Shown piece by piece: positions 1 through 64,000 of a stretch of DNA of 64,000 bases. A program made the position numbers and the translations under genes. Each line of letters begins with the position of its first letter. Within the stretch, counting starts at the first letter, position 1. The stretch comes from a virus. The DNA lies in IMG/VR virus record IMGVR_UViG_3300042464_001105, positions 24,178 to 88,177 of that record. One strand, given 5' to 3'. The notes below the pieces were generated by a model that searched no databases, was not told the DNA's origin, and worked only from the letters and a program-made list of their open reading frames with translations.

Positions 1-551
1 ACATTGCACGTGTGCTGGTCCCCGGGGGCTGCTTCTACATCTGGGGTGGTTACGCCAACTGCGGCAACTATCCCCCGTTCCTGAAGAAGCATGGATTGTA
101 CTTCAGCCAAGCGATCATCTGGAACAAGATGCATCCGGTTTTGACACGTAAAGATTTTATGGGCGCTCACGAGTGGGCGTTCTATGGATGGAACGAAGGT
201 GCCGGCCACAAGTACTATGGGCCGAACAACGAAACCGATTTGTGGAATGTTAAGAAGATCCCGCCACAACAACTTGAGCATCTGACTGGCAAGCCTGCCG
301 AGCTCGCGGTTCGATCAATTCAGTACTCGTCGCTTCCTGGCCACAACGTACTCGACCTCTTCGGTGGCAGCGGCTCAACCTTGATTGGCGCTGAGCAGAC
401 TGGACGCAATGCGTTCTTAATGGAACTCGATTGTCCATACGCAGACGTAATCGTTGATCGGTACCAAAGGTTCACCGGCAAGCAAGCGATTCTCGAGCGA
501 ACGGGTGAGTCACCGATTCCGATGAAGCCACGTGAAGCGAACATGCGATAG
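1..551 (+). CDS. DNA methyltransferase, N4/N6 (beta-class) family, 5'-truncated by the window edge
   Basis: HLTGKP followed by VLDLFGGSGSTLIGAEQTGR (SAM-binding FxGxG) and MELDCPYADVIVDRY; typical phage methylase upstream of the terminase. Confidence 0.9.
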   Translation, partial: IARVLVPGGCFYIWGGYANCGNYPPFLKKHGLYFSQAIIWNKMHPVLTRKDFMGAHEWAFYGWNEGAGHKYYGPNNETDLWNVKKIPPQQLEHLTGKPAELAVRSIQYSSLPGHNVLDLFGGSGSTLIGAEQTGRNAFLMELDCPYADVIVDRYQRFTGKQAILERTGESPIPMKPREANMR

Positions 552-561
552 GAGGTCGCGT

Positions 562-879
562 TCAAAGTTTATGACAATGCCAAGCTTGATCCTCGAAAAC
601 ATAAACGTACTCAGTACCACAGTTCCTTGCGAACTCGTGGAGGGCAGCGCGCGTTGGCATGGCGACCGCGTTATTGCCAGCGGTAAATCGCTCCGGACTA
701 CCGTCGTTAGCGAGCGATCGAATATCGCCGCCAGCAACAAGCGTCCGTACCGAATCAATAGCGATGTAGTTTTGTTCGAGAATCTTGCCGGCATGGTCTG
801 GGTAACCATCGAAGTGCAGATAGATCGCCGCATACCGACCATCGTCTTGCTTGCAAGCGATCGTGGCTCGTGTAGACAT
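562..879 (-). CDS. Conserved phage hypothetical protein (MSTR...IYxHxDGYP family)
   Basis: MSTRATI...AIYLHFDGYP...EYVYVFED..W pattern recurrent in phage proteins; AAGGA SD. Confidence 0.8.
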   Translation of the reverse strand: MSTRATIACKQDDGRYAAIYLHFDGYPDHAGKILEQNYIAIDSVRTLVAGGDIRSLANDGSPERFTAGNNAVAMPTRAALHEFARNCGTEYVYVFEDQAWHCHKL

Positions 880-891
880 GTTTTGTGTTCC

Positions 892-1116
892 TTACTTCGA
901 TGGTTCGTGATGGTTGGGTTCGACGATAGAGACGCAATCGTCAGGCATCGTCAACATGAGGGTTCGACCGTTGTCCCAATCAACATCGATCTGCGTCCAG
1001 TCGCGATGATCGTAAACGGCGACAACGGTTCCGAGCGATCCAACGGGAATCGGATCGGGATCCTGCAGCATCGACACCAAACGGATGCGATCGCCTTGCT
1101 TCAATCGTGTTTTCAT
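892..1116 (-). CDS. DUF4314-like protein
   Basis: GDRIRLVSMLQDPDPIPVGSLGTV...IDVDWDNGRTLML; usual neighbour of phage amidoligases. Confidence 0.85.
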   Translation of the reverse strand: MKTRLKQGDRIRLVSMLQDPDPIPVGSLGTVVAVYDHRDWTQIDVDWDNGRTLMLTMPDDCVSIVEPNHHEPSK

Positions 1117-1161
1117 AGTTGTTGGTTCCTTACTGTGAGCGAAGCAAAAAAATACGAACCG

Positions 1162-1196
1162 TCACAATCAGCCAGCAAGTCAAGAAAACATCAAGC
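1162..1196 (-). promoter_or_regulatory. Repeated promoter-like motif, copy 1 (degenerate)
   Basis: Minus strand gcTTGATGttttcttgacttgctggctgattgtga, upstream of gene start 1116. Confidence 0.45.
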
Positions 1197-1365
1197 CGAC
1201 ATCCAAGCTTGTTTTCTAGATTTCTTGCAAATATGTGGATCCGCCGGAGAAGCTCAGGGTTGCGTTGTGTCGCGTTGCATTTCAGGTTGGGTTTGTGCCC
1301 GTATCCACGAGGAAAAGCCCACACGTTGCAAACGTTGGGCGATTGGTGTGGGATCCAGCGAAGTA

Positions 1366-1785
1366 TTAATCTCGACTCGGAACCAACACGCATGCTCCGT
1401 CACCAGTGATTGGGTACTCCTTCAGTTCGCTTGTCCTTGCGAACAACTGGTCGCTTCGACGTATCACGTAGTCAACGTATGCGAAGCACTCGGTATCATC
1501 AATCCGCCTGAGTTGGTACCGAACTCCCGGTTCAGGAACAGCGATCTGTTCGACGTACAGGTCCGAGATGGTCTTCACTTCGTCAATGTAAGGGCCGGCT
1601 GGTCGCAAAATGCCCAGCGTGCTGCGAAACGAAATGCGTTGGCCTGTTGCTTGGTTGGTGGCGATGATATGTGTGGTCTCGCCAGCCTTCGACGGCTGAA
1701 AGATCGATTCGACCTTGACGATGATCGTCTTACCACAATGGCAAGCGACATACCGCTCGCCAATCCGGATGTCTTTGGCTCGCAT
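1366..1785 (-). CDS. Hypothetical protein; N-terminus paralogous to that of the next gene
   Basis: MRAKDIRIGERY...ATNQATGQRISFRS resembles MKKAEVTIGGKY...ATNLATGKKVLIKS of 1789-2367. Confidence 0.7.
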   Translation of the reverse strand: MRAKDIRIGERYVACHCGKTIIVKVESIFQPSKAGETTHIIATNQATGQRISFRSTLGILRPAGPYIDEVKTISDLYVEQIAVPEPGVRYQLRRIDDTECFAYVDYVIRRSDQLFARTSELKEYPITGDGACVLVPSRD

Positions 1786-1788
1786 GAT

Positions 1789-2367
1789 CTAGCCCCGTAC
1801 CGTAAAGCGGCCGCGTTCTGTTTTGACAAACTTGCTGTCGTCGCCCTTGGCCAGGTCGCGAAGGATCGCGCTATACAAGGTCGCGTGCGGAGTCTTGCCC
1901 CCAGGACTCGACCAGTAACCCTTGGCTTCCATCGCGGTAACCAACTCTTGAGCATTCATCGGTTCGGAGGATTCGCCAAGGACCTTCAAAGCCGCCGTGA
2001 CGCAACTCAATCGCTTCTCGCTGGCGTCGGCGCTTTCCGTCGCTGTTGCTGCAGTCTTTGCCTTACGAAGCTTCTTTGGAACCGCCCCTACTGTGGATGC
2101 TGCTTCTCCAATCGTCTCGACCGTAGCCGGTTCGTTCTCAACAATCGTGACGTTACCTTCTGTGGTTACCTTCGCGCCTCCGCGCCGCATGCCGACTTCA
2201 CCCTGCAAGCGCTGAGCGCTCTTGATCAGGACCTTCTTACCGGTCGCGAGGTTGGTGGCATCCCAGCCACCGCGCGGCTTCTCGGCGTCGATCTGGATCT
2301 CACATCGATTGCAAGAAACGTTTGCATAGTACTTGCCGCCGATCGTAACTTCTGCCTTCTTCATCAT
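1789..2367 (-). CDS. Winged-helix (HARE-HTH-like) DNA-binding protein
   Basis: LSCVTAALKVLGESSEPMNAQELV...GKTPHATLYSAILRD...FVKTERGRF; start chosen after the GGAG SD. Confidence 0.8.
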   Translation of the reverse strand: MMKKAEVTIGGKYYANVSCNRCEIQIDAEKPRGGWDATNLATGKKVLIKSAQRLQGEVGMRRGGAKVTTEGNVTIVENEPATVETIGEAASTVGAVPKKLRKAKTAATATESADASEKRLSCVTAALKVLGESSEPMNAQELVTAMEAKGYWSSPGGKTPHATLYSAILRDLAKGDDSKFVKTERGRFTVRG

Positions 2368-2457
2368 TCTTTCTCCCAATTCGTATTCGTGGTTGGCTGC
2401 CATCGTCAGGTCGATCGAACCACCGATCAACTACGCGATTCCGTTCCGCGTTTCGGC

Positions 2458-2793
2458 TTATTTGGAAAAGACCAAGTCGGCCAATCCGGTAGAAAGAAAA
2501 TCCACAATCACCTGAATCTCTGTATTAGCCGCAGGTACATCCAATCCGCGGTCAAAGCTAAAAAGTGTTTTGTGGTCGGCGATTCGTTCGATCCAAAGTT
2601 TCGAGATCTTGCTCTTGCCCAATTCGTAGTCTTCGCTTTTTGCGTGCTCGGCGAAAACCAAAGCGTTGAACTTGTATTGCTCGTTGACCGTTCCAATCAC
2701 CCAGGTACCGCCACCCGTGGTGCGTCGATCGATCTTGGTGATCGTCAGGTCGAGGTCTATGTCGTTTTCCCCGTTGTTGTTTGTCTTTGTCAT
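2458..2793 (-). CDS. Hypothetical phage protein
   Basis: GGAG SD then ATG 2793; FNALVFAEHA...ISKLWI...FDRGLD. Confidence 0.7.
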   Translation of the reverse strand: MTKTNNNGENDIDLDLTITKIDRRTTGGGTWVIGTVNEQYKFNALVFAEHAKSEDYELGKSKISKLWIERIADHKTLFSFDRGLDVPAANTEIQVIVDFLSTGLADLVFSK

Positions 2794-2835
2794 CTTTGCG
2801 TCTCCGTTTTGAAAAGCTGTGAACATCGTTTTGCG

Positions 2836-2876
2836 TCAACACACAGTTCGCATGCGCTTCGCATTACATCAAGCGC
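2836..2876 (-). promoter_or_regulatory. Repeated promoter-like motif, copy 2
   Basis: Minus strand gcgcTTGATGtaatgcgaagCGCATGcgaacTGTGTGTTga, upstream of gene start 2793. Confidence 0.55.
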
Positions 2877-2928
2877 TGTTGGAAAAGATTCAGATAATTC
2901 TTTTCCACAGCGCCGCGGTTCGTCGCGA

Positions 2929-3201
2929 TCAGAAATCTCGACACGTCTCCCAAGCTCGTTTGCTGCCGTAGCAGATCTGCCCACCTTCGACGATGTAGAC
3001 CGTGTTGTCATCGGCAACGTCTTGGGCATCGTCTTCGTCCGCATCTTCGTCGCTTGCTTCGTTCATGTCGCGGCCGCTGGTCACGCCGAAGATACGGTTC
3101 TCGAAAGGCCAATTCTGCTGAGTCATCAACCGTATTTTGGCGTCGCCTCCGAACTCTTCGCGGTAGTCGTTGAGGATTTCGATCAAGGTGTCGAGGTTCA
3201 T
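2929..3201 (-). CDS. Hypothetical acidic phage protein
   Basis: GGAG SD; MNLDTLIEILNDY...RLMTQQNWPFE...VYIVEGGQICYG. Confidence 0.75.
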   Translation of the reverse strand: MNLDTLIEILNDYREEFGGDAKIRLMTQQNWPFENRIFGVTSGRDMNEASDEDADEDDAQDVADDNTVYIVEGGQICYGSKRAWETCRDF

Positions 3202-3239
3202 GTTCTTATCTCCGTTGGGGTGAATGAAAAGTCGTTTTC

Positions 3240-3280
3240 CGATAACACACATGAGCCATGCGGTTTGAACCGAAGCAACT
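3240..3280 (-). promoter_or_regulatory. Repeated promoter-like motif, copy 3
   Basis: 26 bp cgataacacacatgagccatgcggtt identical to 3726-3751; upstream of gene start 3201. Confidence 0.65.
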
Positions 3281-3486
3281 CAAATCCAGAAGGTTTTCCC
3301 AGTCTTTTGGAATGTTTTTTTGAATGCCCAACGGTGCACAACGTTGGCGCATGTCGCGTCGTTTTCGAAGTCGCATTGTTGGGCGTGGCGAGCCAGCAGG
3401 ATGCGACGGTGGGCGAGTGTGTCGACCAAGCGAGAAAACGCCGCGCATCCGTACGCGGCGTTCTAGGGATATTGCTTGTGCGCTGT

Positions 3487-3684
3487 TTAAAGGATCGAAC
3501 CGAGTCGGCTCTTCTTCATCGCTTCGAGTGCTTCGCAGGCGTAAAGGTGTTCGACGAGCAAAGGGCATGCGGACTCTTGTTGTGCTGCGTCGGCGATCTC
3601 GAGGGCGTCTGCCAAGGTTCGCAATCCCTCGATCTCTCGAAGAGCGGCGTCGGTTGCTTTGTGTTCGTTGCTGTTCTTGGCCAT
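3487..3684 (-). CDS. Small hypothetical protein
   Basis: GGAG SD, preceded by a copy of the repeated promoter-like motif. Confidence 0.6.
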   Translation of the reverse strand: MAKNSNEHKATDAALREIEGLRTLADALEIADAAQQESACPLLVEHLYACEALEAMKKSRLGSIL

Positions 3685-3725
3685 GGTTCTGTCTCCGTTG
3701 TGGGAAAGGGTTTGAATCGTTTATG

Positions 3726-3768
3726 CGATAACACACATGAGCCATGCGGTTCAAAACACATCAAGCGC
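3726..3768 (-). promoter_or_regulatory. Repeated promoter-like motif, copy 4
   Basis: Minus strand gcgcTTGATGtgttttgaacCGCATGGCTcatgTGTGTtatcg, upstream of gene start 3684. Confidence 0.65.
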
Positions 3769-3978
3769 AGTATGCGAGTAAATGGAAAAGATTCTGCAGC
3801 TTTCTTCCGGTGCCGACACAAAGCACAAAACGCGACGTGTGGCGTTCAAAAAAAGCTTGGGTCGCCATTAGTTACTTACCCCAAGGATGCGACTGCTGGC
3901 GGACGTTACGATCGAGAATGCCAGAACAACGAACTACGTCGAGCGATTCTGCTCGGCGTAGTTCGTGGATCTCGTTTC

Positions 3979-4839
3979 TTAGGCAGCCGTGTCGTATTTC
4001 TTGGCCAAGTCCAAAAGTTTCGTTTTGATCGTCTTCCAATCTGGGGTTTGGTCCCCGTTGGTGATCTCGCCGAAGGTCTTCTTTCGAAGGTCGCCCTTGT
4101 ACCAACCCTTGGTCCATCCGAGCCGGTAGAACAGTCGGTTCAATTCCGTTTCGCCGAGGCCGGCATCGGGGCGATCCCAGCAGCTCTTGGTTCCTTCTTT
4201 CTTGGCGTAATCCCAATCGGGGCATCGTTTGGAGTTGAGGGCGAGTTCGACCAAACCCAAAACCATCATCAGGTATCCAATCACCTTGGTTTTGTTCAGC
4301 GTGCCGGCGAAAGCTCTGAACTCGATTCGGTTCTTGCCTTGTCGAAGGTGGGTCAAATTCAAAAGATGGTAGCGGTCCGATTCGCATTGGCTCTTCGCGG
4401 TGTCTTTGTCGCCGTAGTGTTTGATCTTCTTGGTGTATACCGCGTGTTCGCGTCGTCGCGATCCGGTCGAGGCGAAGATCGCTCGTTCGTGGTTGCCGAC
4501 CAAGGAAATCAATCTTGCCAGGGCGGCGGCGTCTCCGTTGAAGGTCAGGGTTATGTGAAGTCCGCAGCTTGCGTTGACCCGTGCGTCGCGAGTATTTATC
4601 GCGTCGATCGCGTTCTCAACCTCTTTCATTCCTGCGTATCCGACAAGTTTTGGGCTTACAAACTCGCAGCCTTTGCGGCTCATGTTTTCCGGTTTGATAC
4701 TCGCGTCGCGTTCTGCTTTCCATCCGGTTGGAAGCCAGGGTACTTGGTAACCGCCGTGGTAGGGGCCGATCGGTGTATTGTCGGTACCGGGGAGGGTGGT
4801 TTCGAATTCAATTCCGAAGGTGATCTCGTTTGCGTTCAT
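3979..4839 (-). CDS. Putative amidoligase (Amidoligase_2-like)
   Basis: TFGIEFE, DASI, CEFVSP, VNASCGLHI, RYHLLNL, IEFRAF motifs; AAGGA SD. Confidence 0.9.
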   Translation of the reverse strand: MNANEITFGIEFETTLPGTDNTPIGPYHGGYQVPWLPTGWKAERDASIKPENMSRKGCEFVSPKLVGYAGMKEVENAIDAINTRDARVNASCGLHITLTFNGDAAALARLISLVGNHERAIFASTGSRRREHAVYTKKIKHYGDKDTAKSQCESDRYHLLNLTHLRQGKNRIEFRAFAGTLNKTKVIGYLMMVLGLVELALNSKRCPDWDYAKKEGTKSCWDRPDAGLGETELNRLFYRLGWTKGWYKGDLRKKTFGEITNGDQTPDWKTIKTKLLDLAKKYDTAA

Positions 4840-4892
4840 CGTTCTGTTCCTTTGTGGTTCAAGGTGTGTTTTGCGTCGCGCTTTCCGCGTCG

Positions 4893-4934
4893 CGATGACA
4901 CAATGGAGCCATGCGTTTCGAGGATCATCCAGCC
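4893..4934 (-). promoter_or_regulatory. Repeated promoter-like motif, copy 5
   Basis: Minus strand gcTGGATGatcctcgaaaCGCATGGCTccatTGTGTcatcg, upstream of the amidoligase. Confidence 0.6.
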
Positions 4935-5113
4935 GCTTCCTGCATGTTTTTTCAGTAATTGTGCATGTTTTCTGAGAGGCAACCGGTGCCCCAACATTAC
5001 GCCACGGTGGCGTCCAAACATGCATCGCATAACAAGGCGAACATGCAAACAAAACGCGACTGTGGCGAACGTGTCGCAACCAGTGGCAATTCAACGGATC
5101 ATGGAGGAATGGG

Positions 5114-5320
5114 ATGAGTGAAGGCAACAACCAGGTCGACCCAACGCGACTTTCGATCGAGCAGGCAGGAAAGCTACTTTCAGCTGCTTATCGAGAGCGA
5201 ATAGAGGTCGCAAAGATTCAGGAAGACATCGACGCCGGCGCACCGACCAATGCCGACGGAACGATCAACCTCGTGCACTACAGCGCATGGCAAGCAGAGG
5301 AGATGGGACATGGCGAATAG
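5114..5320 (+). CDS. Small phage protein, possibly a terminase small-subunit-like DNA-binding protein
   Basis: GGAGGA SD at 5103-5108; LSIEQAGKLLS...DIDAGAPTNADGTINLVHYSAW; position before the terminase. Confidence 0.75.
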   Translation: MSEGNNQVDPTRLSIEQAGKLLSAAYRERIEVAKIQEDIDAGAPTNADGTINLVHYSAWQAEEMGHGE

Positions 5321-5330
5321 AATCGCGACG

Positions 5331-5768
5331 CTAAGAGATTGGAAGAGTCCAGTCTTGGACAGTCAATCCAGGAATTCGCTCATAATCAACTGTATTTCGT
5401 GTTATGACAGTCATGTGCTGACTGATCGCAATCGATGCAATCCGCAGATCCATGGTTGCGACTCGAATTCTATTACGCTTAAAGTCCTCGAATACCTCGG
5501 ATGCCGCGAGGTTGAACGGAAGAACCTGCGAGCAAGAGAAGTCCTTCAAAACTTGTTCGAGTCGAGCATACCCAGTGACAATCTTTTGAGGGCTATTCGA
5601 CTGTTTAACATACTTTGTCCAACCTGCAACAATCTCGTGAAAAGAGACGATGGTTGTGTACACGTTCGAATCACTAACTACTGCAATTCTTTTGAGAACG
5701 TTAGTGCAGTCTTCGCCCCTGTGGCCTTGCAAGATGCCAAGGTGATCCGTGTAGAGAATAAACATCAA
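5331..5768 (-). CDS. vapC: PIN-domain (VapC-like) toxin
   Basis: IVSFHE, MDLRIASIA, VITRNTVDYERIPGL motifs; the N-terminal motif reads LYTD rather than LDTD. Confidence 0.85.
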   Translation of the reverse strand: MMFILYTDHLGILQGHRGEDCTNVLKRIAVVSDSNVYTTIVSFHEIVAGWTKYVKQSNSPQKIVTGYARLEQVLKDFSCSQVLPFNLAASEVFEDFKRNRIRVATMDLRIASIAISQHMTVITRNTVDYERIPGLTVQDWTLPIS

Positions 5769-5770
5769 CC

Positions 5771-5977
5771 TTACTCGTCATTCAGAATATCGGTTTGCCG
5801 CTCTTCACGCCCCAACCGGAGAATCTCTGCAAAATCGGGGTCATCTTTGAACGAACCTTCGATTTTGGCGATCCACCCTGGTTTCTTCGCAGCGAGATCG
5901 ATTTTGCTTGATTGCGAAAGCTTAAGAAGAGTTACTTCCTTTTCCAATTGCTCAAGTCGTTCTTCAACCGTGGCCAT
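5771..5977 (-). CDS. Putative antitoxin
   Basis: GGAG SD; MATVEERLEQLEKEV...GSFKDDPDFAEILRLGREER; directly upstream of the PIN gene. Confidence 0.75.
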   Translation of the reverse strand: MATVEERLEQLEKEVTLLKLSQSSKIDLAAKKPGWIAKIEGSFKDDPDFAEILRLGREERQTDILNDE

Positions 5978-6054
5978 ATACATCTCCAAGGAATCCAACA
6001 AGACACGACGTTCTATTGTACCTTGTAGTTCATCCAAAGGGAAAGGCCGAAAAG

Positions 6055-8322
6055 ATGCGATCTGATCCAAGGAAACTAAAGCCAAGCGAGCTATGCCGAC
6101 TGCTCAATTCAACACCGCTGGGTGAGGTGATCAGCGAGCGACAACTGTATCGGCATCGTCAGCGCGCCGGCGCACGCATTGGTGATAACAAGACCGTTGA
6201 TTTGCTTCGCTATTGTGCTTGGATGCATCGCGTACGACACACGCCTCGGGCGACAAGCGGTGTTGATCCATACGATGCGATGAAAGAGCGAGCGCGTGCA
6301 CGCAATGCAGCACTGGCACTCGCTGGTCGCGACATTGGTGAACTGCCGGAGGTCGACAACGTTGATCGCAAAGATCGCGCAGCGCGTGACTTCCGCTATT
6401 TCTGTGAAACGTATTTCCCATTGACGTTTCATCTTGCGTGGTCGCCGGACCACATCAAGGTCATGGATAAGATTGAGCAAGCCGTTGTCCATGGGGGATT
6501 GTTTGCGCTAGCGATGGCGCGGGGTAGTGGGAAAAGTTCGATCGCCGAGGTTGCCTGCATCTGGGCAGTTCTATATGGGCATCGCAACTTCGTTTGTTTG
6601 ATCGGCAGCGATGAAGGCCATGCGTGTGACATGCTCGACTCGATCAAAACAGAACTCGACAGCAACGAGTTGCTCTTGGCCGATTTCCCCGAAGTTATCT
6701 TTCCTATTCAAGCCCTCGATGGGATATCGAATCGAGCTAATGGGCAGCTTTATAAAGGCAAGCGAACGCAGATCGGATGGACCGCAAAGGAGGTAGTGCT
6801 ACCAACGATTGATGGCAGCAGTGCCAGCGGTGCGATTATCAAAGTGGCTGGCCTGACCGGTCGTATCCGAGGTATGAAGTTCAAACGCCCTGATGGCAGA
6901 ACGGTGCGTCCAAGTTTAGTCGTGCTCGATGACCCCCAGACCGACGAGAGTGCTCGTTCGCTATCGCAATGCGCGAATCGCGAAAGCATTCTCGCCGGCG
7001 CAGTCCTTGGCTTAGCAGGACCGGGCAAAAAGATCTCTGGCATCATGCCCTGTACCGTCATTCGCCCGAGCGACATGGCCGACAATATCCTCGATCGCAA
7101 TCGCCATCCCGAATGGAATGGCGAACGAACCAAGATGGTTTATGCGTTCCCTAAGAATGAAACGCTGTGGGAGCGCTATGCCGAGATCCGTGCCGAAGGA
7201 ATGCGTAACGGCGATGGTGGCGAATCGGCCACCGAGTTCTATCGTCAGAACCAAGCCGCGATGGATGAGGGTGCTGTTGTCGCTTGGCAAGAGCGATTCA
7301 ACTACGACGAACTCTCCGCGATCCAGCACGCAATGAATCTCAAGTTGCAGGACGAGGCCGCATTCTTTGCCGAGTATCAAAATCAGCCTCTGCCGGCGGA
7401 AACGATTGTCGATGGGATGCTCAAGCCCGAGGAGGTCGCAAGCAAGGTTAATCGTATGGATCGCGGGTTATTATCGATTGGAGCAAACCAACTCACCGCC
7501 TTCATCGACGTTCAGCAGAAGCTTTTATTTTATGCGGTCACCGCCTGGGAGGATAATTTCACGGGCTACATTGTCGACTATGGCTGTTACCCCGATCAAC
7601 AGCGTCCCTACTTCACGCTGCGCGAGGCTCGCCAGACGCTGAGCTCCGAAGCGACTGGAACCGGACTCGAGGGTTCGATCTATGCCGGCCTCGAATCGCT
7701 GACATCGAAATTGCTCGATCGTGAGTGGCAGCGCGACGATGGTGCAGCGATGCGCATCGGTCGCTGTTTGATCGACGCTAACTGGGGCCAATCGACGGAT
7801 GTCGTCTACCAGTTCTGCCGGCAGTCCAAGCACGCCGCTGTGATCATGCCCAGCCACGGTCGGTTCGTCGGCGCTTCAAGTTTGCCGTTCAGCGAGTATC
7901 GTCGCCGACCAGGTGATCGCGTAGGACTCAACTGGCGCATCCCAAACGTTAGCGGGAAGCGGGCGATTCGCCACGTGGTATACGACACCAATTGGTGGAA
8001 GTCGTTTGTCAACGCTCGCCTTCGAGTGAACATGGGAGATCGTGGTTGTCTATCGCTCTTCGGTAGCAACTCCGAAACGCATCGCATGCTCGCCGAGCAT
8101 CTAACTTCGGAGTACTTCATCAAGACCGAGGCTCGCGGCCGAAGCGTTGACGAATGGAAGCAGCGACCTGAGCAGCCAGACAACCACTGGTTCGACTGTT
8201 TGGTTGGCTCAGCGGTTGCGGCTTCGATGCAAGGAGCAATTTTATTTGGAACCGAAGCAACACTCGATATTTCCCGAAAACGCATGAGTTTTAAAGAGCT
8301 TCAGCAGACCCGACGCAAATAA
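6055..8322 (+). CDS. Terminase large subunit (GpA-like nuclease domain, N-terminal HTH-like extension)
   Basis: Walker A ARGSGKS, Walker B VVLDDPQ, nuclease motifs AFIDVQ, LIDANWG, NHWFDC. Confidence 0.9.
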   Translation: MRSDPRKLKPSELCRLLNSTPLGEVISERQLYRHRQRAGARIGDNKTVDLLRYCAWMHRVRHTPRATSGVDPYDAMKERARARNAALALAGRDIGELPEVDNVDRKDRAARDFRYFCETYFPLTFHLAWSPDHIKVMDKIEQAVVHGGLFALAMARGSGKSSIAEVACIWAVLYGHRNFVCLIGSDEGHACDMLDSIKTELDSNELLLADFPEVIFPIQALDGISNRANGQLYKGKRTQIGWTAKEVVLPTIDGSSASGAIIKVAGLTGRIRGMKFKRPDGRTVRPSLVVLDDPQTDESARSLSQCANRESILAGAVLGLAGPGKKISGIMPCTVIRPSDMADNILDRNRHPEWNGERTKMVYAFPKNETLWERYAEIRAEGMRNGDGGESATEFYRQNQAAMDEGAVVAWQERFNYDELSAIQHAMNLKLQDEAAFFAEYQNQPLPAETIVDGMLKPEEVASKVNRMDRGLLSIGANQLTAFIDVQQKLLFYAVTAWEDNFTGYIVDYGCYPDQQRPYFTLREARQTLSSEATGTGLEGSIYAGLESLTSKLLDREWQRDDGAAMRIGRCLIDANWGQSTDVVYQFCRQSKHAAVIMPSHGRFVGASSLPFSEYRRRPGDRVGLNWRIPNVSGKRAIRHVVYDTNWWKSFVNARLRVNMGDRGCLSLFGSNSETHRMLAEHLTSEYFIKTEARGRSVDEWKQRPEQPDNHWFDCLVGSAVAASMQGAILFGTEATLDISRKRMSFKELQQTRRK

Positions 8323-8407
8323 TTTTTGGGACGTCGTTCGGACAAATTGCATAGTTAGTACTGGAAGAGGCAATCGAGTTTCTTTTTCACTCGAAGAGGG
8401 TTTCCAG

Positions 8408-8605
8408 ATGTTAGATAACTTGCAAGACGCGATTCGCGACAATGCCAAGGCACCCGCCAAGGCGTCAGGTGATGCTGGCAGTGTTGAGCAACATAACCTC
8501 AAGGATCAAATTGAAGCGGACAAATACCTCGCCTCCAAGCGAGCGACCCAAACTAAGAATCGTGGATTGCGATTTAACAAGATCGTGCCACCTGGCGCGG
8601 ACTAA
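8408..8605 (+). CDS. Small head-completion-type protein (gpW position)
   Basis: 65 aa between terminase and lambda-type portal; GAGGG SD. Confidence 0.65.
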   Translation: MLDNLQDAIRDNAKAPAKASGDAGSVEQHNLKDQIEADKYLASKRATQTKNRGLRFNKIVPPGAD

Positions 8606-8660
8606 CTAAGCATCTTCGGAAATAGGCTGTCGGAACAGCGACACTCAAGGAAAGACACGG

Positions 8661-10154
8661 ATGTTCCCATACTTGTCAGGGATCTTTAGCAAAAGACCTC
8701 GTCGGACAGTCCGTCCGTCGCGGGGTGGAAGCTTGTTCCGACAGCCTTTCTCATTCAAACCGCGTGTTGATGCTCGTTATGACGCAGCGGTTACCAACGA
8801 TGACAATCGAAGACATTGGTCGGCCGCTGATGGTTTGTCTGCAAAAACTGCGAACGGGGCCAGCATCCGCCGGACCTTACGCAACCGAGCACGTTATGAA
8901 ATTGCCAACAACAGCTACGCACGTGGCATTTCGCTGACGTTGGCCAATGACATTGTGGGTACCGGTCCTCGTCTACAAATGCTTACCGATGATCCCATTG
9001 CCAATCGCACCATCGAAATGGAGTTCAGTCGCTGGTCCAATGCGGTCGGTCTCGCTGAGAAACTAAGAACGATGAAGTTGGCCTGCTGTGGCGATGGGGA
9101 AGCCTTCGGCATTATGACCAGCAACCCAAGCGTCCAAACACCGGTTCAATTGGACTTGATGCTTGTCGAAGCAGACCAAGTGACCACTCCATTCGGTGTG
9201 AATGGTTTGTCCAACTACATCGATGGTATTCAATTCGACTCCTTCGGGAATCCTGTCTATTACCACGTACTCAAGTCGCATCCAGGTGACACCGGATCTG
9301 CGTGGGGTGAATTCGATATCGTTGCAACCAGTGCGATGTTGCATTTGTTTCGTGTGGATCGGCCTGGCCAAGTACGTGGCATCCCAGAGATCACACCGGC
9401 GCTTCCGTTGTTCGCACAACTTCGGCGATTCACGCTCGCGGTGATTTCTGCCGCCGAAACCGCAGCTGACTTTGCTGGGATTTTGTACACCGACTCCCCC
9501 GCAAATGGTGAAGCCGATGCAGCCGAACCATTTGAACCGATCGAACTAGAGAAGCGAACTCTGGTAACGATGCCTGGCGGATGGAAGATGAGCCAAATTC
9601 ACGCCGAGCAGCCAACGACCTCGTATGCGGAATTCAAACATGAAATCCTCAATGAGATCGCGCGCTGCCTCAACATGCCGTTCAATGTCGCAGCTGGGAA
9701 TTCTTCGGGCTACAATTATGCGAGTGGGCGACTCGATCACCAAACCTACTTCAAATCCATCCGTGTCGATCAGTCGAATATGGCACGTGTGGTGCTCGAT
9801 CGCATTCTATCAGCGTGGCTCAGCGAAGCCATTCTCATTGAAGGCTTACTGCCTCAATCTGTTCGAACAACAGACTTCGACGCCTCGCATCAATGGTTCT
9901 TCGATGGACATGAGCATGTCGATCCATTGAAAGAGGCAAACGCCCAAGCAACACGTCTTTCCAATCATACCACGACTCTGGCATACGAGTATGCGCGACA
10001 AGGTCGTGATTGGGAAGATGCCCTCTTTCAACGAGCCAAGGAATTGGCATTGATGTCTGAGCTTGGCCTTGCATTACCTGGCGCACCGGTGCCTGTACTT
10101 ACCCCCGATGTCAACGAGGAGTCTCTCAGTGACCCAGCTGCTAACGATGAATAG
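8661..10154 (+). CDS. Portal protein, lambda family
   Basis: LRNRARYE..NNSYA, DGEAF, RPGQVRGIP, NYASGRL, HVDPLKEANA. Confidence 0.93.
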   Translation: MFPYLSGIFSKRPRRTVRPSRGGSLFRQPFSFKPRVDARYDAAVTNDDNRRHWSAADGLSAKTANGASIRRTLRNRARYEIANNSYARGISLTLANDIVGTGPRLQMLTDDPIANRTIEMEFSRWSNAVGLAEKLRTMKLACCGDGEAFGIMTSNPSVQTPVQLDLMLVEADQVTTPFGVNGLSNYIDGIQFDSFGNPVYYHVLKSHPGDTGSAWGEFDIVATSAMLHLFRVDRPGQVRGIPEITPALPLFAQLRRFTLAVISAAETAADFAGILYTDSPANGEADAAEPFEPIELEKRTLVTMPGGWKMSQIHAEQPTTSYAEFKHEILNEIARCLNMPFNVAAGNSSGYNYASGRLDHQTYFKSIRVDQSNMARVVLDRILSAWLSEAILIEGLLPQSVRTTDFDASHQWFFDGHEHVDPLKEANAQATRLSNHTTTLAYEYARQGRDWEDALFQRAKELALMSELGLALPGAPVPVLTPDVNEESLSDPAANDE

Positions 10155-12252
10155 TCCACTACCAACCGAGCTCAATATCCTAGCGCAGTCGGAGGACAAG
10201 CTTCTCAATCTGCAAGCCTGCTCGGTTGAATTCGAAGCTGCACCTGCGGACGGCAATGAAACCACCCTTCGTCGCTTTAGCATGACCGCGTACACGGGTG
10301 GCCCGATGCTGTTGAACGGCTGGAGATATCCGGTGGTTGTCGATTTGCAGGGGATGCAGATGGGCAAACAGCGACGGCCGATTTTACTGGACCACATGCG
10401 AGACGTCGATTTCGTAGTGGGACAGACGGATTCTATCGCGGTGATGAACAACTCGCTCATTGTGGCCGGTCAAGTCATGGGCGATTCTCCCAAGGCACGG
10501 CAAGTCATTTCTCTCAACGACAAGGGGTTTGCTTGGCAAGCCTCCATCGGCGCTCGTGCAGACCAAGTGGAATTTGTGGCCGAGGGCAAGTCCACAATGG
10601 TCAATGGCCAGGAAGTCAGTGGTCCCATCAATGTGGCACGACGATCCATGCTAGGCGAGGTTAGCTTTGTTGTGCTGGGTGCAGATGATAATACGAGCGC
10701 ACAAATCGCAGCCTCTCAAGATGCGACCAATATCTCGTCCACCAACGATTCACCCTTGGAAACGCCAACCGCTATCGACGCTTGGCTGGGAGTCCATGGA
10801 TTTGATACTGAAACCTTAACCGCAGCCCAAACCGATGCGCTGAAGCAAATGTTCGCGGTCGCTCACAGCAAGATTGAATCCAACCCACCTGGAGATAGCC
10901 AACCTACGAGCGAGCCTGCGCATTCCGCTACCGATGCCGTGACTGCGCTACGTGCCTCAATGGCTTCAGAACTCAAACGCATCGCCACCATCCGAACGAT
11001 TTGCAAGGAGCGGGACACAGCGATCGAAGCTCGTGCGATCGCCGAGGGATGGGATACCACTCGAACGGAGTTAGAAATCTTGCGAACACAACGCCCACAG
11101 GCACCAGCCATCCAATCCATCGACCGTTCAATCAGCGGTGAAATCCTTGAGGCTGCTTGCATGATTGCTTCACGTCACGGCGACGTTGAAACTCTGTACG
11201 AACCTAAGACGCTCGATGCAGCAAACCGTCGCTTCCGGGGCGGGATCACACTTCAAGAACTTATCCTCGAAGCCGCGTGGGCCAACGGATACACCGGTCG
11301 CAACTTCCGTGACTCGCGGGAAGTACTCCGGTTTGCATTCGCGCCGTCGATTCAAGCGGGACTCTCCACGATTGAAGTCTCTGGGATCCTATCCAATGTT
11401 GCTAACAAGTTTCTACTCGAGGGGTTCTTTTCGGTCGAACGCGTGTGGCGCAACATCTGCGCCGTACGAACTGTCAACGATTTTAAGACCATCAGTAGCT
11501 ATCGACTGATTGGCAAGGATCAGTACGAACTGGTCGCGCCCGGTGGTGAGATCTCTAGCGGAACGCTTGGTGAAGAAAAGTATACCAACAAGGCCGACAC
11601 GTACGGCCTCATGCTAGCCATCGATCGCAGGGATTTTATCAATGATGATCTTGGTGCTATTACGACCGTGCCTCGGAAACTTGGTCGCGGATCGGGGCTC
11701 AAGATCAATGACATCTTCTGGACAACGTTCCTCAACAATGCTGCATTCTTCGCAGCCGGTAACAGAAACTATATCCTCGGAGCCAATACGAATCTGGGCA
11801 TCGATGGATTAACGCTTGGCGAAACGACATTCATGGACCAAGTAGATGCCGACGGCAAGCCAGTTGGAATCATGCCTCAGATCCTGCTTGTACCAACGGC
11901 CATTTCGACCACAGCTGCGCAGCTCTACAAGTCCTTGGAAATGCGCGACAACACGGCCAATTCCAAGACAACCACGAGCAACCCTCACCAAGGCAAGTAT
12001 CGGGTTGAAGTAAGCCGCTACTTGGGCAATGCAACATATGCGGGCGCATCGGGCAGAGCTTGGTACCTGCTCGCGGATCCGAACGACCTGCCTGTGATCG
12101 AAGTCGCTTTCCTCAACGGCCAAGAGTCTCCCACGATTGAAACTGCCGAAGCGGATTTCAACATTCTGGGTGTCAAGATGCGCGGCTATCACGACTTTGG
12201 TGTGGCGCTCCAGGATCCGCGCGGCGGATTGAAGTCCAAGGGCGAAGCGTAG
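10147..12252 (+). CDS. Prohead protease-major capsid fusion (Mu gpT-like capsid domain)
   Basis: AYTGG, ILLDH, WQASIG, EVSFV protease motifs; C-terminal VNDFK, TYG...INDDLG, IEVAFLNG..P, DFG. Confidence 0.88.
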   Translation: MNSPLPTELNILAQSEDKLLNLQACSVEFEAAPADGNETTLRRFSMTAYTGGPMLLNGWRYPVVVDLQGMQMGKQRRPILLDHMRDVDFVVGQTDSIAVMNNSLIVAGQVMGDSPKARQVISLNDKGFAWQASIGARADQVEFVAEGKSTMVNGQEVSGPINVARRSMLGEVSFVVLGADDNTSAQIAASQDATNISSTNDSPLETPTAIDAWLGVHGFDTETLTAAQTDALKQMFAVAHSKIESNPPGDSQPTSEPAHSATDAVTALRASMASELKRIATIRTICKERDTAIEARAIAEGWDTTRTELEILRTQRPQAPAIQSIDRSISGEILEAACMIASRHGDVETLYEPKTLDAANRRFRGGITLQELILEAAWANGYTGRNFRDSREVLRFAFAPSIQAGLSTIEVSGILSNVANKFLLEGFFSVERVWRNICAVRTVNDFKTISSYRLIGKDQYELVAPGGEISSGTLGEEKYTNKADTYGLMLAIDRRDFINDDLGAITTVPRKLGRGSGLKINDIFWTTFLNNAAFFAAGNRNYILGANTNLGIDGLTLGETTFMDQVDADGKPVGIMPQILLVPTAISTTAAQLYKSLEMRDNTANSKTTTSNPHQGKYRVEVSRYLGNATYAGASGRAWYLLADPNDLPVIEVAFLNGQESPTIETAEADFNILGVKMRGYHDFGVALQDPRGGLKSKGEA

Positions 12253-12313
12253 TCGCGATTTAGCCGCGCTCAATTCAAGAAACATCATTACTCGAAAAGA
12301 GGACTCATAACCG

Positions 12314-12661
12314 ATGGCATACGAATATCTCAGGCATGGCGACGCGATCGATTACGCAAACGGAGGTACAGCCATTGCTGCGGGCGAAGTAGTGGTTGCC
12401 AACAGCAAACCGCTGGGCATCGCTATTCGGCCTATTGCAGCCAACGAAACCGCTGGGATTTGTCGAAAGCAAGGCGCCATCTTTCACTGTGACAAAGCGA
12501 GTGCAACAACCTTTGCGGTCGGGGACGATGTTAATTTTGTGACGGCAACGAAGCTTGCCACCAATGCTGTCGTCGGTGCTGGCATTATTGCACTTGGCCG
12601 ATGTGTCGAGGCTGCTGGTAACGGGCCTACCAAGGTCAAGGTTGCTATCAACTTTAACTAG
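12314..12661 (+). CDS. DUF2190-like capsid decoration/cement protein
   Basis: GDAIDY...AGEVVV...GIA..PIAA; directly follows the capsid gene. Confidence 0.8.
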   Translation: MAYEYLRHGDAIDYANGGTAIAAGEVVVANSKPLGIAIRPIAANETAGICRKQGAIFHCDKASATTFAVGDDVNFVTATKLATNAVVGAGIIALGRCVEAAGNGPTKVKVAINFN

Positions 12662-12690
12662 TCAATCCGTCAATGGAGTAGGGAATAGAC

Positions 12691-13311
12691 ATGGTTCGAG
12701 TGGCGAACGAGAAAGAATGGTTGGTGATAGTGCTCTTGTGGATGAGCATGTTTTTCACCGGCTGTGAAGAGCAGCAATGGAGAGAGCTGGCACGTCCCTC
12801 TGTGGAAGTTCCTGCTGCGAACGTGCCACTGGCTCTGCGCCAAAAGAACTGGCCCGACGCGCGCGGATCCGGGTCGTGTGTTATCGCCTCGACCTGTTCA
12901 GCACTTCAGTGGCACAACAAGCCGGAACTGGCTGAACGCTTTCGTAAGTCCTATTCAGGCGGGCAAACGGAGACCAGCATTAAACAAAAATGGGCTGCCA
13001 ACGGAATCAAGTTCATTGCTCCTGAAAGAGATGATGAATATGGCGATCCCGACTTTTTGGAGTGGGCCAGTCGGACGCGCCGAGCAGCAATCATTTGGTA
13101 CTTTCCCAATCATTGCGTGACGTTTTGTGGGTTCTCCCTTTGGCAAGGTCGCGAGGTCGCCTGGTTGCTCGACAACAATCGCAAGGAGCGATTCATTCCC
13201 ATTCCAAAACAACAGTTTCTGACGGAGTGGCGCGGCTATGGAGGCTTCTGTGCAATCCCACTCTTAACGCCAGCCCCGAATCTACCCTTCCAAGCTTACG
13301 AGGTGAACTAA
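12691..13311 (+). CDS. Predicted lipoprotein with papain/C39-like cysteine peptidase motifs
   Basis: Hydrophobic stretch ending FTGC (lipobox-like); GSCVIAS (Cys), NHCVTFCG (His), LLDNN. Confidence 0.6.
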   Translation: MVRVANEKEWLVIVLLWMSMFFTGCEEQQWRELARPSVEVPAANVPLALRQKNWPDARGSGSCVIASTCSALQWHNKPELAERFRKSYSGGQTETSIKQKWAANGIKFIAPERDDEYGDPDFLEWASRTRRAAIIWYFPNHCVTFCGFSLWQGREVAWLLDNNRKERFIPIPKQQFLTEWRGYGGFCAIPLLTPAPNLPFQAYEVN

Positions 13312-14036
13312 TGTCCAGAGCAATTGTTGTATCGGTCTCCGTTGGAACGGGCCTGTTCATTGGGTGCTTGGTCTTGATGCTCTGCGTAGCGATTGGTGCC
13401 ACGCTTTGCATCGATAGCACAGAGCCTACGATGGCACCGGCCATCTTCAAGCCAAATTCGGGAGCGATCGGAGACACTGAAAGAGCTATCAACGATTTGA
13501 AATATGGTCCCGTCAATCTGGATGCAGCAAAAGAAATCAAAAATGGCTTGTTTGCAAGGATTCGCGACACTCGGCAATCGAGGATCTGTAACCCAGTCCC
13601 ACAGCAAGCATGCGTTCCTGTTCAAGACACAAGGGTGATAGAGCCTCAGCCGTATGTGATCCAAGCAACTGGTATCGAATCGCCATCAGACCCTTTGAAG
13701 GAATATCCCGCGATCAATCCGCTCGAGCCCCAGAGCGGAGATTGTCCAACCTGTCCCCCCTCTGTGGAAATTGAAAAGCTCTTTCGGAAGAAAGTCTCTC
13801 CCCGATCGGAGAACAAGACAGGGGCATTCATTTGTTCGCGTTGCAGGAAGTCGCATGTGGGTGAGGAGTGGCATACGGATTGGGCTGCGGACGGTACGCC
13901 CATCACCTTCCTCTGCGAAGGCTGCTATTCACGCATGAGCTCACAGCAGCGGATTGAAGCGTACAAGGCCTACGCTTCACGTCAAACGACGAAGAATGGT
14001 CGTGCTGCACTCTTACACCAGGAAATCGGCGAATAA
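13311..14036 (+). CDS. Membrane-anchored hypothetical protein with C-terminal Zn-ribbon-like CxxC pairs
   Basis: TAATG overlap with upstream gene; N-terminal TM; CSRC...CEGC. Confidence 0.65.
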   Translation: MSRAIVVSVSVGTGLFIGCLVLMLCVAIGATLCIDSTEPTMAPAIFKPNSGAIGDTERAINDLKYGPVNLDAAKEIKNGLFARIRDTRQSRICNPVPQQACVPVQDTRVIEPQPYVIQATGIESPSDPLKEYPAINPLEPQSGDCPTCPPSVEIEKLFRKKVSPRSENKTGAFICSRCRKSHVGEEWHTDWAADGTPITFLCEGCYSRMSSQQRIEAYKAYASRQTTKNGRAALLHQEIGE

Positions 14037-14710
14037 TGAAAACTCCATTATCGATACTCATCGCACTCTGTGGATGTGCTTCGCTCGCTGCGGCTGCCGA
14101 TCTTCCGGCCAATGACGCTGGCAAAAATCAGCTCATTGTTGTTGGCCAACCAGGTGAAGCGCCCGCGAAATGGTTCAATGAAGTCACGGAGCTGGTTCAA
14201 GTAAAGAATGCGGTATCTTTCACGCTGTTCACTCCGACTTCCAAGCTCTTTCGAGAACGATATCAGTCTACGCTTGGTACTGACTTTCCAATCGTTGCGT
14301 ATCTTCGGTCGGATGGTGGGGTCGTGTATTTTGCGGACCGCAACACATTACCATCCAATGGCGCCAATTTGTTTCAAGAAATGAAGGCGGCAGCATTTCT
14401 CGCCAAGAATGCTCGGCCATCGACGCGACTCCCTGTGGAAATGGAAGTGCCAAGTGTACTCCAAGCCGATTGCCTGGATGGAAATTGCTATCCCGACCAA
14501 ACTGCAGAGCAAGAACCACGCTTCCCTCGGCTGAATCCGTTCAAGCAACCGGCGAACAATCCACTCGACAACATAGTAACTGGCTGGTTTAGCGACTCGA
14601 TTTCGTCCGGTATTTGGCTGGTGTTCTCGGTCATCGCACTTGGCTTCGTGCTGTTCTTCTTTGTGTTGTTGGTCGGTGCAATGCTTCTCGTCCGCAATCT
14701 TTGGAGGTAG
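14036..14710 (+). CDS. Exported hypothetical protein with C-terminal TM helix
   Basis: TAATG overlap; signal peptide; C-terminal hydrophobic helix. Confidence 0.7.
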   Translation: MKTPLSILIALCGCASLAAAADLPANDAGKNQLIVVGQPGEAPAKWFNEVTELVQVKNAVSFTLFTPTSKLFRERYQSTLGTDFPIVAYLRSDGGVVYFADRNTLPSNGANLFQEMKAAAFLAKNARPSTRLPVEMEVPSVLQADCLDGNCYPDQTAEQEPRFPRLNPFKQPANNPLDNIVTGWFSDSISSGIWLVFSVIALGFVLFFFVLLVGAMLLVRNLWR

Positions 14711-14779
14711 AGATATTCAGCCTCTTGATTGGTCTATTGGTCTCCTCACCCTCCTACTCAAACTACTTAGGTAAATCAC

Positions 14780-15040
14780 ATGGGAACAAGCTTTATTAGC
14801 ACTCTATTCGTGGGAATCACCGTATTGGTCGTATTGATGATTCTCCTGTTGGTTCTGTTGTTTGTCGGAGTCGGCGCGTACCGATTGATCTCTGCCAAAA
14901 GAGAGCGTTCGACAATCGACTTATCCGATGGGCTAGACGAATCGGAGATTCAAATCATCCGCAACGCACTACTGAAGAAGCAGACGGCGGACAAGGAAGC
15001 GGCAGTTAAAGCCAAGGTTGCCGAAGTCGTCAAGTCGTAG
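14780..15040 (+). CDS. Small single-TM membrane protein
   Basis: Long N-terminal hydrophobic helix with charged tail. Confidence 0.65.
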   Translation: MGTSFISTLFVGITVLVVLMILLLVLLFVGVGAYRLISAKRERSTIDLSDGLDESEIQIIRNALLKKQTADKEAAVKAKVAEVVKS

Positions 15041-15052
15041 AGGGTGTTGCAA

Positions 15053-15439
15053 ATGACAAATATGCTCGAGCAAGGCAGCCAATGGCTGAGCGATCAGATC
15101 GACCAGTACGCTGCGTCAAGCGTTCTGTATCGACGTGGCTCGCTGACGGTCCCAGTTCAAGCGGGCAAGGGACGAACGACGTTCGAGCTAACCGATACGA
15201 GCGGAATTCTCATTTCTATCGAGTCGAGGGACTTTTTGATTTCGGCTGCCAACCTTTTGCTTGACGATACCCCAGCCCTGCCGGAAGTCGGAGATCGCAT
15301 TATTGAAACAATCGGCGGAGAACTGCACGCATTCGAGGTCAGTAATTTCGGCGTCGAGCAACCGTATCGATTCTGCGATCCGTACCGACACAAGCTGCGA
15401 ATTCACACACGCTATATCGGAGTGATTGTCAGCTTATGA
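15053..15439 (+). CDS. Head-tail adaptor/closure protein
   Basis: Size and position; ESRDFLI...PEVGDRI...LRIHT. Confidence 0.65.
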   Translation: MTNMLEQGSQWLSDQIDQYAASSVLYRRGSLTVPVQAGKGRTTFELTDTSGILISIESRDFLISAANLLLDDTPALPEVGDRIIETIGGELHAFEVSNFGVEQPYRFCDPYRHKLRIHTRYIGVIVSL

Positions 15440-18438
15440 GCGCTCCCGTGATTCCAGGCGTGCCAATAGATGGTCTTAAACCAGCGGATTTGCTGTGGGC
15501 AAGCATCCTTAGCAAGCCTCTGCTTTTTCCACCGAGTCCGCATTCCCATGGTAGTGCCGATCTACCTGTAACCGTAGCTCGCATCGATCTGTCGAACACG
15601 TTTACTCAGAACCAGCTGTTTCATGGCAACGCAGAAGTAGCCGGATTGCTAAGTGTCAAAGGCACAGACTACACCACCAGAGCAACTATTAACGGCAACA
15701 CTGGTGCTTTTGAAATCAATGCAGGCGATTACCAAGTCAAACTTCATGGAGACGCCAACGGTCCAATCCTCCAAAGTTTTGCATCAAAGCCCCTACAAAT
15801 CAACCCACTCGGAAACGACACTGTATTCCCGTCTTGGTATTGGATTCGAGATTCCTACAATCGAATCATGTTTGCTGGGGGTTCATCTACTTATTTAGCT
15901 GGACAAGGTACTTACCCTGTTATTCACCGAAATGCTTCTGGGCAAGATGTGTTTCGAAACCAAGACAACGGAGACCAACTACTTCGTGGTAGTCTTTTGA
16001 TTAGCTCTGGCACCAGTGATCCTAGTGGTTCCACAGCAACTCCCGCAAAAGCTTTTGTAGATTTCCGAAGTGGGGGTTGGACTTATTCGGCTGGTAGAAT
16101 TGAAGGAAGAACGTACGCTGCAAACCTCATTTATGGCGATCTGGTTCTGTCGGCCAATCCTTCCATATTGATTACAGACGGTAGTAACCTTTCAAACGAC
16201 TTAGCGATTCGTGGAAATACTGGCAATGTTGAACTTAGCCGTGCTACTCGTCTCACGTTCCTAGGTCCAAATTCTGGTTATCGCACTGCAATTGAAAACA
16301 ATTGGGACTCTGGTAGAGCTTTTGCGATTACGGCAGGTGGATACGATGTAATCAAATGCTCCTCAGATGTGTACAACTCGTTGACCATAGGACATTCGGG
16401 AACACAAAACGTAAACTTTCCAGGAGTTAGTACGACCTTTGCCGGTACTGGGGCGTTTAATGGGCTGATAGCCCATTCCATGCCTGGAGGTTCGATCTCT
16501 TCTCCATCTCGTTCTAGGCTGGATTTCTGGAGCGGTAACTACTCGTATCGTACTGGAGCGATCTATACCGAAAGCTACGCAAACGACAGTCTAGCCACAA
16601 ATATGTTCTTGTGTGCTAACCCCAACCTTCTCAACCCACCTACGCCTAATATCACGATTGCAGGGGCAACGGGTAACGTAACGTTTTCAAACGGGGCAAC
16701 GTTTTCCGGTACTGTAAGACTTCCAACCGGAACGTGGCACACGAGTACAGAGTCTACACCAAAACAACGGCTTTTCTTTAGCGTAGATGCAACCAGTTAC
16801 TATCAAGGACATGGATCATTTCCACACATATTTAGAAATGGTGCAGGTACTGATCGTTTAACCATCCGAGACAGCGGTACTACGCTTATAGACGGACCAA
16901 TGTTTGTTGGTTCTGGGACTGGTAGCGATGGAAGACGACTGATATCCCCGAACTATGATGGGTCAGCAAATGGACATTTCGCATCTGGCTTAGTAGCTGA
17001 ACGAGGATCTATAGCTATTGGGCTTGCCTGGGGCATGTATCAAGATAACACAACCAGTTGGTTGTCTGGATGGGACTATGGTGCTTTATCTAGAACTGCC
17101 TTGTTGAACGACTTCGCAGGATTACGGTACATAACTACAGACGCAACCACTGCTGCCCCAGGATCGGTACTACCTTCGCAACCAACAACAAAGTTTAGCG
17201 TATCACCAACAGGTGCACTTACGACTACTGGTCCTGCGGTGTTTGGCGGAACCATGGCCTGCCAGTATGGCATGACCATAACCGAACTCGGCACCTCCAC
17301 AATGCAATGGTTGCTTTATAAGAATGCGGGCGTAGGACAACCACTGTATATCCGAGATATGGTCAACAGTCATAACCATGTGATCATCTACCCTGGAGCT
17401 ACATCATACGCCTCCACTGTTGGTTTTGAATCTCATGTCGTTGTGAATCAAGGCTTACAAGTAGCTTCAAACGCTTCCCACATTGGTTTTGATGCGGGAC
17501 CCAATAACTATCTTGGAGGAATCACGTACTTTAGACCGTCAATAGGCGGAGCTATTACTGCATCGATAGACGGAACGACAGGAATTGCTGCATTTGGAGG
17601 ACAAGCCATAGCTGACAGTCTGGCAGTTACTACCTCAGCTAGGATAGGAGCTGGAGCACTCGGCGGATTGTTGTACTTCGGCAATGGAAGTAATTGGATC
17701 TTTCAGGACTCCAATAGTTTCCACATCGATAGCAATGGTGGAGGAGTTCAATTTCGCAATGCCTTAACGGCACTCCCATATTTTCGTGTTACCGCAGCAG
17801 GGCACGTAACTACCTGGGGAGCTATAGACTCAACGGGTAGCGTCAACTCGAATCGCTCACTCAGCCTGGGTAACGATAACCTTGGTGCAGAAACCATCAC
17901 CTTTGTAGGAGTAATTCCCGCCTATCGTACGGTCATCGAAAACAACTGGAACTCGGATCGATCGTTTGCAATCACCAATGGTGGGTACGATGTCTTTAAG
18001 TGTTCCAATGGTGGCTACACTAGCATCACTATCGGAAGTGATATTACGCAAAGTACGATCATCAAGGGTAATCCTCAAGCAGTCGGATTCACTGCTATTG
18101 AACCCGGCAAAGGTGCAGCAGCAATAGCAGCAGGTGGGTTCTCCGGTACAGGATTCTTTGCTTGGTTTAAGCCTGGCGGTACTAGGCAAGGCTATGTTGG
18201 ATTTGATTCTGGTGAAAACATCGGATTCGTCAATGAGCGAAGTGGTGGCATATTCACCTTCAATGCCGCGGTAAATGTTGCCAGTTATGTGACTTCCAGT
18301 TTTCAATCCTTGTCTGCCGATCCGACGACCCTAGACCTCACCGCAGGTCAATCACGACTCGTGAAAAACACGACATCAGGTTTATTACGTTTGTGGGCCA
18401 ATGATGGTGGCACCATAAAATCTGTGACACTTACTTAA
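15436..18438 (+). CDS. Fibre-like virion protein (1000 aa, G/S/T/N-rich, internally repeated modules)
   Basis: Composition; N-terminal ILSKP.LFPPS.HSH fibre motif; NTFTQNQ; internal duplication; C-terminal LWANDGGTIK. Confidence 0.75.
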   Translation: MSAPVIPGVPIDGLKPADLLWASILSKPLLFPPSPHSHGSADLPVTVARIDLSNTFTQNQLFHGNAEVAGLLSVKGTDYTTRATINGNTGAFEINAGDYQVKLHGDANGPILQSFASKPLQINPLGNDTVFPSWYWIRDSYNRIMFAGGSSTYLAGQGTYPVIHRNASGQDVFRNQDNGDQLLRGSLLISSGTSDPSGSTATPAKAFVDFRSGGWTYSAGRIEGRTYAANLIYGDLVLSANPSILITDGSNLSNDLAIRGNTGNVELSRATRLTFLGPNSGYRTAIENNWDSGRAFAITAGGYDVIKCSSDVYNSLTIGHSGTQNVNFPGVSTTFAGTGAFNGLIAHSMPGGSISSPSRSRLDFWSGNYSYRTGAIYTESYANDSLATNMFLCANPNLLNPPTPNITIAGATGNVTFSNGATFSGTVRLPTGTWHTSTESTPKQRLFFSVDATSYYQGHGSFPHIFRNGAGTDRLTIRDSGTTLIDGPMFVGSGTGSDGRRLISPNYDGSANGHFASGLVAERGSIAIGLAWGMYQDNTTSWLSGWDYGALSRTALLNDFAGLRYITTDATTAAPGSVLPSQPTTKFSVSPTGALTTTGPAVFGGTMACQYGMTITELGTSTMQWLLYKNAGVGQPLYIRDMVNSHNHVIIYPGATSYASTVGFESHVVVNQGLQVASNASHIGFDAGPNNYLGGITYFRPSIGGAITASIDGTTGIAAFGGQAIADSLAVTTSARIGAGALGGLLYFGNGSNWIFQDSNSFHIDSNGGGVQFRNALTALPYFRVTAAGHVTTWGAIDSTGSVNSNRSLSLGNDNLGAETITFVGVIPAYRTVIENNWNSDRSFAITNGGYDVFKCSNGGYTSITIGSDITQSTIIKGNPQAVGFTAIEPGKGAAAIAAGGFSGTGFFAWFKPGGTRQGYVGFDSGENIGFVNERSGGIFTFNAAVNVASYVTSSFQSLSADPTTLDLTAGQSRLVKNTTSGLLRLWANDGGTIKSVTLT

Positions 18439-18452
18439 CAGCAGGATAATCC

Positions 18453-19376
18453 ATGCCAGAACTACGATCCGCTTTGCCATACGTCTCTCACTTGCGAGTT
18501 ACCAAACGACCTACTCGTGATTGGGTTCCAAGTGGATATCAAAACAGAGAAGGGCAAGATCTGTACCAGCAAGTAACTGATTTGCCAGGGATTGAGTGCG
18601 AAATCACTCCGTACGTGGGATCGGTGAAAGGTCCAGCAAGCCAATTCAAGTTCCCGAGCAAAGCATTCTTCGAGAAGGCTCTTGCTGATTTGGATGCGAA
18701 ACCAACGAAGACTGAGCAAGACACCCTGGCAATCACGAATATCGAAGCCACGATTGCTAGAACCGATATCGTGTGGGCGGAAACAATCTTGCTGGCTGGT
18801 TCGTTACCAACTCTTGACTCTCTTTGGGAAGGTGTCTTCTCGGATGCACTCGATGAGTTCCCAACCTGGAAGGAACCGGAAACAGCCGTTGGCGGTATTC
18901 CGTTGTTCGTGAAGGAGATGCAATGGGATGCTCGAATGCCGTTCGAATCCTCCAAATCGATCTTGCTCAAAGTGGGTCTCTACGACAACGACCAAGAGCA
19001 CGGTAATCCCCAACTATACACGCTCAATTTCGAAGACTCCACAACCAAAGCGCAACGGGAATCCTACACTACCCAAATCCAACGACGTATCGACCAACTA
19101 TCGGACGAGATTGAAGCGATCAAGGAGGAGCAAAGTACCGCCAGGATTCAAAAAGTACAAGAACTCGGTCGATTCCAATTAGAAAAGTCTCAGCGAGATG
19201 CAATTGAAAACGGATTGATGACCGACTTGCTTGCGAATGTTTCTGTTCAGCAATCGCTACCAGCTCTATTGCTATCGATCATCGGCACCCTAAAGGCCCA
19301 ACACTGGCCCGACTTGGACATGAAGGTCGTACAGGAACGTTTGCTCCTTTCGCTGGCGGACATCGCCACCGCTTAG
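18453..19376 (+). CDS. Hypothetical phage protein with coiled coil (possible fibre chaperone)
   Basis: AGGA SD; long ORF following the fibre gene. Confidence 0.7.
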   Translation: MPELRSALPYVSHLRVTKRPTRDWVPSGYQNREGQDLYQQVTDLPGIECEITPYVGSVKGPASQFKFPSKAFFEKALADLDAKPTKTEQDTLAITNIEATIARTDIVWAETILLAGSLPTLDSLWEGVFSDALDEFPTWKEPETAVGGIPLFVKEMQWDARMPFESSKSILLKVGLYDNDQEHGNPQLYTLNFEDSTTKAQRESYTTQIQRRIDQLSDEIEAIKEEQSTARIQKVQELGRFQLEKSQRDAIENGLMTDLLANVSVQQSLPALLLSIIGTLKAQHWPDLDMKVVQERLLLSLADIATA

Positions 19377-19441
19377 GTGCATTCTTTTGACACTATGGAT
19401 TGTTGTTTGTTTACCCGTTCTATATGGAAAGAGAGCCCAAA

Positions 19442-19927
19442 ATGGCTAACGAAAAAGTGTTTGAAACAGGCATGGATGAGAGCTTTAAGCAAGCGTCGAC
19501 CGCTCAGGTTGGGTACACGGCCGAGAACGAAAGGCTCTTGTATGCCAATTTAAAGCGTACCTACGACGAGTATCAACAGGAGTCTCTCGAGTCGATCAAG
19601 CGGAATCGATCCATCGTTGACAAATTGCTCAGCGATGCACAGCAATATGACAACCAGCGGCAAGCAATCGCAAACCAGTCTCTTCAGAATGCTGTTGAAA
19701 CTGCGAACATGGTTGCCAAGAATGCGATTGTGAATATCGACGCGCTCCAAAAGCAGCACACTTCCCACCGGGACGTCGCAACTGACAACCTCTGGAATCC
19801 AGTGCAGCAAGGGGCTGGGGATGCGGTCACCATGCGCTCGGTAACCCTCGATGATGTATCGCTCAAGTCGCTCGGGGCATCCATTGCGGCGGCTGTGGCA
19901 GCTGCGATCAATCCTCCCAAGGCTTAG
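19442..19927 (+). CDS. Hypothetical helical phage protein
   Basis: Q/N/A-rich ORF within the operon. Confidence 0.7.
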   Translation: MANEKVFETGMDESFKQASTAQVGYTAENERLLYANLKRTYDEYQQESLESIKRNRSIVDKLLSDAQQYDNQRQAIANQSLQNAVETANMVAKNAIVNIDALQKQHTSHRDVATDNLWNPVQQGAGDAVTMRSVTLDDVSLKSLGASIAAAVAAAINPPKA

Positions 19928-19960
19928 ATCTCACTTTGTGAGCATTCGTAGGTAGAGATT

Positions 19961-20776
19961 ATGATTCCAGTCAGCACAACACGCCCCCCCGGTTTAACGC
20001 TCTATGCGTTTCCAGAGGGGTTTTCGTTAGCTGACTGGACGTCCTATCGCGTGTTACTCAGCGAACTACCTGCTCCAAATTCAGGTTATTATACCGCCGA
20101 TATTGACGAATCCCTTGCCTCCCTGTGGAGATTGTTCGAGGGAGCGGCTCAGCCCGTTTCCTGGGGAGAGGCGATAGAGTACTTTCCCCTCAATACAAGC
20201 AATGGTGGCTCGGGGGCTTATATCGTCACGGTGGAAGTCACTTCGGACAGTCTGCCTGTTCGTGGAGCCATTGTGACGATCGAGCAGGATGGGCTCACCG
20301 TTCTGCATGTTGTTACCAAGTCGCTGGGAGTGGCAGCAGTAGCGCTAGATCCAGGTGACTACACAGTGACGATTGTGGCGACCGGATTCACATCCATTGT
20401 GGATTCGCCGTTTACGGTTGCTGAGGACATGACTCTTGCCCGGAGCCTGACCTTGGCACCGTTGGATCCGCCAACAGCCGCCGATACGTGCCGTGTGAGT
20501 TTGCAAGCAACACGCGGTGCAACTGGCGAAAGAGTCCGAGTTGTCATCACCACCAGTTCTGTGGGGCGGGACCAAGACCTCGCGTTTCTCAATACAGCTT
20601 TCGACGGCGAGACCGACGACAATGGCATCCTGTTGGTAGACCTGCCATGGTCGAGCAGCGCTGGGGTGGGCGCTTATCGATTCAGGCTGATCGATCTAGT
20701 ATCCGGCAAAATCCTGCATGATCGAACGTGCACGGTTCCCGACGAGGAGAACGCTATCTATGAGGACCTCGTATGA
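19961..20776 (+). CDS. Hypothetical virion protein with a carboxypeptidase-regulatory-like beta domain
   Basis: PVRGAIVTI...LDPGDYTVTIVATGF; acidic; ATGA-coupled to the next gene. Confidence 0.65.
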   Translation: MIPVSTTRPPGLTLYAFPEGFSLADWTSYRVLLSELPAPNSGYYTADIDESLASLWRLFEGAAQPVSWGEAIEYFPLNTSNGGSGAYIVTVEVTSDSLPVRGAIVTIEQDGLTVLHVVTKSLGVAAVALDPGDYTVTIVATGFTSIVDSPFTVAEDMTLARSLTLAPLDPPTAADTCRVSLQATRGATGERVRVVITTSSVGRDQDLAFLNTAFDGETDDNGILLVDLPWSSSAGVGAYRFRLIDLVSGKILHDRTCTVPDEENAIYEDLV

Positions 20777-21213
20777 CCGTCCCATTGATACTCCAGCTTT
20801 GTGACAAGATCGTAACGCTGCTCAACAACGGTTCGAGGAGCGGCACCTATGGCATGCGTTTCGAGGCCGTACGCTACTTTCAGCCACGATTCACACTGCC
20901 GGAACTGGAGGAAGGAGTAAAAGTCTGCGTCGTGCCAGCGGAAGTCGAACGGAGCAACTTGAGCCGATCGGTCAATCAACAGAATTCGACCATCCAAATC
21001 GGGGTACTTTCTAGGGTAGTTTCGACCTTGGCTGGGATCGATCCGTTTGTGGCGTTGGTTGATTCGATGGCTTTAAACCTTGACGGTGCGCAGCTGGACA
21101 ACGTTTCCACAGTCGTCGAAGCCAAGATTGCTCCGATCTTTGACCAGCAATTGCTACGAGATAACAAGCAATTCACATCGATCCTCTCGATCATCGTGAG
21201 GTCATTTCTATGA
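20773..21213 (+). CDS. Putative tail terminator/completion protein
   Basis: Size and position upstream of the tail tube gene. Confidence 0.6.
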   Translation: MTVPLILQLCDKIVTLLNNGSRSGTYGMRFEAVRYFQPRFTLPELEEGVKVCVVPAEVERSNLSRSVNQQNSTIQIGVLSRVVSTLAGIDPFVALVDSMALNLDGAQLDNVSTVVEAKIAPIFDQQLLRDNKQFTSILSIIVRSFL

Positions 21214-21833
21214 TCACCATGAAACCAGCCAAGGCGAAGGATTTCTTCTTCGACCGAGTCCTTGTCACGCAATACATGGATCGAAAGACAGCCTCGGCTC
21301 TTGCCAAAGGGGGCGGACTCATTCGCCGCATCGCACAAAACAGCATGCGATCTCGAAAGAAGGCATCCGCACCTGGCACGCCTCCCTCTAGGCACAGGCC
21401 ACGCGGTCAGGGTCTTACCTACATCCTGTATGTCTTCGATCCTCGAACCAAGTCGGTTGTCATCGGTCCAGTTCTATTCACAAAAACGGTGAATGCAGAC
21501 GGAACAACGGCGCCGGAAGCCAACGAATTCGGGGGACGCGTCAAACGTCGAGCCGAGAGAGCACAAGGGCACGTGTTTTCCATTGGGGAACGTGGTCCGA
21601 TTCGGGAGATAAGCCAACCTTCCCCCAGATCGAAGCGCTTCGCAAGACCGATTCTGGTCTCTGCCAAGCAGGTCGAACGGGCACAACGGATCCACGATGA
21701 GTATGTGTTGTTCCGGATCGCGGCCACGGGCGGCGTTGCCAATTATCCCAAGCGAGCTTTTATGGGACCAGCTCTCGAAGTAGCCAAGCCGAAATTGCCC
21801 GAACTGTGGGCATCCGCGGTCCAGTCACACTAA
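21210..21833 (+). CDS. Basic tail-completion/neck protein (HK97 gp10-like position)
   Basis: KASAPGTPP, EFGG, YPKRAFMGPAL. Confidence 0.7.
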   Translation: MITMKPAKAKDFFFDRVLVTQYMDRKTASALAKGGGLIRRIAQNSMRSRKKASAPGTPPSRHRPRGQGLTYILYVFDPRTKSVVIGPVLFTKTVNADGTTAPEANEFGGRVKRRAERAQGHVFSIGERGPIREISQPSPRSKRFARPILVSAKQVERAQRIHDEYVLFRIAATGGVANYPKRAFMGPALEVAKPKLPELWASAVQSH

Positions 21834-21869
21834 AACCGGTCGACAAAAAAAGGAGTTTATAAAGAGATC

Positions 21870-22328
21870 ATGGTAAGACTCGGACTCAAAGCCAAGCTCT
21901 ATCGCAATACGGGCTCCTATGGATCCCCCGTGTGGAATGAGGTCAAGAATGTCAAAGACCTAACGCTCACAATCGAAAAGGGTGAAGCGGATGTGAGTAC
22001 TCGAGGCAACGATGGCTGGCGAGCGCTCATCGGTACACTCAAATCCGCTTCGATCGAGTTTCAAATGGTTTGGGACACGGCCGATGATGATCACACTGCC
22101 TTTCACACCGCTTTCTTCGCCGATAGTCCCGTCGAGTTCGCAATCATGGATGGAAAAATGGTCGCTGATTCGGGCGGTGAAGCTAGCCAAGGACTACGCG
22201 CCACTTGCAGCATCTTCAATTTCAGCCGAAACGAAGAGCTTGAAAACGCCATCATGACCGACGTTTCCATCAAACCCACCTATGCCATCAATGCTCCCTC
22301 TTGGATCACCGGAACGGTAGGACTCTAA
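21870..22328 (+). CDS. Tail tube (major tail) protein
   Basis: AGGAG SD; VKDLTL...ADVSTR...GW...GTLKSASIEF; precedes chaperone and tape measure. Confidence 0.8.
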   Translation: MVRLGLKAKLYRNTGSYGSPVWNEVKNVKDLTLTIEKGEADVSTRGNDGWRALIGTLKSASIEFQMVWDTADDDHTAFHTAFFADSPVEFAIMDGKMVADSGGEASQGLRATCSIFNFSRNEELENAIMTDVSIKPTYAINAPSWITGTVGL

Positions 22329-22332
22329 CATC

Positions 22333-22782
22333 ATGCCAAATTTTACGGATGCATTGGGCCGAACGTGGCCATTGAGCGTATCCTACGCCACCTGCAAAAA
22401 GATTCAATCGCAATGCGATATCAACCTACTCGATGTCGCGCAGATCGATCAAACGATTGGTCGTATGCGTCTCGACAATCTTCTGGTGGGGGACATTGTC
22501 CTCTGTTTATGCAGTGCCGAATGTACCGCTCGCGGAATTAGCCTCGACAACTTTCAGGACGCTCTCGATGGTGAGGCGCTCGACAGTGCGAGCAGTGCGT
22601 TGCTGGAGGGACTTGCGTATTTTTTCCGGAGAGGTCAGAAGGGAAAGCTTCTGACCGAAATGATCAGCAAGCTAAAGCAGATGGAGCTGACCGCAACCAA
22701 TCAGGCTCTGGCAGACATCGAGCGCGAGACGAATGGGAAGTCTGGCGATTCGGCTACGGTCTTGCAGGAATCCTCCACGTAG
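22333..22782 (+). CDS. Tail assembly chaperone (G-like)
   Basis: Between tube and tape measure; LAYFF motif; in-frame slippery heptamers. Confidence 0.75.
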   Translation: MPNFTDALGRTWPLSVSYATCKKIQSQCDINLLDVAQIDQTIGRMRLDNLLVGDIVLCLCSAECTARGISLDNFQDALDGEALDSASSALLEGLAYFFRRGQKGKLLTEMISKLKQMELTATNQALADIERETNGKSGDSATVLQESST

Positions 22783-23030
22783 ATCCCGGCCCTTTCACAT
22801 TGCGTGAATTGGTTTGGATGGTCGAGGAACAGCAAGATAACTGGTGGGACCATACGGCATCCATCCTGGCGATCATTGCCGAGGTCAATCGGGACAAGAA
22901 GAAGAATCCAACCCCCTTCACGGCATCAAAATTTCATCCTCGGAAAGCGAAATTAAAGCAACAAACAATTGAGCAAGTCGATTTAAGAATACTCAAGTCG
23001 ATTTTTGTGGAGAGGAGGCCACTGCAGTAA
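22641..23030 (+). CDS. Tail chaperone T-like segment, probably expressed by -1 frameshift
   Basis: The -1 frame is open from G GGA AAG (22641-22647) to TAA 23030 and encodes LAGILHVDPGPFTLRELVWM...WDHTASILA. Confidence 0.6.
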   Translation, partial: GKASDRNDQQAKADGADRNQSGSGRHRARDEWEVWRFGYGLAGILHVDPGPFTLRELVWMVEEQQDNWWDHTASILAIIAEVNRDKKKNPTPFTASKFHPRKAKLKQQTIEQVDLRILKSIFVERRPLQ

Positions 23031-23032
23031 TC

Positions 23033-25111
23033 ATGTCCGCAACCAATGTGAGAGCAGGACGAGCGTACGTTGAGATCGCTGCTGATTCGTCACGGTTGGG
23101 TCGCGATCTGCGCGCGGCTCAAACTCAGATACGCGGCTTTGGGGATTCGGTTCGAAACATTGGATTGCAACTGGGAACGTTGTTTTCGGGCGCAGCGCTT
23201 AGCGGTGGGATTTTGAATTCGGCCAGGTCGTTCGCAGATGCTGGATCGGCACTGGACGATCTTTCACAGCGTTCGGGCGCATCGGTAGAATCGCTGGGGG
23301 CATTGTCGTTGGCTGCCAAGCTGTCCGATACCAGCATGGAGACCTTAGGGAAAGCATTTGCAAAGATGCAACTCCTTATAGTGAAGGCGTCCAAGGGGAA
23401 TGATGAGGCTGTTGATGCGATCCAGTCCCTTGGTCTCAATCTGCGAAGTCTCGCGCGCATGTCACCCGACAAGCAATTTGAAGCCTTTGCAGGTGCCATT
23501 GCGAAACTCCAAGATCCGGCGTTGCGGGCCAACGCTGCCGTTTCCGTGTTTAGCAAAAGTGGTCTTGAGTTACTTCCTATGCTCATGGAGGGAAAGGATG
23601 GCTTGAGGGATTTGGCCAAAGAGGCTCGCGACCTTGGATTGGTGATGTCAGGGAAGGATGCGGCATCGGCTGCCGTGTTCGGCGACACACTTGATAAACT
23701 ACGCATGTCCCTGACAGCCGTTTATAACAAAATCGGTGCGGCGCTGGCTCCCATGCTCAATCGTATCACCAGCATTTTTGTTAGTGTGTCCGCGGCCGTT
23801 ACCAAATGGCTCGACAAGAATCGTGGGATCATCGCTTTGGTAGCACCCATTGTGGCTGCTCTTGGTTCGGCCGGGGCTTCGGCCATTGGTTTGGGGTTAG
23901 CATTCAAGATTGCAGCGATTGCGGTAGGACCAGCGTTACTTGCGGCCCTTATCGCTGTGAAGACCGCGATTGTAACTGTCGCAGGTGTGCTGGCTGCAGT
24001 TGCGATTCCGGCGTTAGCGGTGGCTGCTGCAATCGGCGGACTGACGGCTACGATATACGCATTGGGGATAACTTGGACCGATGTGGCGACAACGATTGCC
24101 AACGTGTGGTCGAGTGCCATGTCCTTCATTGGCAATTCTCTCAGCCCTGTGGGAACTTTTATTGCCAACTGGGTTAGTAAAATAGTCAATGGCTTCGCAT
24201 GGATGTATGACGGCGCTACCCAGTATTTCGGTGCCATTGGCAAAGCGCTCGCCGATGGCAACCTCGAGGGCGCTGGCCAAGTCGCCATGACCGGACTCAC
24301 ACGTGCCTTCCGTGGAGGATTCAACGTACTCTACGGCTACTACCTCGCCTTCATCGAGGGTTGGAAGTCCTCGTGGGATATGTGGACAACAGGTCTTGCG
24401 GATGGTTTTGTGGTCGCCTGGACAAGTATCGAATCGACTTTCACAGACACCATTTCGTACCTTGGTCAAATGTGGACTCTGTTTACTACCGGTTTAACGA
24501 TCGCTTGGAATTCTTCTATCGGGTTCATCCAAAAAGCTTGGATCCGGCTCAAGGCGATGTTTGATAAGGATATCAATGTTACGGCCGAGACCAATGCTAT
24601 CGAACAGCGAACATTGGATGCGAATGGGAATGCCTTTGCGAGTGGTGAGTCTGCCATCGTAGCTCGTGAGAAACAACGACGAGACCGTCAGTCGCAGATC
24701 CAAGTGGAGCGCGCGACCATGATCGGCACTCTAGAATCGGACCGCCAGCGAAGACAAACCGATCATGCTAAAGCGACCGACAGCCTCATGGGCCAAGCGA
24801 ACGCGGAGTTCGACACTGCCAAGCAGAGGTACGAAGCGTCTATCAAGGCAGTTCAGGAATTCAGACCAGATTTCAAAGCACGCAAGAACAAGTTCGGTTT
24901 CGATCCCGAAAGTCTTTTAACCGATACATACAGTCCAGAAAAGAGCCTCACGGAAGCGAGAACGCGCATCGAATCGAAAGGGACATTTAGCGCCTTTGGT
25001 GCACGTGGACTGCAATCCGACTCGGTAGAAAAATCATCGGCTGAGACGGCCAAGAATACAGCCGCCATGTTGCAGTGGATGAAACAAAACCCCGGAGTCC
25101 GATTCATATGA
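23033..25111 (+). CDS. Tape measure protein
   Basis: AGRAYVEI N-terminus, Ala/Gly-rich helices, periodic Trp, central hydrophobic segment. Confidence 0.88.
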   Translation: MSATNVRAGRAYVEIAADSSRLGRDLRAAQTQIRGFGDSVRNIGLQLGTLFSGAALSGGILNSARSFADAGSALDDLSQRSGASVESLGALSLAAKLSDTSMETLGKAFAKMQLLIVKASKGNDEAVDAIQSLGLNLRSLARMSPDKQFEAFAGAIAKLQDPALRANAAVSVFSKSGLELLPMLMEGKDGLRDLAKEARDLGLVMSGKDAASAAVFGDTLDKLRMSLTAVYNKIGAALAPMLNRITSIFVSVSAAVTKWLDKNRGIIALVAPIVAALGSAGASAIGLGLAFKIAAIAVGPALLAALIAVKTAIVTVAGVLAAVAIPALAVAAAIGGLTATIYALGITWTDVATTIANVWSSAMSFIGNSLSPVGTFIANWVSKIVNGFAWMYDGATQYFGAIGKALADGNLEGAGQVAMTGLTRAFRGGFNVLYGYYLAFIEGWKSSWDMWTTGLADGFVVAWTSIESTFTDTISYLGQMWTLFTTGLTIAWNSSIGFIQKAWIRLKAMFDKDINVTAETNAIEQRTLDANGNAFASGESAIVAREKQRRDRQSQIQVERATMIGTLESDRQRRQTDHAKATDSLMGQANAEFDTAKQRYEASIKAVQEFRPDFKARKNKFGFDPESLLTDTYSPEKSLTEARTRIESKGTFSAFGARGLQSDSVEKSSAETAKNTAAMLQWMKQNPGVRFI

Positions 25112-25935
25112 CGATTCCCAAAGAGTCACCTCTATGGCCAGGATTGTCGGGACCCGGTGACGACGAGATAGTCTGTGTCGAGCGCTTCGACTCACGGCCT
25201 GTGAATAACAGCCGGGACCCATCGATAACGCTCCACTTCAGCCTGTGGCGAAGCGACGATGAATCGAGAATTGCCGGTAAGCTTGAGGATACTGCGCCAG
25301 CTTTGTTCGACGGCCTGGATGCGGACAGTTACACTCTCGATCCACAGGGTGGCGGTGTGTGGCTGGCACATGTGAATTACAAAATTCGCAATCAATCGGC
25401 CGAATCCTTCGACACGACGGGCGGGACAGTGCATGTCACACAGAGTTTTGGGACCAATCGCTTTGGAACGTTGGCTCCTGATTTCCAAGGGGCAATTGGA
25501 GTTAGCGATGACAGGGTTGATGGTGTGGATATTACGATCCCTGCTTACAAATTCTCGGAAACTCACTTCATTCCGAGAATCTTTGTTAACGCATCGTACA
25601 GAAACACGCTCTTTCAAATGACTGGAAAGGTCAACAACGCAACGTTTAAGAGTTTTGCTGCGGGGGAGGTGCTGTTCCTTGGCTCCACGGGGCAGCGCCG
25701 TGGGCGCGAGGATTTTGAAATCAATTACAACTTCGCTGCCAGTCCGAACATTGCGTCGATTGTGTTTACGCCGAGCATCACCGTGCTCAACAAACAGGGT
25801 TGGGATTACATGTGGTTGTACTACGATGACCAAGTCGATTCTGTCGCGCATCGTATCGTTCGTCGACCTCGAGGCGCTTACGTGGAAAGAGTCTACGAAC
25901 GAGCTGACTTTAGCTTGTTGGGGTTGGGTGCATAA
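25108..25935 (+). CDS. Tail-tip region protein
   Basis: ATGA-coupled to tape measure; GKVN...F..GEVLFLG, KQGWDYMW. Confidence 0.7.
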   Translation: MTIPKESPLWPGLSGPGDDEIVCVERFDSRPVNNSRDPSITLHFSLWRSDDESRIAGKLEDTAPALFDGLDADSYTLDPQGGGVWLAHVNYKIRNQSAESFDTTGGTVHVTQSFGTNRFGTLAPDFQGAIGVSDDRVDGVDITIPAYKFSETHFIPRIFVNASYRNTLFQMTGKVNNATFKSFAAGEVLFLGSTGQRRGREDFEINYNFAASPNIASIVFTPSITVLNKQGWDYMWLYYDDQVDSVAHRIVRRPRGAYVERVYERADFSLLGLGA

Positions 25936-26813
25936 TGCCACAGCGCGGAGATCCACTTGCAATTAGCGCCCGCGACTGGACGGACATGCAACGCGTGGTC
26001 GACAAGTTTCGCAACGGGGGCGTATTGTTTCAAGCGGAGGCAATGCAAAGCACCTATCGTAGCCCCGCAATTGTGAAGGTGCTTAACGCTACAGCAGGTC
26101 CGCTCGAGCACTGTGGAATCGTAGGTCTCGGGGAACCCGTGATTCTACCAACCGACAACGAAATGGAATTCGTTCGAAACATCGCGTTTCGGATCGTACC
26201 GCCATTGCCTGGTTGCTGGGGTGTCCTACAGTCGCCGGTTGCGGCCGGTGAGATTACAACCGCCATCGTTGCGGGAGTTGCAGCCTGCAAAATCAACGTC
26301 GCTGCTGAGATAGACCTGAATCGATTCGCGGATGCGGTTGATCCCGATTTCACAGAGCTGAGGGTAAGTGATTCGACTGGTAACGCTCAAATCCTATGGC
26401 GTGCAGGGGGCACTGGGAGCCAATGGGCGATCGTCCGGATTGGCAACACAGCATGTGGTGAGAGGCTCGAGAAATTCGTCATGCTGAGTGATTGGTCAGA
26501 CGATGGTCTTGCGGTTGCTCGTTTTACGTTAATGGAAGCGGCAGCATCGGACATGGTAGGGATTGTGGAAGATCCGTTAGGGATATTCGCGGACCAAATC
26601 GGACTTGGAAACTCTGGACTCGCCACAAGAACGTGTAGCGGACGACATTTTGTGATTCAAGCCGCATGTGAACAAAACGAAGTTGCTCCAAGTGCTCCGC
26701 TTGGAAGCTGCGCCTACAGCGATCCGACAGGCAATCCTGCATGTTCAATGACGACGGAAGCAGATTGCGCGGCAATTCCTGGCGTATGGACTTTGGGAGG
26801 AACGTGTTCATGA
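25935..26813 (+). CDS. Tail-associated hypothetical protein with Cys-rich C-terminus
   Basis: TAATG overlap; GSCAY...C...EADC...GVW.LGGTC. Confidence 0.7.
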   Translation: MPQRGDPLAISARDWTDMQRVVDKFRNGGVLFQAEAMQSTYRSPAIVKVLNATAGPLEHCGIVGLGEPVILPTDNEMEFVRNIAFRIVPPLPGCWGVLQSPVAAGEITTAIVAGVAACKINVAAEIDLNRFADAVDPDFTELRVSDSTGNAQILWRAGGTGSQWAIVRIGNTACGERLEKFVMLSDWSDDGLAVARFTLMEAAASDMVGIVEDPLGIFADQIGLGNSGLATRTCSGRHFVIQAACEQNEVAPSAPLGSCAYSDPTGNPACSMTTEADCAAIPGVWTLGGTCS

Positions 26814-27616
26814 CCGGTCATCCTTGCTGCTGCGTTGAGACAAGTTCCTCTAGCTCATCGGTGTCTAGTTCATCATCCAGCTCGAATCCAAGTTCGTCAA
26901 GTAGCTCATCCACACCTAGCTCATCATCTAGCAATCCATCGTCGAGTAATCCGTCGTCAAGTAACCCATCATCGAGTAACCCATCATCGAGTAACTCATC
27001 ATCGAGTAACTCATCATCGAGTAACTCATCATCGAGTAATCCTTCCTCAAGCAGCCCATCATCCAGTAACCCTTCATCCAGCAACCCATCGTCTAGTAAT
27101 CCTTCGTCTAGTAATCCTTCGTCTAGTAACCCTTCATCGAGTAACACATCATCGAGTAACCCTTCATCCAGTAATCCTTCATCCAGCAACCCGTCATCTA
27201 GCAACCCTAGCTCTAGCAATCCATCGTCCAGTAATCCGTCCTCTAGCAATCCTTCGTCTAGTTCTAGTTCTAGTTCTAGTTCTAGTTGGTGCCCCAACCT
27301 GTATATTGCTGTATTCCAAGAAGCTCCTAGTGGGTTATGTTCAAACCCTACTCCTCCTGCCGTGCTAATAGCTACAGCTTATGGATGTTTCGAACGACAA
27401 GACCATTCTTTCTGGGCCATATGTGCAGACACCCCACCAAGTGATTGTTATTTCGGTAATACCGATTTCGCTAACTATATTTGGTATCAAAATAAGACAG
27501 CTAGAGAATTAGCAGACGATAAAGGTTTAACTGCCTGTTTTGAGTATGTGAATGGGTACTCAGATGCAAACCCGCACCCTGACTGTTGCCCCGATGGAGA
27601 AGGTCCACCACCATGA
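26810..27616 (+). CDS. Serine-rich repeat protein: CCC N-terminus, (SSSNP)n stalk, Cys-rich C-terminal domain
   Basis: ATGA overlaps at both ends; synonymous variation preserves the Ser/Asn/Pro reading. Confidence 0.75.
   Translation: MTGHPCCCVETSSSSSSVSSSSSSSNPSSSSSSSTPSSSSSNPSSSNPSSSNPSSSNPSSSNSSSSNSSSSNSSSSNPSSSSPSSSNPSSSNPSSSNPSSSNPSSSNPSSSNTSSSNPSSSNPSSSNPSSSNPSSSNPSSSNPSSSNPSSSSSSSSSSSWCPNLYIAVFQEAPSGLCSNPTPPAVLIATAYGCFERQDHSFWAICADTPPSDCYFGNTDFANYIWYQNKTARELADDKGLTACFEYVNGYSDANPHPDCCPDGEGPPP
26843..27286 (+). repeat. Degenerate 15-bp coding tandem repeat ending in (TCTAGT)x5
   Basis: tcatcgagtaaccc-type units with 15-nt period. Confidence 0.9.
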
Positions 27617-28014
27617 AAGTTAGAAAGAGCTTATTGGTAGAAGCAGCCAAGGATAGACCGCAGGGATACTTAGAAGATGTTTATTCTCATGTTGAATCAG
27701 AAGACATGGAGTTTGTCTACATCAGTAACGATAACTACATGCTTCTGAAAAACAAATACACTGTTGAGCATGGTTTGCCAGGCACGGAACTAAAGAAGCT
27801 GATTTCCTGGTTCTATTCTCCTGACAAGAAGAAGTGTAAATGCGCGACACGAATCAAGAAGATGAACGCATGGGGGCCAGATAAATGCGAACAGAGAATG
27901 GATACGATAGTTCGATGGCTGAAACACTCGGCAAGAATCCACAAGGTTCCCTTCTTCGAACCAGCAGTGAAGCTGCTCATCAAAAAAGCAATAAAGAACT
28001 CACGGTCGCAGTGA
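27613..28014 (+). CDS. Hypothetical protein (PGTELKKL...CKC...MNAWGPDKC)
   Basis: ATGA-coupled to the Ser-rich gene; Cys motif. Confidence 0.7.
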   Translation: MKVRKSLLVEAAKDRPQGYLEDVYSHVESEDMEFVYISNDNYMLLKNKYTVEHGLPGTELKKLISWFYSPDKKKCKCATRIKKMNAWGPDKCEQRMDTIVRWLKHSARIHKVPFFEPAVKLLIKKAIKNSRSQ

Positions 28015-28724
28015 CAACCGCCCCCCGCAAAGACTGCACACTTGCCTACTGTCTCGCATCCATCGAATCCTGCGGCTGGACGCCAATAGTCTTTGCGGAG
28101 CCGGGAGCGACTGAGACGGACTATCAAACGATTCAAAACGCAACGAAGCTTGGAATTTGGCACAATTGGCTTCGTTCCTGCCGCTGGTGTCTTGAGCACT
28201 CGAGCACTGACTACATCATGACCGTTCAAGATGATTCGCTATTTCATCCGGATAGTAAAACGTTCGTGGATGCAATGTCCTGGCCGTCCAACTGTGGGTT
28301 CGTATCACTCTACACACCCAAGCATTACTCGATTCAAAAGTCTGGTCAGTTGCGCCCGACCGGCATCAATCGCATTGTTACCAACAGCCTATGGGGCGCG
28401 TGCGCTCTGCTTTGGAATCGTTCCGTTCTATCGCAGGTTCTCGAAACACCCGCATGTAAATACTGGCTCGGTGCCAAGCCAAAGTCAGGTGCAAAGTCAG
28501 TCATCGAGAATCGTAGGCTCCATCCTCACTTGATCGCCAATAGCGATACCGCGATCGGCAAGGCCGTCAATCGACTTGGCCTTGCGATGTACTTTGTGGA
28601 TCCGTCACCCGTCCATCATGTGGCGAGGTATTCAACAATTTCACACGGCGACAACACTGGTCGTCGCAATTGTTATCGATGCGCTGACTTTGAAAAACCA
28701 CTTTGGGATCAGGTCTACCAGTGA
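28011..28724 (+). CDS. Glycosyltransferase-like protein (GT-A fold); start uncertain
   Basis: VTTAPR...LGIWHNW...YIMTVQDD (DxD-like), WGACAL, D..IG, PSPVHH. Confidence 0.6.
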   Translation: MTTAPRKDCTLAYCLASIESCGWTPIVFAEPGATETDYQTIQNATKLGIWHNWLRSCRWCLEHSSTDYIMTVQDDSLFHPDSKTFVDAMSWPSNCGFVSLYTPKHYSIQKSGQLRPTGINRIVTNSLWGACALLWNRSVLSQVLETPACKYWLGAKPKSGAKSVIENRRLHPHLIANSDTAIGKAVNRLGLAMYFVDPSPVHHVARYSTISHGDNTGRRNCYRCADFEKPLWDQVYQ

Positions 28725-29383
28725 AATTCATCACTTCCCTCAGTCGTCACCGCATCGAGCGCCAACAGTATTGCCTCAAGACTTGGCAACAGTACGGCGA
28801 GATAACAGCCGTACAATCAGCCGCTGACATTGAAGAGCTGACACCCCATTTTCCAGATGTCCATTTCATTGAGACTGATAAAACTGGTAACGAGATCTAT
28901 CGTCTACCCAACCGCGTACGCATCAAAGCGATGATTGACCAAGGCCCTGGCCTATTGATCAACAGTGACATCAAGATAGACTCCAGTCACGAGAACTTCC
29001 AAGCAGACTGGGAAACGGAAAGAGGGCAATTTAACGTTGGCATTCGTTACGACTTCGACGGACCTGGACAGCCAAAGATGATGAACCTATATGGAATCGA
29101 TGCGTTCCTGATCACAGAGGAGGTGATGGACCTGATTCCCGATGTGGGGTTTGTAATCGGAGTATCCGTCTGGGACTATTGGATAGTATGGCACATGATG
29201 ACGGAGCGATTTCGAATCAAGGCGAAGACAAGGCCTGGCCTACTACACTTGCGTCACCCTCAGAACTGGGGCGAGCGGGACACCGAAATAGGCCTCTCGA
29301 TCATGCGATCCGTGTACGGTCTCAACGAGCCCAAGAAGATCCTGGACTCTGTTATTCCAATTGCAACCAATCGAAAGCGTTAG
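28721..29383 (+). CDS. Glycosyltransferase-like protein
   Basis: GTGA overlap; LLINSDI, GIDAF, F.IG...WDYW, LLHLRH. Confidence 0.55.
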   Translation: MKFITSLSRHRIERQQYCLKTWQQYGEITAVQSAADIEELTPHFPDVHFIETDKTGNEIYRLPNRVRIKAMIDQGPGLLINSDIKIDSSHENFQADWETERGQFNVGIRYDFDGPGQPKMMNLYGIDAFLITEEVMDLIPDVGFVIGVSVWDYWIVWHMMTERFRIKAKTRPGLLHLRHPQNWGERDTEIGLSIMRSVYGLNEPKKILDSVIPIATNRKR

Positions 29384-29539
29384 AAATGGCAATGTCTACG
29401 ATAAAGAGCGAAGGCCGGCACTGAATTTGCGTCACTTAAATCGGGAATGATGTGACCAAACGTGTCCCGAGTCCATGCCAGGATTGTAATTGGGTCTGAA
29501 TCAATGTTTTCTATCGCTCGCTCGCAGGGAATTGTCAAA

Positions 29540-30049
29540 ATGCTTACCCGCTGTTTGTTCGTATTATGTCTGATTATTTCGATTGGTTTTAGTGACAACT
29601 TTCGAGCTCAATCTGACGACAATCGAAGCAAACAACAATGGCCCATTATTCAGTGGTACTCCGGCATCGGTAGCCAAATTGGTGATCGAACCACCTTCCG
29701 TGATGCATCCGGTCGGACGCAAGGCTCGGCAACACAATCAGGCGGTAAAACCACATTCCGCGATAGTTCTGGTCGAACGGTTGGATCAGCTGATACCTCA
29801 GGAAGCCGAATAACGATCCGCGACGCCAGCGGCAGAACGATTGAGACTGCGAGTACGAACCGTGATCGTACGACATTTCGATCATCGAGTAACAGCAGCT
29901 TAGGCTCAGCAAGTCAGTCTCGCAATCAAACGACATTTCGCGATGCAAGTGGACGGTCGACTGGATCTGCGAGCAACCATAGTAATCGAACAACATTCAG
30001 AGATAGTTCTGGGCGGTCGACGGGATCAGCGAGTAATAGTCGGCGATAG
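29540..30049 (+). CDS. Exported repeat protein (TTFRDASGRT units of about 19 aa)
   Basis: Signal-like N-terminus; seven T(T/I)(F/I)R(D/S)xS repeats. Confidence 0.7.
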   Translation: MLTRCLFVLCLIISIGFSDNFRAQSDDNRSKQQWPIIQWYSGIGSQIGDRTTFRDASGRTQGSATQSGGKTTFRDSSGRTVGSADTSGSRITIRDASGRTIETASTNRDRTTFRSSSNSSLGSASQSRNQTTFRDASGRSTGSASNHSNRTTFRDSSGRSTGSASNSRR

Positions 30050-30363
30050 TTGCGATCGATCACGTTTCCAAACTCTGGCCAGTATGTTAGGCGCGAGGGA
30101 ATGTTCTCTATCTAGACAAGGGCAAGGGCAACCGCAGCGATTGCCTCTCGCCGTTTGATCCTGCTGACCCTGCGTTTGGGCCCGAAGGCTTCGTTGGTTA
30201 CTTTTCAATCCAAGGATTCATCGCCCGAGAGCAGTTTATTCTCGATTTACCCTACCGCAGTGACCTAAGTTGTCACAGGCTCAACTGATAATGAATGTGT
30301 TGGGACGCGGCAGACCAACGATTCCCGCACTGCCGCAGCAATCGAACTCAAGGAAGACTCAAA

Positions 30364-30573
30364 ATGCTAGTTCTAAGTCGCAAAGTTGGTGATAAGCTAG
30401 TTATCGACGGCAACATCACTGTCGAAGTCGTCAAGATCTCTGGCAACCGAATTTCGCTTGGCATTGTTGCTCCCTCTAATGTCAAAATCCTCCGTGGTGA
30501 GTTAACCGAGCAGCAAGCCAAGGCGCAAATTGTGGAGCTGGTTGTTGAAGATGGATTGTTGGTGGCTTGCTAG
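30364..30573 (+). CDS. csrA: Carbon storage regulator CsrA family protein
   Basis: MLVLSRKVGDKLVID.NITVEVV...GIVAP..VKILRGEL. Confidence 0.92.
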   Translation: MLVLSRKVGDKLVIDGNITVEVVKISGNRISLGIVAPSNVKILRGELTEQQAKAQIVELVVEDGLLVAC

Positions 30574-30597
30574 ACTCATAAGTAGTTTGTGTCGAGG

Positions 30598-30783
30598 CTA
30601 TCCACGACCACCTTCGCAGCAAGTCTCGCAAATCCTGTGACACTTGGAGCATTGCAGCTTCGCGCGGATGTCAATCAGCGATCCGCCGCACACAGGGCAA
30701 GCGGGCTGGCATTGTTTCTCTGATTGCGCCACTTTCACGACTGGATTGGTTTGGCCAGCGTTATTCTGGTTCTCGACTTTCAT
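30598..30783 (-). CDS. Small Cys-rich (Zn-finger-like) protein
   Basis: CPVCGG...CSKC...CETCCEG; AAGG SD. Confidence 0.6.
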   Translation of the reverse strand: MKVENQNNAGQTNPVVKVAQSEKQCQPACPVCGGSLIDIRAKLQCSKCHRICETCCEGGRG

Positions 30784-30789
30784 ATGCTT

Positions 30790-31075
30790 CGTTTTCTACC
30801 TTACTGTATTGACCTGCCCTAGAACAAAAGAGCCGTACATCGGATCAGCGACTGGGGCCGATGGATTCCATGGAAGATGGCTCCAATATTTCGCGAACCA
30901 TCACGGTGGTAACAAGGGATTGAAATCACGCGAGCCAAGTGACTACCAGGTCTCAATACTTGAGATTGCGGGGTCAGCTCAAACGCACGATGAAATCTTG
31001 GCAATGGAAGGGCGATGGTAACGAAAGCTCCAGAGTCGAGAAATGGGACTTAATCGGAACCTTGCTAAGAAGTAG
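30790..31075 (+). pseudogene. GIY-YIG nuclease remnant
   Basis: YIGSATG..G..GRW..Y...HGGN..L; no N-terminus; in-frame TAA 31019-31021 followed by the family-like tail RKLQSREMGLNRN. Confidence 0.7.
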
Positions 31076-31194
31076 ACTAAGTGAAATAAATATGATGCTG
31101 ATGAATCCTTGCTATCTCAATTGAAGGACATTCGTACCTTGATTGGCAAAACATCTGTAGATTACCCGGCTTTCGGCAGTGCGGACTGAATGAC

Positions 31195-33375
31195 CTACTC
31201 GTCATCATCGTCTTCATCGCCCTCGTCTTCATCCGTTTCAGCTGCTATGGACTCGAGGTATTCAACACGAACATCCCGAAGTGATTTCTTGCCCTGCTTT
31301 TCTACTAGAAAGAACCACCAGCCATTCGTGGCAACACCTGTGAGTGCTTTTGCTGCTTCAGAAGCAGTTGCACAAACGGTCCCGTCAATATCGACTCGTC
31401 CGTCCCCAAGCAAGGTGGCTGCTTTCTGCGAGAACTTCTTTTGCCTTGGAATCAGTGTCATGCCAACTTGAAGGCAGCCTGCGCTTAACAACACACTTAG
31501 ATCGACGCGATATCGTGGCCTTGTTTTTTCTGCAGTGAATGCCGATTTGTGACCATCCGGAGTGGGCCAGATTTCTACGATTAGTTTCGCCAGAGAGTCC
31601 GAACGACTTCGGATTTTTGAGTCGTTCCAATCGGCCTCTGCAAACTCTAGGAGTTTACGATTTAGCATAAGGACATCATGTGCCTTTAATCCCTGCATTT
31701 TTCCGCTAACTCCGCCCCACGGACCGTTCGAAACTTTTGAATTGAGTCGTGAAGTGAGTAAAGTCAAATTGCCAATCGTGTGAATTAGTGCATCGCGTTC
31801 GCCTTCGGAGCGTGAGCCTTCAGGTAACGACCAATGAACTTGCCATTTTCGAGGCATTACATGCTCAATTGCGTATTTTCCGCGAAACACGCGCTCGAAG
31901 TTGAAACTAACCTGCGTACCGCACCAGCCTCGAAGATGGTCTTCGATTGCTTCGATCACCATTCGAAGTCGACCGCGCCCCAGTCGTCGATACGCTGGCA
32001 GGACTCTCAGCTCCTCTCGTACTTCGTTGTCATCTGGCCAGTAGCGGCTTTCACTCGTTTGGCCCGCGAAAAAGGTTTCAATCGCGTCACCAACTTTGGT
32101 TCGATCTTGATTTGACAAATGCCGAATCAGTTCCGCAACAATCTGGCTGTAGCTCTTGGTTGTAGCTCTGACGAGCATTCGCCTAACCATCCAGCTCTCA
32201 ATCACACTCAAAGCCTTTAAAAGTTGCTCTTTCGGGATGGTTGATTTCTCTGGATCCAAAAGATTGAGGACCAAAGGCTTGATGACTTCGCTTTCCAACA
32301 CACTTGATCGGTACGAAAAAAGCCCTAATCGGTCAATCATGCCGGTGGGTTGCAATCCATCGAGAATAAACACTCGATATATCGTTGCGGATCGACTGAT
32401 CTGCTTTAGAAGCTGCTGCATCGGCAGCCCTGATTCAATTGCGTAACGTTTAAACCGAGTGAATACTTCGCGAGCGACAACCTCCTCTCCAGTTTGTGCG
32501 ATCAACCAATGATTGAGATAAATGGATGATCGCGGATAACGCATTCGACCAACATTGACTTCAGCTTCCCAAAATGCCGACTCAAAATCTTTCCAGTTTT
32601 GAACATAAGCTGTCTCCACATCCGCACCAGAATCCAGCAACCGTTGAAAGACAAAGTTTTTTATCAAGTCGGCAGCGGTCAACTGTGCTCCGCGTGCATT
32701 TAGAGTCTCGAATATCTCTTGTGCATTCTCGTCGACGCCCAAATCGATAACTACCATCTGCAATAGATCGCGGATAACGGTTTCGATTGCCATAGAGCGT
32801 GCTGTAATCGACTCCAAACCATCAGCCTTCAGCCATTGTCGTGCCTGTTCCGCGAAATAACGATGTGCTTGCACCATCCGCTCCTCGCCAAACCCGACAG
32901 AATCGTAGTCGACAGGTTCCGTGGCCGACATCACAGCGTTGAAAGCGGGGCGATCTCGATTGGTTGGCCAAACCTTGAATCGATCCTCCGGCTGTGAACA
33001 AAAGGGAGCTGCATTCACGACAAGCGTTTCAAGTCGCATCGCTGGAGCTGTGGCACCAACCGCAATGAGTTCAGCGTGCAAAGCATCAAACAATAGCTGC
33101 AGCGTCGTCAGTCGCTGTTGCCCATCGATGATCGTACGTTCCTGCATCGTGCCGACAGAGTTTTGCACCTGTTGCAGTACAACCGCGCCGATAAAGTGCG
33201 GCTGATGCGTGGACGTTGGTGCCTTCAAAACACGCTCTGTTAAGCGAATCACATCATTCCAAAGGGGCTCCCACTGATTCTCTTCGCTCCACACGTAAGG
33301 ACGCTGAAATAGAGGTACTGTCAAGCGTTGTGGGTGCATGAAAACCGTTTGAGGCGTACGAACTTGGGTTTCCAA
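31195..33375 (-). CDS. gmrSD: GmrSD-type (DUF262 + DUF1524 HNH) type IV restriction endonuclease with a RAMA-like C-terminal domain
   Basis: VPLFQRPYVW, IIDGQQRLTT, IFETLNARG, IEHVMP, IGNLTLL...NS, NGWWF; true start may be the TTG at 33375 or nearby. Confidence 0.9.
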   Translation of the reverse strand: METQVRTPQTVFMHPQRLTVPLFQRPYVWSEENQWEPLWNDVIRLTERVLKAPTSTHQPHFIGAVVLQQVQNSVGTMQERTIIDGQQRLTTLQLLFDALHAELIAVGATAPAMRLETLVVNAAPFCSQPEDRFKVWPTNRDRPAFNAVMSATEPVDYDSVGFGEERMVQAHRYFAEQARQWLKADGLESITARSMAIETVIRDLLQMVVIDLGVDENAQEIFETLNARGAQLTAADLIKNFVFQRLLDSGADVETAYVQNWKDFESAFWEAEVNVGRMRYPRSSIYLNHWLIAQTGEEVVAREVFTRFKRYAIESGLPMQQLLKQISRSATIYRVFILDGLQPTGMIDRLGLFSYRSSVLESEVIKPLVLNLLDPEKSTIPKEQLLKALSVIESWMVRRMLVRATTKSYSQIVAELIRHLSNQDRTKVGDAIETFFAGQTSESRYWPDDNEVREELRVLPAYRRLGRGRLRMVIEAIEDHLRGWCGTQVSFNFERVFRGKYAIEHVMPRKWQVHWSLPEGSRSEGERDALIHTIGNLTLLTSRLNSKVSNGPWGGVSGKMQGLKAHDVLMLNRKLLEFAEADWNDSKIRSRSDSLAKLIVEIWPTPDGHKSAFTAEKTRPRYRVDLSVLLSAGCLQVGMTLIPRQKKFSQKAATLLGDGRVDIDGTVCATASEAAKALTGVATNGWWFFLVEKQGKKSLRDVRVEYLESIAAETDEDEGDEDDDDE

Positions 33376-33501
33376 AGCGTGTTAACTCCTTCAAAATTCT
33401 TGGAATTTTTGAGCCCAGAGAACGCCCCCGAAACGCAAGCCTCTGATAGTCTTTTTGTTGATTCGTTCGAAGAAACGAGCGTTTGGCGCTTGCACGACTC
33501 A

Positions 33502-33534
33502 TTGAAAAGCATACCAAACCTTGGTAAGGTTTGG
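33502..33534 (+). promoter_or_regulatory. Sigma70-like promoter overlapped by a palindromic operator
   Basis: TTGAAA (33502)-17 bp-TAAGGT (33525); CCAAACCTT-ggt-AAGGTTTGG at 33514-33534. Confidence 0.6.
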
Positions 33535-33572
33535 CTAGTTCGGGTAACCAATTAATTTACCGGGAGACTGCT

Positions 33573-33794
33573 GTGAACAAACTCAAGGACTTCTTACGAA
33601 TCACTGAGGCTGCCGTTTATCTGGGCGTGTCACCAAACACGTTACGGAACTGGGAGAACTCCGGCAAAATTATCGCTCACCGTCATCCTGTGAACGGTTA
33701 CCGGCTATTCAAACAGGAAGAGCTCGACACTCTTCTAAGTCTTGCAGAGCGTCCAAGCACGGGCGTTCAAGATTCTTATCGAAAACCGCGTTGA
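33573..33794 (+). CDS. MerR/excisionase-like HTH protein heading the BREX operon
   Basis: GGGAG SD, GTG start; ITEAAVYLGVSPNTLRNWE..G...NGYRLF. Confidence 0.85.
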   Translation: MNKLKDFLRITEAAVYLGVSPNTLRNWENSGKIIAHRHPVNGYRLFKQEELDTLLSLAERPSTGVQDSYRKPR

Positions 33795-33860
33795 TAAAAG
33801 GAACAAAAGCCGATAACGCCCCAAAAACGTCGTTTCGCCGATACTCACATGGACACGTGC

Positions 33861-34472
33861 ATGAGCAAGACCAAGTTCGCGCTTTCGTTTACCGCGGGAG
33901 GACTTCTATACAACGAATCAATCGTTGTTGCCGAAGCCCTTTTGAGGAACGATCACGACTGGAATACGACACTCATTGAGGTTGAACAAAAGAATCTACT
34001 TCAAAGCCGCACGCCTAGTACTGCGAAACGCAAACTGCATGAGATCTCCCAACGCATGAAGTGCCTAACAGCTGATCAATTGGCACTGTTGGTCAATGGA
34101 ACGCGGTTGGAACAGAAGCTCATTCTGTGGTTAGCATGCTGCCTCAAATATCCGCTTCTCGCTGAATTGGCACGCGATGTGTTACGTGCCAAGTTCCTAC
34201 AGCTCGACTACGCGATAGATGCGGTCGATGTTGCGAAGTTCATCGAATCGCAAACCTTGTGGCACGAAGAATTGGAGGAGCTAACCCCATCAACACTAAC
34301 CAAACTTCAGACAGTCATGCTTCGAATGCTCAGAGAATCCGAGTTGGTTTCGGACGACGGAATCATTTCATCTCCCTTGGTCTCCGGTCGCTTCATTCAA
34401 GTTCTCCAGCGTGACTCATCAAGCCACCTGCTTTTCTTCCCACTGGTGATTGAGAACGGACGGGTGACTTAA
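33861..34472 (+). CDS. brxA: BrxA (DUF1819)
   Basis: LSFTAGGLL, NLLQSRT.ST, STLTKL; first BREX gene. Confidence 0.88.
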   Translation: MSKTKFALSFTAGGLLYNESIVVAEALLRNDHDWNTTLIEVEQKNLLQSRTPSTAKRKLHEISQRMKCLTADQLALLVNGTRLEQKLILWLACCLKYPLLAELARDVLRAKFLQLDYAIDAVDVAKFIESQTLWHEELEELTPSTLTKLQTVMLRMLRESELVSDDGIISSPLVSGRFIQVLQRDSSSHLLFFPLVIENGRVT

Positions 34473-34473
34473 T

Positions 34474-35085
34474 ATGCCAAACGATCTACAGAAAGCTCCG
34501 ATAGCAACTCGCTTCGATCACTTGCTGAACGTGATCAGTAGCCAACGATTCTTACGCATGGAAGGGATCGGCAAGGAAGTGCCGTTCTTTGTCGTGCCAT
34601 ACTGCCCAACTGAGCATTTGGAAATCGAAGCCATTCGCGGCCAGTTGATCAACAAGCTTCGCCACAAAGGCATTCGCATCCTAGAGATCAATCTCTATGA
34701 CTTGAGTAAGGAGCTCATGGATGCCGAAGGCGACTGGCAATATTGGATTGAGAATGAGTCGACCATTTCCAAATCAGAGCTCGAAAAGGCCTTTATGAAC
34801 CTGACCGATTCGGAGACGAAACTCGCCCCAGCAATTGCTGAGAAGATTCGTGCCACCGAGTTTGACGTGCTGTTCTTGTCTGGCGTAGGCGAAGTGTTTC
34901 CGTACATCAGATCGCATACAGTCTTGAACAACTTACAGAGCGTCGCCAAGTCTCATCCTATGGTGATGTTCTTCCCTGGCGATTACTCACACTCGCTTGA
35001 GGAGGGGGCGTCGCTGGATTTATTCGGACGGCTCCATGACGACAAGTACTATCGCGCCTTCAACATCTTTGATCGCGAGACATAA
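34474..35085 (+). CDS. brxB: BrxB (DUF1788)
   Basis: GVGEVFPYIRSHTVLNNL, MFFPG.Y, YYRAFN. Confidence 0.92.
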   Translation: MPNDLQKAPIATRFDHLLNVISSQRFLRMEGIGKEVPFFVVPYCPTEHLEIEAIRGQLINKLRHKGIRILEINLYDLSKELMDAEGDWQYWIENESTISKSELEKAFMNLTDSETKLAPAIAEKIRATEFDVLFLSGVGEVFPYIRSHTVLNNLQSVAKSHPMVMFFPGDYSHSLEEGASLDLFGRLHDDKYYRAFNIFDRET

Positions 35086-35147
35086 GTCAGTGATTGCAAC
35101 TTAGTGACGACTTAAAACCAATTTCATTTAGCTTTCGACGATACACC

Positions 35148-38100
35148 ATGCAACTCCGCAAAATATTCGAATTTCCGATTGATCGGCCAATCGAGGGCGT
35201 CATCAAGGCAGATGATGATGCCAGCCTACGGACTGAAGTGGAAGAGTATGTCATCACGGATGAACTCGAACTGCGACTAGACGACTTCCTTGACGCATAC
35301 ATCAAGTACGAGAATGCAAACGGCGTCTGGATCTCGGGCTTTTTCGGCTCCGGCAAATCGCACTTACTCAAGATGGTGGCAATGCTTCTTGCGGGCCGTG
35401 ATTTTGATGGCATTAACGTTAGCGAAGTCTTTCAGCGGAAGTGCGAGAAGAAGAATAAGTTGCTGGCAGCTAAGATTGCCAAAGCTGTGGCCATCCCATC
35501 GGAAAGCATCCTATTCAACATCGACCAGAAGGCCGATGTGATCAGCAAAAAGGACGTCGATGCCTTGCTCGCTGTTTTCGTGAAGGTATTCGATGAAAAG
35601 TGCGGCTACTACGGCAAGCAAGGATACATCGCCCACTTCGAGCGACAATTGGACGAAGACGGCCTTCTCGACAAGTTCAAACAGGCGTTCGAGAAACACG
35701 CCGGCATGACTTGGGATAGTGGCCGAGAGCGAGTGATCCGTGTTGGTAGCAGTATCGACAAAGCCTACAACGAAGTAACCGGCGAATCGGTCTCGGAGGT
35801 GATCAACAAGCACCGTGATGATTACAAGCTCTCCATCGAAGACTTTGCCGAACAAGTCAAACGTTACGTTGACCGCAAAGGCAAAGACTTTCGGCTGAAC
35901 TTCTTCGTCGATGAAGTGGGGCAATACATTGCCAAGAACGACAAGCTTTTGGTCAACCTACAGACGATCGCGGAAAGTCTCGCAACCAAATGCCGTGGTC
36001 GCGCTTGGATTCTCGTCACAGCACAAGAGGAAATGACCACAGTCATCGGCGAGATGTCATCGGAACAAGGCGACGGATTCTCCAAAATCCAAGCTCGCTT
36101 CGCCAATCGCATGAAGCTCACCAGCACCAATGTGGCTGAGGTCATTCAAAAGCGACTGCTTGCCAAGACGGAGGATGGCGTCAAAGCGCTCCTCCCGGTC
36201 TATAAAACTGAGTCGGGAAATTTCCGCACGCTTTTCGACTTTTCCGAGGGGCAAAAGTACCGGAACTTCCAAGACGAAGATCACTTTTGCAATTGCTATC
36301 CATTCATCCCTTATCAATTCGAATTGTTTCAGCTAGCGATCCGTGGCCTATCGGTCCACAACGCCTTCGAAGGAAAGCACAGCAGCGTTGGTGAGCGATC
36401 GATGCTGGGAGTCTTTCAAGAAGTTGCAATCCAAATCGCAGACAGTACCATCGGCGAGCTCGCAACATTCGATCTGATGTACAAAGGCATCAGCTCGACA
36501 CTCAAGAGCCATCTCTTGTCTGTTCGCGCAGCAGAACGCAATCTCGACAATGAACTTGCCGTCCGCTTGCTTAAAGCACTGTTGCTTGTGAAGTACGTTA
36601 AGGAGTTCAAGGCATCGGTTCCCAATCTCTGCGTCCTGATGATCAGCCGATTCGATCAAGATTTGACCCAGCTCCGTAAGGACGTCGAAGAGGCACTCAG
36701 CCTACTCGAGAACCAAATCTACATTCAGCGCAACGGTGAATACTACGAATTCTTGACCGACGAAGAGAAAGATGTCGAGCAAGAGATCAAGAACACCGAA
36801 GTCGACGCAGCGGAAGTCGCCGATGAGTTGCACCAAATCATTTTCGACAAGGTGCTAAAGACGAAGAAGCTGCGGTACGATCCTAACAAGCGAGACTTCT
36901 CATTCACTCGCAAGCTCGATGATAAGATCTATGGGCGAGAGCATGAGCTTGGCGTACATGTCATCAGCCCCTTCCACGAACACTCGGGAAATCCAGAACA
37001 TGTCCGCATGACTTACATGGGGAAATCCGAGCTGACGGTATTGTTGCCACCGGACGATCGATTGATTCGCGACATCACGCTGATGAAGCAAACGGCAAAG
37101 TATGTCGGCATCAACTATGCCACAGCCAAGAAGGCCAACGTCAAGCAGATCATTGGCAATAAGAACGAGAGCAATCGCCTGCTTCAAATGCAGATCGTTG
37201 AACTCGTCAAACGCTTGATGGGCAAAGCTCAGATGTTCGTGGCTGGATCGTTGGTCGAAAGCACCAAGGAAGATCCTAACATGCGGGTCCACGATGGCTT
37301 TGAGAAGCTGGTCGAGCAAACCTACACCAACCTTCCGATGCTTCGCGGGGTGTCGTTCACGGAAGCTCAGATTGACCAGTGTCTAAATGAGTCAGCAGAC
37401 GGATTGTTTGGCAACGATGCAGCCACGATCACGGAACCAGAAACAGAGATGCTTGGTTCGATCAGTCGCAACGTGGCCAAGGGCATTCGTCCCACTATGA
37501 AGATGTTGGTTGACGATTTCGAGAAGCGACCGTTTGGTTGGCCTCTCCCTGCGATCCAGTGCGTGCTGGCCAAACTTGTGGCACGCGGTAAAGTCGAGGT
37601 TCGTTGCGATGGTGAATTGCTCGAGGATGCAGCACTTGCATCTGCCCTGAAGAATACGCAGAAACACGGCAACATGGTGCTCGAGCCGCAAATCGAGTTT
37701 GGTGCCGGGGCCGTTCGAAAGTTGAAGGAATTCTTCTCCCAGTTCTTCGACACGCCGGCCAGATCCAACGAAGCTCGGGCGCTTGCAGAAGAGACCGCAG
37801 GGGCATTCCAGAAACTTCACGGCGAACTGCAGTTGCTCGTCGCACGCAATCGCGAGTATCCGTTCCTTTCAACGCTCTCATCGCATGTCGATGACTTTGC
37901 CAAACTGACTCGTAAATCGTTCAAGCATTTCCTTGCCGAATTCGATGGCGATTCGGAGCGATTGCTCGATCTCAAAGAGCAGATCCTTGATCCGGTACGT
38001 CGTTTCATGGCTGGCCCACAAGCCTCGCTATACGCGGAAGCGAAATCGTTCATCGATCACAATGCTACGAACTTCTCCTACCTGGATGGCGATGAACATA

Positions 38101-38651
38101 CACAACTAAAGAAGTTGCTCGAAGACCCTCGCTGTTTTGCCGGAAATGGCATGAAGCAAGTCAAGACACTCCTGGATAGTCTACGCAGCCGGTTGGGAAA
38201 TTTGGCCACCGAGGCTCGAGCGGCTGCCGAGCAAGCGGTAACCTCGAAAGTCCAGAGACTCGCTTCGATCGAAGGCTACGACAAGCTATCGGATGCACAG
38301 AAGCAGCAAATCGAATCGATAGTTTATGAGACGATCGAGCAGATCAAGTCCCAACCGTTGATCGCAGTGGTGAAGGAAGCAGCGACTCGCTTTGAGACCA
38401 ACGGTTACTCCTCAATATTATCTCGCGTAACACAGTGGACCGCACCCAAGCCCCCACCGGTTCCCGATGGAGCTGGAGACACGACTCCTTCCCCTGCAAA
38501 GCCAGCGATTGAGTACGTCGCGCAAGCCAGTCTAAAAGTCGATTTCGACAAACCATGGCTTGAAACCAAGGAAGATATCGATCAATACCTAGATCATATG
38601 CGAGTAGCGATGCTGAAGGTAGTGAACGAAGGGAATCGGGTACAACTGTGA
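35148..38651 (+). CDS. brxC: BrxC P-loop ATPase
   Basis: IDRPIEGVIK, WISGFFGSGKSH, FFVDEVGQYI, VTAQE, YPFIPYQF. Confidence 0.95.
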   Translation: MQLRKIFEFPIDRPIEGVIKADDDASLRTEVEEYVITDELELRLDDFLDAYIKYENANGVWISGFFGSGKSHLLKMVAMLLAGRDFDGINVSEVFQRKCEKKNKLLAAKIAKAVAIPSESILFNIDQKADVISKKDVDALLAVFVKVFDEKCGYYGKQGYIAHFERQLDEDGLLDKFKQAFEKHAGMTWDSGRERVIRVGSSIDKAYNEVTGESVSEVINKHRDDYKLSIEDFAEQVKRYVDRKGKDFRLNFFVDEVGQYIAKNDKLLVNLQTIAESLATKCRGRAWILVTAQEEMTTVIGEMSSEQGDGFSKIQARFANRMKLTSTNVAEVIQKRLLAKTEDGVKALLPVYKTESGNFRTLFDFSEGQKYRNFQDEDHFCNCYPFIPYQFELFQLAIRGLSVHNAFEGKHSSVGERSMLGVFQEVAIQIADSTIGELATFDLMYKGISSTLKSHLLSVRAAERNLDNELAVRLLKALLLVKYVKEFKASVPNLCVLMISRFDQDLTQLRKDVEEALSLLENQIYIQRNGEYYEFLTDEEKDVEQEIKNTEVDAAEVADELHQIIFDKVLKTKKLRYDPNKRDFSFTRKLDDKIYGREHELGVHVISPFHEHSGNPEHVRMTYMGKSELTVLLPPDDRLIRDITLMKQTAKYVGINYATAKKANVKQIIGNKNESNRLLQMQIVELVKRLMGKAQMFVAGSLVESTKEDPNMRVHDGFEKLVEQTYTNLPMLRGVSFTEAQIDQCLNESADGLFGNDAATITEPETEMLGSISRNVAKGIRPTMKMLVDDFEKRPFGWPLPAIQCVLAKLVARGKVEVRCDGELLEDAALASALKNTQKHGNMVLEPQIEFGAGAVRKLKEFFSQFFDTPARSNEARALAEETAGAFQKLHGELQLLVARNREYPFLSTLSSHVDDFAKLTRKSFKHFLAEFDGDSERLLDLKEQILDPVRRFMAGPQASLYAEAKSFIDHNATNFSYLDGDEHTQLKKLLEDPRCFAGNGMKQVKTLLDSLRSRLGNLATEARAAAEQAVTSKVQRLASIEGYDKLSDAQKQQIESIVYETIEQIKSQPLIAVVKEAATRFETNGYSSILSRVTQWTAPKPPPVPDGAGDTTPSPAKPAIEYVAQASLKVDFDKPWLETKEDIDQYLDHMRVAMLKVVNEGNRVQL

Positions 38652-39847
38652 TCCAAAGTTTACAACTCGAGAACTTTTCGGTGTTCAAGAAGGCATCTAT
38701 CGAGTTCTCTCCTAAGATCAATGTGATTGTCGGCGAGAATGGAACTGGAAAAACGCACCTGCTCAAGGCTGCGTACGCGTTGAGCTCGTGGCAATCACTG
38801 TTGGATGGCGACAAGAAGTCGAAAAGCGATCTAAGTAAGTCGTTTACGGAAAAGCTTCTTCGAGTGTTTTTCCCAGGCGAGCAACACCTAAGGGAACTTG
38901 TCCATCGGCAGTCTCAAGAGTCAGCATTACTAGACATTGCATTTGCAGATGGACAGAAAAATAAGTGTAGCTTTAAGCCTCGCGCTAAGAGCGTTTTACT
39001 GGAGACACAACAAACGAAGCTGGCGCCGTGTAATAATCCTATTTTCTTCCCTGCCAAAGAGGTGTTGTCGTTCTTGCCCGGCATCGTCGCCGTTGGTTTG
39101 GATAATCTGGCCGTACTGAGCTTATTCGATGACTCTTATCTGGATCTTTGCGATGAGCTTCTGCGGCGAGACGTAAAGGTTGATGTCGACCGAGATCCAC
39201 GCATTGGTACGTTATTGCCGGGAATCACGAATGCCATACGTGGTAGGTATGAAATAAAGGAAAGTCACCTCAGATTCATTCCGGGGACCTATCAAGAGAC
39301 TGCTGGAAAGCGTAGCAGACAAGTCGCGAAGATCGCCCAAAAAGAGCTTTCGGACGGCGAGTCTCCTTCGTTGCCGCAGGTCGCTGACGATGTTGATACC
39401 GTCTTTGTGCCCGTTAAGGACGGCGAGCAGCCTGGACATATCACGGCAGAAGGCTTCAAAAAGCTTGGTGTTCTTCAGCAGCTTCTAGCCAACGGATCTC
39501 TTTCGCCCGGCAATTCAGGAACATTGTTTTGGGACGAGCCAGAGTCCAATGTAAATCCCACGCTAATGCGATTGATCGTGGAAGTGATGCTCAATATGTC
39601 ACGCAACGGCCAACAAATCGTGCTGGCAACGCATGACTACGTTTTGCTTAAGTGGTTCGACCTCCTGGAAGACGCCAAGCACAACGATGACGTTCGATTT
39701 CATGCGCTGTATCGCAATGAAGAAACTGGCGAAGTTTGTGTTGAAACTGCAAATGAGTATCGACTTCTTAATCAGAACGCGATTTCGGATTCTTTCGCTG
39801 AGCTTTACGACGAAGAGGTGCGTCGAGCACTCGGGGGAAGTAAATAA
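38648..39847 (+). CDS. ABC-type (AAA_21-like) ATPase nested in BREX
   Basis: GENGTGKT, AEGFKKL, LFWDEPESN, ATHD. Confidence 0.85.
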   Translation: MIQSLQLENFSVFKKASIEFSPKINVIVGENGTGKTHLLKAAYALSSWQSLLDGDKKSKSDLSKSFTEKLLRVFFPGEQHLRELVHRQSQESALLDIAFADGQKNKCSFKPRAKSVLLETQQTKLAPCNNPIFFPAKEVLSFLPGIVAVGLDNLAVLSLFDDSYLDLCDELLRRDVKVDVDRDPRIGTLLPGITNAIRGRYEIKESHLRFIPGTYQETAGKRSRQVAKIAQKELSDGESPSLPQVADDVDTVFVPVKDGEQPGHITAEGFKKLGVLQQLLANGSLSPGNSGTLFWDEPESNVNPTLMRLIVEVMLNMSRNGQQIVLATHDYVLLKWFDLLEDAKHNDDVRFHALYRNEETGEVCVETANEYRLLNQNAISDSFAELYDEEVRRALGGSK

Positions 39848-40395
39848 TGTTAGGCAATATATACAAAGAAAAGGAGTTGTTATTCACGTTTGCTGAAGGT
39901 ACTTCGTGGCGAGTTTTAGATCGGCAGGGAGTACGGCTTCCAGTCGGAATGGCGCTTGTTGATTTCGTAATCGAAAGAACCGACCACATTCTTTTTGTTG
40001 AAATAAAGGATCCCTCGCACAGCCAAATGCTTGATGGCGAGAGACTGGACTACGCACGAAGATTGAGCAATGGTTCGGTTTTAAATGAGGAGTTGACTCC
40101 CAAGGCTCGCGATTCCTACGCCCATGAACATCTTATGGGAAGAGACAACAAGCCAATTGTATATGTCGTCGTTATCGGGCTGGAAGCACTTTCGCACAAT
40201 ATCCAACTAGGGATTCTCAATAACTTCAGCGATAAACTTTACAACAGCTTGCGGAATGAGGGAGAGTTGCCTTGGGTGCGAGAGCACATTCAACAATGCA
40301 TAGTGCTACCCATCGAAAAGTGGAATGAAAGGTATCCGGAGTACAGAATCCAGCGAGTTCCCAAAGTTACCGGTCGCGTTCGAAAGCAAAAGTGA
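39847..40395 (+). CDS. Putative PD-(D/E)xK nuclease partnered with the ATPase
   Basis: VDFVIE...FVEIKD, KARDS; TAATG coupling. Confidence 0.6.
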   Translation: MLGNIYKEKELLFTFAEGTSWRVLDRQGVRLPVGMALVDFVIERTDHILFVEIKDPSHSQMLDGERLDYARRLSNGSVLNEELTPKARDSYAHEHLMGRDNKPIVYVVVIGLEALSHNIQLGILNNFSDKLYNSLRNEGELPWVREHIQQCIVLPIEKWNERYPEYRIQRVPKVTGRVRKQK

Positions 40396-40399
40396 TTCA

Positions 40400-43300
40400 A
40401 TGGATACTAGCAAGCTACGGAAATTCGCATCGTTCGCCAGGTCGGCGCTCATTGAGCAAGTGGGGACTCGTTTGAGGACAGTGCTGGCTGAGAAGAGCAT
40501 CGCACGTCGAGAGAGTCCGAAGGTCGTTGAGGATCTCGAAAAGAGGATCAAAGATCTTGGCGAGAAGCGAGTGCTTGAGACGGTTGCCTACACATGGTTC
40601 AACCGCTTCTGCGCGCTGCGGTACATGGATGTGAATCGCTACACTCGCATTGGTATCTTGTCACCAGCCGATGGTCAGTTTCAGCCAGAGATCCTCGCAG
40701 AAGCCAAGATGGGGCATATCGATGAAGAGTTGGTGCCAGAGGCAACTCGCAAGCAAGTTAAGCGATTGCTGGATGGTTCCGACAAGAGCGCAGATCCGCA
40801 GGGGGAAGCCTATCGATTGCTGCTAGTGGCGGTCTGCAACTACTACCACTCGCTGATGCCGTTCATGTTCGAGAAGATCGCTGACTATACGGAATTATTG
40901 TTACCGGACGATTTGCTCTCAGGAACATCGCTTCCCGCCTATACCCGGGAAGCATTGCTTCCGATCAATTCCCTGCCGCAGTACATAGAAGATTTTAAGG
41001 AATCAGTGGAAGTAATCGGTTGGCTCTACCAGTTCTACGTCGCCGACAAGAAAGACGAGGTATTCGACGGGCTCAAGAAGGGAGCGAAGATTACGCCCGA
41101 GAATATTCCTGCAGCAACTCAGCTGTTCACTCCTCACTGGATCGTTCGGTATTTGTTAGAGAATTCGCTTGGACGTTTGTGGATGCTCAATCATCCCGAT
41201 TCAAAACTCGTCGAGCGGATGGAATACTACATCAAGCCCGAAGAACCTGGGACTGATTTTCTGAAGATCTCCAGCCCTGAAGAAATAAAGGTCTGCGATC
41301 CAGCGTGCGGTAGCGGTCACATGCTGACGTACGCATTCGATCTGCTCTACGAGATCTATCGCGAGGAACAGTACCCAGAAGCCGAGATTCCGACACTCAT
41401 CCTTCGCAACAACCTCTACGGCATCGAGATCGATCCCCGCGCAGGTGCGTTGGCCGCCTTTGCCTTGACGATGAAGGCCCGCGAGAGGGACAAACGCTTC
41501 TTCACTCGCAGCCCACGGTCCGACAATTCTGCAAGGGACTCTTCCTCATTCGAGAATCCAAAATCGAAAATCCAAGATCCGAACATTTGTGTTCTCGAAA
41601 ACATCAAGATTGATTCCGATGACTTGTCCGCGTATATGGACAAAGTTGGTCGTGACCTATTCACAAAAGGGCTGCAAGCGGTTGTGAATCAATGGGAGGA
41701 AGCGGACAATTTTGGTTCGCTGATCCGTCCACTGTCGAGAGACATGGGCGAAGTGATGCATCTGCTGCGCGAGCGACACGTGGGCCCAGATTTGTTTCTT
41801 GCAAAAGTTCACCAACAAGTGATGACTGCGCTCCGTCAGGCCGAATATTTGACGTCCAGGTACCACGTCGTTATTGCAAACCCGCCATATATGGGCGGAA
41901 GTGGAATGAATGCACAGATGAAGGATTTCGTAAAGAAGCACTTTCCATCTGCAAAGCCCGACCTAATGACATGCTTCATGCAAAGAGCGAGCGAAATCTC
42001 CCTCGAAAATGCTGTGTGGGGAATGATAAACCTTCCCTCCTGGATGTACTTGTCAAGCTTCGAAGAATTTCGCACGGATTTGGTAGCCAGAAATCAGATA
42101 AGCTCACTCCTACACCTTGGTCGGGGAATTTTTGGTTCAGATTTCGGATCTGTCGCTTTCGTTTTTATTAATCGTTTACCCGACATAAGATGCTTTGGGT
42201 ACTACCGGCGACTTTTTGAACGCCATGTCGAAGTGAGAAAGGCCGAAGAGATCAGCGAACTTTTCTTAGATAAGAGCTACAACTCATTTCGCTATCGTCA
42301 GTCAGATTTTGGATTGGTTCCCGGCACGCCAATCGCATACTGGATTTCCCAAGGCATTCGTGACTCCTTCACTAACAATCCAAAGCTCGGTGAGTTGTAT
42401 CAACCCAACGCTGGGCTCCAAACCGGAGAAAACGCTCGATTTATTAGAGAGTGGTTTGAGATTAGCCAATCGAAACTATCACACTTTGGAGGCAAAAAGT
42501 TCTATCCGTACAATAAAGCTGGCGGATACCGCAAATGGTACGGTTTTCAGTCATCTGTTGTAAATTACGAGAACAACGGGCAAGAATTGAAGGATACCGG
42601 CAAAGCCGTTTTTCGCAATTCGGAGTCGTACTTCCAGCCATCTGTAAGCTGGGGATTGGTAACCTCTGGTGAGTTTGGCGTGCGTCGATACCCTAAAGGC
42701 TTCATCTTTGATAATGGTGCCCCATCAATAATTGCGGGAGCCGACAACGATTTTGTTTGTGGACTGTTGAATTCAATTTGTAGTAGAGAGTTCCTCAAAT
42801 TCATTAATCCGACTTTAAATTTTCAGGTCGGAAACATTTCATGCCTTCCTGTTAATTCAAGTGTAAAGTCTGCTGTTTCAACAATAGTCGGCCAACTCGT
42901 AGACATCGCAAAACGCGATTGGGATGCGTCTGAGACTTCTTGGGATTTCAAATGCAGCCCCATACTTACAGACGAACAAAGAGCGTCGACGCTTGAGGCG
43001 GCTTTCCGTTCCTTCCAAGAAGCTAGTCATAAGACAATTCGAAATACTCAAGAGTTAGAATTAACCAACAACAAGCTGTTTGTTGATGCTTTTGAACTTC
43101 AATCCGAGTTTGGCGATTTGATATGTCCACCACTTAAGCAAATCACTTTAGCGTGCAACCCTCACTATCAGTACGAGGAAGGTAAGGACGATTCAGAACT
43201 TGAAGAGCTTTTTCTTGCCGACACGATGCGTCAGTTTGTCAGCTATGCAGTGGGTTGTATGTTCGGACGTTACTCGTTGGAAAAACAAGGACTGATCCTT

Positions 43301-43978
43301 GCCAATCAAGGAGAATCCGCCGCCGACTACCGCAAGCAAATTTTTGAGCCGTTGTTTGCTCCAGACGAAGACAACGTTATCCCCATTCTCGAAGGCGAAT
43401 GGTTCTCCGATGACATCAGCCAGCGGTTCAAAGAATTCTTGAAGATCACCTTTGGTGCAGAGAATTATAGCGAGAACCTCAAGTTCTTGGAGAATTCACT
43501 CTACCCGGAAAATCCGACAGCGAAGAAGCAAAAGTCAATCCGCGATTACTTTTTGAAGGATTTCTACGATTATCACCTCAAGATGTACAAGAAGCGGCCG
43601 ATCTACTGGCTCTTCAGTAGTCCCAAGGGAACATTCAACGCGCTTATCTACATGCACCGCTATCGCCCCGAAACGGTCGGTAAGGTTCTCGAATGCTTGC
43701 GAGATTTTCGCGAAAAACTTACACACCACTCTGAGCAGCGCCAAGGGATAGCTGACAGTGCTAGTGAATCTAAAGCTGAAAAGACCACGGCAGTTAAGGA
43801 TGTTGCTGTCATAAAGAAGCAGCTCAAAGAACTCGAAGAGTACGAGAAGAGCCTCTTTGAAGTCGCGAGCCGAATGCGCAACGTCGACATCGACCTCGAC
43901 AACGGTGTAAAGCATAACTATCTCCTCTTCGGTCCAGTTCTCCGCAAGATCACCGGTCTGGCTGACAAAGTCGATTAG
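40400..43978 (+). CDS. pglX: PglX (BrxX) adenine methyltransferase, copy 1
   Basis: AYTWFNR, PAATQLFTPHWIV, DPACGSGH, NPPY, YKKRPIYW, DLDNGVK. Confidence 0.95.
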   Translation: MDTSKLRKFASFARSALIEQVGTRLRTVLAEKSIARRESPKVVEDLEKRIKDLGEKRVLETVAYTWFNRFCALRYMDVNRYTRIGILSPADGQFQPEILAEAKMGHIDEELVPEATRKQVKRLLDGSDKSADPQGEAYRLLLVAVCNYYHSLMPFMFEKIADYTELLLPDDLLSGTSLPAYTREALLPINSLPQYIEDFKESVEVIGWLYQFYVADKKDEVFDGLKKGAKITPENIPAATQLFTPHWIVRYLLENSLGRLWMLNHPDSKLVERMEYYIKPEEPGTDFLKISSPEEIKVCDPACGSGHMLTYAFDLLYEIYREEQYPEAEIPTLILRNNLYGIEIDPRAGALAAFALTMKARERDKRFFTRSPRSDNSARDSSSFENPKSKIQDPNICVLENIKIDSDDLSAYMDKVGRDLFTKGLQAVVNQWEEADNFGSLIRPLSRDMGEVMHLLRERHVGPDLFLAKVHQQVMTALRQAEYLTSRYHVVIANPPYMGGSGMNAQMKDFVKKHFPSAKPDLMTCFMQRASEISLENAVWGMINLPSWMYLSSFEEFRTDLVARNQISSLLHLGRGIFGSDFGSVAFVFINRLPDIRCFGYYRRLFERHVEVRKAEEISELFLDKSYNSFRYRQSDFGLVPGTPIAYWISQGIRDSFTNNPKLGELYQPNAGLQTGENARFIREWFEISQSKLSHFGGKKFYPYNKAGGYRKWYGFQSSVVNYENNGQELKDTGKAVFRNSESYFQPSVSWGLVTSGEFGVRRYPKGFIFDNGAPSIIAGADNDFVCGLLNSICSREFLKFINPTLNFQVGNISCLPVNSSVKSAVSTIVGQLVDIAKRDWDASETSWDFKCSPILTDEQRASTLEAAFRSFQEASHKTIRNTQELELTNNKLFVDAFELQSEFGDLICPPLKQITLACNPHYQYEEGKDDSELEELFLADTMRQFVSYAVGCMFGRYSLEKQGLILANQGESAADYRKQIFEPLFAPDEDNVIPILEGEWFSDDISQRFKEFLKITFGAENYSENLKFLENSLYPENPTAKKQKSIRDYFLKDFYDYHLKMYKKRPIYWLFSSPKGTFNALIYMHRYRPETVGKVLECLRDFREKLTHHSEQRQGIADSASESKAEKTTAVKDVAVIKKQLKELEEYEKSLFEVASRMRNVDIDLDNGVKHNYLLFGPVLRKITGLADKVD

Positions 43979-44036
43979 GTAGGTTTTGAATTTAAGAGTA
44001 TCGAATGCAAACACGAACTGAAAACCGAAGTACCTA

Positions 44037-47000
44037 ATGGAAACTAGCAAACTTCGAAAATTCGCATCCTTAACCAGAACAGCGCTCATTGAGCAGGTGA
44101 GTATGCGTTTAACGACCGTTTTGGCGGAGGGTAGTCTGGCGAGACGCGAGAGTCCGAAGGTCATTGAAGAACTTGAAAGGAAGATTAAGGAACTCGGCTC
44201 GAGTGAAGCTGGCAAGAAACGTCTTATTGAGATGGTCGCATATACATGGTTCAATCGTTTCTGCGCACTCCGGTACATGGATGTAAATCGCTACACTCGA
44301 ATTGGTGTCCTGTCGCCAGCCGATGGCCAGTTCCAACCGGAGATCCTCGCAGAAGCCAAAATGGGGCATATCGATGAAGAGTTGGTGACAGAGACGACCC
44401 GCAAACAAGTTATGCGATTGCTAGATGGTTCAGACAAGAGCGCAGATCCGCAGGGCGAAGCCTATCGATTGCTGCTAGTAGCAGTTTGCAACTACTACCA
44501 CGCACTGATGCCGTTCATGTTCGAGAAGATTGCGGACTACACGGAACTATTACTACCGGATGATCTGCTGTCCGGCACGTCGATTCCAGCATACACCCGC
44601 GAGTTATTGCTGCCGAACAACTGCTCGCCCGAACATACCGAGGAGTCGGTGGAAGTGATCGGTTGGCTCTACCAGTTCTATATTGCCGACAAGAAGGACG
44701 AAGTCTTTGAGGGACTGAAGAAGGGCAAAAAGATCACTGAGGAGAACATTCCGGCAGCAACTCAATTGTTCACGCCACACTGGATCGTGCGCTATCTGGT
44801 TGAGAACTCGCTCGGTCGCTTGTGGATGCTGAACCATCCCGCATCGAAGCTCGTAGAGCGGATGGACTACTACATCAAACCCGAGGAACCCGAATCCGAT
44901 TTCTTAACGATCGGGAGTCCAGAGGAGATTAAGGTCTGTGATCCGGCTTGCGGCAGTGGTCACATGCTGACATACGCGTTTGATCTGCTGTATGAAATCT
45001 ATCGCGAAGAACAGTACCCCGAGCCCGAGATCCCGACGCTCATCCTGAAGAACAATCTCTATGGCATTGAGATCGACCAACGAGCTGGCGCTCTGGCCGC
45101 CTTTGCGCTCACGATGAAGGCTCGCGAGAAGGACAAACGCTTCTTCACACGAAAAGAGTTAGCTGACCCGTCAGGAAGGGATTTGTCTTCAATCCAAAAT
45201 CCAAAATCCAAAATCCAAAATCCGAACATCTGCGTGCTGGAGAACATACAGATCGACCCCGAAGACCTGTCGGCTTACATGGACAAGGTCGGTCATGACG
45301 TGTTCAGCGGCGGCTTGCAAGGAGTCGTTAATCAGTGGAAGGAAGCGGATAACTTTGGTTCACTGATCCGTCCACTAGTGACGGACGTGAGCGAAGTGCT
45401 GAAGTTACTTAGCGAGCGTCAGATGGGCGAAGACCTGTTCCTTGCAAGCGTTCACCAGAAAGTGCTCAAGGCGCTGCGGCAGGCCGAATATCTGAGTCCC
45501 AAGTATCACGTCGTCGTCGCAAACCCGCCCTATATGAGCCACAAAGGAATGAACGTCGACCTACGGGGTTTCGCTGTAAGTGAGTTTCCGCAAACAAAGG
45601 CCGACCTTTTTGCAATGTTCGTCGAGCGAATTATCGACCAGACAATTGATCGCGGTTTCGTTGGTCTAATGACGCCGTTTACTTGGATGTTTTTGTCATC
45701 GTACACCGCATTGCGCCAAACGCTTCTTGAGGATTGTACTATCACGTCTTTGGTTCGCCCCGAATATCACGCCTTCTTTGATTCTGCATTCGTACCGGTA
45801 TGTGCATTCACGTTCCGTAAGGTCCAATGGGCGAACTACGAGGGCGTGTTCATTGACCTGCAAGCATTCTATGGATCAAACATTCAAGCCAGCAGAGCTC
45901 GCGAGGCCATACACGACGCAAGTTGTAGCTGGAGATTCTCAGCGTCGTCGGAAGAGTTTCAAAAAGTGCCCGGCAAGCCAATTGCGTTTACCATTTCCCC
46001 GGAGTTCCGGGAAGTTTTTTCACGCGGCACGCCGCTTCATGAATTGTCTGAGCCAAAGAGTGGACTCAATACAACCGACAATCAAACGTTTTTAAGGCAA
46101 TGGTACGAGGTCGGCTACCAGAGAGTCGGATTCGGTTTTGAAAATGTTGGCCCAACGCAGATAGCGAAATATCGATGGTACCCATTCTGCAAAGGAGGCG
46201 ATTTCCGCAGATGGTATGGAAATATCGAGTATGTGGTAAATTGGGAGCAGAATGGCCGCGACATTCGAAATGCGACGAAAGGTGCTGCTGGAGGACGAAT
46301 CGTAAGCCCGGAATACTACTTTCGGCAAGGCATAACGTGGTCGGGCATTTCAAGCGGTAAGCCTTCAATGAGAGTAATGAGAAATGCGATTTTCGGCAGT
46401 GGCGGAAAGGGCCTCTTCTCAGACCAATATCAAGACTTTTTTCTGGCGTTGTTGAATTCTCACTTTGTTGCCCGATGCCTTCAGGTGTTGAGCCCCACAC
46501 TCAACTACGAAACAGGCCACGTCGGTAACATTCCAGTGATGATTCCAGAATCAAGCGTGCTGGATTTGGTTGGTGATTTGGTCAACGATGTGGTTGAAGT
46601 CGCTCGCAAGGACTGGGATTCTCGCGAACTGTCGATTGACTTCACTTCCAGCGAACTTGTCGGTCCATTGTGCAGCCCCATTCGGTTGGAAGACCGATAT
46701 GCGAAACAACGCTCAAGATGGCAAGATCAGACGCAGCTTGTCGCAAATCTTGAGAGGCAACTCAACAAAACGGTGAACGAGTTGTATTCGCTTTCAAATG
46801 AATTACCAAGTTCGCCCGCAGTCGCCGAAATCTCCCTTAACTGCAACCCTCAATACCGCTACGACGACGACAAGAGCGAATCGGAACTGGAAGCCCTTCT
46901 TCTTGCGGACACAATGCGAGAGTTCATCGGCTACGCGGTGGGCTGCATGTTGGGGCGCTACTCGTTGGACAAACCGGGACTGATCCTTGCCAATCAAGGC

Positions 47001-47663
47001 GAAACGGCCGACGACTATCGCCTACAGATTCCCGAGCCGACCTTCGCGTGCGATGAAGACAACGTCATTCCGCTTCTCGATGGAAATTGGTTCGAGGACG
47101 ACATCACTGAAAGATTGAAGACATTTCTCAAAGTCACCTTCGGTACCGAGCACTACGAAGAGAACCTAAAGTTCCTCGAAGATGCCGTCTATCCCGACAA
47201 CCTGACGGTCAAAAAGCGGAAGACTATCCGCGACTACTTCCTCAAAGACTTCTACAGTCACCACATTAAGCTCTACAAGAAACGGCCTATCTACTGGCTC
47301 TTCAGCAGCCCCAAAGGCACCTTCAACGCCCTGATCTACATGCACCGCTACCGCCCCGACACGGTCGGTACGGTACTGCACTACTTACGAGATTTTCGTG
47401 ACAAGCTGACTCATCACGCCGAGCATCAACAGATGCTGGCCGACAGCGCGAGCGCCTCCAAGTCCGAGAAGACGCAAGCCATCAAAGATGTTGCCGCCAT
47501 CAAGAAGCAACTCAAAGAACTAGAAGACTACGAGAAGCCCCTCTTCGAAGTCGCTGCCCGCAAGATCGACATCGACCTCGACGACGGAGTCAAGCACAAC
47601 TACCTACTCTTCGGCTCAGTCCTCCGCAAGATCCCAGGCCTGGATGCAAAGGAAGAAGAGTGA
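44037..47663 (+). CDS. pglX: PglX (BrxX) adenine methyltransferase, copy 2
   Basis: All of the same motifs intact; different central target-recognition region. Confidence 0.95.
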   Translation: METSKLRKFASLTRTALIEQVSMRLTTVLAEGSLARRESPKVIEELERKIKELGSSEAGKKRLIEMVAYTWFNRFCALRYMDVNRYTRIGVLSPADGQFQPEILAEAKMGHIDEELVTETTRKQVMRLLDGSDKSADPQGEAYRLLLVAVCNYYHALMPFMFEKIADYTELLLPDDLLSGTSIPAYTRELLLPNNCSPEHTEESVEVIGWLYQFYIADKKDEVFEGLKKGKKITEENIPAATQLFTPHWIVRYLVENSLGRLWMLNHPASKLVERMDYYIKPEEPESDFLTIGSPEEIKVCDPACGSGHMLTYAFDLLYEIYREEQYPEPEIPTLILKNNLYGIEIDQRAGALAAFALTMKAREKDKRFFTRKELADPSGRDLSSIQNPKSKIQNPNICVLENIQIDPEDLSAYMDKVGHDVFSGGLQGVVNQWKEADNFGSLIRPLVTDVSEVLKLLSERQMGEDLFLASVHQKVLKALRQAEYLSPKYHVVVANPPYMSHKGMNVDLRGFAVSEFPQTKADLFAMFVERIIDQTIDRGFVGLMTPFTWMFLSSYTALRQTLLEDCTITSLVRPEYHAFFDSAFVPVCAFTFRKVQWANYEGVFIDLQAFYGSNIQASRAREAIHDASCSWRFSASSEEFQKVPGKPIAFTISPEFREVFSRGTPLHELSEPKSGLNTTDNQTFLRQWYEVGYQRVGFGFENVGPTQIAKYRWYPFCKGGDFRRWYGNIEYVVNWEQNGRDIRNATKGAAGGRIVSPEYYFRQGITWSGISSGKPSMRVMRNAIFGSGGKGLFSDQYQDFFLALLNSHFVARCLQVLSPTLNYETGHVGNIPVMIPESSVLDLVGDLVNDVVEVARKDWDSRELSIDFTSSELVGPLCSPIRLEDRYAKQRSRWQDQTQLVANLERQLNKTVNELYSLSNELPSSPAVAEISLNCNPQYRYDDDKSESELEALLLADTMREFIGYAVGCMLGRYSLDKPGLILANQGETADDYRLQIPEPTFACDEDNVIPLLDGNWFEDDITERLKTFLKVTFGTEHYEENLKFLEDAVYPDNLTVKKRKTIRDYFLKDFYSHHIKLYKKRPIYWLFSSPKGTFNALIYMHRYRPDTVGTVLHYLRDFRDKLTHHAEHQQMLADSASASKSEKTQAIKDVAAIKKQLKELEDYEKPLFEVAARKIDIDLDDGVKHNYLLFGSVLRKIPGLDAKEEE

Positions 47664-47674
47664 TTTTGGATTCT

Positions 47675-48114
47675 CGATTTTCGATTTTGGATTGAAAAAA
47701 TGGATGAGGTTGCAGACACTGATACGGCTGATGGTGAGCGATGGCGTCGATGCTATGAGCGACTCCAGGAGATTCGTGCTTACGAATTCGATTGGAACGA
47801 TGAGGGTGCAAATCCACCGGGGCTCGAAGTAACGGGGCTAGCGGAAGCGGTTTTGCTCAATCTTCAAACAAACAACCAGCGACCGCCGGATTCTTTTTTT
47901 GCAACAGACGAAGGTCATGTCATCCTTAGCTGGGAAAAGGAACGACACTACTTTGAGATAGAAGTTGATGCCAAGCTCCAGTGCACGGGGCGTTCGATTC
48001 CACCCGGTGCGTCGCGAGCCGAGTCCTATAAAATCCACCAGTCCGACTTTGCCCGAATCAGCACACCATTTTCCCATCAGATCTAGCGCGCCGCCAATCC
48101 AAAATCGAAAATCG
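47675..48114. repeat. Perfect 20-bp inverted repeat of heptamer units enclosing a small gene
   Basis: cgattttcgattttggattg (47675-47694) and caatccaaaatcgaaaatcg (48095-48114); more heptamers at 47662-47674 and 48126-48154. Confidence 0.9.
47700..48086 (+). CDS. Hypothetical protein (DWxxEGAxPP motif)
   Basis: 128-aa ORF filling the interval between the inverted repeats. Confidence 0.65.
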   Translation: MDEVADTDTADGERWRRCYERLQEIRAYEFDWNDEGANPPGLEVTGLAEAVLLNLQTNNQRPPDSFFATDEGHVILSWEKERHYFEIEVDAKLQCTGRSIPPGASRAESYKIHQSDFARISTPFSHQI

Positions 48115-48115
48115 C

Positions 48116-50650
48116 ATGTCTTCAGTCGAAAATCCAAAATCGAAAATCCAAAATGCCTTGGAACGTCTCTTCAAGAAGCATCGAATCGTCTTTTGGTACG
48201 ACGAGGAAGAATCGCTGCGCGGAGACTTCGACGCCATTAGCCTTCCAGGAGTAGAGAAGGTGGAAATCGCAAACAATGAGTTTGGTCTCAAATATCGCCT
48301 GCTGCGCGAGCAAGCAGCACAAAAATTCTTGGTTTTCAAATCCGGTCCTCAGCCGGAAGATCGCGATAACTGGCTGCTCGATGTCCAGCTTGCTCATACC
48401 GACTTCCGAACCGACAAAGCCTCTCTGTGGCTAACTGAGCTCGAGTTGCCGTACGAGTTTCGTCCGATCGTAAATTGCCATGAGTTCTTCTTTAACAGTG
48501 CCAAACGGCGCGATCAACTGAAAGATCAAGTTACCAAGACCGATACGACGACGCAGATTTGCATCAAAATGCTCAGCGTTTGCGCCGACAGCGATTCTAG
48601 AATCGATAGCGTTCTGGAGAACCTGCTAGAAGAGCTGGCGTCGGATTCAGCACTCAAGCGTTACGAGTTGATCACCAAATGTGGACTCGAGCCGTTTCTG
48701 TGGGAGCAAGTTCAGAAGACGTACAACTACGAAAGTGCTGCACCTTCAGTAAAAGACTTCGCTCTCTCTCTTTTCAAATCCTGCTACGAAATGGAGTTTG
48801 GAACGGACCAACCCAAAATCCAGAATCCAAAATCGAAAATGACCAACGAGGCTTTGGTATTCCTCAAACGTTGGAAGGATTCTCGCACTCACGAAAAGAC
48901 ATTTGAGACTCTTTCGGACCGATTCTCCGAAGTTCTGGGCATCCACAACGATCTCGAAAGTCGCGAACTAAAGCAACTCGCTGAGGTGGACTACTTCCGC
49001 CTAATCGATCAACGCGTACTGAGTGAACTAGCAAGCAAAGTCCTTGGACGCACGATCTCAGCCGGCGAATGTACGCAGGTCATCCGTTCGCGTCGCCGCG
49101 GGCATTGGTATCGTGAGTATGCAGACCTTTACGAGGCGGTTGGGTATGCGGCCGAATTGTTGCACATGCTAAACACTCTGTCGCTCGATTTGAGTTCGGT
49201 TGAACAAGGAGTTGCAGCCTACGTCGGCTCGCTTTACAAAGTCGATCAACTTTATCGCAAGTTCATCTATCACAGCGTGCGTGCAGGCCAAGCGACGTTC
49301 TTTGGCCCGTTGAACCAACAGGTTTGTAAGATGTACACCAATTCATTCCTGCTTCCACTCGGTGACCGATGGCAGGAATTGGTGGATAAGCTCGAGCGTT
49401 GGTCGTTGCCTGGCCAGCGACATCAAACCGATTTCTACAAGAGCTATGTCGGGCGAGTGCTGGACAAGAACAATAAGGTCTATGTGATCATCTCGGATGC
49501 GATGCGTTTCGAGATTGGTGAAGAATTGTGTCGGCTGATTCGTGGCGAGGACAAGTTTGAGGCCAAGATCGAGCACATGATTTCCGTTTTGCCTAGCTAT
49601 ACGCAGCTTGGCATGGCAGCACTTCTTCCCCACTCAGAGCTGCAGATTAACGCTGACAAGACACCCACTGTCAACTTGAATGGCCAGTCATCTTCCGGCA
49701 CTGTGAATCGGGACAAGATCCTGAAGGCAGCCAACAAGGGAAGCGCTTTGGCGATCAAAGCAGACGAGATGATTGCCAAGACCAAGGAAGAGGTCCGCGA
49801 ACTCGTGCGAGACCACGATGTGATCTACGTTTATCAGAACATCATCGATAAACGAGGTCATACACGTGATACGGAACGCAAAGCCTTCGAGGCAACCGAA
49901 GAAGCGATGGAGGAGATCGTCAAGCTAGTTCGCAAGTTGACCAGCGCAAATGCGACCAACGTGGTGATCACGGCAGATCACGGCTTTATCTACCAGGACG
50001 AAGTGGAAGAGAGCGATTTCAGCTCTGCGGAGATCACCGGTAACGAGACGGCGTCAGATCGACGGTTCATGCTAGGACGCCAACTCAAAATCAATGGTGG
50101 TGCGAAGCTCTATACTTCAGCGGAACTCGGCCTCAAAGGAAACTTGGAAGTTGCTGTCCCCAAGTCCATCAACCGTCTCCGCAAAAGTGGAGCGAGTGTT
50201 CGATTCATGCACGGCGGAAGCACACTGCAAGAAATCGTGATTCCGGTGATCCAGATTCGAAAACGGCGAGCAGCGGATGTAAGCGCCGTCGACGTCGATT
50301 TATTGCCACCAACAACTAGTGTGATCTCGACTGGGCAGTTGGCACTCGTGTTTTATCAAACGGCTCCGATTACTGAAAAGGTCCAAGCGAGAAAGCTGCG
50401 GATCGGATTATATGCCGGCGACGGGGAACTCATTTCAGATAGTCACGAGATCAGCTTCGATTTGTTGAGCGAGAACCCTCGTGAACGAGAACTCAAGCTG
50501 CGTCTGGTGCTCTCCAAGATTGCTGACTCTTATAACCAGCAACAAGTTGTCCTCAAGCTGGAGGAAGTAGTTGCTGGTACGACCCATTACCAGGAATACA
50601 AAACAGTGCCGTTTACTTTAAGACGTTCTTTCACTAGTGATTTTGATTGA
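48116..50650 (+). CDS. pglZ: PglZ (BrxZ) phosphatase-fold protein
   Basis: RIVFWYD, VIISDAMRFE, LPSYTQLGMAALLP, ITADHGF, HGG.TLQE. Confidence 0.95.
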   Translation: MSSVENPKSKIQNALERLFKKHRIVFWYDEEESLRGDFDAISLPGVEKVEIANNEFGLKYRLLREQAAQKFLVFKSGPQPEDRDNWLLDVQLAHTDFRTDKASLWLTELELPYEFRPIVNCHEFFFNSAKRRDQLKDQVTKTDTTTQICIKMLSVCADSDSRIDSVLENLLEELASDSALKRYELITKCGLEPFLWEQVQKTYNYESAAPSVKDFALSLFKSCYEMEFGTDQPKIQNPKSKMTNEALVFLKRWKDSRTHEKTFETLSDRFSEVLGIHNDLESRELKQLAEVDYFRLIDQRVLSELASKVLGRTISAGECTQVIRSRRRGHWYREYADLYEAVGYAAELLHMLNTLSLDLSSVEQGVAAYVGSLYKVDQLYRKFIYHSVRAGQATFFGPLNQQVCKMYTNSFLLPLGDRWQELVDKLERWSLPGQRHQTDFYKSYVGRVLDKNNKVYVIISDAMRFEIGEELCRLIRGEDKFEAKIEHMISVLPSYTQLGMAALLPHSELQINADKTPTVNLNGQSSSGTVNRDKILKAANKGSALAIKADEMIAKTKEEVRELVRDHDVIYVYQNIIDKRGHTRDTERKAFEATEEAMEEIVKLVRKLTSANATNVVITADHGFIYQDEVEESDFSSAEITGNETASDRRFMLGRQLKINGGAKLYTSAELGLKGNLEVAVPKSINRLRKSGASVRFMHGGSTLQEIVIPVIQIRKRRAADVSAVDVDLLPPTTSVISTGQLALVFYQTAPITEKVQARKLRIGLYAGDGELISDSHEISFDLLSENPRERELKLRLVLSKIADSYNQQQVVLKLEEVVAGTTHYQEYKTVPFTLRRSFTSDFD

Positions 50651-50762
50651 TCCTCCGCGCTAAGCCGTCAAGAATTTCTCGGCTTAGTTCGAAATTGTAA
50701 TCAGGTTAGATTGGTGAATCGGATCAGAAAGCAAAGCTAGAAGTAGGAACAAGGGAAATACA

Positions 50763-52835
50763 ATGACTCCACTCGACATCAAAATCAACGAGCATTTTGG
50801 CGGGCTGGTCGTTCGCAAAAATCTGGTAAAGACAGTGAAAGGCAATGCGATCGTCCCGTCCTATGTTCTTGAGTATTTGCTGGGCCAATACTGCGCGACG
50901 GCTGATGAGGGTTCCATTCAGACGGGTATCGAGACGGTCAAGGATATCCTAGCGAAGCACTACGTGCATCGGAGTGAGGCTGGGCTAGTTCGATCTCAGA
51001 TCCGGGAAAAGAAGCTCCGCAAGATCATCGATCGCGTGAGTGTCGATCTCAACGACAAGGAAGACGTGTACCAAGCAACCTTCGCCAACTTGGGGATCAA
51101 CAAGGTCGCTGTACCTGCCAGTACGATCAAGAAACACCAAAAGCTCTTGGTGGGTGGTGTTTGGTGTATCGCGGACTTGGATTATCAACACGACGAAGAG
51201 CAGAAGACGGTTCCGTGGATTCTCGAATCGCTCAAGCCCATTCAGTTGTCGCATTTCGACTTCGACAGCTACGTTGCCAGCAGAGCTCAATTCAGCACGG
51301 ACGACTGGATTGACACGCTCATTCAAAGCATAGGTTTCAATCCAGAGTGTTTTGGTCGGAGAAGTAAGCTACTGCAACTGGTTAGACTGATCCCATTCTG
51401 TGAGCGGAACTACAATATCATTGAGCTTGGGCCGAAGGGGACAGGCAAGTCGCACGTTTACTCTGAATTCTCACCGCACGGGATGTTGATTTCAGGCGGG
51501 GAGGTAACGGTTCCAAAACTGTTCGTGGAGAACCGAGCGCCTTACAAAATCGGGCTTGTTGGTTACTGGGACTGCGTCGCCTTTGACGAGTTCGCTGGAA
51601 AGAGCAAACGCGTCGACAAGGCACTTGTGGATATCATGAAGAACTACATGGCCAACAAGTCATTTTCGCGTGGTATCGAGACGCTTGGTGCAGAGGCGTC
51701 GATGGCCTTTGTTGGAAACACGCAACACACCGTGGCCCACATGTTGCGTCACAGCGATTTATTCGACGAACTACCGCCCAATTACCACGACTCGGCATTT
51801 TTGGATCGAATCCACTTCTATATCCCCGGCTGGGAAGTCGATATCATTCGAGGTGAGATGTTCACCTCTGGATTCGGTTTCGTTGTCGATTATCTGGCAG
51901 AAGTTCTGCGGAGCCAGCGAAACTTCGATTACTCGCATCTCTATGCGGATCACTTCAGTTTGTCAGAAGACATTTCGACGCGAGATCGGGATGCGATCCA
52001 CAAGACTTTTTCAGGGCTGATGAAGATTCTCTATCCGCATAAACAGGCAACGGTTGAGGAAATTGAAGAAGTTCTTCGTTTTGCGATCGAGGGCCGGAAA
52101 CGTGTGAAAGATCAGCTCATGCGAATCGATCAAACCTACGCGGCAGTGCGATTCTCATTCACTTCTCGCGGTGGCCAGGAGCATCTGGTTCAGACGCTTG
52201 AGGAGGAACAGTATCCCAAGATCTATCACAAGCACGCGAATACTGAGGATGCTGGTCCACAAGAGGTAGCCATTGAACTTCCTGCTGCTACCTCAATCGA
52301 AAAGTCCGAATCTCCAATCCAGAATCCAAAATCGGAAATCGCAAATCCCACGGAAGGGCATGTGGAGATTAAAGAAAATCAGAAGGGCGTTAGCTTCGAC
52401 GACTTGTTTGGTCCTTACCTGCGAGGCTCTTCGAAAATCGTAGTAACGGATGCCTACATACGGAACTTCCACCAAGCCAAGAACCTGATGGACTTCCTCG
52501 AAACCGTATTCAAAACGATGGATGAAGCTGGTGATATGGAAGTGCATTTGATCACCTGCCAGGACGAGTTCCGGACTGATCAACAAGAAGACTTCTTCAC
52601 TCAGATGCAAAAGAACTGCATACGCGTCGGCATCAAGTTCACTTGGGAGTACGACAGCACGATACACGCCAGGCATATCGTGACGGACCATGGCTGGAAG
52701 ATTCTACTCGATCGAGGCCTAGACGTTTTCCAGCCGTTCGACAGCAAAGATGCGTTTTCACTGGCGGCGAGACTCCAGAGCCAACGTCTTTGCAAGAAGT
52801 TTGAGGTTACTTATTTGAGAACGCCAATCGGTTAG
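50763..52835 (+). CDS. brxL: BrxL, variant with C-terminal MIT_C/PLD-like domain instead of a Lon protease domain
   Basis: VPSYVLEYLLG, ELGPKGTGKSH, AFDE, DSAFLDR; C-terminal DAYIR...IHARHI..D.GW...LDRGLD. Confidence 0.9.
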   Translation: MTPLDIKINEHFGGLVVRKNLVKTVKGNAIVPSYVLEYLLGQYCATADEGSIQTGIETVKDILAKHYVHRSEAGLVRSQIREKKLRKIIDRVSVDLNDKEDVYQATFANLGINKVAVPASTIKKHQKLLVGGVWCIADLDYQHDEEQKTVPWILESLKPIQLSHFDFDSYVASRAQFSTDDWIDTLIQSIGFNPECFGRRSKLLQLVRLIPFCERNYNIIELGPKGTGKSHVYSEFSPHGMLISGGEVTVPKLFVENRAPYKIGLVGYWDCVAFDEFAGKSKRVDKALVDIMKNYMANKSFSRGIETLGAEASMAFVGNTQHTVAHMLRHSDLFDELPPNYHDSAFLDRIHFYIPGWEVDIIRGEMFTSGFGFVVDYLAEVLRSQRNFDYSHLYADHFSLSEDISTRDRDAIHKTFSGLMKILYPHKQATVEEIEEVLRFAIEGRKRVKDQLMRIDQTYAAVRFSFTSRGGQEHLVQTLEEEQYPKIYHKHANTEDAGPQEVAIELPAATSIEKSESPIQNPKSEIANPTEGHVEIKENQKGVSFDDLFGPYLRGSSKIVVTDAYIRNFHQAKNLMDFLETVFKTMDEAGDMEVHLITCQDEFRTDQQEDFFTQMQKNCIRVGIKFTWEYDSTIHARHIVTDHGWKILLDRGLDVFQPFDSKDAFSLAARLQSQRLCKKFEVTYLRTPIG

Positions 52836-52888
52836 GTGACGGATACCTATCCAACACCTGCTTGGTATGACGTTCACAAATTGCGTTG

Positions 52889-53821
52889 CTACGTTGCTCC
52901 ATTGCCAACAATTTCAATCGATCGGATTCGACGGTAACGAGTCGAATTCAATTGAAGATCATCCCATCTCGATTGGTGAACTTCTGGAGAAAGCCATGAA
53001 ACATCAGTCGTTGCATCTCGCTCCGAGTCGTCGAGACCGTGCTCGAAATTCAATGCCGCTAGTTCTGTCATAACGTAACGTGCATGCATGATTTCCTTCC
53101 CGGGTATTTCATCCCAAAGAACGATTTTCATTTGAAACCCACTTGGCAGTTGTTCTGGCAGTCTCGTTCTGCAATCCTTGTCGAAACGATGCGACCACGC
53201 ATCTGCGGTATCCGTAGGGGACTGTTTAACCTGATTTAAGTTAATTTTGCAATGACACTCGAATCGCTCCGGTTTCTTTCCATCATGGATTGAATGCTTT
53301 ACAATTTGAGCAAGTGATTCGTGATAGCGAGCTTTTTTCGGATCAAAATACGGATCTAGCAAAACGATCTCCTTGCTAATTCTCAATAGAGGAGCAGCTA
53401 TGTTTCCGATTGACACTGCATCAATTGGTATTCGGTCGCCCCTTTTGGACTTCCAAGGATCGGTGTCTACAGACAGATCATTGAGCGATATTCGAGCTGG
53501 AAAAATCTCTTTCTCGGTTACTACTGCCTTAAATGGTTGAGACTTATGCTGCTCAAGGGTAGCCTCAATCCAGTCTGGGCAGTTACTTACGCGAGAAGGA
53601 ATCAACCCGTGGCGTCTTTTGCACTGAGTAAGTAGTTCTTCAGCACGTCGCGCTCTGTTTGGATCTTTGGCACGAAGCCATTTGAAAACCACTTCTTCCC
53701 AACGCCGTGATGGCAGATTGGCAATATACCTCCCTTCGGAGATTCCGCATGCTTCGATAATTCTTTGAAACTGTTCAACCGATTCAAAAATCTCTGGGTC
53801 AAGAGAGTATTCTAGTAACAT
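52889..53821 (-). CDS. Hypothetical protein with PLD/MIT_C-like motifs
   Basis: IVLLDPYF and MHARYVMT...FEHGLD; starts 1 bp after the ATPase stop. Confidence 0.65.
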   Translation of the reverse strand: MLLEYSLDPEIFESVEQFQRIIEACGISEGRYIANLPSRRWEEVVFKWLRAKDPNRARRAEELLTQCKRRHGLIPSRVSNCPDWIEATLEQHKSQPFKAVVTEKEIFPARISLNDLSVDTDPWKSKRGDRIPIDAVSIGNIAAPLLRISKEIVLLDPYFDPKKARYHESLAQIVKHSIHDGKKPERFECHCKINLNQVKQSPTDTADAWSHRFDKDCRTRLPEQLPSGFQMKIVLWDEIPGKEIMHARYVMTELAALNFEHGLDDSERDATTDVSWLSPEVHQSRWDDLQLNSTRYRRIRSIEIVGNGAT

Positions 53822-53822
53822 C

Positions 53823-55481
53823 CTAAAGAACCTCGTCCATACGTTCGTCAAAAAAGCCTTCTGGCCATCCTCCGATTAGGTCGCCTGAATTAGAAATGGG
53901 TAAGCATCTAAACTTGGTTCCTTCGTCATCGCTTTCTACAGCGTAAATTCTCAAGTCCTGAGAATTTAGGCGAGGCGCACTAGAATCGCCAGGAATCTTC
54001 GAGGCTTTCGTTTCTCGAATTCGACGTAACATGCGAAGTAGCAAGAGTTCACTGTGTGTTTCTATAACTATGGTTCTCTCTTCAGAATGTACGCCCACTC
54101 GAGGCTCGAACCATCTAGAGAGCCTACCCGTTTGGCTAGCGAAAAGATCTCCCAGCATTGCTTGCTGTTTCGGGTGAAGGTGCAATTCAGGTTGTTCAAC
54201 AAACAAAATTGGTAAGGATTGCTCCTGAGCAGCGACAATTACCGGAATGACTTGCGAAATACCGACCCCCACGTCTTCTAACGATACTAACGTGTCGGTC
54301 CGCGTATCACGAAGCACGATTTCGAGATTTCGCTGTACAGCCCCCTTTGGATCGCCGCCAGTCCACCAATTCTCGCACGTCGTCCAAATGCCGAGGCGCT
54401 GGACGACATATGGGGCTGAGAGTAGATCTCGGAGATCCAATTCCCAGCTCCTCCAACGCATATCGCCTTTGTGCACCATTAGCCCCACTTTTGGATTTTC
54501 TTCCAAGATGCATTGCCATGCAGCTTGTCCGCGAAACCATGAAAGGCTATTTGTCTTAAACGAGAATCGACGGGACCGTTCAGGAATTTCACGAATAGGT
54601 CCCAAATGGCCTAAGGATGAAAGCAATCGAATCGTATGTTTGGTCGAATCGACAATCACTTGGACGAAGAATTGACTGAAGCGACTAAACAATACAGAAC
54701 GGTAATAATCCTGAATATCATCGATTGTAGTTGTGTCGTCGTCATCGAGAGAACACATCGTTATCATAGATCTGGGTGTCAAGATTGCGCCGAGTGAATC
54801 TAAAACGACTCCGTTCCCGTAGCTCTCATCTTCTGGGTCGATCTCAAATCGTTGCTTGTCATATCCACACTTTTCCGCAATGAGACTTGCGACTGACTTA
54901 TCGGCTATACGTGCGAAGGCGGGGTGTTCGAGATTGATGCTGCACAAATTTGCAACAGTTCCCTCGTCATCACCACTCCAGGAACATCCGGTGGCTTGAC
55001 TTCCGACAAGCGAAACGCCGTTGATGTACAGAAAGACTTTCTCCACAAGCGGATGAACAATTCCGTCGACAGGACGGAAATGTGTACCCACGACTATTTC
55101 GATTCCTATCGACTTCACTCCCTGAATAAGCGGGCCGTTGATGTCGATCCCTGTCAATCGTTTCAATTCTGCTATACTGGCTGGGAGAATATCATTATCT
55201 GTAACCCGAAAATCCGCACGTATTCGGATCTTGCGGCTTTCGTCGTCGTGACCATGAACGAGGTTTGCAAATCCGCCAAGGCGGAGCTCCCCGTTTGTCG
55301 CACGTACTTCGTCGACATCGCCATTTCCCGTTTCCAGAATCTCACGCAAATAATGGAGAGCGTGAATTATTGTACTTTTCCCAGAGCTATTTGCCCCAAA
55401 TATCAACGTCAGCGGTGCAAACTCAATTCGTTGTGTTTCACCAATTCCCTTGAAGTTTTCGATTTCGATTGCCGTTATCAT
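53823..55481 (-). CDS. ABC-type ATPase (AAA_21-like, DUF3696-like C-terminus)
   Basis: IENFKG, GANSSGKS, VGVGISQVIP, VEQPELHLHP, IETHSE, WPEGFFD. Confidence 0.9.
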   Translation of the reverse strand: MITAIEIENFKGIGETQRIEFAPLTLIFGANSSGKSTIIHALHYLREILETGNGDVDEVRATNGELRLGGFANLVHGHDDESRKIRIRADFRVTDNDILPASIAELKRLTGIDINGPLIQGVKSIGIEIVVGTHFRPVDGIVHPLVEKVFLYINGVSLVGSQATGCSWSGDDEGTVANLCSINLEHPAFARIADKSVASLIAEKCGYDKQRFEIDPEDESYGNGVVLDSLGAILTPRSMITMCSLDDDDTTTIDDIQDYYRSVLFSRFSQFFVQVIVDSTKHTIRLLSSLGHLGPIREIPERSRRFSFKTNSLSWFRGQAAWQCILEENPKVGLMVHKGDMRWRSWELDLRDLLSAPYVVQRLGIWTTCENWWTGGDPKGAVQRNLEIVLRDTRTDTLVSLEDVGVGISQVIPVIVAAQEQSLPILFVEQPELHLHPKQQAMLGDLFASQTGRLSRWFEPRVGVHSEERTIVIETHSELLLLRMLRRIRETKASKIPGDSSAPRLNSQDLRIYAVESDDEGTKFRCLPISNSGDLIGGWPEGFFDERMDEVL

Positions 55482-55596
55482 TTTTCATTCCTCATGCTGC
55501 AACCCAATAAGTGGGCTGCTTGGGGTTGGATTGTAATGGATGCTAGGTATTCACCGCGAGTACGGCATTGCTAGGGAAGCTTGTAAATTGGTTCGA

Positions 55597-56271
55597 TCAG
55601 AATTTGGGTATAGAAATCGATGGTCCATCGCAGAACCACCAAGTTTCGCGGCAGTAAACTCGAGCCAATTTCTCGCTGTTGAGCGAGATTGCCGCCTTAC
55701 AAGTCATGGTTACGAACAATGGCTGTAATCCATCATTGGCCAAGTCGCATAGTGCGTTGACGATGATCTGTGGGCGGTCGTGCGTGCGCCCGTTGCCCAA
55801 CCGCATGGTCCGGGCGTGATGGACCATGCAAGTTGGGTCGAGCAACACAACCATCGAAGTGGGTTCCACTTCATTGACGTTGGAATTCTCTTGCGAGATT
55901 TTGGACAATGCCTCGACCGACGTGAAAATGAGACTACCGACCTGCCACGTAACTGGGGGATTCTTGGACCGGTCACATTTACCTGCATCGCATAGCATGT
56001 CGTAGATGTACGCACCAGCATCCTTGCTGGAATAGACAATCGCGATGCGACCAAGGTCATGCTTGTCCGCTAGCGGGATTATGCGCCCTAGCATTGTTTC
56101 TAACCTAAGGAATTTTTCGAACAGCAACCCAACGTTGTCTTCCCGTAGCGAACGAACGGTATCTGCATCCATATGGAGACGGCCAAGAAACTTATCTCCT
56201 TGACGCGAGATTCGGTCGACTGAAAACATAGATTGGGCTCTTACAGGACTTTGCGCTTCACACAGCAACAT
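55597..56271 (-). CDS. Hypothetical protein coupled to the helicase
   Basis: GAGGA SD; ATG 56271 lies within the last codons of the helicase gene. Confidence 0.6.
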   Translation of the reverse strand: MLLCEAQSPVRAQSMFSVDRISRQGDKFLGRLHMDADTVRSLREDNVGLLFEKFLRLETMLGRIIPLADKHDLGRIAIVYSSKDAGAYIYDMLCDAGKCDRSKNPPVTWQVGSLIFTSVEALSKISQENSNVNEVEPTSMVVLLDPTCMVHHARTMRLGNGRTHDRPQIIVNALCDLANDGLQPLFVTMTCKAAISLNSEKLARVYCRETWWFCDGPSISIPKF

Positions 56272-58690
56272 GGTTTGGCTCCTCAATTCGATTGCCACAG
56301 TTTGAACAGAACTTTGCGGATGCCGACACGAGTGCTTGGCACTTCGGGCACTCGACTTCAGTCGACATAGACTCGATTCCCGCGTCCGGCCTTGGGAAGT
56401 GCTTCGTTATTGGTTTCTCGCCATCAAGCATGGCAATCAAGCGATTGACTACGAGCAACGTATCTTGCTTGCTACTTGGCGCTTCTCGCATTGGATCTGC
56501 GATGCATCGAACGCATCCACATTCCACCCCGCAATCGCAGGAGCGAATGCGATCCTCCACTTTCTCGAGCAACGATTTGATGTTGTCGAAAGCTATCGAG
56601 GTGAGATTCACGCCGTCGTACACATTGTCGTATAGGTACAACACAAGATCGCCGGAATTCGATTTCTCAATTCCAGACGAAAAGTCTTGACTATCACAAG
56701 GCCCGGCGACAATTGGAAAGAGGTTGGCCATCAACCGCTCGATCGAGCCTAACACAACTTCAATCCGAGTCGTCATTTGAGCTTGAAGCGAGGCGACCAA
56801 TCCGGAACGCAATGCTAGTGCGACTCCTTCGGTGGGTAGATAATGCGTTGGCATTCCAGTACCTGGAGTGACTCGAATCGTTTTCCCGGACGCATCTTTT
56901 TCCGAAACGGATTGTAGGAATTCGTTGACATCGATCCGAGCAACGGAAAGTGTCGCTTGAGAATACTCTCGAACAGAGAGCGGGTATTTCTGGCGGATCT
57001 TTTTCCGAACAAGGGAAACCGTTTCGTTTCGAGTCCGTTCGGGGCGAAGCCTTACGATCTTCCTACCTCGAATGACATCCATCACACGATAGATCATTCC
57101 GTTGTGTCGATAAAGTGATCCTCGAGGTGCTTCACGCAGCAAATGAAAGCTGCCAATTTCTCCCACGGTTTCGTTGTCGCAAACAAGCTGGTAGTTCGAC
57201 TCACCTGTATTACGAATACTGACATCCATGTGAGGATCAGAACTATAGAACTCTGGACGCGATAGTTTGCCATCGTCTCGAAGCTCTTGGATTTTCTGAA
57301 TCGTCGAGCCTAGGATCGAACACTCCAAGGCTGAATCGCCGGATGCCGTTTCGTGGACTGCACAGGCATAGTGCTGGCAAGCAACTCGTTCGTTAGCAAG
57401 ATTGAGGGCAAGTGTTTCGTTATTGCGATTGAATAACTCCTGAGGGTGACGGGCGTAGTGAGCATCTAGAGGTGAATCTCCAGGAATCAAAACAATCGCC
57501 CCTTCACGACCAGCTCGTGCGACTCGTCCTGCTCGTTGCCACAAACTCATCATGGAGTTGGGCAATCCCATGCAAATCACGACGTCGAGGCCGCCAATGT
57601 CGATGCCAAGCTCCAATGCACTTGTCGAGAAAACCAACTTTTTGGAGCCATCTCGCAATTGTGATTCGATTGTCTCTCTTTCGGAGCTCTTAAGGCCAGA
57701 TCGATACACGGCTACATAGTCTTCGAGTTCGCCAGACGGCTTTCTCATCTTGGCGAGCATGCGTTCAGCAGCTACTCGGCTTGGGCAAAACGCCAAGACT
57801 CTCAGGCCTTTTTCAACCAACGAAATGGCCAGCTTGCGTCCAAACTCGAAGTGATGCTCGCTACCACCTACCATCCAGAATTTGCGACGCCCTTGTTTGC
57901 TTCCATCTTGGTCTGCGGCGACGAGTTCGAAATCGTCACCAACAAGTTCGCGAAGGTGCGATTGTGGGTCGGATACCGTTGCGCTTGTCGCAATGAAGCG
58001 AGGATTGGATCCGTGAGCTTGGCAGATCTGTCGTAGCCTACGCAGAATGTAAGATACGTTTGTACCGAAAATACCTCGATACTCATGACACTCGTCGATA
58101 GCAATCAACTTCAGGTTTGCAAAGAATCGAGCCCAATGGGTCGAATGATGTTGCAAAATACCCAAGTGCAACATGTCTGGGTTTGTGATTAGAAATTGAA
58201 CTTGCTCGCGAATCGATTTCCGAGACTCTTGCGTTGTGCTTCCGTCGTACCTGCTTACCAAGTGTGGTTTTGCTTTTTGCATTTGAGCGAGCTCGGGAAC
58301 CTGCTCAATTGCGGAAACGAGCTTGGAATACTGGTCGTTCGCTAACGCTTTTTGCGGGTAAAGGAACAATGCTGTTGCGTCTGAATCACGGCATACCGCA
58401 TCCATTGCAGGTAGTGAAAAGATCAGAGACTTTCCGCTGCTGGTCCTCGTGGCAGCGATTGTGTTGTTGCCATTCAGCACTGACTCGATCGCTTGTTGTT
58501 GATGGGTGTACAGTCCATCTGGAGCTGCAACCGAAAGTAATTCTCTCAAGCTCGAATGAAGTGTTGACTCCGCGAGAGATGCGTACTTGCCTGCACGCGG
58601 TCCATCTGCAGGTTGATCAAAAAACACGGTCGTTCCCTCAATGCTAGAGAGAACACTGGAAACAGATTCGATAACGGAAGTTGTAGTCAT
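56258..58690 (-). CDS. DEAD/DEAH helicase with DUF1998 (MrfA/Hrq1/DrmB-like) and terminal Zn ribbon
   Basis: LYTHQ, TSSGKS, DECH, SAT, ALELGIDIG, QRAGRVAR, LYD...G, C.C..GC..C, C..C...C..C. Confidence 0.92.
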   Translation of the reverse strand: MTTTSVIESVSSVLSSIEGTTVFFDQPADGPRAGKYASLAESTLHSSLRELLSVAAPDGLYTHQQQAIESVLNGNNTIAATRTSSGKSLIFSLPAMDAVCRDSDATALFLYPQKALANDQYSKLVSAIEQVPELAQMQKAKPHLVSRYDGSTTQESRKSIREQVQFLITNPDMLHLGILQHHSTHWARFFANLKLIAIDECHEYRGIFGTNVSYILRRLRQICQAHGSNPRFIATSATVSDPQSHLRELVGDDFELVAADQDGSKQGRRKFWMVGGSEHHFEFGRKLAISLVEKGLRVLAFCPSRVAAERMLAKMRKPSGELEDYVAVYRSGLKSSERETIESQLRDGSKKLVFSTSALELGIDIGGLDVVICMGLPNSMMSLWQRAGRVARAGREGAIVLIPGDSPLDAHYARHPQELFNRNNETLALNLANERVACQHYACAVHETASGDSALECSILGSTIQKIQELRDDGKLSRPEFYSSDPHMDVSIRNTGESNYQLVCDNETVGEIGSFHLLREAPRGSLYRHNGMIYRVMDVIRGRKIVRLRPERTRNETVSLVRKKIRQKYPLSVREYSQATLSVARIDVNEFLQSVSEKDASGKTIRVTPGTGMPTHYLPTEGVALALRSGLVASLQAQMTTRIEVVLGSIERLMANLFPIVAGPCDSQDFSSGIEKSNSGDLVLYLYDNVYDGVNLTSIAFDNIKSLLEKVEDRIRSCDCGVECGCVRCIADPMREAPSSKQDTLLVVNRLIAMLDGEKPITKHFPRPDAGIESMSTEVECPKCQALVSASAKFCSNCGNRIEEPNHVAV

Positions 58691-58740
58691 GGTCAGCTCG
58701 CTCCGGGTCAGAAGTTGGATTGTTTGATGAATACCAACTA

Positions 58741-58759
58741 AAGCAGAAGCTGTGCCGAA
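58741..58759 (-). promoter_or_regulatory. Sigma54 (-24/-12) promoter for the helicase operon
   Basis: Minus strand TTCGGCACAGCTTCTGCTT: GG-N10-GC, 50 bp upstream of the ATG. Confidence 0.75.
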
Positions 58760-58866
58760 ACTGTAAAACCAAACTACCGTTTAGTCGTAAGTTGTTTGCT
58801 GCAATGGAGTTAAAAATTATCTCAGCTTAAGGTTCGTACATTGCAGACGCCTGTATGGTAATGTTA

Positions 58867-58881
58867 GTTACTAACAAGTAA
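58867..58881 (-). promoter_or_regulatory. Candidate upstream activator site, copy 1
   Basis: Minus strand TTACTTGTTAGTAAC; 14/15 match to 60585-60599. Confidence 0.55.
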
Positions 58882-58910
58882 TGATCTTTACGTTAAAAGC
58901 AATGATGCTT

Positions 58911-60539
58911 TTACGATCGCGTTCTTCGTGTGGGTTTCCTATTTTTGGTTTCGAGGCCGCTACGAATAAGGTGGCCCGTTAAAACCTGGTGACTGTTGTA
59001 ACCCAACAGTTCAGCGGCCTTATTCTTCACACCATTCGACTGATGCATTGCGCGAGTGAGGTACCGTGTACGAATCTCATCCAAATATGCATCCAGATCA
59101 AATCCGTCTCCGAGCGGTTTGTCCGCCTCAACGGAATTGAGACTTGTGTTGGGTAACTGAGAAAGAGCGGCAGCGATATCACGCTCGGTAATTGTCTTGT
59201 CGATCGACATGACCGCGGATTGAATCAGAACATTCCGCAATTCTCGAACATTTCCTGGCCAATCGTGCTTTCGAACGAATTTCTTGGCATCGTTAGAGAG
59301 AGTTTTGGAGACATATGCTTTGCCGAGTGCTCTCTGGAACTGATCGTTGATTCCAACGAGCATCGTCTCTGCTAAATCCATAACATCCTTACCTCTTTCC
59401 CTAAGAGGCGGTAGCTTGACGGTGATAGTTGCTAGTCGATAAAGCAAATCTTCACGAAACGTTCCTTGTTGAACCATCTTCACTAGATCGCGGTTTGTGG
59501 CAGCCACAATACGAACATCCGAAACGCGGTCCGACGTCGCGCCAACTGGACGAAAAACTCGGTAGCATGCCCCCTTATCATGTGGTGGTTGCAACGCTCT
59601 AAGCAGTTTTGCTTGAAGTCCAAGATCGCATTCTCCCACCTCATCTAAGAAAAGCGTTCCGCCATCAGCTTGTTCTAGTAGACCTTTTCGGTCTTTGTCA
59701 GCACCGGTGAATGCGCCTTTGATATGGCCAAACAGCTCAGACTCAATCAATTCCTTTGAAATTGCTGCACAATTGACTGAATACAGCGCCTTGTTGTGGC
59801 GACCACTGGCCTTGTGGATCGCATCGGCAAACATCTCTTTGCCGGTCCCGCTTTCACCAAGAATCAAGACTGGCACGTCGTGGATTGCAGCTCTTTTCGC
59901 TCTTCCAACTGCCAGTCGAATCGCTTCGCTGTCGCCGACAATGCTCTCAAAGCCCTGAGTCTCCTGGGGACTCTGGCTCTGCAAATGCTGCATCAATCGA
60001 TCTGGCTCCCGCATAAACTGCGGTAACACATCGACGGTGATATCAAACGGGATTTCCGTTTTTAGGATATGGTTGGACTTGGTGTCGAAATCAAAGTGTG
60101 TTTGAAAGAGTGTCGCTGGGTATTTGCTTTTGCCGAGGAGAACCCAAATCGATGCCATCGCTGGCGTCCCCGGGCTGAGATGAAAGCATAGCTCATCACC
60201 GCGCTCTAGCTTCAAAGACTCAAGGATGGGATCGACTATCTGGAATATTCGCCCGTGATCCGTAGGGTTTTTGATGTCAGCGGTGTGGATAGTGGCTTTT
60301 ACATTCAGCCATTTGGAGAACTGCTGCAAAAGGGAGCGATCGTAGTTGCCAATCAAATGGATGTCCGTGAAACGCTCTGTGTCGAGCAAAGTTTTAATCG
60401 GTCCGTCGCCTTCTGCTGGATTCTTTCCCTTCAATACTTTCCTGACGGACTCTTGATGCACTGCTGTTAATGTAGAGTTCCGGCTCCATGCACCAAGATC
60501 TGTAAGTCCAACCCAGGTTGCAAGAATTCTTCGTGTCAT
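58911..60539 (-). CDS. Sigma54 enhancer-binding protein with RtcR/CARF-like N-terminal domain
   Basis: GESGTGKE, ESELFGH, GAFTGA, LFLDEVG, AATN, FREDL.YRL, WPGNVREL, C-terminal HTH; N-terminal WVG.TD...HLSPGTPAM..IW. Confidence 0.92.
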   Translation of the reverse strand: MTRRILATWVGLTDLGAWSRNSTLTAVHQESVRKVLKGKNPAEGDGPIKTLLDTERFTDIHLIGNYDRSLLQQFSKWLNVKATIHTADIKNPTDHGRIFQIVDPILESLKLERGDELCFHLSPGTPAMASIWVLLGKSKYPATLFQTHFDFDTKSNHILKTEIPFDITVDVLPQFMREPDRLMQHLQSQSPQETQGFESIVGDSEAIRLAVGRAKRAAIHDVPVLILGESGTGKEMFADAIHKASGRHNKALYSVNCAAISKELIESELFGHIKGAFTGADKDRKGLLEQADGGTLFLDEVGECDLGLQAKLLRALQPPHDKGACYRVFRPVGATSDRVSDVRIVAATNRDLVKMVQQGTFREDLLYRLATITVKLPPLRERGKDVMDLAETMLVGINDQFQRALGKAYVSKTLSNDAKKFVRKHDWPGNVRELRNVLIQSAVMSIDKTITERDIAAALSQLPNTSLNSVEADKPLGDGFDLDAYLDEIRTRYLTRAMHQSNGVKNKAAELLGYNSHQVLTGHLIRSGLETKNRKPTRRTRS

Positions 60540-60584
60540 TGATTGCTCGACTCTTCATATCTAAGGCAACAGACGTAACCAAGT

Positions 60585-60599
60585 TTACTTGTTCGTAAC
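60585..60599 (+). promoter_or_regulatory. Candidate upstream activator site, copy 2
   Basis: TTACTTGTTCGTAAC about 150 bp upstream of the second sigma54 promoter. Confidence 0.55.
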
Positions 60600-60748
60600 A
60601 TAGCTTACACGCAAGATCTTGGAAAACACTCGCGGTAATAAGGAAAACGGAACCAAAACAATTTTATTCAAGGTTTTACCTGCAAAATATCAAGCGTTTG
60701 TGCGGTTTTACTATTCGATTCGAGGTGATTCACCTCCCTCCATGATAC

Positions 60749-60767
60749 TTCGGCACGCTTTCTGCTT
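60749..60767 (+). promoter_or_regulatory. Sigma54 (-24/-12) promoter for the DUF2130 gene
   Basis: TTCGGCACGCTTTCTGCTT: GG-N10-GC, 55 bp upstream of the ATG. Confidence 0.75.
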
Positions 60768-60822
60768 TTTGTCAAATCATCGAAACAGATGTTACCACCC
60801 TTTCTAACTTGAGAGATAGACT

Positions 60823-62079
60823 ATGCAACTTCCAGTCGTTTGCCCTCATTGCCAAAATGAATTTCAGTTGACTGATGTGATGTACTCGCAGATTCAGAGT
60901 CGAGTCCGTAGTGAGTTGGCTGCTGAGACTACAGCCAAGCAGCGTAAGTTTGAAGAACTTGCCTTGTTGTTGAGTCAACGTGAAGCAAAGCTAGAGGCCG
61001 AACTGAAGTCGCTGCCAGAGCAAATTCAAGAAGCTATTGAACTCGAGCGGATGCGACTTGAAACGGAAGCCGCATGCAAAGCTCGCAAAGAGCTAGAGGT
61101 AGAACTGAGGGACCGTGACGAGCAACTAGCAGAGAAAGATCAAAAGCTCAAGCAATCGCAGGCAGCCGAACTCGAACTGCGAAAGAAACAACGCGATCTC
61201 GAATCGGAAAAGGCTGAACTCGAACTTGAGGTGGAGCGAAAACTAAATGAAGGCCGGCAGAAGCTTCGCGATGAAGCTTTGAAACAGTTCGAGGAGAAGC
61301 ACTTGTTGAAGGACGCTGAGAAAGACAAGATGATCAACGACCTCAAGCGAAACATGGCGGACATGGAGCGTCGCTTGGAACAAGGTTCGCAACAACTGCA
61401 AGGTGAGGTGCTCGAGATTGAGCTGGAGTCGCTGCTTCGACGTACATTCCCAATCGATGCAATTGCTGAAGTTGCAAAAGGGTTCTCGGGTGGTGATGTT
61501 ATCCAGACTGTCATGGACCAACGCGGTTCAAAATGCGGACAAATACTTTGGGAGTCAAAACGAACAAAGAACTGGAGTAATAGTTGGCTTGCGAAGCTAA
61601 AAGACGACATGCGTTCCAGCAGAGCTCAGTGTGGTGTAATTGTCAGCGAAGCACTGCCTGACGAAGTGAAGCATTTCATGTTCATCGACGGCGTTTGGGT
61701 GTGCACCTGGTCGTGTGTCGCCGCATTGGCCTCCGCTTTACGGCAAGGGCTCATCGAAATTGGGCGCAGTCAACTATCTGCACAAGGTCAGCACGAGAAG
61801 ATGGCTGTCTTGTACAGCTATCTCTCTAGTTCCGAGTTTCGTCATCGCATTGAGGCAATACTCGATTCTTTGGTCGCAATGGAACAGGAACTTGCGAGTG
61901 ACAAACGAGTTCAGCTCGCTCGGTGGTCCAAACGTGGTAAGCAGATACAAAGAGCGATCGAAACCTCAGTGAGCCTATATGGCGATCTGCAAGGAATCCT
62001 TGGGGCAACGTTGCCGGATCTTCAGTCGATGACATTAGAAGCTGATTGCGAAGACCCTCGACTGACTCTCGCGGAGTAG
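60823..62079 (+). CDS. DUF2130 coiled-coil protein (RmuC-like nuclease-fold C-terminus)
   Basis: CPHC, long coiled coil, GSQQLQGEVLE..LE, GGDVIQ, ILWESKRTKNWS..W..KLK.D. Confidence 0.88.
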   Translation: MQLPVVCPHCQNEFQLTDVMYSQIQSRVRSELAAETTAKQRKFEELALLLSQREAKLEAELKSLPEQIQEAIELERMRLETEAACKARKELEVELRDRDEQLAEKDQKLKQSQAAELELRKKQRDLESEKAELELEVERKLNEGRQKLRDEALKQFEEKHLLKDAEKDKMINDLKRNMADMERRLEQGSQQLQGEVLEIELESLLRRTFPIDAIAEVAKGFSGGDVIQTVMDQRGSKCGQILWESKRTKNWSNSWLAKLKDDMRSSRAQCGVIVSEALPDEVKHFMFIDGVWVCTWSCVAALASALRQGLIEIGRSQLSAQGQHEKMAVLYSYLSSSEFRHRIEAILDSLVAMEQELASDKRVQLARWSKRGKQIQRAIETSVSLYGDLQGILGATLPDLQSMTLEADCEDPRLTLAE

Positions 62080-62200
62080 TACGACGAGCAGTTAGCGCTA
62101 GGTACTTTGTCCAATTCAGATTCACGGTTCTCAATAGACGCGTGACTAACCTTCAATCCAAATCATCTCTCAGCAAATCTTTGGTTTTAAACGAACACAA

Positions 62201-63106
62201 ATGGAAACTATAGTAACTGTCGTTGTGATGCTGGCGTTTGCAGCTCTGGTGGGAATGCGACTCGCTAACTCTCGGTCCTCAACGCTCGTCTTGCAAGAAT
62301 TCAAAGTGGATCGCTTGCCATCACGGCGAGCGAAGAAGGAAGTTGAAATCGTAGGAAGACTGCAAGGCATCATTGCATTTTGCTTATCCCTACTGGGATT
62401 CAGTCCGATCACACGTTTCTTTATTGCAGGAAGCGAGCTTCGCTGCGAATCTTCCAGTTTGTTTGGGCAAAGGCTGCAATTCATTCCCCTTCGTTCCGTA
62501 TCGAACGTATCTGCAGGTGTGCACAAACCGTTTGCTGCGATCGTGTTCGCAGTGGCTCTACCGTTTGTTGGACTTTATCTTCTTGTTGTCACCGAAAGCT
62601 GGATCAGTATCGGCGTTTGCTTACTGGGCTCGGCGATATTGATCTTGGTGTATGTTCTTTCAAAGAAATTCTATCTAGAAATACACAGCCAGGGCGGTCC
62701 ATCGATTGGACTACTTTTCATACCCAACGTCATTGAAGGTGTACCAATTGATGTTGAACGCGCGTTGTCTATTGTCACAGTCATTCGCGATCTGGTTGTC
62801 GATTCCAACGAGAGACCAAACATAAATGCCATTGATAACTTCGGCGATGCAATCGCTGAACCGTCAACAGAATGGATGACGGAGCCCGCCGCAGAGCTCC
62901 TGAGCGAGCAGTTGCAACCTCCACCAATTCCAAACGATGACTTGGAAGCGAAAAAGCTGTTTGCTCAAGCAAGGGAACTTTCACAGGAAGGAAAGACTGA
63001 TCTGGCAATTGCCGTGTTGCGTGAAATCATTTCCAAATACCCGAACTCTGGAGCTGCGGCACAAGCGAAGCGAAGTCTTCAGCGAAGTGGGATATCAGAG
63101 AATTGA
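62201..63106 (+). CDS. Membrane protein with C-terminal TPR-like helix pair
   Basis: Several TM segments; AKKLFAQA...GK...AIAVLREIISKYPNS..A..A. Confidence 0.7.
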   Translation: METIVTVVVMLAFAALVGMRLANSRSSTLVLQEFKVDRLPSRRAKKEVEIVGRLQGIIAFCLSLLGFSPITRFFIAGSELRCESSSLFGQRLQFIPLRSVSNVSAGVHKPFAAIVFAVALPFVGLYLLVVTESWISIGVCLLGSAILILVYVLSKKFYLEIHSQGGPSIGLLFIPNVIEGVPIDVERALSIVTVIRDLVVDSNERPNINAIDNFGDAIAEPSTEWMTEPAAELLSEQLQPPPIPNDDLEAKKLFAQARELSQEGKTDLAIAVLREIISKYPNSGAAAQAKRSLQRSGISEN

Positions 63107-63285
63107 AACGACGGGGATTCTGGATGTCTCAATGGCAGATTCTTGTTTCCACTGTGAGGGCTGTCTCGCTTTCGACTTCAGAGGTGATCTGATTCGGTCC
63201 GGGTTTCGGCTTTTCAAAGACTGCGACAAGTTTTTGGAAAGATTGGATGCGATTCGCAGAGCTTGCCATTTGTTTCTTTACATCT

Positions 63286-64000
63286 TCAGATGAGCGCCAC
63301 CGGAAAACGAAGCTTTTCGAGGAACCAATCGAGCAAAGCTAGAAGCTTGGTCAAATCCTTGTCATCGACGATTTGATCCAGTTCGACACACGGCAAACCT
63401 CGCATACCTCCTCGAATGTTGAAGCCAGGAAGCGACTCCAATTTTGTTTGCATTTCTGCGATTACTTCGGGTTGGGAAAATTGGGGATGCGAAACGAGAT
63501 TTCGCATTCGAAAGACGAGTTTGCCATGATGCTTGCACGTTAACGGCGTCTCGATTCTGTCTCCAACGCGGATTCCTGGCGTAAACGCAACTTCTCGTGT
63601 CGCCTGAGTAAAGTCCATTTCGCAACCACGAGAAGATGCCCATTCAATAATCGCTTTCGATGCAGCAATCCTCTCAGGAGATCCTTGGCTAGCAACCGCA
63701 TCCATGAACTCGTCGACCTCGATATTGAGCGATACTCCCGAAGATGCAGATCGCTTGGATTGCGATGCAACTGTCTGACCGATAACCTTTGGAACAAGTG
63801 TCTTTAGGCGACGATTGCTCGTAACTCCGCTGGTATAACATCGGCAACAAAAACCAATCGGATTCTTTCCGCGAGTAGATTGGTCTTTACCCGTTCCCAG
63901 AACGACTCGATATCCGCATTCGGTCCGAGGAGTTCCAGCAGTTGCTCGTCTGGCGAAGGGCCATTGCTGTTTTCCTGAGATTCAAATCGTTCTCGGATCT
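63286..64000 (-). pseudogene. Frameshifted conserved hypothetical gene (5' end outside the window)
   Basis: Upstream frame ...RIRLVFVADVIPAELRAIVA stops at 63804-63806; another frame resumes at once with LKTLVPKVIGQT and runs to 63286. Confidence 0.6.

Follow-up and report, generated by a model that had tools for sequence, protein, structure and literature searches.

A codon-aligned array of backward genes under a 4.6-kb stop-free frame in a planctomycete prophage

Why would one strand of a phage genome stay free of stop codons for 4.6 kb when its genes lie on the other strand? This question is raised by a planctomycete prophage in which 8 or 9 real backward genes sit under 4.6 kb of stop-free opposite strand. 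The window analyzed is a 64,000-nt stretch (positions 24,178 to 88,177) of the 88,177-nt IMG/VR record IMGVR_UViG_3300042464_001105. Its plus-strand "bridge" frame has stop-to-stop limits of 526-5121 (4593 nt) and ranks second by length among the open frames of the record. With 0 stops in its 1529 codons, it forms an uninterrupted reverse ORF over all of the backward genes, against 47 and 49 internal stops in the other two plus frames. The stop-free frame is real and far above chance.

The ends of the frame are as the preliminary description gave them. The methylase TAG is overlapped by a Shine-Dalgarno-like AGGAGGT at 550-556, and the in-frame starts are GTG 532 and ATG 571, the latter 20 nt past the methylase stop. 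At its 3′ end, the frame overlaps the next gene through ATGAGTGA at 5114-5121, with GGAGG just ahead. The complete methylase gene encodes 475 aa and begins 876 nt ahead of the window, and the stop codon of the convergent backward gene 1 begins 11 nt past the methylase stop.

Table 1. Positions, strands and supporting evidence for the features of the array and its flanks.
Feature	Position	Strand	Evidence
DNA methylase gene, 3′ part	3..551	+	Pfam N6_N4_Mtase, E 1.3e-18; TAG stop 549-551
Stop-free bridge frame, 1529 codons	532..5121	+	GTG start 532; TGA 5119-5121 within ATGAGTGA
Backward gene 1, 105 aa, phage family of unknown function	562..879	-	phrog_1987, E 1.7e-23
Backward gene 2, 74 aa, DUF4314	892..1116	-	Pfam, E 4.2e-12
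Backward gene 3, 139 aa, no family match	1366..1785	-	ORF in register
Backward gene 4, up to 213 aa, start uncertain, C-terminal HARE-HTH	1789..2430	-	Pfam, E 3.1e-13
Backward gene 5, 122 aa, DUF7678	2458..2826	-	Pfam, E 1.3e-13
Backward gene 6, up to 107 aa, acidic C-terminal part	2929..3252	-	No Pfam/PHROG match
Probable ninth backward gene, small, in register	3283..3462	-	tblastn to relatives' ORFs
Backward gene 7, 65 aa	3487..3684	-	ORF in register; weak DUF465 match only
Backward gene 8, amidoligase, 286 aa from ATG 4839	3979..4839	-	Pfam Amidoligase_2, E 1.9e-13; phrog_2443, E 5.6e-26
44-nt promoter-like repeat, copies ahead of backward genes	4888..4931, 2829-2872, 3235-3278, 3721-3764	- (4888..4931)	Repeat search, family D1
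Conserved divergent intergenic region, within the plus frame	4840..5113		16-sequence alignment, 86% mean column identity
Small gene, 68 aa, first of packaging block	5114..5320	+	Start ATGAGTGA; no Pfam/PHROG match
Second, shorter open frame over backward toxin-antitoxin pair	5205..6065	+	Window and L001 only
PIN toxin, backward	5331-5768	-	Under second plus frame
Presumed antitoxin, backward	5771-6085	-	Partner of PIN toxin
Large terminase gene, start codon uncertain	6016..8322	+	tblastn, 28-31% identity

Judged by the strand of database matches, the real genes are the backward ones, in register. The 70 non-redundant in-register ORFs of the arrays match 13 Pfam families (member counts sum to 26, one ORF being countable twice), compared with a Pfam match for 2 of 115 out-of-register ORFs, and tblastn yields 1275 minus-strand and 3 plus-strand matches. 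Within the window, 5 of the eight minus ORFs match known families, and ORFs of 139 aa, comparable to backward gene 3, are also present in register in the related loci L001 and L015. The spacer 3253-3486, first taken as empty, probably holds a ninth small in-register gene, with tblastn matches (E 1e-8 to 1e-14) to 64-66-aa in-register ORFs of L001, L015, L016, L026, L029, and L084. Its matches in L001 and L084 (window 3289-3462) are stop-free, while those in L015, L016, L026, and L029 reach 3238-3241 and include one minus-frame stop. A start at 5130 had been given for the last minus gene; the start is most likely 4839, because lineages align upstream of it in different frames and that part is thus not coding. 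The 17-nt core of the promoter-like repeat occurs in 82 copies within the arrays of 32 loci and 3 copies elsewhere, and 0 of the 82 array copies lie in the phase that would give a plus-strand TGA.

All eight minus ORFs share one codon register, their low ends being uniformly 1 mod 3 as originally reported. Each of the nine non-genic pieces (36, 12, 249, 3, 27, 102, 234, 294, and 279 nt) is a multiple of 3; the rule was stated correctly at the outset, and the spacer lengths given with it differ from those of the re-set gene limits because other start codons had been chosen. The reported absence of TTA, CTA, and TCA is likewise exact: the 1111 codons of the eight backward genes contain 0 of each, whereas 7.8 TTA, 11.8 TCA, and 11.5 CTA (about 31 together) would be expected if codons were used as in 23 reference genes of the window, whose 14,340 codons include 2.8% TTA/TCA/CTA. 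This avoidance is specific and exceeds general codon bias, as other A-ending codons make up 18.7% of codons in the backward genes and 18.9% in the reference genes. Over 20,000 trials of synonymous resampling, antisense stops average 22.3 and never fall below 6, compared with 0 in the bridge frame, and the analytic probability of 0 antisense stops under this model is 10^-10.6. The longest codon-aligned antisense open run among the 23 reference genes is 246 codons. The spacers add 412 codons with 0 stops in the bridge frame versus 11 and 8 in the other plus frames; a chance of about 1e-9 was first claimed for this openness, and the recomputed value of roughly 7e-5 is much weaker. Together, the shared register, codon avoidance, and spacer rule make the forward strand a single uninterrupted frame. 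The shared register would follow from a need to keep the forward strand open, since synonymous changes can clear every opposite-strand stop only when the codons of both strands are aligned, a point made in part of PMC6884476.

The frame persists at the same site in related prophages despite differing cargo, as had been predicted. It is stop-free in 20/20 distinct close loci (terminase ≥87% identical), where it spans 2442-7545 nt with 27.5-90 stops expected and covers 7-14 in-register backward genes. Control antisense frames over the structural genes of the close loci reach a maximum of 1656 nt. Among distant loci with GC <0.625, frames of 3.0-4.75 kb occur in 9/22, giving at least 9 distant relatives, and no control frame exceeds 1.7 kb in the 8 of these 9 that have one. 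Many of the 76 loci of GC-rich distant relatives are uninformative because composition also yields long antisense frames there; control antisense frames in GC-rich distant relatives have a median of 1566 nt and a maximum of 3435 nt. Across 32 loci, the array cargo comprises 70 different gene clusters.

The best reading, which we regard as evenly poised between right and wrong, is an "ambigrammatic" cassette array whose forward frame would be translated to keep the forward transcript accompanied by ribosomes. Backward accessory genes, most with a promoter-like element, are lodged between the replication/methylase and packaging blocks; resident genes are held to one codon register without TTA/CTA/TCA, and spacers to multiples of 3 without in-frame stops. 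Forward transcription leaving the methylase would presumably have no room to terminate because the convergent stops are 11 nt apart. Ribosomes would start at or just past the methylase stop, translate the frame, and move with RNA polymerase across the array, shielding the antisense transcript from Rho and head-on promoters until just before the packaging genes. Rho (PF07497) matches above cut-off are present in 2/2 complete host genomes searched. A search for RNA runs containing the stretch found none. The cost of a 1500-2500-residue unselected polypeptide counts against the translation reading.

The frame ends vary among relatives. An in-frame ATG/GTG lies 13-27 nt after the upstream gene stop in 13 of the 14 close loci with a long upstream plus gene, the Shine-Dalgarno-like AGGAGGT at the frame start is found in only some relatives, and ATGA overlaps mark the 5′ end in L031, L038, and L078. 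An ATGA or ATGAGTGA overlap onto the next gene occurs in the window, L015, L027, L028, L064, L066, and several distant loci. Among aligned close sequences, 8/16 have the 3′ stop/start overlap and the other 8/16 stop 62-160 nt before the small gene, so ribosome delivery to the small-gene start is not essential. Over its last 270 nt, the frame surpasses synonymous sites in conservation and contains inverted repeats resembling operators (GCATGTT at 4942 and 4963; AACATGC at 5017 and 5040), and the packaging genes may have a promoter of their own there. Some relatives weaken the frame's proposed link to packaging-gene expression and Rho.

Alternatively, the frame may be translated for the array itself, either in an excludon-like silencing of the backward genes on induction or because ribosomes guard the forward RNA wherever abundant backward mRNAs could pair with it. 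The always-kept part of the frame is exactly the backward genes plus the last promoter-like repeat, with a 3′ end that floats within the next 160 nt, and several backward genes come with a promoter-like element of their own; RNA protection by ribosomes is also raised as a possible role in part of the narnavirus work (PMC8316113). However, antisense silencing requires transcription rather than translation, and the stop-free rule still implies a transcript surviving Rho, so this alternative, unlikely in itself, merges with the reading of ribosomes accompanying the transcript.

It is quite improbable that the plus frame is instead an overprinted gene for a functional giant protein tolerating almost any sequence. 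Such a gene would account for the length, conservation, and start codons of the ORF and for its operon-like stop/start overlaps, and part of PMC8850804 reports purifying selection on antisense overlapping genes in Pseudomonas aeruginosa, namely olg1 and olg2 (957 and 1536 nt), each within a single gene. The bridge frame resembles them as a long ORF antisense to annotated genes but spans many genes without protein-level selection. Its substitutions peak at plus phase 1, the third position of the minus codons, and these positions diverge as fast (0.32-0.45) as third positions of the single-coded terminase (0.33-0.47). Spacer substitutions are flat across plus phases (583, 621, and 611), length varies threefold with cargo, and the composition resembles antisense translation. 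None of the 6 plus translations examined has a Pfam match, and that of the window has no PHROG match. Because substitutions track minus-strand codons and are even over plus phases in the spacers, the frame is kept open, but not as a protein; its persistence in all close loci agrees with the original proposal of selection for openness. Purifying selection on the frame's own protein was not found.

A pattern that arose by chance and as a side effect of how imported genes use codons or of their base composition, the forward frame being under no selection, would fit the higher GC3 of the cassette genes (0.64 versus 0.54 in reference genes) and the long compositional frames of GC-rich relatives, but this reading has practically no chance of being right and is effectively refuted by the frame stop counts, the resampling, the undepleted A-ending codons, the in-frame stop-free spacers beside two plus frames full of stops, and the recurrence over the 70 clusters and 20 close relatives.

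Parts of four reports (PMC6884476, PMC7010960, PMC8155312, PMC8316113) describe ambigrammatic narnaviruses, in which a stop-free reverse ORF lies over the RdRp gene. As portrayed there, narnaviruses and the prophage array share a codon-aligned reverse ORF without stops, avoidance of CUA/UUA/UCA beyond what GC3 explains, and absence of stops across diverged relatives. The narnavirus reverse ORF is indicated in these accounts not to be a functional protein, yet its translation seems to matter, and the array frame is likewise non-protein. Narnaviruses are described as single-gene RNA replicons of 3 kb found in eukaryotes, whereas the array belongs to a bacterial dsDNA prophage with terminase, primase-helicase, and methylase genes rather than an RNA genome with RdRp. 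Unlike in narnaviruses, the rule spans 8-14 genes, promoter-like elements, and all spacers over up to 7.5 kb, and the frame is set between operon genes with stop/start overlaps. Thus, the bridge frame works like an ambigram but the element is no narnavirus. A literature search found no description of an ambigrammatic array in a DNA phage.

To our knowledge, no phage system uses a kilobase-scale unselected ORF against Rho. The proposed logic is shared with Rho polarity, in which Rho is blocked by ribosomes following the RNA as it emerges and acts preferentially to remove antisense transcripts. Part of PMC12360218 states that translation shields intragenic Rho sites and that, in every organism studied, antisense transcription is kept down by Rho. 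Phages are known to counter Rho with N, Q, or Psu. Excludons, according to part of PMC7154746, are long antisense RNAs that double as mRNA for a neighboring operon. The geometry of the array, with 11 nt between the convergent stops, would imply a similar long transcript, one that opposes one set of genes and serves as sense RNA for its neighbor. We know of no report of excludon transcripts being kept translatable across the antisense part.

A general "ambigram rule" governing backward cargo in phage operons is a tentative proposition, a little short of an even call; here it would cover a whole promoter-bearing array, at least 70 gene clusters, and up to 14 genes in 7.5 kb. Under such a rule, ribosome-escorted transcription across head-on genes would be an essential and widespread alternative to protein antiterminators, and any gene captured into an array would undergo synonymous rewriting and register placement. 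If the best reading holds, selection can maintain a reading frame purely for the sake of its translation, across kilobases and many genes of a DNA genome. It would also give phages a new route to hold backward accessory genes without breaking an operon and would tie the "ambigram" puzzle of narnaviruses to a concrete mechanism in bacteria, the coupling of transcription and translation against Rho. The stop-free rule also offers an inexpensive way to recognize read-through transcription units and cargo arrays from the sequences of metagenomic phages. Gene callers are liable to annotate the huge junk ORF at the expense of the small genes that are real. The hosts are Planctomycetota, and the idea is testable because two cultured Pirellulaceae strains carry the relatives L084 and L089.

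Downstream, the ATGAGTGA at the start of the small packaging-block gene halts both other plus frames. It is present in 17/17 close relatives searched plus L136 (18/20 overall), the exceptions being L066 with ATGAGTGC and L134 with ATGGCCGA. Other inserts of backward toxin-antitoxin genes, in L027 and L046, have only short frames running across them and no single covering frame, which counts against a role of the open frame in keeping the packaging operon expressed. The terminase matches identified by tblastn are annotated large terminases of D3112-type and other phages.

The virus record that contains the window is 88,177 nt long, with a GC content of 50.6%. Plus-strand genes begin approximately 12 kb 5' of the window and run to a DNA methylase gene, after which eight genes lie on the minus strand (see table). 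Across these backward genes the plus strand forms a single frame, open from stop to stop at 526-5121 (the bridge frame), and further long plus-strand ORFs follow downstream of the terminase. A ninth small backward gene, codon-aligned (in register) with the bridge frame, probably occupies 3283-3462 in the spacer 3253-3486; it is homologous to in-register ORFs of 64-66 aa in six relatives. The TTG-started ORF at 3979-5130 is too long for the amidoligase gene, judging by the relatives' alignments 5' of 4839. Because relatives align there in differing frames, the similarity upstream of 4839 is at the DNA level.

Features in and around the backward gene array (window coordinates)
Feature	Position	Strand	Remarks
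PD-(D/E)XK nuclease	between ~12 kb before window and methylase	+	
AAA_24 protein	between ~12 kb before window and methylase	+	
D5/NrS-1-type primase-helicase	between ~12 kb before window and methylase	+	
DNA methylase, 475 aa	ends with TAG at 549-551	+	
Backward gene	562-879	-	phrog_1987
Backward gene	892-1116	-	DUF4314
Backward gene	1366-1785	-	
Backward gene	1789-2430	-	HARE-HTH
Backward gene	2458-2826	-	DUF7678
Backward gene	2929-3252	-	
Backward gene	3487-3684	-	
Backward gene	3979-4839	-	amidoligase
44-nt promoter-like repeat	2829-2872, 3235-3278, 3721-3764, 4888-4931		ahead of four backward genes
Small gene, 68 aa	starts 5114	+	plus-strand genes resume here
PIN toxin gene	5331-5768	-	weak Pfam match; inserted between small gene and terminase
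Presumed antitoxin gene	5771-6085	-	no family match; inserted between small gene and terminase
Large terminase	after small gene	+	

The bridge frame contains no internal stop, whereas the remaining two plus frames contain 47 and 49. In a codon reference of 23 window genes (14,340 codons), TTA, CTA, and TCA together make up 2.8% of codons, and the codon-aligned antisense strand stays open for at most 246 codons. All three codons are absent from the eight backward genes, as the preliminary description had reported, against expectations of 7.8, 11.5, and 11.8, respectively. The remaining A-ending codons, pooled, account for 18.7% in the backward genes versus 18.9% in the reference genes; the depletion is thus confined to the three codons whose reverse complements are stops. 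Redrawing Leu and Ser codons according to reference usage (20,000 draws) gave 22.3 ± 4.3 antisense stops with a minimum of 6, and the analytic probability of none is 10^-10.6. Nine non-genic pieces, 1236 nt in total, each have a length that is a multiple of 3, and their 412 codons contain no stop in the bridge frame versus 11 and 8 in the other plus frames. The single register claimed for the eight backward genes is also borne out and contributes a further (1/3)^7. The open frame exceeds chance, and that earlier conclusion stands, although the spacer figure of 1e-9 attached to it was too optimistic.

A search for relatives by terminase yielded 80 IMG/VR loci and 80 loci from genome contigs. 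Their named hosts are nearly all Planctomycetota, chiefly Pirellula and Pirellulaceae, with two complete chromosomes among them, which indicates that the relatives are integrated prophages. Megablast found no close relatives among deposited phages, and protein searches of these returned distant terminases and amidoligases only. The two complete Pirellulaceae genomes, G001 (locus L084) and G002 (L089, with L136 in the same record), each have two Rho_RNA_bind matches that pass the cut-off, suggesting a pair of Rho-like genes per genome.

The survey of the frame covered 96 distinct loci in which 2.5 kb or more of sequence precedes the terminase. All 20 close loci (terminase at least 87% identical) have a stop-free plus frame at the same place, 2442-7545 nt long (median 5457, the shortest being limited by contig ends), where the other plus frames predict 27.5-90 stops. 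Control antisense frames over the terminase and structural genes of these loci reach 1656 nt at the longest, with a median of 621. In every close locus, 7-14 backward ORFs (60 aa or longer) share a single register, and the gene sets differ; the frame is therefore kept despite different cargo, as the preliminary description had anticipated. Frame length ranges over 693-4752 nt in the 76 more distant loci, 54 of which have at least 10 expected stops. Many of the 76 are uninformative, since their genomes are GC-rich and their control antisense frames are long too (median 1566 nt, maximum 3435). GC is below 0.625 in 22 distant loci; nine of these have frames spanning 3.0-4.75 kb, and the eight of the nine that have controls show no control frame longer than 1.7 kb.

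The coding strand was assessed in 32 loci using clustered backward ORFs of at least 70 aa and a Pfam cut-off of E <= 1e-5. The 70 non-redundant in-register ORFs matched 13 Pfam families (an ORF may count under two): HARE-HTH in nine, Amidoligase_2 in three, Fic, DUF7678, and DUF4314 in two each, and PIN, Fic_N, three HTH families, PDDEXK_4, DUF7715, and DUF6900 in one apiece. Out of register, Pfam matches occurred in 2 of 115 ORFs, one of them at the very start of its frame, and include one FitA-like match. In tblastn searches, the proteins of the backward genes gave 1275 matches on the minus strand versus 3 on the plus strand, all three within one GC-rich locus. Plus-strand translations of the window and five relatives had no Pfam match, and their composition is like that of antisense translation. 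A real giant forward gene with backward shadow ORFs was rejected because family matches fall on backward and not forward ORFs; it is also contradicted by substitutions that track backward codons. One backward polyprotein in another genetic code was likewise rejected, as stops of all three kinds, 23 in total, interrupt the backward frame. The related locus L097 has a 74-aa backward ORF (1921-2145) that looks protein-like, contains CxxC pairs, and lies out of register within the stop-free frame, a possible exception that would make the open frame, not register, the primary constraint.

Substitutions relative to seven relatives are commonest at plus phase 1, which corresponds to backward codon position 3; counts over the three phases are 366, 156, and 193 between the window and the related locus L002. 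Backward third positions in ten relatives show 0.32-0.45 differences per site, compared with 0.33-0.47 in the terminase and 0.33-0.53 in the methylase, so a first-base change in nearly every plus codon is tolerated. Spacer substitutions are even over the phases (583, 621, and 611; four spacers, summed over 14 non-independent relatives). Because the phase pattern follows the backward codons and the spacers are phase-flat, the alignments indicate that the plus frame is kept open and in frame while its product is not conserved beyond what the backward codons impose, as had also been predicted. Among lake-metagenome contigs compared over 400-5400, none of the 38 listed in-frame substitutions creates a plus stop, which is not significant as 1.2 are expected. 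Only two indels are listed, +1 behind 879 and -1 at 887. They co-occur in contigs from three lake metagenomes and fall in the 12-nt spacer, and the frame is restored.

The 5' end was surveyed in 14 close loci with a long upstream plus gene. In 13 of them, that gene's stop is followed after 13-27 nt by an ATG or GTG in frame, at +20 in 10. Seven loci share the window's geometry, with the first backward stop codon beginning 11 nt past the upstream stop, a spacing that leaves no room for a terminator. It begins 3-18 nt past the upstream stop in three further loci; in the remaining four, the first backward stop called by script fell within the upstream gene. Only some relatives share the window's AGGAGGT. 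As for the 3' end, ATGAGTGA opens the small gene in 18 of the 20 loci examined and puts a stop in both other plus frames. Of 16 aligned close sequences, eight have a bridge that extends to this motif; in five it stops 62-85 nt short of the small gene and in three about 155-160 nt short. ATGA overlaps at the 3' or 5' end are present in distant loci as well.

The last 270 nt, the divergent intergenic region 4840-5113, has 86% column identity over 16 sequences, which exceeds synonymous-site conservation. With two GCATGTT and two AACATGC motifs within 100 nt, it looks like a regulated divergent promoter region with an operator cluster. Sigma-70 promoter and terminator scans of 1-6300 found sites no commoner than in shuffles, with none falling in 4840-5113; these outcomes say little because the consensus may not fit Planctomycetes.

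The 44-nt promoter-like repeat also occurs in the arrays of L002, L015, L016, L046, and other relatives, approximately 35-50 nt ahead of many backward genes; a single array may have as many as 11 copies. The 17-nt core of the repeat has 82 copies inside arrays (32 loci) versus 3 elsewhere, always in one orientation, and its conservation extends to relatives with a terminase of only 70% identity. The core starts at phase 0 in 67 copies, phase 2 in 15, and phase 1 in none; placement at phase 1 would create a plus TGA. Possible roles for the repeat are promoter, 5' leader, and site of recombination in cassette exchange.

Since only translation reads a strand in one frame, stop avoidance that is frame-specific yet lacks amino-acid selection is most simply explained by translation for its own sake. 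The shared register would follow from this need, as codon alignment is the only register that permits synonymous removal of all reverse stops, according to one study (PMC6884476). Forward transcription would leave the methylase gene and run on across the head-on array toward the packaging block, accompanied by ribosomes that would protect the transcript from Rho. Trailing ribosomes help RNA polymerase against backtracking, and this help would let the polymerase pass head-on promoters more easily. Such ribosome-escorted read-through, an evenly balanced proposition, is favoured because Rho is encoded in both complete host genomes, and one article describes intragenic Rho sites as shielded by translation, with polarity upon loss of coupling, and antisense transcription as suppressed by Rho in every organism studied (PMC12360218).

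In the window and the related locus L001, the toxin and antitoxin inserts (region 5205-6085) are covered by an 861-nt open plus frame. However, L027 and L046 have other inserts of backward toxin-antitoxin genes, which are crossed by short frames only, without one covering frame; this counts against read-through, as do the floating 3' end of the bridge among relatives and the possible promoter within 4840-5113. A search for RNA runs containing the stretch listed none. The floating end agrees with an unlikely variant in which the forward transcript is translated so that it can silence, or survive, the array itself. A functional giant protein encoded by the forward frame is a far slimmer prospect and chance a barely credible one, and both are poorly supported.

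Every sequence-level hallmark of ambigrammatic narnaviruses, in which both strands are free of stops with codons aligned, is present here, but the element is a DNA prophage with many genes. Four reports judge the narnavirus reverse ORF to have no function as a protein, but its translation seems to be required (PMC6884476, PMC7010960, PMC8155312, PMC8316113). The prophage plus frame resembles it in that the product is not conserved. A literature search covering few subscription journals found no description of such a frame in any DNA phage. Genes, promoter-like elements, and spacers of the array all obey the stop-free rule, making it a notably modular case of ambigrammatic design.

The record begins with a minus frame that is open for 10,096 nt. 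It was rejected as a second bridge because it encodes a real protein with Big_13, Big_7, and Big_5 domains. This ORF (2-10096 of L081, the window's own record; record 1-10096, before the window) exceeds 3365 aa and runs off the record start. It also carries a dockerin domain and a sub-threshold Peptidase_M74 match, and its predicted product is a real giant surface-type protein.

What the first reader, a model, noticed from the sequence alone, without database searches (positions are those of the whole stretch)
5297..6065. A second, independent bridge frame across the antisense toxin-antitoxin insert ends on the terminase start
Seen: GAGGAG-7nt-ATG (5310) overlaps the end of gene 5114-5320, stays open for 251 codons and stops at TGA 6063-6065, overlapping terminase ATG 6055, which has only a weak SD. 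It is in register with the toxin gene but not with the antitoxin gene, so simple antisense shadowing does not explain all of it. Inference: 5310 is the ancestral terminase start, split off by the TA insertion, and the open frame restores coupling. Both antisense inserts in this operon are bridged, which supports a general rule. Caveat: chance shadow ORFs of about 250 codons occur in this window, so the exact endpoints are the evidence, not the length.
Basis: partly seen in the sequence, partly recalled or inferred. Interest (0 to 1): 0.8.

Follow-up and report, generated by a model that had tools for sequence, protein, structure and literature searches.

The report
Relic-start bridge frame over toxin cassette
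A toxin-antitoxin cassette landed backwards in the 11-base overlap between two phage DNA-packaging genes, and the old start codon left behind now opens a stop-free frame running across the cassette to the packaging gene's new start; it may carry ribosomes across, but three sister insertions lack it.

Summary
GAGGAG, 7 nt, ATG 5310, 251 open codons and TGA 6063-6065 are all present. The frame is in register with the PIN toxin (5331-5765, minus) but not with the antitoxin (5771-5977, minus).

The "ancestral start" inference holds. In 221 of 225 related junctions, the 68-aa gene and the terminase gene meet without an insert, mostly in an 11-nt overlap. Window 5310 aligns with the terminase start there. 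An empty-site joint (5316 to 6063) occurs in lake metagenomes.

The "general rule" fails at this junction. Of four independent PIN-cassette insertions, only the window lineage is bridged; the other three have 3-11 stops in the relic frame.

Chance openness is about 1-2% by codon resampling, and 0 of 19 host cassettes are open. Three things raise the prior for a function:
- The same operon has a real 4.6-kb bridge frame that relatives also keep.
- The scan found the same design before on other DNA: F-plasmid trbH over vapBC, which I re-checked here.
- The scan also noted a bridged ParE cassette, which I did not check.

My odds are about 48% for a translated bridge favoured by selection and about 44% for a chance shadow of the toxin gene. 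No expression data decide between them.

The parts
532..5121 (+). Context: a 1529-codon stop-free + frame antisense to a block of real minus-strand genes. It ends 8 nt into the 68-aa gene.
   Evidence: ORF; the minus ORFs hit HARE-HTH, DUF7678, Amidoligase_2 and DUF4314 at 1e-12 to 1e-14, and the + ORF hits nothing; comparable + ORFs occur in relatives.
5114..5320 (+). 68-aa conserved gene (g68) directly upstream of the large terminase. It is a candidate packaging partner by position only.
   Evidence: homologue in all loci with upstream sequence; alignment. No family found.
5297..5302 (+). GAGGAG, the ancestral Shine-Dalgarno of the terminase. It is also codons E-E of g68.
   Evidence: Relatives have AAGGAG at the same place.
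5310..5312 (+). Relic terminase start. It is ATG here and GTG in relatives; the change is CGT to CAT in g68 codon 66.
   Evidence: codon 66 is CGT in 98 loci, AGT in 6, GGT in 4 and CAT in 1.
5310..6065 (+). The bridge ORF: 251 codons, no family, Ser/Arg/Cys/Asn-rich.
   Evidence: Identity to L082 in this frame is 78%, against 90% and 91% in the toxin and antitoxin frames.
5317..6062 (.). Inserted cassette: 746 nt replacing one G of the empty site. The net gain is 745 nt, a +1 frame shift.
   Evidence: joint 5316 to 6063 with a G between; loose ends in X2 and X5.. GC 45-47% against 52-57% in the flanks.
5331..5765 (-). VapC-like PIN toxin, 144 aa. None of its 11 Leu and 11 Ser codons is TTA, CTA or TCA.
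5771..5977 (-). Antitoxin, 68 aa, with no Tyr or His and 3 Gln, so few stops are possible in the offset + frame.
   Evidence: Homologues lie next to the toxin in 21 host-family loci.
5978..6054 (.). The cassette's own upstream region. It holds a purine-rich GGAAAGG (6040-6046) 8 nt before the terminase ATG.
   Evidence: conserved in L082 and L083, which lack the terminase. (no stable RNA structure, z = +1.16).
6055..8322 (+). Large terminase (gpA-like), with its present ATG start.
   Evidence: N-terminus M-x-x-D-P-R-K aligns with relatives.
6063..6065 (+). TGA that ends the bridge ORF. It is formed by terminase codons 3-4 (xxT GAy) and sits where the ancestral g68 stop sat relative to the start.

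Best explanation
Shown: a VapBC-like (PIN toxin plus small antitoxin) cassette with its own upstream region was inserted backwards into the 11-nt overlap that joins the 68-aa gene to the large terminase gene in this group of planctomycete phages. The left copy of the overlap stayed because it encodes the end of the 68-aa gene. It therefore still carries the terminase's old ribosome-binding site and start codon. The terminase received a new ATG at the right end.

Inferred: ribosomes still load at the relic site. They read the mirror frame of the toxin gene and then an offset frame over the antitoxin and its promoter region. They stop at the TGA 8 nt past the new terminase ATG, which reproduces the ancestral stop/start geometry. 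In this reading the product is junk. The act of translation is the function: it keeps the forward late transcript covered by ribosomes (against Rho-type polarity) and delivers them to the terminase start. Selection has favoured or kept this cassette stop-free in that frame.

The device is helpful, not obligatory.
For: Relic start and insertion site:
-.

Openness is unusual:
- P = 0.018 by synonymous resampling.
- 0 of 19 host toxin-antitoxin loci have any open antisense frame; their in-register frame has 2-13 stops.

Maintenance hint:
- 97 differences separate the window from the L082 copy. About 4.4 new stops are expected in the relic frame.
- One is seen, and it lies in L082, which has lost both the relic start and the terminase.

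Same operon:
- The 1529-codon + frame lies over Pfam-verified minus genes.
- Long + ORFs end at the 68-aa gene in 38 of 60 relatives by a strict filter.
- All 7 loci re-examined have them, at 1130 to more than 1911 codons.

Independent precedent checked here, F plasmid trbH:
- It overlaps the traD stop (TGATG) and the traI start (ATGA), is antisense to vapC/vapB, and is in register with vapC only.
- It is also open in the Salmonella (86%) and Serratia (73%) traD-traI contexts. An Agrobacterium homologue outside tra has 8 stops.

Other points:
- The relic start changed from GTG to ATG, through R to H at an otherwise conserved codon.
- Rho is encoded by both Pirellula MAGs that carry the cassette.
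- Coupling needs overlaps or very short distances (PMC10666635, abstract).
Against: - Three of the four independent insert lineages at the same junction are not bridged. The relic frame stops after 49 (L054), 145 (L091) and 25 (L027) codons. That leaves 562, 305 and 748 nt to the terminase start, and their stop counts are ordinary. All three have the long upstream bridge.
- All four insert lineages start the terminase with ATG, against GTG in 95 and ATG in 19 empty unique junctions. The window has a purine-rich motif upstream and no masking structure. So autonomous initiation is likely.
- The endpoints are explained by ancestry.
- The maintenance test is not significant (P about 0.06-0.11).
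- There is no diversity within the cassette in three metagenomes, so no population test is possible.
- There is no strand-specific RNA or ribosome data.
Confidence: 0.48

Rival explanations
1. Chance shadow ORF. The relic start and the terminal TGA are inherited by-products. The frame between them is open only because this toxin allele happens to use no TTA, CTA or TCA codon, the antitoxin has no Tyr or His, and the 77-nt spacer happens to lack stops. The terminase is translated from its own ATG. Any translation of the 251-codon frame is noise.
For: - 3 of 4 insert lineages are unbridged, with ordinary stop counts.
- 4 of 28 host toxin homologues also have no in-register stop, so the toxin part alone is not rare.
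- The antitoxin part is open in 59% of resamplings.
- Shadow ORFs of 247-402 codons occur elsewhere in the window.
- The endpoints follow from g68 and terminase coding.
- The terminase has ATG in all insert lineages and an unstructured start region.
- There is no protein-level constraint on the frame.
Against: - The joint probability is about 1-2% per insertion, or about 3-7% for at least one in four lineages.
- The coincidence lies in an operon that demonstrably keeps a 4.6-kb antisense frame open.
- It has the same layout as conserved trbH in F-like plasmids.
- No stop arose on the window branch, where about 2.2 were expected.
Confidence: 0.44
2. The 251-codon frame encodes a real protein, that is, an overlapping antisense gene.
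For: It has a strong start context and is long. Long translated antisense genes have been reported in bacteria (PMC8850804, search listing only).
Against: - No Pfam or PHROG family.
- Composition is typical of a mirror frame.
- Identity to L082 is 78% in this frame against 90-91% in the toxin and antitoxin frames.
- The frame is broken in L082, L083, L054 and L091.
Confidence: 0.03

Closest known systems
F-plasmid trbH frame over vapBC between traD and traI (NC_002483)
   Same: - An antisense VapC/VapB cassette sits inside a co-directional operon.
- The + ORF has about 240-250 codons.
- Its start overlaps the upstream gene's stop, and its stop overlaps the downstream gene's start.
- It is in register with the toxin and out of register with the antitoxin.
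   Different: - In F the overlaps are 1 and 4 nt, not 11 nt.
- The frame is kept in three diverged tra lineages (100, 86 and 73% identity). Here only one of four insert lineages has it.
- The literature treats trbH as a little-conserved, non-essential gene (PMC5102898, passages). I found no paper describing it as a bridge.
In-register antisense 'shadow' ORFs
   Same: The toxin part is the classic mirror frame, whose stops can come only from TTA, CTA or TCA codons. There is no protein-level constraint.
   Different: The frame continues out of register over the antitoxin and a 77-nt spacer, and it begins at a bona fide former start site.
Translational coupling by termination-reinitiation (Huber et al., PMC10666635 abstract; PMC6728339 listing)
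   Same: The stop of the upstream frame lies within a few nt of the downstream start. The gene pair probably forms a complex.
   Different: The overlap is 11 nt rather than the common 4 or 1. The upstream frame here is not a gene but a read-through of an insert. Coupling was not measured.
Ambigrammatic narnaviruses (PMC8316113 and PMC8155312, listings with abstract starts)
   Same: A reverse frame is kept open in register with the forward gene. Translation, rather than the product, is thought to matter.
   Different: Those are RNA viruses with one gene and a genome-length frame. Here it is a DNA phage, a 0.75-kb insert, and selection is not shown.
Phage morons and prophage toxin-antitoxin cassettes
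   Same: A self-promoted accessory cassette of lower GC sits between conserved late genes.
   Different: It sits precisely inside a start/stop overlap, four times independently, always backwards and always as a PIN cassette.

Membership tests
Type II VapBC (PIN) toxin-antitoxin | PIN-domain toxin | tested here: inconclusive
   Pfam PIN scores 22.8 bits against a cut-off of 23.6. NCBIfam VapC models give E 2e-11 but fall below their cut-offs. PHROG 13721 hits at 3e-11. Homologues in L054, L091 and L027 pass the Pfam cut-off at 31-48 bits. Plasmid homologues are annotated as VapC.
Type II VapBC (PIN) toxin-antitoxin | Small antitoxin gene immediately upstream in one operon | tested here: met
   The 68-aa ORF ends 5 nt before the toxin start. 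The same pair occurs in 21 host-family loci.
Type II VapBC (PIN) toxin-antitoxin | Toxicity neutralised by the antitoxin | not testable with these tools
   Needs expression assays.
Shadow ORF (mirror frame of a real gene) | In register with the sense gene, and no constraint on its own protein | tested here: met
   Register is by coordinates. Identity is 78% against 90%. This holds for the toxin part only; the antitoxin part is out of register.
Shadow ORF (mirror frame of a real gene) | Openness no greater than codon usage predicts | tested here: inconclusive
   P = 0.018. 0 of 19 host loci are open. Only 1 of 4 insert lineages is open.
trbH-type translated bridge | ORF antisense to a cassette, overlapping the upstream gene's end and the downstream gene's start | tested here: met
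   There is an 11-nt overlap at each end.
trbH-type translated bridge | Frame kept open in diverged relatives that carry an insert | tested here: not met
   L054, L091 and L027 have 11, 3 and 11 stops in the relic frame. Copies of the same cassette: L001 is open (8 differences), and L082 has 1 stop (97 differences, context lost).
trbH-type translated bridge | The frame is translated and downstream expression depends on it | not testable with these tools
   The one RNA run holds only a 245-nt contig of unknown strand over 5719-5963.
Termination-reinitiation coupling | Stop and start within a few nt on one mRNA | tested here: inconclusive
   The geometry is met: TGA lies 8 nt after ATG, as in 120 of 158 empty junctions. 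Whether one mRNA spans both is unknown. The consensus scans found no more promoter- or terminator-like sites than in shuffles.

The most novel reading that the evidence does not exclude
Backward toxin-antitoxin cassettes that land inside tightly coupled operons persist best when a leftover copy of the downstream gene's start drives a stop-free 'bridge' frame across them. That would be a general anti-polarity device, seen in this phage (TA bridge plus the 4.6-kb bridge), in F-like plasmids (trbH over vapBC) and in a ParE cassette noted earlier by the scan. In it, translation itself is the function, not the product.
Probability: 0.45. Interest if true: 0.8.

Novelty: new variant of a known kind. 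Interest (0 to 1): 0.5.

Why it matters
If the frame is functional, it shows how a selfish cassette can sit backwards inside a coupled gene pair without cutting the operon. The old start codon is recycled to carry ribosomes across the insert. That would explain "genes" such as trbH, and it would warn annotators that some long antisense ORFs are translated but not protein-coding.

If it is chance, the case is still a clean, dated example of three things. One is a relic ribosome-binding site kept by an overlapping gene. Another is an insertion hotspot exactly in a start/stop overlap. The third is how easily a toxin gene's mirror frame can mimic design.

Either way, gene callers will tend to pick the 271-codon + ORF here instead of the real toxin-antitoxin pair.

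Tried and rejected
Searches that gave nothing useful:
- blastn of 4000-9000 against the phage collection found no match.
- Viral scans with the window's toxin and L054's toxin returned only the contigs already known.
- A second terminase scan from a distant clade gave no new insert.

Identity of the 68-aa gene:
- No hit at the thresholds used in Pfam, PHROGs, NCBIfam or a profile search of PDB.
- A TrwC match at E 0.002 over 37 residues was judged spurious.
- Its likeness to lambda Nu1 is my recollection only. "Small terminase" is by position, not shown.

Signals looked for and not found:
- Promoter- and terminator-like sites are no more frequent than in shuffles.
- No terminal inverted repeats flank the cassette.
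- No RNA structure masks the terminase start.

Sequencing runs:
- The cassette shows 0-1 differences in the three DNA runs, so no polymorphism test was possible.
- RNA run X23 holds one 245-nt contig over 5719-5963, of unknown strand and possibly DNA. The absence of RNA cover elsewhere says nothing.

Other points:
- The real-protein reading was rejected (see rivals).
- Using the GmrSD gene (31195-33381, minus, unbridged) as a counter-example was rejected, because it lies in a defence island, not in the late operon.
- In the unbridged lineages, + ORFs of 150, 101 and 85 codons end within 25 nt of the terminase start. I judged this roughly expected and did not test it.
- Supplementary tables of PMC5102898 (trbH distribution) were not seen.
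Full report
WHAT IS THERE

The window is the right 64 kb of an 88-kb viral contig.

- GAGGAG lies at 5297-5302, followed by 7 nt and then ATG 5310.
- The frame stays open for 251 codons and ends at TGA 6063-6065.
- ATG 5310 lies inside the last codons of a 68-aa gene (5114-5320, here g68).
- The TGA lies 8 nt past ATG 6055 of a gpA-type large terminase (GpA_nuclease 1.7e-22; terminase PHROGs).

On the minus strand lie a 144-aa PIN toxin (5331-5765) and a 68-aa antitoxin (5771-5977). The + frame shares codon boundaries with the toxin but not with the antitoxin. Its product hits no family.

WHERE IT CAME FROM

Scans with the terminase fetched 80 viral contigs, 80 metagenome contigs and 80 viral loci from a distant-clade query; 2 of the last were already held.

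- Of 225 junctions with both genes (144 unique sequences), 221 have no insert.
- In the first 158, 120 have exactly an 11-nt overlap. There the terminase GTG sits inside g68's last codons, and g68's TGA sits 8 nt after it, preceded by AAGGAG.
- Window 5310 aligns with that GTG. Homology to the terminase resumes at 6063.
- A lake-metagenome contig joins 5316 to 6063 with a single G between. Two other runs show the empty-site sequence as loose ends at 6063.

So 746 nt replaced one base, and the relic-start inference is right. The insert has lower GC. Its right end is conserved in Pirellula MAG copies that have no terminase, so that end belongs to the cassette.

A HOTSPOT, AND THE TEST OF THE RULE

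Four loci carry inserts at this junction, making four lineages: L001 (the window's cassette), L054, L091 and L027.

- All are backward PIN cassettes.
- On a terminase tree the insert label needs 4 changes. Window plus L001 are sister to empty L002, and L027 is sister to empty L028.
- The relic frame is open only in the window and L001.
- It stops after 49 codons in L054, 145 in L091 and 25 in L027, and all three + frames have stops in those loci.

All four lineages start the terminase with ATG. Among empty unique junctions, 95 use GTG and 19 use ATG. That points to autonomous initiation after insertion. The start region is not structured.

IS THE OPEN FRAME MORE THAN CHANCE?

- The toxin's 11 Leu and 11 Ser codons include no TTA, CTA or TCA.
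- Resampling synonymous codons with phage usage gives P = 0.03 for the toxin, 0.59 for the antitoxin and 0.018 for both.
- In 201 host-family genomes the toxin has homologues in 51. Of the 28 full-length ones fetched, 4 have no in-register stop.
- Of 19 toxin-antitoxin loci, none has any antisense frame open. The in-register frame has 2-13 stops.
- Allowing for insertion phase, a chance bridge has roughly 1-3% probability per insertion.
- A 90%-identical copy in a Pirellula MAG (L082) keeps a remnant of g68 but has lost the relic start and the terminase, and it has one stop.
- 97 differences separate L082 from the window. About 4.4 new stops were expected and one is seen. P is about 0.06-0.11, which is a hint only.
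- The frame's protein is unconstrained: 78% identity against 90-91% in the toxin and antitoxin frames.

CONTEXT THAT RAISES THE PRIOR

The other "bridge" is real.
- The 1529-codon + frame at 532-5121 is antisense to minus genes with Pfam hits at 1e-12 to 1e-14.
- Long + frames end at g68 in 38 of 60 relatives by a strict filter.
- All 7 re-examined loci have them, some ending 60-155 nt short of g68.
- Earlier scan notes said the same.

Scan notes on other DNA led me to F plasmid trbH, which I checked.
- trbH overlaps the traD stop and the traI start. It is antisense to vapC/vapB and in register with vapC only.
- It is also open in Salmonella (86%) and Serratia (73%) tra operons. An Agrobacterium homologue outside tra has 8 stops.
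- F against Salmonella shows 105 differences. About 2.9 stops were expected and none is seen.

Rho is present in both MAGs that carry the cassette. Coupling needs overlaps or very short gaps (PMC10666635, abstract).

VERDICT

Shown:
- the insertion;
- the relic start;
- the register;
- the hotspot;
- the lack of a rule at this junction.

Inferred:
- ribosomes load at 5310 and run to 6063.

Undecided:
- whether the openness is selected.

Weighing about 1-3% chance against 1 bridged lineage in 4, and a prior raised by the neighbouring bridge and by trbH, I put 48% on a favoured translated bridge, 44% on a chance shadow ORF and 3% on a real protein.

IN PRINT

My searches found:
- ambigrammatic narnaviruses;
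- shadow and overlapping antisense genes;
- termination-reinitiation coupling.

They found no description of a bridge frame over an antisense cassette in a phage or in F. trbH appears only as a poorly conserved tra gene (PMC5102898, passages). The 1993 trbH mutant paper was seen only as a title in reference lists and is not held.

Noticed in passing
window 5316/6063; L054 5292-6001; L091 3587-4327; L027 5178-6001: The 11-nt start/stop overlap between the 68-aa gene and the terminase is an insertion hotspot. There are four independent insertions, all PIN toxin cassettes and all backwards. Each keeps the left copy of the overlap and makes a new ATG on the right.
   Followed up: partly
terminase start in L001, L027, L054, L091 and window 6055: All insert lineages start the terminase with ATG. 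Among empty unique junctions, 95 use GTG and 19 use ATG.
   Followed up: partly
L082 (Pirellula sp. MAG contig) 2600-3560: This locus holds the same cassette at 90%, with the last 29 codons of the 68-aa gene on one side and only the first 8 nt of the terminase on the other. It is then unrelated DNA. It looks like a prophage remnant or a cassette moved together with its flanks.
   Followed up: partly
L083 / L165 (second Pirellula MAG): The 78%-identical toxin copy has an internal TGA, so it is probably a pseudogene.
   Followed up: no
window 5719-5963: The only part of 4800-6800 found in a lake metatranscriptome run is a 245-nt contig over the antitoxin and the toxin's 5' end. Its strand is unknown.
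   Followed up: no
L054 5573-6025; L027 5691-5996; L091 4058-4315 and 4183-4323: In the unbridged lineages, + ORFs of 150, 101, 85 and 46 codons still end within 25 nt of the terminase start. I did not test this against a null.
   Followed up: no
window 532-5121 and relatives: The giant + frame ends overlapping the 68-aa gene's start in some relatives (window, L016, L027, L028, L091). In others it ends 60-155 nt short (L001, L002, L054).
   Followed up: partly
L275 2458-3177 (F plasmid), L276, L278: The classical trbH ORF of F is the mirror frame of vapC/vapB, with exact overlaps on traD and traI. It is kept open at 86% and 73% identity.
   Followed up: partly
window 31195-34472: A GmrSD-type restriction gene lies on the minus strand next to BrxA (BREX) on this viral contig. 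There is no long + frame over it.
   Followed up: no
runs X2, X3, X5: Insert-bearing contigs (depth 6-22) and about 90%-identical empty-site relatives (depth 6-83) co-occur in the same lake samples from 2016 to 2024.
   Followed up: no
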